Source: Chlamydiales bacterium (GTDB taxonomy: Bacteria; Chlamydiota; Chlamydiia; Chlamydiales; SM23-39). From it: a DNA stretch of 64,000 nucleotides. Below, in pieces: positions 1 to 64,000 of this stretch. Below the pieces are notes generated by a model that was not told the DNA's origin, did not search any database, and was given only the letters and a program-made list of their open reading frames with translations. Positions within the stretch are counted from its first letter, which is position 1; each line of letters opens with the position of its first letter. The stretch lies in the NCBI GenBank assembly GCA_030681135.1, contig JAUXXF010000016.1, positions 129,402 through 193,401 of the forward strand. Direction: 5' to 3'. The position numbers were made by a program, and so were the translations under genes.

Positions 1-1583
1 GTTCCTTCCAGTTCTACTGCAGCAAAACGGAGCATTGTTTCGTAATGGCTCTTATGTTTTGGTGCAGTCCTTTCCGTGTTTTGAGGTGAGGCAAAGACAC
101 TAGGGGCGCAAAATGTTTTTTTTTCAGGAGAACTGTCAGGTTGAGGTTCTCGAGGTTGATGGGTAAATACACTGGGCGCTTGGACCGGTGGAATTTCTTT
201 TAGGCTGGCAGAACTTAAATCAGTGCTTTCTGGCTGTGTGCATTGCAGCTCAGAATTTTTTTCTTCGCTTGCGGCTTGCGCGCGGACAGGGGCTTCTGCT
301 ACAGATAAAAAATTCTGAGAAACTTCCTTGCTAAAATCCTGATTTTTCAGATGATTCGTGTGTGTGATCTCAGGGGCTTTGGGTTCATTAAATACGCTGA
401 CAGGAGCAGGAGCTGCTGGGGCGGCTGTAGATTCTGCAGCTGCTAGAGCCTCTTCCAAGGCGTGAAGGCGCTTTGCGATCGCTTCAATAGGGATTCTGTG
501 TTTGCTTCGGATAAGATGTAAAAGAGTCGATTCGAGCGTTACTCGAGGAAAGGCACTCTTTTGCATGGTTTGCTCTGCATTCATCAACAGATCTAAAATA
601 TAAAGGGCTTGAGCTTGCGTATATCCTGCGGAGGCTGTTTTATGTCTTTTACTGACGTAATTGGGCAGCGCTTCCTCGGGCAAAGTTTTGCATAGGCAAA
701 TAAAGCGGTAATGGTCGACCAGCTGTCTTAAAAAATGGCCTAGGTCTTTGCCTGCTTGAAATAATTTTTCTACTAATTCAAAAGCATAAGCTAGCCGGCT
801 TTCTGTAAAAGCTTCATCGAGCGTTGTAAAATATTCCTCAGCAACAAGTCCTAATACATCTCGCACGATACTCAAAGAGACCGCTTTAGGGGAAAAACAA
901 AGGATTTGATCGAATAGAGATTCTGCATCGCGCAAAGAACCGTCCGCAAAAGAGGCGATGAGTTGCAAAGCTTCAGGCTCTACTTCCCGCTGCATATCTG
1001 TAGCAATGTGGGCCAGTTTATCGCAGATTTGCTTTGAATCGAGTCTGAGTAGATCAAATCGTTGGCAGCGGCTAATGATGGTAGGAAGAACTTTATGGGG
1101 CTCTGTTGTGGCAAAAAAGAATTTTGTTTTTTCAGGAGGCTCTTCCAAAGTTTTTAAAAGGGCATTGAAAGCCTCTTTTGTAAGCATGTGGACTTCATCG
1201 ATAATATAGATTTTATATTTTCCATGAGTAGCCACATAGCCGACTGTTTCATTGAGGCGGCGAATGTCATCAATGCCCCGATTGGAAGCTCCATCAATTT
1301 CTATGACATCGAGCGATTGCCCAGATTTGATGTCGAGACAAGAACTGCATTGGTTACAAGGCTCGAAATCTGGACCTCTTTCCAAACAATTTAGGGCTTT
1401 GGCAAATAGACGAGCGAGGGTGGTTTTCCCAACTCCACGGCAGCCGCAAAATAAGTAAGCATGCGCAGCCTGTTCGAACCGCAGAGCATTTTTGAGTGTT
1501 GTAAGAACGTTTTCTTGGCCTACGACATCAATAAACTTTTGTGGGCGATACTTACGAGCTAGAATTTGATATTGTTTTCCCAT
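1..1583 (-). CDS. dnaX: DNA polymerase III subunit gamma/tau; the N-terminus is in the window and the gene runs off the left edge
   Basis: Manual minus-strand translation from the ATG at 1583 gives MGKQYQILARKYRPQKFIDVVGQE... It contains the P-loop GCRGVGKTTLARL, a Cys module CNQCSSC, DEVHML and SRCQRF. The frame stays open to position 1. It is absent from the ORF track because no stop lies in the window. Confidence 0.9.
   Translation of the reverse strand, partial: MGKQYQILARKYRPQKFIDVVGQENVLTTLKNALRFEQAAHAYLFCGCRGVGKTTLARLFAKALNCLERGPDFEPCNQCSSCLDIKSGQSLDVIEIDGASNRGIDDIRRLNETVGYVATHGKYKIYIIDEVHMLTKEAFNALLKTLEEPPEKTKFFFATTEPHKVLPTIISRCQRFDLLRLDSKQICDKLAHIATDMQREVEPEALQLIASFADGSLRDAESLFDQILCFSPKAVSLSIVRDVLGLVAEEYFTTLDEAFTESRLAYAFELVEKLFQAGKDLGHFLRQLVDHYRFICLCKTLPEEALPNYVSKRHKTASAGYTQAQALYILDLLMNAEQTMQKSAFPRVTLESTLLHLIRSKHRIPIEAIAKRLHALEEALAAAESTAAPAAPAPVSVFNEPKAPEITHTNHLKNQDFSKEVSQNFLSVAEAPVRAQAASEEKNSELQCTQPESTDLSSASLKEIPPVQAPSVFTHQPREPQPDSSPEKKTFCAPSVFASPQNTERTAPKHKSHYETMLRFAAVELEG
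201..366. repeat. Diverged copy of the 164-bp MITE-like element (family A), in frame within the dnaX linker region
   Basis: The DNA aligns by eye with 25026-25189 (ctggctgtgt...ctcagaattttt..tcttcgct...aaaaaattctgag...). The encoded HLKNQDFSKEVSQNFLSVAEAPVRAQAASEEKNSELQCTQPESTDLSSASL parallels the element-frame translation NLKNRDFGKKAPQNFLSGVSDHCRRQGTSEDKNSEVKPTQPKTDSSGCFGI. Confidence 0.55.
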
Positions 1584-1670
1584 GCCACACCTTCAAAGGG
1601 ATATATACAAAAGTATGAAGTAAGAAAGTTTTGCTGTCTAGTTCTATATTGAGTTATTCAACGTCTCACA

Positions 1671-1771
1671 TTGGGGCTCCGCCCCAAACCCCGCTAAAGG
1701 ACGGAGTCCTTTAGAATCCTTTTTTGTTTGATTTTTCTCTGCCTTCGCCTGACGGCGATAGTAGAGGAATG
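1671..1771. repeat. GGGGC-rich palindromic repeat (family B), half unit (left arm plus central hairpin)
   Basis: ttggggctccgccccaaaccccgctaaaggacggagtcctttagaatcc matches the arms at 13080, 35056 and 56928. It lies in the divergent dnaX / rhs intergenic region. Confidence 0.75.
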
Positions 1772-1858
1772 TAAAAAATATATTTTAATGATTTGATCTA
1801 GTTAAAATTTCTTGAAAATAACAAGAAAAATATTCACTATCATCTTCTTAATATTTTT

Positions 1859-4800
1859 GTGGGATCTATGGTTAGATATTTCTTGTTCTTTTGGTTGGCG
1901 TTTAGCTTTGTATTTGCGAATGCAGATTTGGAAACAACTTCTCTTAATTCTTCAACGCCTGAACAAATGGCAGGAATCTATGGAGACGAACTCATTGCTG
2001 GGATTGTGAGTCCTTTAAGCGGGCAGTTAATCACCAGCAAAATAGATCTCATTGCGAGAGGTGCTCAAGATGTGCAACTCCATAGAGTGTATGTTCCTCT
2101 GATGATTGAACCTGAACCAGAACATCCTGCGCCAGTATCTAGTAAAGGTTTAAGTAACAAAGAGCGCAAAGTAAAAGACCGTACGGCAAAGCTCGAGTAT
2201 TGTAATCAAAAAGGCAATTATTGGTTTGCTTTGCAGGCAAGTGTATTTGGTGCTCAGGCGGGATGGCGGGTATTTCCTCATCACCGGATGGTTGTTTGGC
2301 ATCATGAACACTCCTCTGAGCGGACAGTTATTTTCGTGGAAGCAAATGGAGCAATCTTCTCCTTTAAAGTATCAAAACAAGGCTCTTCTTTACTGACAGA
2401 GACCTACGGGATGAACAATGTCTCTGGGGATGTTCCAAGTGGAAGTTATGATCCTCGCAATATACGGATGGTTCGCCAAAAAAAGCAGATCATCGTCTCT
2501 TGTCCTGATGGGACGACGAGAGTTTATATCCCGCATCCACCGTACTCTTCGCGTTTTGATTCGACGTTTCGGGTTGATTATGTTCTTCATAAAGAAATTC
2601 TGCCTAATGGTAAAATTCTTCGGTATGTTTATGAAGATTATCGCCCTGCTTCCAAAAATTTGCCAGCGATTGGATTTAAATTAAAGCGCGTAGAAAGTTT
2701 GGACCCTAAAGAGCGTTATGTCTACGCCTCTTTGACGGTTGATGGGAGTCTCGTGTATGGATGGGATACTGAGTTCCATTTTACAACTCATGTAGGGGAG
2801 TATGCCCATTACCACCTTCAGGAAAAAACATGGGCAGAAGTGTTTCGAGATAAAACTCCAGAAGGAAAGCCTTATAGCGTTAAATGTAAACCTCCTCTTC
2901 GCTTTCCTTCTATCTTATCCTCTGTAAGCTCTCCTTTTTATCGTTTCGAGAATGTAGGACATAGCCGCTTAATGCAGATGGAGAGCATGTCTGGAAAAGA
3001 GGCTCCTTATAAGTGTACTTATGGAGGGTCTCCTCTTCGAATCAACGCCATCTATTTTCCGACAGGAGAAAAAGATGCTTTTCTTCCTCTTTATAAAATG
3101 AGCTATGAGGCACCAATTCCAGAGAAAAGAGGAGGCCAAACGGTAGCTCGGAGCATTGATGGTGCGAAAATCGTTTATCATTTCAATCCTAAATTCCTCA
3201 TGGATGAGATTAAGTGGTATAATCCTGAGGAAAAACTCGTCAAAGAAAAGCTCATTCATTGGACCGATCAGCAAAGACTTAGGGGAATTGAGCTGAAAGA
3301 TGGCAATGGCTCTCTTTTTTATGCAAAGTTTTTTGAAAGCGACGCCTATGGCAATCCTGAAGTAGAAACATTTGAAGGAGATTTGACAGGACAAGGAAAG
3401 TATGAAAAGTATGTGATCCGCCGCAAATTTTCTCAAGACGGGAAAAACCTGCTCTTGAGAGAAGAGCATGATGATGGCAAGGTCTTTTTGTACCAGTATT
3501 TGCCAGGCACGAATCTCGTTACTGCAAAATATACATTTGGACAAAACAAAATTCTGTTGAGAGAATTTTCTTTCTATGATGACTCGAATAATCTGATTGA
3601 AAAGATTCTCGATGATGGGGAGACGGAAGAGGCGTTTTGCTTTGTGGGAGTGACTCAAAGGAAGATAACGCGCTATCTCTTGCGTCAAGAGGCTCCATTT
3701 CTCCATTGCCCTCAATGGATTGAAGAGTGGTATTGGGATGGGACTGCGGAGAAACTGCTGAAGAAAACCGAGCTCTTCTATGACAAGATTGGCCATGTTA
3801 ATCGGGAGGAGGTTTATGGATCTGATGGAAAGTTCAGCTTTGCCATTACTCGGACAGTAGATGAACAGGGAAATATTCTTTCAGAAACTAATCCTTTAGG
3901 ACAGATAGCAACAGCAAACTTTACTTCTAAAGGACAACCATCTTTAACGATTTCAGGATCTCAGCGTTTGCAGAAGAAAATGGATTATGATCTTGAAGGA
4001 CGGCTGTATCGAATCGAAGAGAAAGGAGATGAGGGAACTGTCCACTCTACAAGGAGAACATTTGATCAGTTGGATCGATGTACAGAAGAGATGGATCCAT
4101 TTGGTTTATCAACTGTGTATACTTATGATGCTTTTGTCGATCAACCTAGACAAGTAGAAAAACCGCCAATTCTCTCCCCAGATTCTCGAAAAATTCCTGT
4201 AGTTTTCTCTTCAGTATTCGATGCCCTTGGAAGAGAAATTGTGAAGGTGGATCCTAATGGGAACCGTTCCCTGATGCGCTATAATGCTTATGGGAAACTC
4301 ACTTCTGTCATTCATCCAGACGGCGCCCAAGAAAGCTACATGTATTATCCCAATGGAGATCTCAAAACCACAACTGATGAAGAAGGGATTGTTATCTCTT
4401 ATACATACAATGGATTAGGCGCTGTTACCTCTAAAACCACGAGCTCTCCGAGAGGCGAGCTCCTCTCTCAGGAGCGATTTTTGTACAAAGGATCTCTTCT
4501 TACACAAATGGAAGATCCAGAAGGCCGGCTTACCCGTTTTTTCTATGATGGGGCAGGAAGGAAAATTGCTGAAGATCATGGAACCAGTAGGACTGAATGG
4601 ACTTATGATGCGCTAAATCGGATTCATTCCACAAAAGCGATCAATGGGGATCAAACGGAGGTAGCGATCACTATTTATGATCTTTTAGATCGCCCTATCG
4701 AAGAGAGAAAAGAAGATCTATCGGGTCATATCCTTTCCCAACAATTCTATGAATATGATGCTGATTCGAATAAGTCGGCAGTGATTACCTGGTCACATCA

Positions 4801-7381
4801 AGAAACAGTCAAAGAGACATTTGCCTACGATCCGTTTCGGCGATTGACTTGCCATACCGATGAGCTCGGCTCTATGACTCAAACGCAGTATGATGAGAAT
4901 GCTTTGAACGCTTTAGGACAAAGAGTGCTGAAAAAAACAGAAATAGATCCAATGGGGCTACAAACCATCGATCTGTTTGATCCGTTTGGCAACATCTCCT
5001 CTACAGAAAAAAGAACAGATCGAACGTTGAATCTGGAACATTACTATCGGGATCCGAACTCTAATCTGACGATGCAAGTCAGCGATATTTATGCTTCTGG
5101 AGAGTTTGAGCGCTCAGTTACAACCTATTGGCAATTCGATGCCAGGAATCGGAAAATTTTGCTCTCAGAGGCTTATGGGACGCCTGATGCCAAGACAACA
5201 CGCTACACATATACACCTAAGGGACGGCTTTTTCAGACAATCAAACCAGACGGCATCCTCATAGAGAGAACCTATGATCATCTTGGACACCTAAAAACTC
5301 TTGGCTCCTCCGATCAGAGCTGTCTTTATGCTTATAAACATAATCGAGTAGGGGAGCTTTTAGAACTTAAAGATCTTCTCACTCAGGAATCAACCTCTCG
5401 TACCTATGATTCCTTTGGACGAATGATCCAAGAGAAATTGGCTAATGACCTCACTTTACAAAATGCCTATGACGCCATGAATCGTCGTATTCTTTTGACA
5501 TTGCCAGATGGAAGCGGCGTTTCTTGCCTCTACGATCCATTGCGCTTACGGGAAGTGGCTCGCATCGATGTTTCTGGGCAAGTGCTCTATGCACATCACT
5601 ATCTTACGTACGACTTAAGTGGCCATCTTCTTCAGCAGCAGTTGATTGGCTCTTTAGGATCTATGGAATTTTTCTATAATGAACTTGGAACGAAATACCA
5701 ACAATCGAACGCATTTGCTTCTTATCGAGCCCTACAATTTGATCTTCGTGGCAATATCTTAAAGCTTGAGACCAATTCTCCTCTTGGTCTTGATCTTTCC
5801 GAGTACACTTATGATGATCTTTCACAATTAGAATCAGAGACAGGCCTTTTTATAAACTGCTATCGAGCAGATTCTCATAATAATCGACTTCAAAAAAATA
5901 ATAGCGCCTATCGGATCAATGATTTGAATCAAGTTCTTAAGGTAGAAGATCAAACCATTGAATATGATCTAAACGGCAACCCTCTTTCGAAACAGGGGAT
6001 GCAATTTCGCTATGATGCCTTGGACCGATTGGTAGAAATAACTAAAGACACTTCACGTTTGGTATTTACCTATGATGGCTTGCATCGCAGGCTTTCGAAA
6101 CATGTCTATACTTTAGTGTCTAATCAGTGGCAGCTTATTTCGAGCGAGCGTTTCCTTTACGATGGGCAAAATGAGATTGGCGTGGTGTCTCCAACAGGAG
6201 ATCTACAAGAACTTCGAGTTTTAGGATCCACGCTTCACGCTGAAATCGGATCAGCTGTAGCTTTGGAATTAGGGCAAACTCTTTATGCGCCTCTTCATGA
6301 TTTTTGCGACAATGTCGCTTTTCTTGTAAAGCCTGATAATACCCTAGTAGAAGCCTATCGCTATTCTGCCTTTGGAGAAGAGAAGATTTATTCTCCCGAT
6401 CATCAAGTGACAAACAGTCAAGTAGGGAATCCCTGGAGATTTTCTTCGAAACGAAAAGATGATGAATCGGGCCTTATCTATTATGGAAGGCGATATTACG
6501 ATCCTGAGCTTGGCCGCTGGCAAACTCCCGATCCTGAAGGATTCACTGATGGGATGAACCTTTACGCGTTTGTCCATAATGACCCTCTGATCTACCTCGA
6601 TGACTATGGTCTTTGGACGACAAATAGGCCGCCGGGGGCATTTTTCCCTCAAGAGGCAAGACAAAGCGGCTGTCAATTTGCTGCAGGACTTGCTCATCAT
6701 GCCGTGGACTTTGGTTTTTCAACGCTAAAATTCATGACTTCTCTGAGTCCTGGAATCATGCCTCAGGCCTATGCTTTTAATGGGCAACCTAGACCGATGA
6801 GTAGCGACCAATGGCTTGATCAAATGCACCAAAGAGTGAATCAAGCGCTGTTTGGTCGCATGGATGTAAATAGTTCTGCTTTTCAGGCAGGAAATATATC
6901 CGGTAAGATTGTCGATTATGCAATGCCGGCTTTCAGAACAATTAAAAATATTGCTGGATTCATAAAAGGGGGAAGGGAAGCTCTTAGTGGAGCGGGTAAT
7001 TTATCCGAATATTTGTTAAAAAGTACAAAATCTCCTATAACTTTAAATCGGTTTCACCGAGCAGCTTCTGATCTGTCAAAGACAGGGCAGAACAACATTA
7101 GAACCTTGCGTGGATGGGCTAAAAGTAAGGGATGGCAGAAGTTGCCAAATCCTGCTGGAAGACCTGAACAATGGGGAAGTTATGAAGATGGAGTTTTTAA
7201 ATGGCATCTTAAAATAAAACCTGAAGCAAGTATTCAACAAGGTTTAGGTAGTGGAAGTTATATTCCAAGATTTGATGCTAAATTAAAAGATGGTGGAAAG
7301 CATTACATTAATCCTTTTACAGGACAAATAGGTACTGAGGAAATTGGAACTCATTTGCCATTGAATTTTTCTTATTATTAA
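1859..7381 (+). CDS. Rhs/YD-repeat polymorphic toxin with a Sec signal peptide and a C-terminal toxin region
   Basis: 1840-aa ORF (GTG at 1859; ATG at 1868 gives MVRYFLFFWLAFSFVFANA). It has many YD-type repeats (YTYDALNRI, FFYDGAGRK, YEYDADSNK, RYDALDRLV, FTYDGLHRR). The Rhs core end is GRRYYDPELGRWQTPDPEGF...NDPLIYLDDYGL (PxxxxDxxGL) ending near 6613, followed by a 255-aa C-terminal region. Confidence 0.93.
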   Translation: MGSMVRYFLFFWLAFSFVFANADLETTSLNSSTPEQMAGIYGDELIAGIVSPLSGQLITSKIDLIARGAQDVQLHRVYVPLMIEPEPEHPAPVSSKGLSNKERKVKDRTAKLEYCNQKGNYWFALQASVFGAQAGWRVFPHHRMVVWHHEHSSERTVIFVEANGAIFSFKVSKQGSSLLTETYGMNNVSGDVPSGSYDPRNIRMVRQKKQIIVSCPDGTTRVYIPHPPYSSRFDSTFRVDYVLHKEILPNGKILRYVYEDYRPASKNLPAIGFKLKRVESLDPKERYVYASLTVDGSLVYGWDTEFHFTTHVGEYAHYHLQEKTWAEVFRDKTPEGKPYSVKCKPPLRFPSILSSVSSPFYRFENVGHSRLMQMESMSGKEAPYKCTYGGSPLRINAIYFPTGEKDAFLPLYKMSYEAPIPEKRGGQTVARSIDGAKIVYHFNPKFLMDEIKWYNPEEKLVKEKLIHWTDQQRLRGIELKDGNGSLFYAKFFESDAYGNPEVETFEGDLTGQGKYEKYVIRRKFSQDGKNLLLREEHDDGKVFLYQYLPGTNLVTAKYTFGQNKILLREFSFYDDSNNLIEKILDDGETEEAFCFVGVTQRKITRYLLRQEAPFLHCPQWIEEWYWDGTAEKLLKKTELFYDKIGHVNREEVYGSDGKFSFAITRTVDEQGNILSETNPLGQIATANFTSKGQPSLTISGSQRLQKKMDYDLEGRLYRIEEKGDEGTVHSTRRTFDQLDRCTEEMDPFGLSTVYTYDAFVDQPRQVEKPPILSPDSRKIPVVFSSVFDALGREIVKVDPNGNRSLMRYNAYGKLTSVIHPDGAQESYMYYPNGDLKTTTDEEGIVISYTYNGLGAVTSKTTSSPRGELLSQERFLYKGSLLTQMEDPEGRLTRFFYDGAGRKIAEDHGTSRTEWTYDALNRIHSTKAINGDQTEVAITIYDLLDRPIEERKEDLSGHILSQQFYEYDADSNKSAVITWSHQETVKETFAYDPFRRLTCHTDELGSMTQTQYDENALNALGQRVLKKTEIDPMGLQTIDLFDPFGNISSTEKRTDRTLNLEHYYRDPNSNLTMQVSDIYASGEFERSVTTYWQFDARNRKILLSEAYGTPDAKTTRYTYTPKGRLFQTIKPDGILIERTYDHLGHLKTLGSSDQSCLYAYKHNRVGELLELKDLLTQESTSRTYDSFGRMIQEKLANDLTLQNAYDAMNRRILLTLPDGSGVSCLYDPLRLREVARIDVSGQVLYAHHYLTYDLSGHLLQQQLIGSLGSMEFFYNELGTKYQQSNAFASYRALQFDLRGNILKLETNSPLGLDLSEYTYDDLSQLESETGLFINCYRADSHNNRLQKNNSAYRINDLNQVLKVEDQTIEYDLNGNPLSKQGMQFRYDALDRLVEITKDTSRLVFTYDGLHRRLSKHVYTLVSNQWQLISSERFLYDGQNEIGVVSPTGDLQELRVLGSTLHAEIGSAVALELGQTLYAPLHDFCDNVAFLVKPDNTLVEAYRYSAFGEEKIYSPDHQVTNSQVGNPWRFSSKRKDDESGLIYYGRRYYDPELGRWQTPDPEGFTDGMNLYAFVHNDPLIYLDDYGLWTTNRPPGAFFPQEARQSGCQFAAGLAHHAVDFGFSTLKFMTSLSPGIMPQAYAFNGQPRPMSSDQWLDQMHQRVNQALFGRMDVNSSAFQAGNISGKIVDYAMPAFRTIKNIAGFIKGGREALSGAGNLSEYLLKSTKSPITLNRFHRAASDLSKTGQNNIRTLRGWAKSKGWQKLPNPAGRPEQWGSYEDGVFKWHLKIKPEASIQQGLGSGSYIPRFDAKLKDGGKHYINPFTGQIGTEEIGTHLPLNFSYY

Positions 7382-7397
7382 GAGAAGGTAGTTAAAT

Positions 7398-7694
7398 ATG
7401 CCAGATAAAATAGATTTTCTTGTGAAAATCCTTTTAAGTGACACAGCTAGAGAAGATGAAAGAGATGATGCAGCAATGGATCTTGGTAGATTTAGTGATG
7501 AGAGAGCTTTAATTGCTTTAATACAAGTTGCCTCTAACCCAAACGAAGATGAAATGATTTTAGCTTCATGTGGAGAGTCGATAGGAGCAATTTTAATAAA
7601 AAAAAGAAAATATGATGTAGCTTTACTTGATGACCTTGCTCCTATTGCAAAGCATGCCGCTTATTCTTTTATTAAAGCCTCTCAAAATGACTAA
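7398..7694 (+). CDS. HEAT-repeat-like small protein, likely cognate immunity protein of the Rhs toxin (paralog 1)
   Basis: It starts 16 nt after the rhs stop, preceded by gaaggt. The motif ERDDAAMDLGRFSDERALIALIQVASNPNEDEMI resembles the HEAT/PBS-lyase repeat consensus. Paralogs start at 7687 and 8416. Confidence 0.7.
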   Translation: MPDKIDFLVKILLSDTAREDERDDAAMDLGRFSDERALIALIQVASNPNEDEMILASCGESIGAILIKKRKYDVALLDDLAPIAKHAAYSFIKASQND

Positions 7695-8022
7695 TCAAAC
7701 GCAATTATTGATCGAGATTTTACTGGATAGATCAGCTAGATATGATGAGAGGAGTGATGCTGCAATTGATCTTGGATCCTATAAAGATATTAGAGTTTTA
7801 AAGGCTCTTACAAGTATTGTTTCGGATCCGAATGAAGATGATATGATAGTAGACCAATCTGCGGAATCACTAGCGGAAATATGTGTGGCATTAAATATTT
7901 TTAATGAAAGCGAATTTAGAAAAATGGTTGCTTTTGCTCCACGAATTGTTTTTGGATTTGTTATGTATTATAAACCAGAGGTTGTTCCTGAATCTATAAA
8001 AAATGAATTCAGTGATCAATAA
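7687..8022 (+). CDS. HEAT-repeat-like immunity-type protein (paralog 2)
   Basis: The ATG at 7687 (MTNQTQLLIEILLDRSARYDERSDAAIDLGSYKD...) overlaps the previous stop by 8 nt. The track ORF start at 7627 is probably too long. Confidence 0.7.
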   Translation: MTNQTQLLIEILLDRSARYDERSDAAIDLGSYKDIRVLKALTSIVSDPNEDDMIVDQSAESLAEICVALNIFNESEFRKMVAFAPRIVFGFVMYYKPEVVPESIKNEFSDQ

Positions 8023-8048
8023 GAGTGTTAATCGCTTTGGAATGTTTT

Positions 8049-8312
8049 ATGTTTGATAATTTAGCATGCAGAGTTTGTGGATACATCCAAGACGAACCTC
8101 CTTGGGGAGAAGATGGCCAATGTCCTAATTATATTATCTGTGCTTGTTGTGGAGTAGAATTTGGTTATGGAGATTGTAGTCTAGAAGCTATTAAAAGTTC
8201 TAGAAAAAGATGGTTTTCAAAGGGAGCGAATTGGAAATATCCAAAAGAAAAGCCTGAAAATTGGTCTCTAGAAGAACATCTCAAAGATATTCCTCTTGAA
8301 TATAGAGAATAG
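8049..8312 (+). CDS. Small Cys-rich (zinc-ribbon-like) protein, copy 1
   Basis: MFDNLACRVCGYIQDEPPWGEDGQCPNYIICACCGVEFGYGDC... has a CxxC...CxCC pattern. It is a paralog of 10552-10827, and the upstream junction is also conserved. Confidence 0.65.
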   Translation: MFDNLACRVCGYIQDEPPWGEDGQCPNYIICACCGVEFGYGDCSLEAIKSSRKRWFSKGANWKYPKEKPENWSLEEHLKDIPLEYRE

Positions 8313-8415
8313 GCATGTTCTTAATGTAGTTTTTTTTGACTTTATCAAAAAATGCTCTGAGAAGCCCTTGAGATTTGTTCTGTATATAATTGGAAAGATG
8401 TTAGAAAATTAAAAA

Positions 8416-8751
8416 ATGAAAGATAGAATTGAACTGTTAATAGAATTGCTTTTTGATGATGATGCTTCTATAGCTGAACGAGATGATGCAGCAATGGATC
8501 TTGGTGGTTTTTCTGATGACCAAGTAATTACAGCATTATTATTAAGGGCTATGAATGTAAATGAAGATGAGATGGTTTTAAACTCGTGCGGCGAATCTAT
8601 TGGTAATATTTGGAGTAAAAAAGATTTTTTTGATGAAAAAGTATATCATTCTCTTCCAGGAACAGTTCGTTTTGGAGTTTATGTGGTTATAAAATCTCGA
8701 AAGCCTGAATGGGTCATATCCTATCAGCTAGAAAATGATGATTTCAGCTAA
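8416..8751 (+). CDS. HEAT-repeat-like immunity-type protein (paralog 3)
   Basis: MKDRIELLIELLFDDDASIAERDDAAMDLGGFSDDQVITALLLRAMNVNEDEMVLNSCGESIG is collinear with paralogs 1 and 2. Confidence 0.7.
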   Translation: MKDRIELLIELLFDDDASIAERDDAAMDLGGFSDDQVITALLLRAMNVNEDEMVLNSCGESIGNIWSKKDFFDEKVYHSLPGTVRFGVYVVIKSRKPEWVISYQLENDDFS

Positions 8752-8881
8752 ATTTCGTGTGTTCAAATGGACAAAGTCCAGCATAAAGAAGTAGATGGGC
8801 ATTTTGAATGGATTGTAGAACAGGATATGTTGATTAACCATAGATTATTTGTTCCTAAAAGATAAACTTTTGATTTTTAAT

Positions 8882-17002: not shown

Positions 17003-17854
17003 TTATTCCTTGGGGACTCCTAACACCTGAAATACCGGTGGCAAGGGAGAGGAAAAGGAGAGGGGTTTGCCTGTGAAAGGATGGACGAGAGTAAGAAGGT
17101 GTGCATGCAAACACATCCGTCCCATAGGGCTTTCTGTGGAACCGTACCGAGAGTCTCCTACAACGGGGTGGCCAGCTGCTTGGCAGTGTACTCGAATTTG
17201 ATGCTTTCGACCTGTTTCTAAAGTGAGGCGAAGATAGGAATATTTGGCGGATCTGCGGAGCACTTCAAAATGAGTAATGGCATCTTTGCCCTCAGAAGAT
17301 TCTACGACGCTTAAATTAGGCAGTTCGAGAAGAAGGCTGTGCCAGCTTCCTTTCTGCTCTGCCAATCTTCCTTCTACGATCGCAAAGTATTGTCTTGTCA
17401 AGTCGTGCTTTTCAAAAATCTTCTTTAATTTGTCTTCTGCCTGCTTGCCGCGGGCAAAAAGAAGAACCCCTGAAGTTTCCCGATCGATCCTGTGAACGGC
17501 AAAGATTTGATCTGTTTTGTAGTGCCAACGGAGCAGGCCTAGAGCGTGTCGTTTTTGAGTCAGCTCTTCATCTAAGGGAACGCTCAAAAGGCCAACAGGT
17601 TTATCAATGGCAATCAGATAACGATCTTCATAAATGATTTTTAGCGCAGAGATTTTTTGAGGGCGAAATGAGTCGACGGTCGACAGGGTCTGTCCTTCTT
17701 CAAGGACGAGGTTTTCTTTGGTAATCTTTTGCCCATTTACTGAGAACCTGCCCCCAGAGACCCACTGTTTTAGAGTTCGTCTTGAGCTGTCAGGGTAAAC
17801 ATATTTTTTTAAGGCATCGAGGATATTGATAGTGTGGGGGATTTGAAAGTCCAT
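17003..17854 (-). CDS. RluA-family pseudouridine synthase with an S4 domain (RluC/D-like)
   Basis: It contains HRIDRETSGVLLFAR (HRLDxxTSG motif) and KHQIRVH. The ATG at 17854 gives MDFQIPHT. Confidence 0.88.
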   Translation of the reverse strand: MDFQIPHTINILDALKKYVYPDSSRRTLKQWVSGGRFSVNGQKITKENLVLEEGQTLSTVDSFRPQKISALKIIYEDRYLIAIDKPVGLLSVPLDEELTQKRHALGLLRWHYKTDQIFAVHRIDRETSGVLLFARGKQAEDKLKKIFEKHDLTRQYFAIVEGRLAEQKGSWHSLLLELPNLSVVESSEGKDAITHFEVLRRSAKYSYLRLTLETGRKHQIRVHCQAAGHPVVGDSRYGSTESPMGRMCLHAHLLTLVHPFTGKPLSFSSPLPPVFQVLGVPKE

Positions 17855-17959
17855 AGTGCTAAAGATGGTAACATAAACAAGGAACAACCTTCAAGCGGTA
17901 TAATTAATACAGTCTCATGCCTTTCGAAAGAGGTCGATTCAAGAAAAGTTTTTCTCTGA

Positions 17960-19360
17960 TCAGCAAATCAACTGGTTGTTCTGGACGGCTTTTTTGAACG
18001 ACCTTCCTAGGAAGATGGCGATAAAGAGCCAAAAGGCTAGAAGTGGGAAGCAGAGAATAGCGCTTAGTGTCAGATAGTGAGATTTGCCGACTACAGCTCC
18101 AAAACTCGACTGAAGAGGAGCCAGTGACATATTGAACATGGAACCGGCCTGTTTAGAGGAGCGGGAACCGAACGTTTCTATCCAAGCCTGAGCTTTGAAT
18201 TTGACATCAGGAGTTGTGGGGATGTACAGCTGTTTTAAGGCGGGGCCATTGAGTGCGTAGTTAATGGCTTTTGATCCTACCATCAAGACAAAGAGGAAAG
18301 AGAGGCTGCCGAGGCTTAAAAAACCAAAGGTGGCGCATGCGACGATGACAGGCATGGCTGCAAGAGCCGTGCCTACTCCTAAAAAGCGGGTCACATTACT
18401 GATTCCGAGTAGAAGGCAGAGTAAAGACACAATATTGACGCTTGAGCCATAAAGACTTAAATAATGGCTTAAGGCAACCCCGGTATATTCTGTGCTGGCC
18501 GCTAATTTAAAGTTAAAATCAAAAATAGTCACTACGACTTCATAGATAAAGTTGGCTGCGAAAATTCCTAGCAGATAGCGGTGTTTAAGGAGGAGCTTCA
18601 ATCCTTCTAAAAACCCGGGTTCTTGCTTTTTTTCTAGAGTTTTTTCATTTTTCCCGTGAAATGAGGTAAGTAGATGTTTGGGTGTTGCGCGGAAAAAGTA
18701 GCGAATCAAAGGAATGAGAAAAAGGGTTAAAAGACCTAAAGAGAGAATCGATAAGAAATCCGTAACGAGATGGAGCCGATGAGGAAGCCCCCCAATGCTA
18801 TACGGCAGAATAATTCCTCCCACTTGTCCAATGGCAACGACCAAAGGAAAGCCCCTTTTTGCCTCTGTCGGTTCTGTTGTATCGGCCGCAAACGCCCAGA
18901 ATAAGGCAACAACTAATGATCCAAAACTCTCCACAAAAAGATACCAAAAATAGCCAAGACCTTTGATGCTAATGGAGGCAAATGCGGATCTGCCTTCAAC
19001 AGGTAAGGCTTGAATGATCATCATCAAGAAACTAAAGGCGAGAATGGAAATGCCATAAAATGTGGGGAGGATGATGAGCATTTTTTCGCGCGATGTTTTT
19101 TCAAGGAGTCTCGTATAGAACATGACGAGGGGGAGTAGGGCTAATACGGAAACAGTTTTTGCAAAAGGGAGTTGAAGATTACCAACCAGTTGGATGAATA
19201 CGGCATCTTTTAAGGGGCGGAGCGTCCAATAGACGCCGATGATCAGGGCAAAAATGACCCCCATCCTCAAGAATTTCTTAAACTCTTCCCTCTCAAAATT
19301 TCCAAAATTAAACCTACAGACCCACTGAAACCCTTTAAGAACACTTCCTCCAACGCTCAT
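17960..19360 (-). CDS. Polytopic transporter, Tlc/NTT (ATP:ADP antiporter)-like or MFS
   Basis: The 466-aa protein has about 11-12 TM segments. The N-terminal motif FKKFLRMGVIFALIIGVYWTLRPLKDAVF resembles the first helix of TLC-family transporters. Confidence 0.55.
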   Translation of the reverse strand: MSVGGSVLKGFQWVCRFNFGNFEREEFKKFLRMGVIFALIIGVYWTLRPLKDAVFIQLVGNLQLPFAKTVSVLALLPLVMFYTRLLEKTSREKMLIILPTFYGISILAFSFLMMIIQALPVEGRSAFASISIKGLGYFWYLFVESFGSLVVALFWAFAADTTEPTEAKRGFPLVVAIGQVGGIILPYSIGGLPHRLHLVTDFLSILSLGLLTLFLIPLIRYFFRATPKHLLTSFHGKNEKTLEKKQEPGFLEGLKLLLKHRYLLGIFAANFIYEVVVTIFDFNFKLAASTEYTGVALSHYLSLYGSSVNIVSLLCLLLGISNVTRFLGVGTALAAMPVIVACATFGFLSLGSLSFLFVLMVGSKAINYALNGPALKQLYIPTTPDVKFKAQAWIETFGSRSSKQAGSMFNMSLAPLQSSFGAVVGKSHYLTLSAILCFPLLAFWLFIAIFLGRSFKKAVQNNQLIC

Positions 19361-19393
19361 GACCGCTCCCCTTAGATACCCTCTAAGCTGTGT

Positions 19394-19798
19394 CTAATCA
19401 TTTTTCGGTATTTGCCGCAACGTTTTTTTAGAGGAGTGGATCTTTTTTTCAGCTAGCATTTTCTCTTTTTGCTTGCGGGAGCGGCGCCGTTTTTGGCGGC
19501 GGATTTTCTCAAAAGCCTGTTGTTTTTGACTTTTTTCTTTCAGCAGAGCCTCTTCAAGCTTTTCACATAACTCTCTTCTGGCGAAAAACCGGTTGAGGGC
19601 TCTCGAGCGCTCTCGGGAACATTTTACTTCGATGCCTGTAGGCACATGTTTTAGATAGACGCACGAGCTTGTTTTATTGACTTTTTGTCCTCCCTTTCCA
19701 GAGCCGAGGATAAATTTTTCAATGAGATCTTCTTCTCGAACATCCATTTGCTCCATACGCTTTGCTAGTTCTTCTGTTTTTTCTTTAGAAAGAGACAT
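19394..19798 (-). CDS. RF-1-domain (GGQ) protein, ArfB-like peptidyl-tRNA hydrolase
   Basis: It has the motif GSGKGGQKVNKTSS and a basic C-terminal tail. The ATG at 19798 gives MSLSKEK. Confidence 0.75.
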   Translation of the reverse strand: MSLSKEKTEELAKRMEQMDVREEDLIEKFILGSGKGGQKVNKTSSCVYLKHVPTGIEVKCSRERSRALNRFFARRELCEKLEEALLKEKSQKQQAFEKIRRQKRRRSRKQKEKMLAEKKIHSSKKTLRQIPKND

Positions 19799-19860
19799 AA
19801 TTGCACACATCTTTGTCTTTTTTTAGTATACAACAGACAAAGGCAATTAAGGTATAACAT

Positions 19861-21273
19861 ATGTTAGTAGGCGTTGTTTTAGGAAAAGCTGTTGAAGAAA
19901 TTCTTCAGCAAATAGAAGAGCTGAAAGGAAAAGTCGATCTTGCGGAAGTGAGATTAGATTACCTAGACGAGTCTGCCTGGCCAAAAATTGCTTTGCTTAA
20001 AGAAAAAGCCTGTTTGCCTTTGCTCTTTACCTTTCGGAAAAAAGAGCAAGGTGGCCGCTTTGCTTTAGAGGAAAAAAAACGATTAGCTCTTTACGAAAAG
20101 GCTCTTTCTTTGCAGCCTGCTTATGCTGATATAGAAGCTGACACAGATCCTGATTTTATCCGAAACATCAAACATCTCTCTCCTCAGACGGCCCTAATTG
20201 GATCTTTTCATGACATGGAAAAAACTCCAGAGGATCTCTCTGCCCTTGTTAAATCCATGCATAATCCCCATTTTTCTCTTTATAAAATAGCGGCCCATGC
20301 CAATTCTACTCTTGATCTGATGCGCCTTATGGTCTTTACCCGAGAGATGACAAAAACGATCCCTTTAAGTTGTATTTCTCTTGGTCCTTATGGTCAGCCT
20401 TCTCGCGTATTGGGCCCTATTGTCGGCAACGTGTTGAATTATACTTCTTTTCAAGATGCACTTGGCTCTCTCTATCAGTATTCTCTAGATACCTTACAAA
20501 ATCTCTACGGTTTTTCCCATTTGACGAAGGAGACGAAAATTTATGCTCTCCTTGGTAATCCCGTAGAGGCAAGCCAAGGCCATCTTTTTCATAATGAATA
20601 TTTTCGCCGAGAAAACATCCATGCTGTCTACGTAAAATTGCGCCTTGGAGCCTCTGAGTTGAAAAGCTTTTTTTCTTTGGCTAAAAAACTTCCCTTTGGA
20701 GGGTTTAGTGTGACGATGCCTCTTAAAGAGGCTGTGATCCCTTTTCTGACGCAAGTAGATCCTGAGGCGCTCTCTATTGGAGCTGTCAATACGATCGTTA
20801 TCAGGGGATCTGATTTATCAGGATTCAATACCGATGGGAAAGGAGCTCTGAGCACCCTTGAAGCCCATGAAAAAGTCCGAGGGAAGAAGGTAGCCATTTT
20901 AGGAGCTGGAGGATCTGCCAAAGCAATTGCCTATGAAGCCCTTCGGAGAGGAGCTGAAGTGATGTTGTTTAACCGAACCCTTTCTAGAGCAGAGCAGGTA
21001 GCGAAAAAACTTGGATGCAAAGCCTATGCATTAGATGCTCTCTCTGCCCACCCTTACGACTTTCTGATCAATACAATTCCTCCCCACTCTTCTGGACAAT
21101 TGCCCGTTTTAGCCAAGGATCTCTTACCCAACGCATTGCTCATGGACATTAACCCTGTCACCCTTTCTCCTCCACTTCTCCGCTTTGCAAAAGAAAACAA
21201 CAGGCGCTGCCTAGATGGCTCATGGATGTTTGAAGAGCAGGCTCGCCTGCAGCAACTGGCGTTTAATAGTTAA
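19861..21273 (+). CDS. aroDE: Bifunctional 3-dehydroquinate dehydratase (type I) / shikimate dehydrogenase
   Basis: The N-terminal half is AroD-like (VDLAEVRLDYL). The C-terminal half is AroE-like (SVTMPLK, NTDG, GAGGSAKAIA). Confidence 0.88.
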   Translation: MLVGVVLGKAVEEILQQIEELKGKVDLAEVRLDYLDESAWPKIALLKEKACLPLLFTFRKKEQGGRFALEEKKRLALYEKALSLQPAYADIEADTDPDFIRNIKHLSPQTALIGSFHDMEKTPEDLSALVKSMHNPHFSLYKIAAHANSTLDLMRLMVFTREMTKTIPLSCISLGPYGQPSRVLGPIVGNVLNYTSFQDALGSLYQYSLDTLQNLYGFSHLTKETKIYALLGNPVEASQGHLFHNEYFRRENIHAVYVKLRLGASELKSFFSLAKKLPFGGFSVTMPLKEAVIPFLTQVDPEALSIGAVNTIVIRGSDLSGFNTDGKGALSTLEAHEKVRGKKVAILGAGGSAKAIAYEALRRGAEVMLFNRTLSRAEQVAKKLGCKAYALDALSAHPYDFLINTIPPHSSGQLPVLAKDLLPNALLMDINPVTLSPPLLRFAKENNRRCLDGSWMFEEQARLQQLAFNS

Positions 21274-21325
21274 AAGTCTATTAGTATGTGTCCTTTGAAA
21301 ACCCTTTTTTTTCTAAAAAAAAACA

Positions 21326-21375
21326 AGGATTCCATAAGGACGAAGTCCTTTGGTGGGGTTTGGGGCGAAGCCCCA
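21326..21375. repeat. GGGGC-rich palindromic repeat (family B), half unit (right arm)
   Basis: aggattccataaggacgaagtcctttggtggggtttggggcgaagcccca lies between the convergent aroDE and priA genes. Confidence 0.75.
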
Positions 21376-21390
21376 TAAAAAAGCCCCATC

Positions 21391-23394
21391 TCAAAAAAAT
21401 GTACTGAGGGGATCGACGTCGATTTTTGTAAAGATGTCGGGAGAGGAGTGAGGAACTAAAGGAGCGATTTTGGTGAGGACGGAAGGGTGATACGTCTTGA
21501 TGATGAACTGGAAGCGGAAGAGATCTTTGATTTTTGCGTGACCGGAGGGGAGAACGGGAAGGACGTGAGCTTTTTCGAGTTGAAGAGCAGTAATTTGGCT
21601 GTGAGTAGCGAGGGCGAGCTGTTCTACAGCTGCGAGATCTGTAGAGGCAAAGATGATTTTGATGAGCCTGCAGAAAGGGGGATAGCTGAAAGCTTGCCTT
21701 TCTTCAATCTCCGCTTCGTAGAAAGAGAGATAATCCTGGTTAGCGGCAAAGGCGAGAATGGGATGGTCTGGAATAAAGGTTTGGAGAATCACCTCTCCTG
21801 GGAGCTCTGCTCTGCCGGCACGGCCTGCAACTTGCGTGATGAGCTGAAACACCTTTTCTCCTGAGCGAAAGTCGGGGATGTGGAGAGAGGAGTCTGCATT
21901 AAGAACGCCAACGAGAGTGGCGGCGGGAAAATGAAATCCTTTCGCAATCATCTGCGTTCCGATCAAGATGTCTGCTTTATGCGAGCGAAACTGCATGAAG
22001 AGCTCATCGTGGCTATTTTTTTTCTGCGTTGTGTCCTTGTCCATCCGAAGAGTCCTCACATGAGGGAAAAGAGCATGGAGAGCTTTTTCTACGTGCTCTG
22101 TGCCGAATCCTTTAAAGATCAGCGATTCAGGGGAGTGGCAAGAGGGACAGCAGCGTGGCGGTTCCGTGTGAAAAAGACATAAGTGACAGGAAAGGATTTT
22201 TGAGGAGAGGTGATACGTTAAGGCCAGATCGCAGTGGGGACATTTGAGAATAAAGCGGCAGTTTGCACAAAGTTGCTGTCTTCTATAACCTCGGCGATTG
22301 AGAAAAAGAAGAGTCTGCTCGCCTGCATCTAGTCTTTGGCGCATGGCTTCGATGAGCTCTTCGGAAAAGTGGGTAAAACCACCAGCTTTGTCATAGGCTG
22401 TTTTCATATCGATGATGTGAACCTTAGGCAGAGGCGCGGAGGTGGCTCTCGAAGAGAGAGAGCTTAATATGTATTTCCCCTTTTTCGCATTCGAATAAGA
22501 TTCTAGAGAAGGGGTTGCGCTACCCAGGATGACGACAGCTTTTTCCAGATGAGCGCGCATGACAGCGACATCGCGGCCGTGATAGCAAGGAGCCTCATCG
22601 CTTTGCTTGTAGGAACTGTCATGCTCTTCATCAACGATGATCAGGCCTAGCCTTTGAGCTGGAGCAAAGATGGCAGACCTGGCTCCGACAACAATTTTCG
22701 CTTCGCTTTGCAACAGAAGATCCCAGGCTTGGCTTCTCTCTCCTAGACTTTTTTTATGGTGGAGAACGGCAATTTTTTGCTGAAAGCGGGCCTTTAGGCG
22801 CTCGATGGTTTGAGAGGTCAAAGCGATCTCTGGGACGAGAAGGATGGCACTTTTATTTTGCTCCAGAGTCGCCTGAATGGCTTGCATATATACCTCTGTT
22901 TTTCCGCTACCTGTGACGCCGTGGATGAGATGAGCTGCAAATTTCTCAGCTTGTAGAGAGGAGACGATGTTCGAAAGACACGCAGACTGCTCGGGGGTGA
23001 GCGATTTAGGTTTTGTGGCAAAAAAATCGTCATCTGCCAAGTCTGAGATCTCTTTTTTTGCTCGAACAGCTTTACGGACATTAGGAGGAACGAAGCATCG
23101 GAGAACTTTTTGTAGAGAACAGGCATAGTATTGGGACATCCATTCAGCGAGCTTCCAAAGATCAGAAGAGAGAGCGGCCTTGGGCTGCAATACCCGATGA
23201 ATAGAGCGAACTGAAGAGAATTTGGACTTATGCTTAATCGCTGTAATGGTTCCTTGTTTGATAGAAGTTTTCAAAGGTACTTCTACGCGGGCGCCAATTT
23301 TGACCTCCTCTCGTAAAGACTCTGGCACTTCATAATCGAGGGGTCTATCGAGACTTTTCTCGAGGAGAACTTCTACGAACAAAGAGTTTGACAT
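21391..23394 (-). CDS. priA: Primosomal protein N' (replication restart helicase)
   Basis: It has Walker A (HGVTGSGKTEVY), DEEHD, and a Cys-rich zinc region (CANC...CPHC...CHLC...CPSC). The ATG at 23394 gives MSNSLFVEV. Confidence 0.92.
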   Translation of the reverse strand: MSNSLFVEVLLEKSLDRPLDYEVPESLREEVKIGARVEVPLKTSIKQGTITAIKHKSKFSSVRSIHRVLQPKAALSSDLWKLAEWMSQYYACSLQKVLRCFVPPNVRKAVRAKKEISDLADDDFFATKPKSLTPEQSACLSNIVSSLQAEKFAAHLIHGVTGSGKTEVYMQAIQATLEQNKSAILLVPEIALTSQTIERLKARFQQKIAVLHHKKSLGERSQAWDLLLQSEAKIVVGARSAIFAPAQRLGLIIVDEEHDSSYKQSDEAPCYHGRDVAVMRAHLEKAVVILGSATPSLESYSNAKKGKYILSSLSSRATSAPLPKVHIIDMKTAYDKAGGFTHFSEELIEAMRQRLDAGEQTLLFLNRRGYRRQQLCANCRFILKCPHCDLALTYHLSSKILSCHLCLFHTEPPRCCPSCHSPESLIFKGFGTEHVEKALHALFPHVRTLRMDKDTTQKKNSHDELFMQFRSHKADILIGTQMIAKGFHFPAATLVGVLNADSSLHIPDFRSGEKVFQLITQVAGRAGRAELPGEVILQTFIPDHPILAFAANQDYLSFYEAEIEERQAFSYPPFCRLIKIIFASTDLAAVEQLALATHSQITALQLEKAHVLPVLPSGHAKIKDLFRFQFIIKTYHPSVLTKIAPLVPHSSPDIFTKIDVDPLSTFF

Positions 23395-24290
23395 AGAGCT
23401 TTCCAAAGAGAGCGTTTAAGAAGAGGATCTTTCAGGTATAAAGAAAGATCGGGAAGGAGAAAGAGAGGAACCGATCCCAAGTGGCGCACTGATCCCCCGG
23501 GAGTTTCTCGATAGTGTTGCATGAGGCCTCCCAGCTGCCAGAGAGTGTAATCGCAAGCAATCGTGTATTTCAGATGAGAAGTCGTTAGAAAGGCTTCCCA
23601 TTGTTTTTCTTTTTCGATCGGTTCTGCAAGAACAATTTGCGTAGGTTTTAAGAGGATGTTAATGGCCTTTGCGATTTGTTCGAGAAGAGCCTTTTGAGCA
23701 GGAGGTTCATGGTAAGATAAGATAGAAATTTCAGCCACTGCATTTTTGACTTTCCACCGTTGGGCAATTTTTTTTGCAATCTCATCATCTGGCAGCGCTT
23801 CTAACACTGGGGCTCCGGGATTGATTTTCGTCCATAGTTTCCGAAGATCAGTAAAGAGATCTTGACTGATAGGAAGCGGTTCTTCTGCCAAAGCAGGTTT
23901 CAGGGAGACTTTCGGGATTGTTTCTGTGGCGTGGGAAATAGGTTTTTCTGGCTTTATACCGAAACTCTCTGAAGAATCGATTTTGGTCTGCTGGGGCTTT
24001 GTCTCAGAGTGTTTCTCTTCGTTTGTGGATTGGCTCCGGCTTTCCCCTTCAGACAGAAAAATCTGAGGAGTCTTTTTTTCAATCTTTGAAAGAAGAACCT
24101 CTTTTTCAACAGGTTGAGAGGCTACTATCACTGGTTTTTTCGGGACAGCTGGAGCGTCCGGCCTGCTCGACCAGGCTCTGAATAGTTCATAATCTTCTTG
24201 AGAGGCTAAGATAGGCTGATCTTTATATTCTTTGAGATGTTCTAAAGCGGCCCCTATTAAGACTGCAGCTTCGGAGTGTAAGTCGAACAT
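23373..24290 (-). CDS. Hypothetical protein carrying an in-frame family A repeat
   Basis: The ORF runs from the ATG at 24290 (MFDLHSEAAVL). Its stop overlaps the priA start. I recognise no domain. Confidence 0.6.
   Translation of the reverse strand: MFDLHSEAAVLIGAALEHLKEYKDQPILASQEDYELFRAWSSRPDAPAVPKKPVIVASQPVEKEVLLSKIEKKTPQIFLSEGESRSQSTNEEKHSETKPQQTKIDSSESFGIKPEKPISHATETIPKVSLKPALAEEPLPISQDLFTDLRKLWTKINPGAPVLEALPDDEIAKKIAQRWKVKNAVAEISILSYHEPPAQKALLEQIAKAINILLKPTQIVLAEPIEKEKQWEAFLTTSHLKYTIACDYTLWQLGGLMQHYRETPGGSVRHLGSVPLFLLPDLSLYLKDPLLKRSLWKALCQTLCS
23955..24110. repeat. Diverged copy of the 164-bp MITE-like element (family A), in frame in a CDS
   Basis: tataccgaaactctctgaagaatcgattttggtctgctggggctttgtctcagag... 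aligns with 25026-25189 and includes one terminal repeat. It encodes KKTPQIFLSEGESRSQSTNEEKHSETKPQQTKIDSSESFGI. Confidence 0.7.
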
Positions 24291-24970
24291 AGATCTTCCC
24301 AATCAATCGATTCAATGAGTTTTTCGTGCCTTGCATAAAAATCAAGAAATCCTCGGCGCGCATAGCCATTATAGAGAATTTCCCGAAGGGAGCTAGGGCC
24401 CTGTGGAAACAAACGAGCCAAGATGTTTTCTATGGCTTGATGACCTAAGTATTGATTGAGGGGATCTTTTTGTTCAATGAGCAAGAAAAGGAGATTTTCA
24501 TCGTGGCAAAATTCTTGCAGATAGGAAAACAAATCGGAGAAAAGTTGATGGAGGTGTTGTTTTGTCTCATGGATGAAAGCAGTCCACTCTTCCAAGATGT
24601 CATGAGTAGGTGTTTTTACAGCAAAGATTTTTGCATAAAGCTCAAGAGTTAGGCTATTTAGAGTGCTTAATCGTTGACGGAGAATTTTATCCTGCCCTGT
24701 CGAAAAATGTTTTGAGAGGATGTTGATATAAAAGCACAGTTTGTCGAGAAAGCCCCCTTTTTTTGAGAGGGGATGTTCGAGATAGTGAGGGAGGAATTTT
24801 CTTAGCTCTGAGCAAATCTCATCAATTGTTTGCTGAGTTTTTGTTTGCATGTCATCGAGCCAATTGAAGGTGAACAAGAGTTCTTGAATGAGAAATTGCA
24901 AACTTAAGGACGCCGCGGCTTGTGGGGGGAGAGATGCTGGGAAAAAAGGCCATGGATGAAGGCTGCGCAT
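24257..24970 (-). CDS. Hypothetical protein
   Basis: The 237-aa ORF has an ATG at 24970 and is co-oriented and overlapping with the downstream gene. I recognise no motif. Confidence 0.5.
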   Translation of the reverse strand: MRSLHPWPFFPASLPPQAAASLSLQFLIQELLFTFNWLDDMQTKTQQTIDEICSELRKFLPHYLEHPLSKKGGFLDKLCFYINILSKHFSTGQDKILRQRLSTLNSLTLELYAKIFAVKTPTHDILEEWTAFIHETKQHLHQLFSDLFSYLQEFCHDENLLFLLIEQKDPLNQYLGHQAIENILARLFPQGPSSLREILYNGYARRGFLDFYARHEKLIESIDWEDLCSTYTPKLQS

Positions 24971-25025
24971 AAAAGATCCAAATAAGAGAACCAGAATATC
25001 ATATATTTTGTTTGATGGGAAGGTT

Positions 25026-25189
25026 TATACCGAAACAACCTGAAGAATCGGTTTTTGGCTGTGTCGGCTTTACCTCAGAATTTTTGTCTTCGCTCGTGCC
25101 TTGCCTCCGGCAATGGTCACTCACTCCAGACAAAAAATTCTGAGGAGCCTTCTTGCCAAAATCTCGATTCTTCAGGTTGTTTCGGTATA
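25026..25189. mobile_element. MITE-like element (family A), 164 bp with 25-bp terminal inverted repeats
   Basis: TATACCGAAACAACCTGAAGAATCG at 25026-25050 is the perfect inverse of CGATTCTTCAGGTTGTTTCGGTATA at 25165-25189. The element has no coding capacity for a transposase. Confidence 0.8.
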
Positions 25190-25221
25190 AAAAAAAAGCA
25201 CCTGGCAAAACTGCCAGGTGC
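25189..25221 (-). terminator. Rho-independent terminator of the 864-aa gene
   Basis: On the minus strand, the stem gcacctggca / tgccaggtgc with a 4-nt loop is followed by a T9 run. Confidence 0.75.
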
Positions 25222-25266
25222 GCTATGTGACGAGTAGATTAGATCTTCTTCGTTGTTTTCAAAGAC

Positions 25267-33887: not shown

Positions 33888-35054
33888 ATGAACGTACATG
33901 AGTATCAAGCGAAAAACATTTTTAAAAAATATGGGATTGCTGTCTCTCCTTTTGGTGTCGCTTCGACTGTGGAAGAAGCGGTCTCTTGGGCCCATCAGCA
34001 TCATCTGAAACAGGCTGTATTGAAAATACAGGTTCATGCTGGAGGAAGAGGAAAGGCTGGAGGGGTAAAGTTTGCAAAAACAGTAGATGAGATTCCCGTC
34101 ATTGCAAAACAGCTTCTTGGGATGAAAATGGTCAATGAGCAGACAGGTCCTGAAGGGGTAATTGCTCATCAAATATTAATATCCGCACCGCTCGATATTG
34201 CCAAAGAGTTTTATCTTTGTGTGGTCATCGATCGAGAGCGTGCAGTTCCGATCCTGATCGCCTCCGCTGAAGGGGGAATGGACATCGAAGAAATCGCTCA
34301 CAAAACCCCTGAGAAAATTTTAAAAATCCCTTTTGGTTTTGATGGTCTCTTAAAACCTTATCAACTACTTCGCCTGACGAAATTCATGCATTGGACAGGA
34401 GAGGTCGCTGTAAAAGGGGCTCTACTTGCTCAACAGGTGGCAAAATGCTTTCTTGAAACCGACGCTTCTATGTTGGAGATCAATCCGCTCATACAAACTC
34501 CAACAGGAGATCTCTATGCGTTAGATGCAAAACTTGCTATCGATGACAATGCTCTTTTTCGCCACCCTGAACTTCGAGATTTTTACGATCCTACCCAGGT
34601 ATCTAGCCAAGAAGCTGCCGCAAGCGCCTCTGATCTAGCTTACATCGCCATGCATGGCGATATTGGTTGCATGGTCAATGGTGCAGGGCTTGCCATGGCG
34701 ACGATGGATATTATTCAGCTCCACGGAGCCTCTCCCGCAAATTTCCTAGATGTAGGGGGCGGCGCTTCCAAAGAAAAAGTTGCTGAAGGATTTCGGATTA
34801 TTCTCTCTGATCCTAACGTGAAAGCGGTCCTTGTGAATATTTTTGGCGGCATTATGAATTGCGCGACACTCGCCGAAGGCGTAGTGCATGCAGCAAAAAC
34901 GCTGCACGTCAAAGTTCCTATTGTCGTTCGCATGGAAGGGACCAATGTCCAAGAGGGGATACGGATTTTTAAAGAAAGCCATTTAAAAATTACGACTGCA
35001 GAGGATCTAGAGCAGGCTGCTAAACTCGCAGTACAAGCAATAAAAGGGCTCTAA
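33888..35054 (+). CDS. sucC: Succinyl-CoA ligase subunit beta
   Basis: MNVHEYQAKNIFKKYGI... has an ATP-grasp N-terminus and reads as a full-length SucC. Confidence 0.95.
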   Translation: MNVHEYQAKNIFKKYGIAVSPFGVASTVEEAVSWAHQHHLKQAVLKIQVHAGGRGKAGGVKFAKTVDEIPVIAKQLLGMKMVNEQTGPEGVIAHQILISAPLDIAKEFYLCVVIDRERAVPILIASAEGGMDIEEIAHKTPEKILKIPFGFDGLLKPYQLLRLTKFMHWTGEVAVKGALLAQQVAKCFLETDASMLEINPLIQTPTGDLYALDAKLAIDDNALFRHPELRDFYDPTQVSSQEAAASASDLAYIAMHGDIGCMVNGAGLAMATMDIIQLHGASPANFLDVGGGASKEKVAEGFRIILSDPNVKAVLVNIFGGIMNCATLAEGVVHAAKTLHVKVPIVVRMEGTNVQEGIRIFKESHLKITTAEDLEQAAKLAVQAIKGL

Positions 35055-35055
35055 C

Positions 35056-35211
35056 TTGGGGCTCTGCCCCAAACCCCGTTAAAGGACTTCGTCCTTTAAA
35101 ATCCTTTTTTTATTTTTCTGAGACAAAGCCCACGGCTTTGTCTCAGAAAAAAAAGAAAACTAGGATTCCATAAGGACGAAGTCCTTTGGCGGGGTTTGGG
35201 GCGGAGCCCCA
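35056..35211. repeat. GGGGC-rich palindromic repeat (family B), full unit, between sucC and sucD
   Basis: It has the same arms and the same central hairpin type (ctgagacaaagcccacggctttgtctcag) as 13080-13236. Confidence 0.85.
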
Positions 35212-35225
35212 CTATAAGGTTTACT

Positions 35226-36098
35226 ATGACGATTTTGGTTTCCAAAAAAACAAGAGTGATTGTGCAGGGGATCTCTGGCAAGGCCGGGCGTTTCCATGCA
35301 GAGCAGTGTAAAGAATACGGAACGCAGTTAGTGGGTGGAGTAACTCCTGGGAAAGGGGGACAGACGGTATTGGACGTTCCTGTGTTTGATACGGTTTGGG
35401 AAGCGAAGCAGGTGGTTGATCCTGATGCGAGTTTGATCTTTGTTCCGGCTCCTTTTGCCGCAGATGCGATTTTAGAGGCGGAAGATGCGGGGATAGAGCT
35501 GATTATCTGCATTACTGAAGGGATTCCGATACGAGATATGTTGGAAGTGAAACGGGTGATGAGCGCTTCGAAGAAGTCGCGTTTGATAGGACCTAATTGC
35601 CCCGGCATTATTTCTCCCGGAGAATGTAAAATTGGGATTATGCCTGGATATATCCATCAAAAAGGTTCGATTGGAATTGTGTCGCGCTCTGGAACACTTA
35701 CTTATGAAGCAGTCTGGCAGACGACGCAGCTTGGCCTTGGCCAGTCTACTTGCGTAGGAATTGGAGGGGATCCTTTGAATGGGACGAATTTTATCGATGT
35801 GTTGAAGCTTTTTGAAAAAGATCCTGAGACGGAAGGAATTTTACTCATTGGAGAAATCGGCGGCGAGGCTGAAGATGAGGCTGCTGAATGGATTGCCCGC
35901 CACTGTAAAAAACCGGTAGCTGCTTTCATTGCTGGAGCTAGCGCTCCTGCTGGCAAGCGGATGGGGCATGCGGGAGCGATTATTTCAGGAGGAAAGGGAA
36001 CGGCTGATCAGAAATTTGCGGCTCTGGAAAAAGCTGGTGTGACCATTACTCGTTCTCCTGCTGAGATGGGTTTGGCTATGAAAAAGGCGATGGGTTAA
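35226..36098 (+). CDS. sucD: Succinyl-CoA ligase subunit alpha
   Basis: The ATG at 35226 gives [24 protein letters not shown]. The track start at 35196 (TTG) lies inside the repeat. Confidence 0.95.
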
Positions 36099-36107
36099 AG
36101 GTATTTC

Positions 36108-37256
36108 ATGAGGGTGATTCCTGGACGTATTCCTGTTGCCATTCATCCTTTTTTCTGGGTGTTTTCTGCATTGATCGGTTGGTTTTATGGCCAAAGTTTG
36201 CTTGGAATGTTCATTTGGATAGGAATTATTTTGCTCTCCGTATTGATCCATGAATATGGTCACGCTCTTACGGCGGTGTTCTTTCGTCAAAAAGCAAGCA
36301 TTCAACTAGTGGCCTTCGGTGGGTTGACCACTTATGATGGCGGACCGCCGCTTCGGTTTTGGCAGCAATTTGTGATTGTTTTGAATGGCCCTTTATTTGG
36401 TTTTGGTCTTTGTCTGCTCGCGACAGCTCTTTTATGGGCGCCTTGGCCGCTTTTAGGATATAAGATCTGTAAAGCGTTTCAGATGGCCAATTTGCTGTGG
36501 AGTGCAGTCAATCTTCTTCCTGTGCTTCCTCTAGATGGAGGACAGCTTCTTCGAATTGCTTTGGAAGGGATATTTGGCCTTAAGGGATTTAGGGCGTCTT
36601 TATTGCTTAGCGCGGCGCTCTCTGGAGTTTTTAGCTGTGCGGCTTTTGTGTTTTCTTATTTTCTAGCCGGAGCCTTTTTCTTTTTGTTTGCTTTTCAAAG
36701 TTTTGATGCCTGGAAAAAATCCCGGTTTGCTACGCAAGAAGATCGGTCTGAAGAGAATAATCTCCTCATGGGACAAGTAGAGCTTGCCATCAAGGAGGGA
36801 AAAAAAGAGGAGGCAAGGCGGCTGCTTGAAGAGTTAGTAGTCAAATCGCCTCACGGCGTGCTCTTTGTAACAGCAAACCAATATTTAGCCTTTTTTGATA
36901 TGCAGCAAGGAAAGCCTGAATCAGCTTACGAGCGTTTATTGCCTTTGAAAGAGCTTCTTGCGGAAGAATCGATTTGTTTATTGCATCGATTGGCCTTTGA
37001 GCATGCCAACGATTCGGTCGTTCGAGAGCTTTCTACCAGATGTTATCAAATTGCTCCGACTCAGGAAGTGGCCCTGCGCAACGCAAGGAGCTTTGGACGT
37101 CTAAATGAGCCGACAGCTGCAGGCGGATGGATCCAAACAGCTTGGCAGCATGGAGCTTTTGATCTAGAGAAGCTTCTTGCAGATAGCGCTTTTGCCCAAG
37201 TCAAACAAGATGCTTCCTTTGTAGAATTTATCACTCCTATTCGACATCGAATTTGA
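36108..37256 (+). CDS. M50-family (site-2 protease-like) membrane metalloprotease with a helical C-terminal domain
   Basis: It has an HExxH motif (HEYGHAL) in a TM context, multiple TM helices, and LPVLPLDGG. Confidence 0.8.
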   Translation: MRVIPGRIPVAIHPFFWVFSALIGWFYGQSLLGMFIWIGIILLSVLIHEYGHALTAVFFRQKASIQLVAFGGLTTYDGGPPLRFWQQFVIVLNGPLFGFGLCLLATALLWAPWPLLGYKICKAFQMANLLWSAVNLLPVLPLDGGQLLRIALEGIFGLKGFRASLLLSAALSGVFSCAAFVFSYFLAGAFFFLFAFQSFDAWKKSRFATQEDRSEENNLLMGQVELAIKEGKKEEARRLLEELVVKSPHGVLFVTANQYLAFFDMQQGKPESAYERLLPLKELLAEESICLLHRLAFEHANDSVVRELSTRCYQIAPTQEVALRNARSFGRLNEPTAAGGWIQTAWQHGAFDLEKLLADSAFAQVKQDASFVEFITPIRHRI

Positions 37257-38496
37257 CCAAGCTGTCTAACAGAGCCTTTTTATCAAACGTTACGATCTTG
37301 ACGGCGCAATCATTTTCCCCGCAGGCAAGGTGGATTAGCTCCCGATCTTGCTGTTTTTCTACTACAAATCCGGAGGGGAAAATGACCCGTTTCCAATTTT
37401 GAGCTGTATTAGCGATTGGAGCGTCAAAGATGCCACGGAATAAAATAGGATAAGGAGACATTCTTGTGATAGTAAAAGGAGGCTCAGCTTTAAATGTGTA
37501 AGCTCCCATCACGTACCAAACCAGTCCTTTTTTTTCTGTAAAGGCGCTATGGAAAAATGCAAGATATTCGTCTCCGATTTTCTGTGCAGGGGTTCCTCCT
37601 CTAATTTGCCCCCATTTGTTGGGCCACGAGAAAGAGCAGTATGCTACCTCTCTTGGTAGAGGGAGATACTTTAATTCGTTTTTTGTTGGATCGGGGAGAG
37701 AAAAGAGCGTTCGTGGGCTAATTTGATATTCAAAGATGAGCTCTGGCTCTTTGTCTTTAGGAGTGTATTCGAAAGATCCCCAATTTTTCTCGATCCATTG
37801 TAAGTTCATGTCCAACACAGTCATGTAGTTTACATCAAAGGTTTTCTCGTTGATATTGGCAAGAGTCATACATCGGCAGCGGAGATTTTCTTCATCCAAC
37901 ATGTTAAAGGTTAAATAAATTTGGTCTTTAACTTTCGTAACACGAGGGTCTTCTGTATAGTTAGATGGTATGGGGATTTTTTTAAACTCTTGATTTCCCT
38001 GTTTAAAATCACGATCTAAAGTTACAACGCCTATGTGAGAATGATAGGGGACGTATTTGGCCTTTGAAGAGGTTACATCATATCTGAAAAATAGGTGGTA
38101 GCCAGATTCAGAGGCAATTAAGCTTGGATTATGGGGAGCATGAACATTTCTGATATCGATGGGAGTGACTCCCAAGATGAGTCCAGAATCTTCTCCGAAG
38201 GGAATGTTAGTTAGTTTTTCGGGGGTTGGGACTTTTCCTAAACAGTCAGCTGCAATGGCTTTATACTTAAGCTTGTTCATTGTAGTGCGAAGGATTTTTT
38301 CTTTTTTCTTCACTTTATGCATCTGAAGCTGAAAAAAAACAACCGAGCCGCAGGTACACAAGATCAACAGAGCAATAAGCCATATTAATCCCCGCCTGTT
38401 TTTTTGTTTGGTGGAGAGCTTCTCTTCCAGCCAAGATTTCAGTTTTTCAGTTTGCTGTGAATTTTTTGATGTTTTCGGAGGCTCTAATTGTTGCAT
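37237..38496 (-). CDS. Membrane-anchored GH130/DUF377-like beta-propeller glycosidase/phosphorylase-fold protein (paralog 1)
   Basis: It has an N-terminal TM anchor (LIWLIALLILCTCGSVVFF). The motifs EDPRV, EKNW, WGQIRGGTPA, FFHS, YVMGAYTF and CGENDCAVKI recall GH130 signatures. This is from memory and not verified. Confidence 0.5.
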   Translation of the reverse strand: MQQLEPPKTSKNSQQTEKLKSWLEEKLSTKQKNRRGLIWLIALLILCTCGSVVFFQLQMHKVKKKEKILRTTMNKLKYKAIAADCLGKVPTPEKLTNIPFGEDSGLILGVTPIDIRNVHAPHNPSLIASESGYHLFFRYDVTSSKAKYVPYHSHIGVVTLDRDFKQGNQEFKKIPIPSNYTEDPRVTKVKDQIYLTFNMLDEENLRCRCMTLANINEKTFDVNYMTVLDMNLQWIEKNWGSFEYTPKDKEPELIFEYQISPRTLFSLPDPTKNELKYLPLPREVAYCSFSWPNKWGQIRGGTPAQKIGDEYLAFFHSAFTEKKGLVWYVMGAYTFKAEPPFTITRMSPYPILFRGIFDAPIANTAQNWKRVIFPSGFVVEKQQDRELIHLACGENDCAVKIVTFDKKALLDSLVKFDVE

Positions 38497-38627
38497 TTTT
38501 TTTCCTATATGGACGAGTATATCCCTAAATTTAATCTAGAAGATGAAAAGAGAAAAGAGAAAAAAAATCAGTTGTGAGTTTTCTTGTATGTATGGAAAAA
38601 TCTATTTTTTATTGAGATGATTTTTTG

Positions 38628-39797
38628 ATGGAAATGCTTTATATTCTTTTTGTTCTGCAGTGTATTTTTTTATTTTATCAGTCGATCACTTTGCGCAATC
38701 TAAAACGCAGTCTTCGCAAAGTTCAAGATAAGTCGATCGCTTCTATGAAAAAAAGTGATGCTCGTTTGCATCATCTCTATTTTTCTTTCGATCAAGTGTT
38801 TAAGAGATTTTCTATGCCGCCTCCTTTGGAGAGGGTCCCTTTGGCTGATGAGACAGGGATTGTGCTTTCTGTAAAAAAAATCGAAATATCTCAAGCTCCA
38901 ACTGCTTATAATGCAGGTCTCGTAAAGCAAGATGATGGGTATTTTATGTGTTTTCGAATCGATACACCTATCTATGCTCGCGATACACTCTCTTATGTTT
39001 CAGATATTGGGTCTATTCGATTGAGAAGAGATTTTGAGCCCGAAGAGATGAGTTTTTCTATTATTGACACAGGAAGCCGCCATGCAGAAGATGCCAGGAT
39101 TTTTCAGCATCAAGATCAGCATTATTTATTATTCAACGACCTTTTAGCAATCAATCAACCGCGCAGTTTGTGTCTCGGCGCTCTTGATATCCAGAAGAGG
39201 CGCGTTGACTATCTGACTTCGCTCGACATAAAATCTGGGGTGGTTGAAAAAAACTGGACACCTTTTTCTTGTGAAGATGGGATACATTTTCTCCATACGA
39301 TCAATCCGCAGAAGATAATCAAGTTATCAGATCTAAAAAAACAATTTATTACTTCCGTTTCTTCAAACTCTTTGGCTTTGGATTGGTCTAAAAAATGGGG
39401 GCCGCTGCGAGGAGGGACTCCTGCTCAGTTAATAGATGGTGAGTATTTAACTTTTTTTCATAGTTCTTTTGAAGATTGCAAGGGAATCCGATGGTATGTA
39501 ATGGGAGCTTGTACCTTTGAGGCTTCGCCTCCTTTTCGGATGATAAGAATCTCATCGCATCCAATCCTCTTCAAAGGAATTTATGAGACGCCCATTGCAG
39601 GTGTCGCCCATCCTGGAGTTCGATCGATTTATCCTGTAGGATTTGTAGTTAAGGAAAGAGGAAATGAAGAAGTCATTCATGTTTCCTGCGGAGAGAATGA
39701 TTCTGCGATCAAGTTGGTCACGATAAGCAAAAAAGCTTTGTTTTCTGGTTTTGTTGAGATTGAGAGTATCTTCCAGTCAAAAGGCTCTTTAAGCTAA
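38628..39797 (+). CDS. Membrane-anchored GH130/DUF377-like protein (paralog 2)
   Basis: It has an N-terminal anchor (MEMLYILFVLQCIFLFY) and the motifs AEDARI, EKNWTPF, WGPLRGGTPAQ, FFHS, YVMGACTF and CGENDSAIKL. It is transcribed divergently from paralog 1. Confidence 0.5.
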   Translation: MEMLYILFVLQCIFLFYQSITLRNLKRSLRKVQDKSIASMKKSDARLHHLYFSFDQVFKRFSMPPPLERVPLADETGIVLSVKKIEISQAPTAYNAGLVKQDDGYFMCFRIDTPIYARDTLSYVSDIGSIRLRRDFEPEEMSFSIIDTGSRHAEDARIFQHQDQHYLLFNDLLAINQPRSLCLGALDIQKRRVDYLTSLDIKSGVVEKNWTPFSCEDGIHFLHTINPQKIIKLSDLKKQFITSVSSNSLALDWSKKWGPLRGGTPAQLIDGEYLTFFHSSFEDCKGIRWYVMGACTFEASPPFRMIRISSHPILFKGIYETPIAGVAHPGVRSIYPVGFVVKERGNEEVIHVSCGENDSAIKLVTISKKALFSGFVEIESIFQSKGSLS

Positions 39798-39942
39798 TTT
39801 GATTGGATTCAACTGTATTGTTTGAAAATTGGTCTTGGGGTAATAAGGTTTTATTTCTAAATGTTTATCTTTATTCCTTTTTGCTTAGGGGACAATGGTC
39901 GCTCGCTTTAGACAAGAATTCTGAAGTTATCCTGTCAAAATT

Positions 39943-40785
39943 CTAATTGTTCAGAGGTTCGTGTGCAATCCTATTAAATGGATGTTGCATGGATTTTTTT
40001 TCACATTCACTTTTGGGTAGGGCAATATAGTCATTTCCAAAAATTAAAGTTACGCTATATCCATAGGAAGTAACAAGTTCGATTGTTTTTTCAAATTGTT
40101 CTTTTATTTCTTGAGAACAATTGTTGTAGTCATAACCTCCCATGATTTCAAAGATTATAACCGGCTTATTTCTTAAGATAGTATCCCTTGCTCCTTGGAA
40201 AACAAAAAACTCATAACTCTCTACATCTATTTTAATTAGGGATACATTTTGGAGGTTTAAGCTGTCCAAAGTAATCATCTCAGCAAAGTCACCTCCAAGG
40301 CCAATAGGCGTTCCGCCTTCATTCGTTGGGTCGCTTGCTGTCATTTGAATCGTTCGAAAGTTTTCTCCAAGAGCTTTACGTAAAGTAGTTACGTTATTGC
40401 AATGATTCAAGCTCAAATTTGCTAAATGTTCAGCATGTATTTTTTTCTGGGGCTCAAAAGCAATTACTTGCCCCAAAGGGCCTACTTTTCTTGACATAGT
40501 GATTGTATGAATTCCAATATGAGCGCCTACATCTACTGCAACAGAGCCTTTTTTAACATAATATTTTATCAGATTGCCAATCCCACTCTCCCAGTAGATG
40601 CCTTGACGTAAATGCCATTTTATGCCATCCGGAATGTCATCTACATAAAAATAAGCGTCTAAGTCGGGCACATAAGATACTGTATAATTTCTTAAATCAA
40701 TCTCAGGATTTTCGCCAAATAATCCTAATGTAGAAAAAACACACAGACAGGAAGTGATTACAAATATCAATGATGGAGGTTTCAT
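39943..40785 (-). CDS. FkbM-family SAM-dependent methyltransferase with a signal peptide
   Basis: It contains VDVGAHIGIHT, FEPQ and IKIDVESYEFFVFQGA. The N-terminus is MKPPSLIFVITSCLCVFSTLGLFG. Confidence 0.8.
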   Translation of the reverse strand: MKPPSLIFVITSCLCVFSTLGLFGENPEIDLRNYTVSYVPDLDAYFYVDDIPDGIKWHLRQGIYWESGIGNLIKYYVKKGSVAVDVGAHIGIHTITMSRKVGPLGQVIAFEPQKKIHAEHLANLSLNHCNNVTTLRKALGENFRTIQMTASDPTNEGGTPIGLGGDFAEMITLDSLNLQNVSLIKIDVESYEFFVFQGARDTILRNKPVIIFEIMGGYDYNNCSQEIKEQFEKTIELVTSYGYSVTLIFGNDYIALPKSECEKKSMQHPFNRIAHEPLNN

Positions 40786-40850
40786 GGAATTCCTTTAGTT
40801 AGAATCTCTATATTCTATCAAAAAATTTTTTTTTAGGTTGCTTTTTTTAA

Positions 40851-41720
40851 TCATTGGTTGATGGAATCTGTAGAAGGTGTGATTGGAACATCAAAATTAA
40901 GAGAACATTTAGAAGGTATAAGATCTGTGGCATGTATGGAAGAGCCTAGACGGGCATTTTGAAAGCAAATGCCGGTGTCTCTGTCATGAGAAATATTCCC
41001 TGCTTCATGATTGATTTTATCAGGGAATTTTGTTCCATTATAACAGTAGAAAATGATTTTTTTCTGCTGCATGGCTTTTACCATAAAAATATCAATGATA
41101 CACATCCCTGGATCATCTTTAGGAACCTGCTTATATAACCCTAGAAGTTTTTGGGCCCCTTTTTTGCTAATAATATAGGCATGTAGACAAAATGCAGGTT
41201 CGGGTACTAAATAAGGCTCCGAGGGGGTCATATTCATTTGATTGCCAACTAAAAGAATGTCAAAAAATGGGGGCGTTAGATTCCAATAGATTGGAAATAG
41301 TTGTAAAAAATCAGAGTGAGGCAACATGTCATCTTCTGCTACAAATAAAAATTCTTTTTCTGAATTTTTTAGAAAATCTTCCCATACTAGAAGGTGAGAT
41401 GCGGCGCATCCTTTCTGCCCAACTCCAGCTACTTTCCCAAAAATGCCCAATCGTTCAAAAAAGTCATTTGTTGTGTAGAACCCATCTATAGCTTCAAAGC
41501 GTTGAATGTTTGTAAATCCAGATTGTTCCATTAAACATTTAGTTGTCTCGAATCGACTGAGATGACGATTTAGATTGATGACTACAGGTTGATCTAAAAT
41601 TGTTCGATAGTCGATCTCTTGAAGTATAGAATAAAAAGGATGTAGTGAGTTAGCCCATAGAGGTGCATTAAAATGCATAAAGATGCAGAATATACAGAAA
41701 AGAAAAAAAAATCGTTTCAT
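40851..41720 (-). CDS. Glycosyltransferase family 25 (LPS/collagen galactosyltransferase family) with a signal peptide
   Basis: It contains INLNRHLSRFE, RFEAIDG, KGCAASHLLVWEDF and FVAEDDMLP. The N-terminus is MKRFFFLFCIFCIFMHFNAPLWA. Confidence 0.8.
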   Translation of the reverse strand: MKRFFFLFCIFCIFMHFNAPLWANSLHPFYSILQEIDYRTILDQPVVINLNRHLSRFETTKCLMEQSGFTNIQRFEAIDGFYTTNDFFERLGIFGKVAGVGQKGCAASHLLVWEDFLKNSEKEFLFVAEDDMLPHSDFLQLFPIYWNLTPPFFDILLVGNQMNMTPSEPYLVPEPAFCLHAYIISKKGAQKLLGLYKQVPKDDPGMCIIDIFMVKAMQQKKIIFYCYNGTKFPDKINHEAGNISHDRDTGICFQNARLGSSIHATDLIPSKCSLNFDVPITPSTDSINQ

Positions 41721-41736
41721 AATTTAGTTCTAATTT

Positions 41737-42531
41737 TTAAGGTACAATATTTAAGCTGTGTATACTTGATCCCAGATTGCGATTCTGAAAGCAAATCCCA
41801 GTATTTCTACCCCGAGAGATGTTGTTAGCTCGGATATTGAGAATATCAGGAAATGGCGTGCCATTGTAGCAGTAGTGACTGATTTGATTTTGTTTTATCA
41901 TTTCTCCTAGAAAAATATCGATAACGTAAATGTCTGTGTTTTGCCTTGGGATTTGTTTGTATAATCGCAAAATTTTTTCAGCTCCTTTTTTGCTGATAAT
42001 ATAAGCGTGCATACAAGAAGCTGGTTCTTTGACAATCCAAAACTTTGATGGTTTTGTTTTCATTTGGTTCCCTACCAGTACAATATCAAAATCCATAGGA
42101 GTCCATTGCCAATACATGGGAAACAGCTTATGAAAGTCTGAATGAGGTAACATATCATCTTCTGCTATAAATAAAAATTCTTTTTCTGAATTTTTTAGAA
42201 AATCTTCCCATACTAGAAGGTGAGATGCGGCGCATCCTTTTTGTCCTTTGCCTCCTGTAAAAACACCTAAGCTTTCAAAGAAACTATCATCCATCGTAAA
42301 ACCGTCGATTGCCTCATAGCGTTCAATATTGGTAAAGCTGGCTTTTTCCATGAATTGTTTTGTTATTTCAAATCGATGGATATGACGTTTGAGGTTGATG
42401 ATGACAGGATGATCTAAAATATATTTATAGTCTATTTTGTTATTAGAATGTAGCGGAAAAAATGTAGAGCAAAATGCTATAAATAAATATATGAAAAGCC
42501 AATGAGAATGTAGTTTGTAATAGATTTTCAT
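41737..42531 (-). CDS. Glycosyltransferase family 25, paralog, with a signal anchor
   Basis: It contains INLKRHIHRFE, RYEAIDG, KGCAASHLLVWEDF and FIAEDDMLP. The hydrophobic N-terminus is HWLFIYLFIAFCSTFF. Confidence 0.8.
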   Translation of the reverse strand: MKIYYKLHSHWLFIYLFIAFCSTFFPLHSNNKIDYKYILDHPVIINLKRHIHRFEITKQFMEKASFTNIERYEAIDGFTMDDSFFESLGVFTGGKGQKGCAASHLLVWEDFLKNSEKEFLFIAEDDMLPHSDFHKLFPMYWQWTPMDFDIVLVGNQMKTKPSKFWIVKEPASCMHAYIISKKGAEKILRLYKQIPRQNTDIYVIDIFLGEMIKQNQISHYCYNGTPFPDILNIRANNISRGRNTGICFQNRNLGSSIHSLNIVP

Positions 42532-42744
42532 GATTAAGTCTCTTTTTTTTGCAAATTAATAATATTTTCACAGACTGTTGCTAGAAGTTCGTAGTGATTT
42601 AGAAATTTCCTGCGAGTGATGTGCTTTGATGTTTTTAGCAATAGCTGATATGAAGTTTAAGCAAATTTAGACAAACTTAGCTTTTTTTGATTTTTATGAA
42701 AAGTTTTTTATTCACGTTCCAATCATAGTAGAGTCGAGGTATAG

Positions 42745-43521
42745 ATGAAATTTGTCTGTTTGTGCATTTTATTCCTAGGAAATTTAGTGACGGGCAGAGG
42801 AGTGGAAGCTCTCTCAAGCCCATTATTTGTTAGTTTGGGAGGTTATTGTGAGGTTGCGGCCCAGTTAAGGAAGCATAACCTTAGAGAAGAGGCGTACCCT
42901 TTTGACTGGATACTTAGTTCGAGTCATGAAAAATTTTTAGAAATATTAAATGAGGATTTTCAGTTTTTTCTAGATGAAAACTATATTTTCCAAAATTCTG
43001 AACATCCTTTTATTTTAGAAAATAGACGATACGAATGTGAATTTAGGCATGATTGGCCTGTAAAGTTTGAAAGTGGTCTTAGTTGTCATTTGCAAGAAAT
43101 TGCTTCAAAATATGAAAGGAGAATTGCTCGTTTTAGAAAGCTCAGAGATTATTCCGGTAAAGTATTTTTTATTCGAGCTGCTTATGATAGCAAACAGGGT
43201 GGCATCCATTATTGGTGGAATGACAGTCAAGAACGTATTACTGCGGGCCAAGCCAAAACGTTAAAAATGGCTTTAGATCAGTTTTTCCCTTTGTTAGATT
43301 TTACACTAATAATCATTAATTATGAGGATGAGAAATTGGAAAAAATTGATGTTATCGATGGCGTAATTGAATTTAAAATAAGAAGAGAGTTTAAAGCTCT
43401 TGAATTTACAGAATTATTTCATCGTTTATATGAGAGGAGCAAAGTTAGCAGGAAGGACAGTAAAGACAACGCCGTGTATTGGATCGGATATAAATTCTTC
43501 TCGGACATCATAAAATGTTAG
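42745..43521 (+). CDS. DUF1796-like (putative papain-like peptidase fold) protein with a signal peptide
   Basis: SLGGYCEVAAQLRKHNLREEAYPFDWILSS matches my recollection of the DUF1796 N-terminal motif. The N-terminus is MKFVCLCILFLGNLVTGRGVEA. Confidence 0.55.
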   Translation: MKFVCLCILFLGNLVTGRGVEALSSPLFVSLGGYCEVAAQLRKHNLREEAYPFDWILSSSHEKFLEILNEDFQFFLDENYIFQNSEHPFILENRRYECEFRHDWPVKFESGLSCHLQEIASKYERRIARFRKLRDYSGKVFFIRAAYDSKQGGIHYWWNDSQERITAGQAKTLKMALDQFFPLLDFTLIIINYEDEKLEKIDVIDGVIEFKIRREFKALEFTELFHRLYERSKVSRKDSKDNAVYWIGYKFFSDIIKC

Positions 43522-43555
43522 CATTCAGAGGCTAGCAAGCAAAAATTATTTTTTT

Positions 43556-43564
43556 GGGGGGGGG
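43556..43564. repeat. G9 homopolymer tract in the intergenic region upstream of the 43666 methyltransferase gene
   Basis: ttttttgggggggggctag contains nine consecutive G, about 100 nt upstream of the ATG. Confidence 0.9.
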
Positions 43565-43665
43565 CTAGTTTTGATCTTCTTTCTATCAAATGAAAATTTT
43601 TGACATAAAGTGAGGATTGATGTATAAAACGCAGGTAATATTTTTTTTTAACAAAGGAGTTCTTT

Positions 43666-52379: not shown

Positions 52380-53411
52380 TTAGCTCCAAACAAGGTTAGA
52401 GGCTGACTGGTATTCTGTCACCCTCGTCTCGAAGAAGTTTTTCTCTTTATTTAAGTCGATCATTTCACTCATCCATGGGAATGGATTTTTGGAGTGGTAG
52501 ATCGCTTTAAGTCCAATTCTCTCGAGTCTTCGGTCTGCAATATGTTGCACGTAGTCACGGAACATGGGTGCTGTTAGTCCTAAGATGCCTCGAGGAAGGC
52601 AGTCTTCCGCATAGCGGATTTCGAGTTCTACTGCTTGCTGGACTTTCGCAACGATATAATCTTGAAACGCTGGAGTCCATAGATCGGGGTTTTCCTCTTT
52701 AATGGTATTGATCAAATCAATGCCAAAATTCAGATGGACTGTTTCATCTCGTAAGATATATTGAAATTGCTCTCCAATGCCTACCATTTTATTTTGACGT
52801 AAAAATGAGAGGATCATGGCAAAGCCGCTGTAGAAGAAAATCCCTTCCATGATGATATAGAACCCAATCAGGTTCTCGAGGAATTTTTGAGCCCCTTCTG
52901 TTGTGGAGGTCGTAAAATGGGGGTCGAGTACGTCCGCCGTGAGAGTCATCTCAAAGGCATCTTTATCGTGGATGGTATTGATTTCATTATACATGTTGAA
53001 CACTTCCCCTTGATCGAGCGTCAAGGATTCTACGATGTATAAGAAGGCATGCGTATGGATCGCTTCTTCAAAACCTTGTCTAAGTAGATATTGTCTTGCC
53101 TCAGGATTTGTGATGTGTCGGAAAATGGCGAGCACAATGTTATTGCCCACCAAGCTCTCTGCTGTTGCAAAAAAACCTAAGTTACGCATGATGACGCGCC
53201 GCTCATCTGCATTGAGGGCGTTGGATTTCCAAATCTCAATGTCTTTTCCCATCGGCACTTCATTGGGCATCCAGTGGTTTGCGCAGCCATTGAGGTAATG
53301 TTCCCAAGCCCAGGTATATTTTAAGGGCATGAGTTGATTGACATCTACAGCATGACAATTAATAAGTCGCTTGCTTGATACATCGACTCGGTTTTCTTTC
53401 TTATTAGTCAT
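52380..53411 (-). CDS. nrdB: Ribonucleotide reductase small subunit, class Ic-type (Phe at the radical-Tyr position)
   Basis: This is a ferritin-like R2. [12 protein letters not shown] aligns with E. coli SETIHSRSYTHI, so Tyr122 is replaced by Phe. TAESLVG has Glu where E. coli has ligand Asp84. Both are signatures of the chlamydial Mn/Fe R2c. Confidence 0.92.
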
Positions 53412-53454
53412 TTTTTCCCTTTGAATTTTGCTGTTGAACTAAGAGACTGTCGTT

Positions 53455-53489
53455 GAAAAAAGGCTTCTGCCGATTTGAATCGACAGAAG
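53455..53489 (-). terminator. Intercistronic hairpin plus T-run between nrdA and nrdB (possible attenuator or partial terminator)
   Basis: On the minus strand, cttctgtcgat tcaa atcggcagaag (one mismatch) is followed by ccttttttc. Confidence 0.35.
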
Positions 53490-53509
53490 CTGGGTGGACA
53501 ACGAACTCT

Positions 53510-56500
53510 CTATTGGCAGCTTTCGCAGCCTTCTCCTAGGTTACAAACCGTGGGAGATTTTTGCTCTCTTTCTACTTTAATGTTGCTTGAAGCTGATTTG
53601 CTCTTCATCCAGCGAGGTTGCAATCCTCGTTTGTTAATATCAATGGATGATTTTTCAATTTGCGTAGCACCTAAAGAACGTAAATAATAATAGGTTTTAA
53701 GCCCTTTTTCCCAACCGAGCATATACATCTGATGGAGTTTTTTTCCGCTCGGCTCAGAGAGGTATAAATTCAGCGACTGTCCCATATCGATCCATTTTTG
53801 TCTTCGAGCTGCGCATTCGATGAGCCATTCTGGTTCGATTTCAAAGGCGTTGAGGAACAGTTGTTTGATGGGAGCTGGAATCCGTTCGATTTCTCGGATA
53901 GAGCCATCAAAATACTTTAAATCATCAATCATCTCTTCATCCCATAGGTTTTCCGCTTTTAAACGTTCAACCAGGTGGGGGTTAGTGGTCGTAAATTCTC
54001 CAGAGAGGTTCGATTTGACAAACAGGTGTTTATATATCGGTTCAATGGAAGGAATGACCCCTGTGATGTTAGCGATTGTGGCGGTTGGAGCTATAGCCAT
54101 TGTATTGCTATTTCTCATCCCATGTTTAGCAACAGCTTCTCTAGCGATCTTCCAGTCCATCGACGTATTTCGATTGACATCTACGGGGACCCCTCTCTCT
54201 TGTTCCAAAAGATCAATGGTATCGATAGGAAGATATCCTCTATCCCATTTAGATCCCTTGTAAGTAGGATAAGTTCCTTTTTCTTTAGCTAGTTCGGTAG
54301 AGGCCAAGATGGCGTAAAAAGAGATCATCTCCATGCTTTTGTCTGCAAACTCCACTGCCTCATGGCTGGCGTAGCTGATATTTTGCATGTAGAGCGCATC
54401 TTGAAAGCCCATGAGTCCAAGGCCGATAGGGCGATGTCGCAGATTGGAGTTTTTCGCTTCGACAGTTGGATAAAAATTGATGTCGATCACATTATCGAGC
54501 ATCCTGACAGCAGCTTTGATCGTTGTAGCAAGCAGCTTTTCATCGAGTCCTTTGCTTGTCATGTGTTTGGCAAGATTAATGGAGCCCAAGTTGCATACGG
54601 CTGTCTCTTCCATCGATGAATTGAGGAGAATCTCAGTACATAAGTTGGAAGAGTGGACAACTCCTTGATGGTCTTGAGGTGAGCGGATATTAGAAGGATC
54701 TTTAAACGTAATCCAAGGGTGCCCTGTTTCAAATAACATGCTGAGCATTTTACGCCAGAGCTGAAGAGCCTCGATCCGTTTAAAGAGTTTAATCTTTCCG
54801 GTATCTGCCATCTGTTCGTATTCTGCATATCTTGTTTCAAAGGCCTTTCCATAAAGATCATGAAGATCTGGGACGTCACTTGGGCTAAAAAGAGTCCAAA
54901 GGCCGCCTTCTCTCACGCGCTTCATGAAGAGATCTGGAATCCAATTCGCTGTATTCATATCGTGGGTTCGCCGTCTTTCATCGCCTGTATTTTTGCGCAG
55001 CTCCAAAAAGTCTTCGATGTCCAGATGCCAGGTTTCTAAATAGGCGCACATGGCTCCCTTACGTTTTCCACCCTGGTTGACTGCTACTGCAGTATCATTA
55101 GCCACTTTTAGAAAGGGGATGACACCTTGTGAGGTTCCATTTGTTCCTTTGATCCTGGCGCCAGTGGCTCGAACATTTGTCCAATCATTGCCGATACCTC
55201 CAGCCCATTTGGAAAGCTGGGCATCGTCGGCGACTACTTTAAAAATATGGTGAAGGTCATCCATGACGGTTGATAAATAACAAGAACTCAGCTGTGAGTG
55301 GAGCGTTCCGGAGTTAAATAAGGTGGGCGTAGAAGAGGTGAAGTAAAATTGGGATAAGACATGATAAAACTCAATGGCTCTTTCTGTTTTTTGTTCTCCT
55401 TCTTCTATGGAAAGCCCCATCGCTACTCGCATCCAGAAAATTTGTGGGGTCTCTAATCTTCGCTGTTCGTGATGCAGAAAATACCGGTCATAAAGGGTTT
55501 GCAATCCTAAATAGGTAAATAGATCATCTCGGGATAAATCGAGGGCCTCCGATAGGGCGTCTAGATCAAAATCGAGCAAAGCCGGAGACATCCGCTCTAA
55601 AGAGATCCCTTCTTTGATCGTTTTTTTAAAATATTTTTGGTGCGCTTTTTTGAGCGTGTTATCAGAGGCTGAAAGGCCTAAGGTCTCTCGATAGATGCTG
55701 TCTAAGAGAAGGCGAGCTGCTACTTGAGAGTAGGCTGGCTCTTTTTCAATTTTACCGCGCGCTGCCATGATGTGGGTCAAATCCACTTCTTCCTCTTTGA
55801 TCCCTACATAAAACTGGGCGATGGAGGCTTCGAAGAGTTCGTTGGCCGATACGACCTGTTCGAGTCCTTTACAAGCAAATTCAAGTTTCTTGCGCAGGTG
55901 TCTTTCGTTGATGACAATCGTTTTTCCTTCAGTGTTAATCGCTTCGAATTCCCGGGTAGAGAGGTGTTCTTCCAGAGAAGGAGGTTCGAGGTGTTCATTT
56001 TTTTCTGCTCGATAGAGGATGTAGTTTTTGGCTACGTCGAAATGCTTTTCGCTCATGAGCTCTTGTTCAATCAGGTCCTCTACAGTGTCGATATAGAGGG
56101 TCTCTCCTTGAGAAGAGAGGGAAAGCATGGAACCCACAATTTTTTTTGTGAGTAGATTGACGGCTTCGAGTACTTCATCAGGAGATTGTTCTTCAATACG
56201 GCGAGCTCTTCGAAAGGCTCTCTCTATTGAGGAGGCGATTTTCATGGGATTGAAGCGGGTAGGGGTCGTTTTGCCTTTTCTTGATATTTTTAGATGTTGC
56301 GCCTCTTCTTGGCGAGATGCTTTGCGACTGTCGCGATAAATAATGTAATCTCTCGCCACATCATGATAGCCGTTTTTCATTAAAGCGATTTCAACGACGT
56401 CTTGAATTCCTTCCACTGTCAAGCAAGCGCCCTTAGAAGCTAAGCTAAGCGCCTGTTTTACAACTTGGCTTGTGATTTGATCGATGGTTGTTTGAAGCTC

Positions 56501-56731
56501 TTTATCCAAGCTGGCCGATTCTGCAATCTTTTTTGTATCGCGAAAAGCTGCTTCAATGGCTCGGAAAATTCTTTCTCTTCGAAAGGGCGCAAGAGTTCCG
56601 TTTCTTTTGACCACAGTATATTCTGTCTCTTTAGAAGAAACTTTTTTCCCAAACGGTTTTTCAATGTGCATTTCTGCAAGAGAAACAGATTCGAGAAAGG
56701 AGGTGGTTGTATCGCTATTTTGTTTTTTCAT
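53510..56731 (-). CDS. nrdA: Ribonucleotide reductase large subunit with three N-terminal ATP-cone domains
   Basis: 1073 aa. There are three ATP-cone-like starts ([49 protein letters not shown]). The catalytic core has NLCTEI, and the C-terminal Cys pair is CESCQ. Confidence 0.95.
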
Positions 56732-56762
56732 GGGCCTTACCTATGTTAGAGCTGAGAGCGTG

Positions 56763-56809
56763 TCTACCACATCTGGTAGATCTTTGCGTTTTGAACAACT
56801 ATATATTGT
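56763..56809. promoter_or_regulatory. Two palindromes upstream of nrdA, candidate NrdR-type operator pair
   Basis: The palindromes are tctacca catc tggtaga (56763-56780) and acaactatatattgt (56795-56809). The second resembles the AT-cored NrdR box consensus. The centres are about 34 bp apart. Confidence 0.3.
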
Positions 56810-56927
56810 AGCTAGGGTTTTGGGTCTAGAAAAAAAATACGTATTTGCAAACTTGTTCACGCAGAGCCTGTTAGCTTTCAAGAATCGGTCAAATCACAAA
56901 ATAAAGCAAGAGATCCGTGCCAAAACA

Positions 56928-57087
56928 TTGGGGCTCTGCCCCAAACCCCGCTAAAGAACTGCGTCCTTTAGAATCCTCTTTGTTTTTTTATTAAATGATC
57001 TCTTTCGCTTAGCGAAAGAGGTCGTTTAAAAATAAAAGGGGTTTCCAAAGGGCGTCAGCCTTTTGGCGGGGTTTGGGGCGGAGCCCC
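56928..57087. repeat. GGGGC-rich palindromic repeat (family B), full unit with a different central hairpin
   Basis: The arms match the other copies. The centre is gatctctttcgcttagcgaaagaggtc. It lies in the divergent nrdA / pssA intergenic region. Confidence 0.85.
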
Positions 57088-57137
57088 GATGCTAATTTCT
57101 CTTGGGATCGTAGAGGATTTGTGGTATTCTTCGGATT

Positions 57138-57974
57138 ATGAAGAAAGCTTACTTAGTCCCCAATATCATCACGGCGTTTAGTTTGGCTTGCGGGCTTTTT
57201 GTGATCTTTAAGGTCAATATGATCGAGCCTGGCTTTGGCAATTATGAGCTCGTGTATTCAGCTGCTTTGATTCTCTTGGTAGCAACAATTGCCGATTTTC
57301 TCGATGGTGCAGTGGCTCGTGCATTTCATGCAGAAAGTCAGTTTGGTCTTGTGTTTGATTCTTTGGCAGATGCGATCTCTTTTGGAGTGGCTCCTTCTGT
57401 GCTTTTGCTGAAAACGCTTTCTTTGGAGCAGGGGACCTTCCTCTCTTTTTTTAGTACGACAGGAGCGATGATTTATTCTCTTTGTGGCGTGTTGCGGCTC
57501 GTCCGATTTAGTGTGAAAGCTGCAGAAGCAAAAGGGAATGAGCAGCTGCAAGCTGCTCAAAAAAAGCATTTTACAGGTCTTCCTATTCCGGCTAGCGCCG
57601 CTGCTGCTGTATCAGTCAACTTATTTTTCCTTTCCCCTTTTGTTCGGCAATGGGTGGATTTGAATAATTCGGATCGGTCGATTTTTCTCAGCTCTGTCAT
57701 GATTGTTCTAGGGTATTTGATGGTTTGTCGTCTGAAATTTCCTAGTCTAAAATCTTTACATTTCCGCATTCCTTCGTTTCATTTGGTCTTTGTGGCCGTT
57801 GTTATCGCTGTCTTTTTGCTCTATGGAATCTTATATTTCTTCCCTTTAGTTTTGGCTTTCGTTGCTTGGGCTTATATTTTTGTCGCTTTTGTGTTGACAA
57901 TCATCCGACTGGTTGCTGGGAAAAAATCCAAGACGTTGGAAGAATTTGAGCCTGAAGCAGATGATTTTGAATAA
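57138..57974 (+). CDS. pssA: CDP-alcohol phosphatidyltransferase, phosphatidylserine synthase-like
   Basis: DFLDGAVARAFHAESQFGLVFDSLADAISFGVAP fits the motif D(x2)DG(x2)AR(x8)G(x3)D(x3)D. The protein is polytopic. Confidence 0.75.
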   Translation: MKKAYLVPNIITAFSLACGLFVIFKVNMIEPGFGNYELVYSAALILLVATIADFLDGAVARAFHAESQFGLVFDSLADAISFGVAPSVLLLKTLSLEQGTFLSFFSTTGAMIYSLCGVLRLVRFSVKAAEAKGNEQLQAAQKKHFTGLPIPASAAAAVSVNLFFLSPFVRQWVDLNNSDRSIFLSSVMIVLGYLMVCRLKFPSLKSLHFRIPSFHLVFVAVVIAVFLLYGILYFFPLVLAFVAWAYIFVAFVLTIIRLVAGKKSKTLEEFEPEADDFE

Positions 57975-59157
57975 TTTTCTGTTTTTCTTAAGCGGATGTT
58001 TTTTAGCTGCTTTATTTGGTATGGCGTGGGTTTTTCGTCGTCAGCTGCGCAAGACAAAACAAGAAATGCGCGATACCTTTCAGTCTTTATCTTTCGAGGT
58101 TCTGCAGAAAAATAGTAGGGCTTTTTTAGATGTGGCAGCAGCTCATTTGGATAAGTATCAAGCTTGTGCGAAAGAAGAGATGGATGGGCGCCAAAAAGCG
58201 ATTGCAGAGTCTTTGTTGCCTTTATATGAAACGATGCAAAAGCTCGATCTTCATCAAAGAGATTTGGAAAAAAGGCGCGAAGGAGCTTACGCTTCTGTAT
58301 CTAAACAGCTCGAGATCATGGTTGCCTCGGAAAGAGAGCTCAGAACGCAGACGCAGCAGCTCTCTCAGGCTTTGCGCTCTCCTGGCATAAGAGGATCTTG
58401 GGGGCAGATGCATCTTCGCCGCGTTGTTGAGCTTGCAGGATTATTAAATCACTGCGATTTTTCAGAGCAGCATACATCAGAATTAGAAGGGCGGATGCAA
58501 AGACCTGATGTTGTCGTTCATTTGCCTGGTCAAAGACAAATTGTCATTGATGCGAAAACACCTTTGGATGCCTATTTAGAAGCCTCGGAAGTGTCCGATG
58601 AACAGCAGCGTCGTAAGAAACTTCAGAGCCACTCTGTTGTACTTCGTAAGCATATGAAGGATTTATCTAATAAAGAATATTGGAAGCAATTTGCCCCTTC
58701 TCCTGAATATGTGATTTTATTTTTGCCTGCGGAAGCTTTTTTTAGCGCGGCTTTGGAAAGTGATCCGACGTTGATTGAAGTGGGCGCTGAACAGAATGTC
58801 ATTGTGGCAACACCTACGACACTCATTGCGATTCTTCGAGCCGTAGCTTATGGATGGAAGCAAGAGAGTCTTTCCAAAAGTGCCAAAGAAATTGCTAAAA
58901 TTGGTCAAGAGCTCTATGAGCGGGTAGGAATTGTTTGCGATCACTGGAATCGAGTGGGTCGTTCGCTAAATACTGCTGTCGAGGCTTATAACCAAAGCCT
59001 CTCGTCCTTTGAATCGCGCGTGCTTGTTTCTGCTCGAAAATTAAAGGAGACCGGCGCTGCCGCTTTTCATAAAGAGCTTACAGAACTCGCAGAGGTTGAA
59101 AAATTGGCTCGCTCTTCGCGCATCGAGAGCTTGGACAATGAGCTAACTCCCCAATAA
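57961..59157 (+). CDS. rmuC: DNA recombination protein RmuC
   Basis: It has an N-terminal TM segment, a coiled coil, and a nuclease-like core (PDVVVHLPGQRQIVIDAKTPLDAY). The ATG at 57961 overlaps the pssA stop. Confidence 0.88.
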   Translation: MILNNFLFFLSGCFLAALFGMAWVFRRQLRKTKQEMRDTFQSLSFEVLQKNSRAFLDVAAAHLDKYQACAKEEMDGRQKAIAESLLPLYETMQKLDLHQRDLEKRREGAYASVSKQLEIMVASERELRTQTQQLSQALRSPGIRGSWGQMHLRRVVELAGLLNHCDFSEQHTSELEGRMQRPDVVVHLPGQRQIVIDAKTPLDAYLEASEVSDEQQRRKKLQSHSVVLRKHMKDLSNKEYWKQFAPSPEYVILFLPAEAFFSAALESDPTLIEVGAEQNVIVATPTTLIAILRAVAYGWKQESLSKSAKEIAKIGQELYERVGIVCDHWNRVGRSLNTAVEAYNQSLSSFESRVLVSARKLKETGAAAFHKELTELAEVEKLARSSRIESLDNELTPQ

Positions 59158-60448
59158 AGGTTTCATGGCTGAAGCTATGCACGTGGACTTGCTGCAAGGT
59201 TCCAATCATCGACTCATCGCCTTCAAAAATGACTTTTTTCCAGGAGCGGGTGCGTCCCTGTAAGAAACGTCCATCTTTATTACGCCGCTCTACGAGAACT
59301 TCAAAGGTGGTGCCGAGCATGAGCCCGCGCTGCTCATTGGCAACTTCATCTTGGAGGTTTAAGAGCCTTTGGAGTCTGTCTTGCTTGACTTCAGGAGCGA
59401 TATCATCTTTCCATCGCATCGCAGGAGTTCCTTTCCGAGGACTATAGGTATAGATAAAGGCTATGGAGTAGCGGACTTGCTTCATGACCTCAAAAGTTTC
59501 AAGAAACTCTTCTTCGGTTTCAGTTGGAAATCCGACAATAATATCGGTGCCTAAAGAGACGTTAGGAACAATCTCTTTTAAAAGTTGCACTTTTTCTAGG
59601 TACTGTTCTTTGGTGTAGATTCGGTGCATTTTCTTGAGAATGCGACTTGAACCTGCCTGAATAGGGAAGTGAACGAACTCACAGAGCGAGGGCAGATCGC
59701 GAATCGCTTGCATCAATTCCACAGTGATATCGATTGGATGGGAGGTCATAAAGCGAATCCGCGCCATCCCTGGGATTTTGTCTATCTGATAGAGAAGGTC
59801 GTGAAAAAGGCAATTCCATTCAGGTTTGTCTTTCCCGTAACTATTGACGTTTTGTCCGAGTAAAGTGATTTCTTTATACCCGGCGTCGACAAGGCGTCTG
59901 CATTCTTCAAGGATACTTTCTGGGGGACGGGAAACCTCTTGGCCTCGGGTATAAGGGACGACGCAGTAGGTGCAAAATTTATCGCAGCCCCGAATGATAG
60001 AGACTTGGGCCTTAATTTTGTTGTCCCTCTTGGCGATGAGGTAGTCAAGATTTTCTTCAAAATGGTCGTCTGTTTTAAACACAGGTTTTTTTGTATATAA
60101 GACCTGGTCGATGACAGTGCCAAGATCTGTGATATTATTGGTCCCCAGAACAAAGTCTAGGTGAGGGAATTTTCGGAAAAGAGCGTCTTTTTTTGCCATG
60201 GCCATGCAGCCCGTAACCCCGATGATGGCGTTATGCTTTCCGCTCCGGCCGATGCGGCCGAGCTTTCCCATGACTTTGCGCTCAGCTAAATCCCTGATAG
60301 AGCAGGTGTTGAAAATCAGCAGGTCGGCTTCTTCTTCGCCCTCAGCGGCAACGAGCCCCCGTTTTTCCAGCTGGCCAGCCATGATCTCGGTGTCGAGCTC
60401 GTTCATCTGGCAGCCGTAGGTGCGAATAAAATAAGTTTTTGGTTCCAT
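59078..60448 (-). CDS. miaB: tRNA methylthiotransferase (radical SAM) MiaB
   Basis: It has an N-terminal TYGCQMN, the radical-SAM motif CDKFCTYCVVP, and a TRAM-like C-terminus. The ATG at 60448 gives MEPKTYFIRTYGCQMN. Confidence 0.9.
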   Translation of the reverse strand: MEPKTYFIRTYGCQMNELDTEIMAGQLEKRGLVAAEGEEEADLLIFNTCSIRDLAERKVMGKLGRIGRSGKHNAIIGVTGCMAMAKKDALFRKFPHLDFVLGTNNITDLGTVIDQVLYTKKPVFKTDDHFEENLDYLIAKRDNKIKAQVSIIRGCDKFCTYCVVPYTRGQEVSRPPESILEECRRLVDAGYKEITLLGQNVNSYGKDKPEWNCLFHDLLYQIDKIPGMARIRFMTSHPIDITVELMQAIRDLPSLCEFVHFPIQAGSSRILKKMHRIYTKEQYLEKVQLLKEIVPNVSLGTDIIVGFPTETEEEFLETFEVMKQVRYSIAFIYTYSPRKGTPAMRWKDDIAPEVKQDRLQRLLNLQDEVANEQRGLMLGTTFEVLVERRNKDGRFLQGRTRSWKKVIFEGDESMIGTLQQVHVHSFSHETFIGELAHCPSSRCAKSEPIFQPLRVL

Positions 60449-60749
60449 AAAAAACAATCTTGATCTAACAAAGATAGCAGATTTAAAGTCTTTCCTGCAA
60501 AGTAGAAAACTCTGCTTTGTAACATTTTTAGCGAGCAGATCTAGAGGGATCAGTCTACAAATTCTTCGTTTCTTTGCGAAATTCATAGCCGAAGGCTCTA
60601 TTCATGAGCAAAGAAATAAAGAATTTGTTAGTGATCCTCTCGGAGATGCCGCTACAAAAATTTACAAAGTAGAGTGAAATGGTGTTGGCAGAAAAACCAT
60701 AATCCGCTATGCTGTTGTCTTAAGTTTTTTGACGAAAAGGTCCATTCAG

Positions 60750-61196
60750 ATGAATTACACACAGAAAAGCACTCTTTTGACCAAGCAGCAGGCAAGCTCT
60801 TCCCGTAAGTGGTTGCAGCTCGATGCGACAGGTAAGACTCTCGGCCGATTTGCCGCAGAGGTGGCAAAAGTTTTAAGAGGGAAGCACCGCCCTGATTTTA
60901 CATCTCATGTCGATTGCGGAGATGGAGTTGTCATTATTAATGCCGACAAGATCAAGGTGACAGGGATGAAAGAGGCTCGCAAGATCTATCACACCTATAC
61001 GGGATATGTTGGCGGAATGAAAGAAACGCCTTATAGAACGATGATGGCTCGTAAGCCTGACTATATTTTAAGAAGAGCGATCCAGGGGATGATGCCTAAG
61101 ACCCGTCTTGGATCTCAGCAGCTGAAGAAATTGCGCATTCAGGCTGGCTCCGATCACGATTACCGAGCGCAGAATCCGCAAGTTGCAACTATTTAA
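60750..61196 (+). CDS. rplM: 50S ribosomal protein L13
   Basis: The ATG at 60750 gives a typical L13: WLQLDATGKTLGRFAAEVAKVLRGKHRPDFTSHVDCGD. Confidence 0.95.
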   Translation: MNYTQKSTLLTKQQASSSRKWLQLDATGKTLGRFAAEVAKVLRGKHRPDFTSHVDCGDGVVIINADKIKVTGMKEARKIYHTYTGYVGGMKETPYRTMMARKPDYILRRAIQGMMPKTRLGSQQLKKLRIQAGSDHDYRAQNPQVATI

Positions 61197-61205
61197 AGGA
61201 CGATT

Positions 61206-61595
61206 ATGTTGAAAGAGACAATTGGCATTGGCCGTAGAAAAACTTCTGTATCCTCCGTTCGTCTCCGCCGTGGAACTGGCGTGATCGATGTGAATGGACG
61301 TCCCTTTGAGGAGTATTTTCCTCTTCCATTGCAAAGAGATGAGATTTTGGCCCCTTTGAAAAAATTTGGGCAGGTGGACAAGTCTGATTTGATTATTCGC
61401 GTAAAAGGCGGAGGCATTGAAGGACAAGTCATCGCAACTCGTCTTGGTATTAGCCGAGCTCTTGTGCAAGAAAACGAAGAGATCCGTGGTGAATTAAAGG
61501 AACTAGGGTATTTGACACGCGATCCTCGTAGAAGAGAGCGTAAAAAATACGGTAGAGCTGGCGCTCGTAAGCGATTCCAATTCTCGAAACGATAA
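61206..61595 (+). CDS. rpsI: 30S ribosomal protein S9
   Basis: It contains [12 protein letters not shown] and ends [18 protein letters not shown]. Confidence 0.95.
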
Positions 61596-61618
61596 TTCTT
61601 TATGCCAAATGCCTGCGA

Positions 61619-61649
61619 GAAACCTTCTTCTTTTTCGCAAGAAGGTTTC
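61619..61649 (+). terminator. 11-bp hairpin after rpsI (no clear U-tract)
   Basis: The stem gaaaccttctt / aagaaggtttc has a 9-nt loop and starts 24 nt after the rpsI stop. Confidence 0.35.
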
Positions 61650-61886
61650 AGGCAGGCTCCCCCTCCTCTTCCTCCAAGACAACATGCTCCTGAAAGAATT
61701 CAGGTAGAACGACTTGTTCGATTATTGCTAAGGGAGGGAGATGATCTCCCAGGAAGTGTAAACGATTTTACAATCTCTTGTGATCTTCTCATTTGTTGCC
61801 CTTTTATTTCTTCTTCTGTTTCCTCATTCTTTTCTCGTAGATAGCATCTTCTTGCGTTTAAAACCCAGTTTAGTTATTCGGAAATC

Positions 61887-62351
61887 ATGGAAGGCAAGCC
61901 TGTATCCGCATCTTGTATTATTGATCAAGTCGTTGAGATTTTTCCCAACGATCTAAATTCACATGGGACCCTATTTGGAGGACGCATGATGCAAATTGTC
62001 GATGCTCTGGCAGCGATTGTTGCAAAAAGACATTCGGGAAGGGTGTGCGTCACGTTAGGGATTGATTCTGTCCGTTTTCTCAATCCTGCTCATCATGGAG
62101 ATATTTTGGTGTGTATGGCCTCTGTGAACCGCGCTTGGAATACTTCTATGGAAGTGGGGGTTAAGGTGATCGCTGAAGATTTTAGGACTCTTGACCATAA
62201 ACATATCTTGTCTGCCTATTTCACGTTTGTGGCCTTAGATGACAATAATGAGCCCATTGAAATTATCCCCGTCATTCCGGAGACACCTGAGCAAGTTCAG
62301 CGCTATCAGGCTGCTGATGTGCGTCGCAAACACCGCTTGTCTTTAAAATAA
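61887..62351 (+). CDS. Hotdog-fold acyl-CoA thioesterase (YciA-like)
   Basis: The 154-aa protein contains NSHGTLFGGRMMQIVDALAAIVA and SVNRAWNTSMEVGV. Confidence 0.85.
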   Translation: MEGKPVSASCIIDQVVEIFPNDLNSHGTLFGGRMMQIVDALAAIVAKRHSGRVCVTLGIDSVRFLNPAHHGDILVCMASVNRAWNTSMEVGVKVIAEDFRTLDHKHILSAYFTFVALDDNNEPIEIIPVIPETPEQVQRYQAADVRRKHRLSLK

Positions 62352-62364
62352 GTTAAAAGTCATA

Positions 62365-62461
62365 AATCTCCTTGTGTAATTTTATCGCTCCAATCTTTAT
62401 GTTCTTCTGCAAAGGCGCTAAAAAATTGTACTGCGAAGATATTGTCTAGGGCATAAATATG
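62365..62461 (-). pseudogene. About 97-bp duplicated fragment of the M32 carboxypeptidase gene
   Basis: aaatctccttgtgtaattttatcgctccaatctttatgttcttctgcaaaggcgctaaaaaattgtactgcgaagatattgtctagggcataa matches 62960-63056 inside the intact gene with scattered substitutions. The two copies are in direct orientation. Confidence 0.7.
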
Positions 62462-62512
62462 TACACATAAACGAATGGATCGTTTATAAAAAATCGTTTA
62501 CTGGGTAAAAAT

Positions 62513-62707
62513 ATGAGCCATGAGTTGAAGTTTTTTTTTATCAGATTAGCCACGCTACTTGTCCTAACTCCCATTCTCGGCTTGGGCCTTCTTCATTATT
62601 TTGAATATTTTGAGCGGATTTGGAAGACTAATAACCGGAGGAAAAAATGGTTAGTGACGTGCGTACTTTTCTTTATGCTAGCTTGTTTAGGCGGATTTCT
62701 TCGGTAG
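62513..62707 (+). CDS. Small hydrophobic ORF, doubtful
   Basis: The 64-aa ORF has 2 hydrophobic segments and no recognisable RBS. It lies between the duplicated fragment and the intact M32 gene. Confidence 0.25.
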   Translation: MSHELKFFFIRLATLLVLTPILGLGLLHYFEYFERIWKTNNRRKKWLVTCVLFFMLACLGGFLR

Positions 62708-62805
62708 CGGTAACTAGTGTGTGTATCTGTGTTCTGTTCCGCACTCTGCGCTCTGTTTGGTGATTGATGAATCTTTATCTAAGGAATTTGTTAGAGGCAT
62801 TTTTT

Positions 62806-64000
62806 TTAGGCATAAATCTCTGTGTATTTCTTCTTGAGGTAGGTGGAGTAAGCATCTATAGAAAGAGATTGTTTTGTAGCTTTTTTCACGAGCTCTTCAG
62901 AGGTATACGTTTTTCCCCAAGAGTGGACGTTTCGTTTTAGCCATTCTCGGACAAAAGCCAGATCTCCTTGCGTAATTTTATCGCTCCAGTCTTTGTGTTC
63001 TTCTGCAAAGGCGCTAAAAAATTGTGCTGCGAAGATATTGCCTAGCGCATAAGTGGGAAAATAGCCAAATTCTCCTAACGACCAGTGGACGTCTTGCAGG
63101 CACCCTTCTGTGTCTGTACGAGGTTTGATCCCTAAAAGCTCTTGCATTTTGCTATTCCAAAGTTCGGGGATTTCAGTGACAGGAAGGGTTCCTGCAATTA
63201 ACTGTTTTTCGATTTCAAAGCGTAAAATGACATGGAGACAATAGGTGACCTCATCGGCTTCGACCCGAATATAAGAGGGGTTTACCTTATTGATTGCTCG
63301 ATAAAACTCCTCTAGGGAGATGTTTTTTAGAGGGGTGTAAATGGATTGAAAAGAGGAATAATAAGCGCGCCAAAAGGGGCGATTTCTGCCGATCAGAGTT
63401 TCCCACCAGCGAGACTGGCTTTCGTGGATACTGAGTGAAACTGGTTCAGCTAAAGGAGTTCCCCAATGTTCTGCAGGAAGACCCATGTCGTACATCATGT
63501 GCCCTGCTTCGTGCAGAAGAGAAAAAATGTTGCTCATAAACGCTTTAGGCAAAATGCGTGTTGTGATGCGCGCATCATGAGCATGGATGCCTGTCGAAAA
63601 AGGGTGATTCGAAAGATCGAACCGAAAATAAGAAGGATCGACAGGAAGTTTGGAGAGAACGAACCGTGCAAGTTCCAACTGTTTGTCTTGCCCCACTACT
63701 TTATGTAAGAAACGGTCGTCTATGTGGTTAGACGAGCTGATTTTTTTTAGAAGAGGGGTGATCTGCTGCTGAAGATTTGTAAATAAAGTCCCGAGACGCT
63801 GAGTATTCATGCAAGGTTCATGAGATTCTAAGAGAGGATCATAAGGATGACCTGTGAATCCTAAAATATCTGCTTTTTTTCGGTTCAGATCGACGATTTT
63901 TTGTAAAAAAGGGGCAAATAATTTAAAATTATTGTCCTTTTTAGCAATGGCCCAAATTTGGGTGGCTTCAGAGGTGACCTGTGAGAGTTCTTCAATAAAG
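62806..64000 (-). CDS. M32 (Taq-like) carboxypeptidase; the 5' end lies beyond the right edge
   Basis: It contains HEAGHMMYD (HExxH), HESQSRWWE and IRVEADEVTY. The frame stays open upstream of the track Met (…GHPYDPLLESHEPCM…) to position 64000. Confidence 0.9.
   Translation of the reverse strand, partial: FIEELSQVTSEATQIWAIAKKDNNFKLFAPFLQKIVDLNRKKADILGFTGHPYDPLLESHEPCMNTQRLGTLFTNLQQQITPLLKKISSSNHIDDRFLHKVVGQDKQLELARFVLSKLPVDPSYFRFDLSNHPFSTGIHAHDARITTRILPKAFMSNIFSLLHEAGHMMYDMGLPAEHWGTPLAEPVSLSIHESQSRWWETLIGRNRPFWRAYYSSFQSIYTPLKNISLEEFYRAINKVNPSYIRVEADEVTYCLHVILRFEIEKQLIAGTLPVTEIPELWNSKMQELLGIKPRTDTEGCLQDVHWSLGEFGYFPTYALGNIFAAQFFSAFAEEHKDWSDKITQGDLAFVREWLKRNVHSWGKTYTSEELVKKATKQSLSIDAYSTYLKKKYTEIYA

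Follow-up and report, generated by a model that had tools for sequence, protein, structure and literature searches.

In the Rhs/YD-repeat polymorphic toxins (PMC3482391, PMC3150448), a shell of YD repeats closes with a core that ends in a DPxGL-type motif, the toxin follows this cleavage site and the immunity gene lies directly downstream, in a low-GC region where additional immunity genes and decayed C-terminal orphans are also found. Sec-type export is listed for chlamydial RHS toxins (Zhang et al. 2012, PMC3482391). The locus considered here, in a window of 64,000 nucleotides from a Chlamydiales bacterium (the whole stretch of DNA that was analysed), is alike in all these respects. It differs in its toxin domain, which falls outside the Tox/Ntox families held in Pfam, and in its orphan, which unlike known Rhs orphan cassettes combines pieces of two toxins, is frameshifted and cannot serve as a spare.

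The Rhs gene and its immunity genes

The gene at 1859–7381 (forward strand) encodes a protein of 1840 residues with the RHS/YD-repeat shell of Rhs polymorphic toxin systems. It matches RHS_repeat PF05593 (1.4e-37, in seven stretches) and TIGR01643 (6.5e-25), as well as YD_repeat_2x and RHS_core, and HMM searches of it for PAAR, VgrG, Hcp and DUF6531 domains found none. By eye, its N-terminus reads as a Sec-type signal sequence, MVRYFLFFWLAFSFVFANA followed by D. The RHS repeat-associated core domain (TIGR03696, residues 1502–1585, 2.9e-21; 6362–6613, forward strand) ends in DDYGL, an autoproteolysis motif of the DPxGL type, and the toxin region then follows. Its length of 255 residues (6614–7378), given in a preliminary description of this DNA, is exact. 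Judged from sequence, the protein is a Sec-exported Rhs polymorphic toxin that carries this region as its cargo and would cleave itself at DDYGL.

The first 142 residues of the cargo form a pre-toxin linker (6614–7039, forward strand), delimited by an AlphaFold2 model and by comparison of 26 sequences. It is predicted at low to moderate confidence (pLDDT 46–75) as three long helices, and neither Pfam nor NCBIfam gives a match to it. The GC content drops from 0.42–0.45 to about 0.33 between about 6880 and 7180, a fall so gradual that an acquisition boundary cannot be placed from it, and composition was rejected as a marker of one.

Only 17 nt past the toxin stop codon begins immunity gene 1 (7398–7694, forward strand; 98 residues, pI 4.6; profile match 2.8e-43), which encodes a HEAT-like protein and is presumed to be the cognate partner. 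Two paralogues lie on the same strand: immunity paralogue 2 (7687–8022; 111 residues, pI 4.35), which overlaps the end of gene 1, and paralogue 3 (8416–8751; 111 residues, pI 4.26). The immunity proteins have pI values of 4.3–4.6 and charges of −7 to −12. A directly adjoining downstream immunity gene is a feature of Rhs polymorphic toxins, and here the association holds throughout: a HEAT-like gene lies downstream of all 40 complete toxin domains (33 loci) at a median gap of 21 nt, a pairing also present in the Paenibacillus and Cohnella loci. The producer is presumably protected by this gene immediately downstream, through an acidic HEAT-like protein of about 100 residues.

In the PDB, the immunity profile finds alphaRep HEAT-like chains (7.7e-18 to 1e-7) and 6veh, a ‘HEAT repeat domain-containing protein’ (6.5e-7). 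Pfam HEAT_2 matches the immunity protein below threshold (1.3e-4; 22.6 bits against a gathering cut-off of 27.7). The HEAT-like repeat signature of Imm-HEAT/PBS_HEAT immunity is thus present, and the protein resembles Imm-HEAT (Zhang et al. 2012) and the PBS-lyase-type HEAT-like alphaRep in being a small, all-helical HEAT-like repeat protein. Imm-HEAT has been linked to Ntox34 and Tox-REase-7 (PMC3482391), not to the present toxin.

A toxin domain on several scaffolds

The C-terminal 100 or so residues of the Rhs protein are taken to be the toxin domain, its toxicity being deduced. As conserved in the Rhs clade, the domain spans 113 residues (7040–7378, forward strand) of alpha+beta structure, with a pI of 9.8 and a charge of +7. 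AlphaFold2 models it confidently, both by itself (pLDDT 95.8, pTM 0.88) and within the whole C-terminal region, where pLDDT lies below 50 at residues 126–138 and at 89–98 from residue 141. Conservation and the confident model both start at LNRFH (7040), 16 residues upstream of the LSKTG at which homology with the orphan breaks off. These first 16 residues (7040–7087, TLNRFHRAASDLSKTG) comprise helix a0, which is specific to the clade, and the opening turn of helix a1; the Rhs clade thus carries one extra N-terminal helix, LNRFHxAAxxLS. The core common to all scaffolds is about 95 residues (approximately 7088–7378).

The same limits emerge from comparison of relatives. In 29 genome loci, tblastn matches start mostly at query residues 137–145, with some reaching deeper into the linker. 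In the non-Rhs members (T7SS WXG100, PT-TG and PT-HINT proteins of Paenibacillus and Cohnella, and one Hcp-Rhs), profile matches start at domain position 17–23. Among 26 Rhs C-terminal regions, median identity is 10% in the linker (122–181 residues) and 56% in the toxin domain, so that the ‘conserved pre-toxin module’ and ‘variable tip’ of the preliminary description are inverted at the family level. In the same regions, identity is 53% over the 19 residues ending in S.TG and 16% over the 19 residues preceding LNRFH, and LNRFH...S.TG accompanies the toxin in every one of the 26. Across the family, R24, E43, K60, S73, R77 and H105 are conserved, with W45 also listed as conserved; neither conserved Cys residues nor a cluster of conserved acidic residues was seen.

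The family comprises at least 147 clusters at 50% identity, carried by Chlamydiota, Coxiellaceae and other Gammaproteobacteria, Verrucomicrobiota and Paenibacillaceae. The domain is nearly always C-terminal, and its core is found on signal-peptide Rhs, Hcp-Rhs, T7SS WXG100, PT-TG and PT-HINT proteins; the use of one C-terminal domain on several delivery scaffolds is again as in the Rhs polymorphic toxins.

The domain had been left outside known toxin families in the preliminary description, and this is borne out. Pfam, NCBIfam, PHROGs and PADLOC, searched with 32–45 family members, gave only scattered chance-level matches and no model. Among the Pfam toxin families, including Tox/Ntox, no match to any of 45 members was found at E <= 5, the matches being to unrelated families, each in one or two members. 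Searches of the PDB by sequence, with single sequences and with a profile, returned nothing below E = 1. Foldseek searches of the PDB with both AlphaFold2 models, and of BFVD with the domain model, found nothing significant (no match had E < 0.5 in the PDB or < 0.28 in BFVD). The best TM-score, about 0.37, was for PSPTO_3016 (3h9x), and the top BFVD match was a HicA-like phage toxin (E 0.41, probability 0.51, 39 columns); matches this weak were not relied on as pointing to fold relatives. No description of the family was found in the full-text literature when searched by domain motifs and for Rhs toxins of chlamydiae. By its sequence relationships, the C-terminal domain belongs to a large unnamed polymorphic-toxin family; toxin and immunity protein together are a new family within an already known kind of system.

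Candidate activity and target of the toxin

We tentatively favour a metal-independent RNase, because of the toxin's basic charge and its conserved R24, E43, K60, R77 and H105. The delivered polypeptide would consist of the DDYGL self-cleavage site, a helical linker of about 142 residues and a compact, basic toxin domain of 113 residues. In that domain, E43 and H105 may act as acid and base of RNA cleavage while R24, K60 and R77 hold the phosphate, and the acidic immunity protein would bind the basic face of the toxin.

Barnase and the microbial RNases, HicA and the BECR toxins offer the nearest parallels. Like the present domain, they are basic proteins of about 100 residues with an N-terminal helix on an antiparallel sheet, an acidic inhibitor and a conserved Glu/Arg/Lys/His set whose His lies near the C-terminus. 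However, no significant sequence, profile or fold similarity joins them to it, and the immunity protein here is HEAT-like, unlike barstar and HicB. In BECR-fold RNase toxins, a four-stranded antiparallel sheet follows an alpha-helix, and His, Lys, Arg and acidic residues are conserved (PMC3482391). The order in the present domain (two helices, then strands 43–49, 52–60 and 77–81 plus short strands) is compatible with this by element order and conserved residues alone.

Homology to barnase and to HicA was rejected. hhalign aligned 13 columns of barnase (probability 0.6%) and 10 of HicA (0.9%), the sole aligned stretch being the LRxWAKSKGW helix (probability <1%), and no barnase- or HicA-type structure is among the Foldseek PDB matches listed. 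This helix motif resembles ALGWVASKGN of barnase and FRRWLESQGV of HicA, which is a lead only. A pairing of barnase E73 with E62 of the domain was dropped, E62 not being conserved. By eye, ALGWVASKGN also recalls LRGWAKSKGW, together with a READ/RxxxR/H pattern, a likeness retained as an analogy only.

It is possible that the toxin keeps the immunity pairing described and has another activity, as a DNase, as a small Ser-His lipid or peptidoglycan hydrolase, or as a non-catalytic blocker of an essential factor. S73 and H105 with E43 or D79 could make a triad, homology to any RNase is not demonstrable by hhalign or Foldseek, and the PDB offers no fold neighbour of the domain. However, a single near-invariant acidic residue argues against a two-metal DNase, the domain has no hydrophobic segment for membrane action, and the Glu/His/Arg/Lys set fits metal-independent RNases. 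A strongly basic toxin with a strongly acidic immunity protein is, moreover, the pattern of toxins that act on nucleic acids, classically seen in barnase–barstar and the colicin E–Im pairs.

Rather unlikely, in our estimate, is the more far-reaching proposal that the 113-residue domain is both a new fold and a new catalytic antibacterial toxin family with no solved structural relative, spread over at least four phyla and several scaffolds and countered in every case by a natural HEAT binder of three alphaRep-like repeats. The target or the chemistry might then be unlike any polymorphic-toxin activity known.

That the Rhs protein is aimed at a eukaryotic host (amoeba) and not at competing bacteria seems improbable. 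Such a target would suit the Sec signal on a protein without a T6SS adaptor, the predominance among carriers of amoeba-associated intracellular lineages (Parachlamydiales, Coxiellaceae, Berkiella), and one relative in which the domain lies at the N-terminus of a 2232-residue ankyrin-repeat protein. However, all 40 toxin domains are followed by a dedicated immunity gene, which implies that the producer's own cytoplasm is vulnerable. The spare immunity genes and decayed orphan cassettes in the window are as expected for inter-bacterial warfare, and the core also belongs to T7SS WXG100 toxins in free-living Paenibacillus and to an Hcp-Rhs.

The orphan fragment and the LSKTG break

Downstream of the immunity genes, an orphan pseudogene fragment (9226–9489, forward strand) repeats linker residues ~72–142 together with the first 16 toxin-domain residues; it lacks a start codon and is frameshifted by +1 nt at 9366. 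The preliminary description had noticed that the orphan is near-identical to the Rhs region and that homology ends after LSKTG, and local alignment agrees, at about 92% identity. The alignment pairs 6825–7087 with 9226–9489 and so does not start at 6838/9240 as earlier given; the earlier range gives 231 identities in 251 columns (~92%) and, in the orphan, a single inserted base pair at 9366. The last homologous codon is that for the Gly of LSKTG (GGG at 7085–7087, GGT at 9487–9489). A match of 250 nt at 92% identity is far beyond chance.

This match is part of a degraded duplicate of the entire C-terminal/immunity cassette, 6825–8324 corresponding to 9226–10827 in four blocks. At 9489/9490 the orphan is fused, by frame analysis, to the last 21 codons and stop (CREGAAFKPAAGYDCFLKELK and stop; 9489–9554, forward strand) of a different toxin, toxin B, in a frame other than the orphan's. 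This tail aligns with the C-terminal ends of L032:4405–4986 and L033:4784–4990, with DNA homology of roughly 80–85% (by eye) from about 9496 onward. A guess that toxin B is an RNase A-like CdiA C-terminal domain was dropped, Pfam giving no match. The toxin B stop overlaps, as TAATG, the start of its presumed immunity gene (9554–9880, forward strand; 108 residues, pI 5.1; 54 homologues), which in other metagenomes lies in Rhs-downstream clusters directly after toxin-B-like ORFs. Next comes a remnant of an immunity-2-like HEAT gene, its first 18 codons (MKDQTKLLIEILLDKSNW and stop; 9877–9933, forward strand), 83% identical to 7687–7734 (family D6). The right-hand end of the duplicate (10455–10827, forward strand) holds an immunity-2-like 3' end and then the small Cys-rich ORF again, 74–77% identical to 7953–8324 (families D4 and D1).

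The orphan is then the left end of a decayed cassette duplicate that ran from linker through toxin, immunity 1 and immunity 2 to the Cys-rich ORF, and in which the toxin core and immunity 1 have been replaced by the tail of another toxin with its immunity gene. Because the replacement is an out-of-frame tail of another toxin with its immunity gene, the LSKTG break reads as a decay or deletion scar in a spare copy and not as a working module boundary. Its position, one to six residues from the start of the shared core, is treated as a coincidence.

The earlier view of 7088–7378 as an exchangeable toxic tip holds in part: the segment, which begins at domain position 17, is toxin and roughly equals the core shared by all scaffolds, but the break is no exchange point, being an out-of-frame fusion to 21 codons of another toxin. 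Nor is the junction a domain boundary. AlphaFold2 places the boundary at residues 126–138, whereas the junction between LSKTG and Q falls in the opening turn of a helix that belongs to a domain modelled at pLDDT above 95. Such a mismatch with the predicted domain limits had been named in the preliminary description as grounds for refuting its reading. The proposed kinship with the PT-TG domain (PF14449), in which a TG dipeptide likewise stands shortly before the toxin core, also fails. The model matches neither the 255-residue region nor the whole protein (E <= 1), and it misses the 26 Rhs homologues too (E <= 5). The TG here lies inside the folded toxin domain and is not conserved, positions 15 and 16 being absent from the columns that reach the conservation cut-off used, 36 sequences out of 45 (~80%); in the 26 Rhs regions position 15 can be T, V, I, E, A or K, and position 16 is either G or A.

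A PT-TG-related conserved pre-toxin module with a 97-residue tip swapped by recombination exactly after LSKTG is therefore very unlikely and already largely refuted: although the orphan shares this sequence up to LSKTG, the block replaced in it is exactly toxin core plus immunity 1, non-Rhs members are conserved from the first residues of the tip and a distant member, Cohnella panacarvi P0061 (WP_027085177.1), carries a genuine PT-TG domain ahead of the core, the variable part is the linker, the toxin B tail is out of frame and so gives no functional swap, and a search of 5.8 billion sequences found no protein with the same linker on another tip. The scar reading, the anatomy of the region and the toxin/immunity reading, taken jointly, are probably correct.

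A more general point of method is that the place where homology to an orphan fragment breaks off need not be a module boundary; in the present case it is better seen as a scar. The family is a ready candidate for experiment, being well delimited and widespread, from environmental chlamydiae to Paenibacillus, with a confident model, a short set of residues that may be catalytic and a partner already identified. A new activity or fold, should it have one, would add to the interbacterial weapons on record. That Chlamydiota and Coxiellaceae retain Rhs toxins, immunity clusters and decayed cassettes suggests real competition of bacterium against bacterium in the amoeba-associated intracellular niche.

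The Rhs protein and the extent of its toxin domain

The Rhs protein is encoded on the forward strand by a single long ORF of 1840 aa (1859-7381), in which HMM scans detect RHS/YD repeats (PF05593, 1.4e-37; TIGR01643 also matched) and an RHS repeat-associated core domain (TIGR03696, residues 1502-1585) with the DDYGL motif at its end. Exactly 255 residues lie downstream of DDYGL (6614-7378), as the preliminary description had it. Rhs proteins form a shell that encloses the C-terminal region, which is cut off after a DPxGL-type motif; by analogy, the region here would be released by cleavage after DDYGL, a step we assume. The N-terminus resembles a Sec signal peptide, as do those of full-length relatives, and the protein yielded no match to PAAR, VgrG or Hcp. 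An antisense ORF of 275 aa within the gene (2969-3796, reverse strand) is probably a by-product of repeat composition.

The 255-aa region had been divided into a conserved module and a variable 97-aa tip (7088-7378) starting after LSKTG (7087). Comparison of 26 Rhs C-terminal regions, each delimited by its own cleavage motif, inverts this picture: the linker between DDYGL and LNRFH (6614-7039; 142 aa here, 122-181 aa overall) has a median pairwise identity of 10%, whereas the toxin domain that follows (7040-7378, 113 aa) has a median of 56%. Among these C-terminal regions, the initial 19 residues of the domain, to ...S.TG, are 53% identical and the final 19 of the linker 16%. In 26 homologues of the 255-aa region, conservation begins at LNRFH. 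At 29 genome loci, tblastn matches start mostly at query residues 137-145, with some reaching further into the linker. In the AlphaFold2 model of the region, the linker forms three long helices with pLDDT 46-75, falling below 50 at residues 126-138, and pLDDT is 89-98 from residue 141 to the end. Modelled alone, 7040-7378 (pLDDT 95.8, pTM 0.88) has helices at 4-10 and 14-29 and strands at 43-49, 52-60 and 77-81, followed by short elements. Since these three independent lines (homologues, identities among the C-terminal regions and AlphaFold2) concur, the domain is taken to start at LNRFH. The LSKTG junction (G16|Q17 of the domain) lies in the first turn of the modelled helix 14-29, so in this protein no domain starts or ends there.

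Nor does the TG at this junction mark a PT-TG domain: it is not conserved, and PF14449 matches neither the C-terminal region, nor the whole protein, nor any of the 26 homologues. The sole true PT-TG domain in the toxin family is that of a Cohnella panacarvi protein, where it precedes the core by about 33 residues. This protein is one of about 25 representative clusters with untruncated N-termini in which the profile matches only from position 13-23, without the LNRFH helix; others, counted with it among the non-Rhs toxins, include WXG100-fused T7SS proteins of Paenibacillus, a PT-HINT protein of Paenibacillus solani and an Hcp-Rhs fusion. Thus, the core common to all scaffolds lies close to the 97-aa tip, and the Rhs clade is this core plus one extra packed helix. 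The tip as first described belongs to a toxin of no named family.

The degraded duplicate and the immunity cluster

An orphan fragment at 9226-9489 aligns with 6825-7087, part of the linker and the start of the toxin domain, with one 1-bp insertion at 9366. The near-identity seen by eye holds (231 of 251 columns over the range first described), and homology does stop just past the Gly codon of LSKTG. Lacking a start codon and with its frame shifted by the insertion, the orphan is a pseudogene fragment. Repeat analysis, in which this block spans 6825-7086 and 9226-9488, also pairs the start of immunity gene 2 (7687-7734) with 9877-9924, and its end plus a Cys-rich ORF (7953-8324) with 10455-10827. 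These pairings show the entire cassette to have a second, degraded copy, of which the orphan forms the left end. In that copy, the tail of a different toxin gene, toxin B, and its presumed immunity gene stand in place of the toxin core and immunity gene 1 (7088-7686), and 9925-10454, with a colicin-immunity-like ORF, in place of 7735-7952.

Past the break, the LSKTG frame meets a stop after just 16 further codons. Another frame reads CREGAAFKPAAGYDCFLKELK up to a stop; within TAATG, this stop overlaps the start codon of a conserved forward ORF of 108 aa (9554-9880), the presumed toxin B immunity gene. Its 54 homologues come from other metagenomes, in clusters that follow Rhs genes, and the gene directly upstream of them ends in ...GGTAFKATGGYDYFSKGLK or ...GGTVFQLRKGYEYFLNDIN; one such locus is clearly homologous to the window from about 9496 on, at roughly 80-85% identity by eye. 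The other-frame reading and this homology together indicate that at 9489/9490 the toxin domain, after its first 16 residues, runs out of frame into the final 21 codons of toxin B, all that is left of that gene in the window. The break at LSKTG, once read as an exchange joint, is a scar of decay and no joint in use. Toxin B (motif ...GGHTFTKH...AYWD..TGTVVIRNP...GGTAFK..GYDYF, then stop) and its acidic partner family of 106-112 aa, neither with a match in Pfam, make up a second unnamed toxin/immunity pair, seen at 9489-9880 and in two loci elsewhere (L032:4405-5309 and L033:4784-5336).

For its single toxin the window carries three paralogous HEAT-like immunity genes (7398-7694, 7687-8022 and 8416-8751), and in six other genomes (loci L002, L006, L010, L011, L019 and L025) the toxin is followed by two different paralogues, one directly behind the other. 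The second may guard against foreign toxin variants or may act jointly with the first. An Imm40 gene (8849-9199; PF15569, 5.5e-14) has a near homologue in the corresponding cluster of Candidatus Protochlamydia phocaeensis (L002), and an ORF at about 9939-10244 resembles colicin-D-type immunity genes (PF09204, 1.1e-4); no toxin matching either was found in the window. In its mixture of immunity types the cluster is typical of those downstream of Rhs genes. Two paralogous small ORFs (8049-8312 and 10552-10827; 87 and 91 aa; 74% DNA identity), at the right-hand end of the duplicated cassette, share CRVCGY...C.CCGV.FGY.DC...KPENWSLEE and look like zinc ribbons, with no significant Pfam match for either.

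The toxin and immunity cluster has a GC content of 0.30-0.35 (about 0.33), against 0.42-0.45 in the Rhs core and on both flanks; the fall is gradual, between about 6880 and 7180, and GC returns to 0.43 at about 10,900, consistent with horizontal acquisition of cassettes. Of the chromosomal neighbours beyond, the first encodes a 7TM receptor that includes an HD hydrolase domain (10949-13075). Two genes on the reverse strand come next, one for a beta-lactamase-fold protein bearing DUF3471 (13258-15171), the other for an outer-membrane protein resembling Legionella_OMP (15196-16254).

The toxin family and its HEAT-like partner

An exhaustive HMMER scan gives 147 representative clusters at E <= 1e-3 (114 at E <= 1e-10), with the toxin domain C-terminal in nearly all. 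Carriers are chiefly Parachlamydiales and other Chlamydiota, but also Coxiellaceae, Berkiella, Parabeggiatoa, a Verrucomicrobiae genome and Paenibacillaceae. In one metagenome-assembled genome, Chlamydiae MFD00082.bin.1.18, a 3.9-Mb contig holds six tandem toxin/immunity modules of this family over about 9 kb (L001), two of them degraded and with an IS21-type transposase pair between modules; the genome has at least four further copies elsewhere, spread over two or three sites (L004, L009 and L028). A 2232-aa giant ankyrin-repeat protein of Halioglobus sp. (P0131, also metagenomic) has a toxin-like domain near its N-terminus (residues 155-274), which retains K60, R77 and H105 and may be aimed at a eukaryotic host or put to another use.

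That the domain could not be assigned to a known toxin family by eye agrees with the searches. Pfam, NCBIfam, PHROGs and PADLOC gave no named family for the 32-45 members scanned, PDB sequence and profile searches with the toxin gave no match, and Foldseek gave no hit stronger than E = 0.5 in PDB (TM about 0.37) or E = 0.28 in BFVD. A likeness to barnase and HicA is limited to one helix motif and unsupported by hhalign. The domain is small and strongly basic (pI 9.8, charge +7) and its inhibitor strongly acidic; R24, E43, W45, K60, S73, R77 and H105 are kept family-wide, and the domain has no conserved Cys or second conserved acidic residue and no hydrophobic segment. Because of these features a metal-independent RNase is the best fit, though a tentative one; other nucleic-acid or hydrolase chemistry takes up most of the remaining likelihood.

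A homologue of the 7398-7694 ORF follows all 40 complete toxin-domain matches at 33 loci, Firmicute loci included, at a median gap of 21 nt (5-83 nt). Members of this partner family are acidic proteins (pI 4.3-4.6) built from PBS-type HEAT-like repeats, and the family profile matches alphaRep proteins in PDB at 7.7e-18. Since the pairing is tight across phyla and delivery scaffolds, it has the signature of a toxin and its immunity protein. The two make up a new, uncharacterised toxin/immunity family within a kind of system that is itself well known, and the family would be of greater interest should its fold or activity turn out to be novel.
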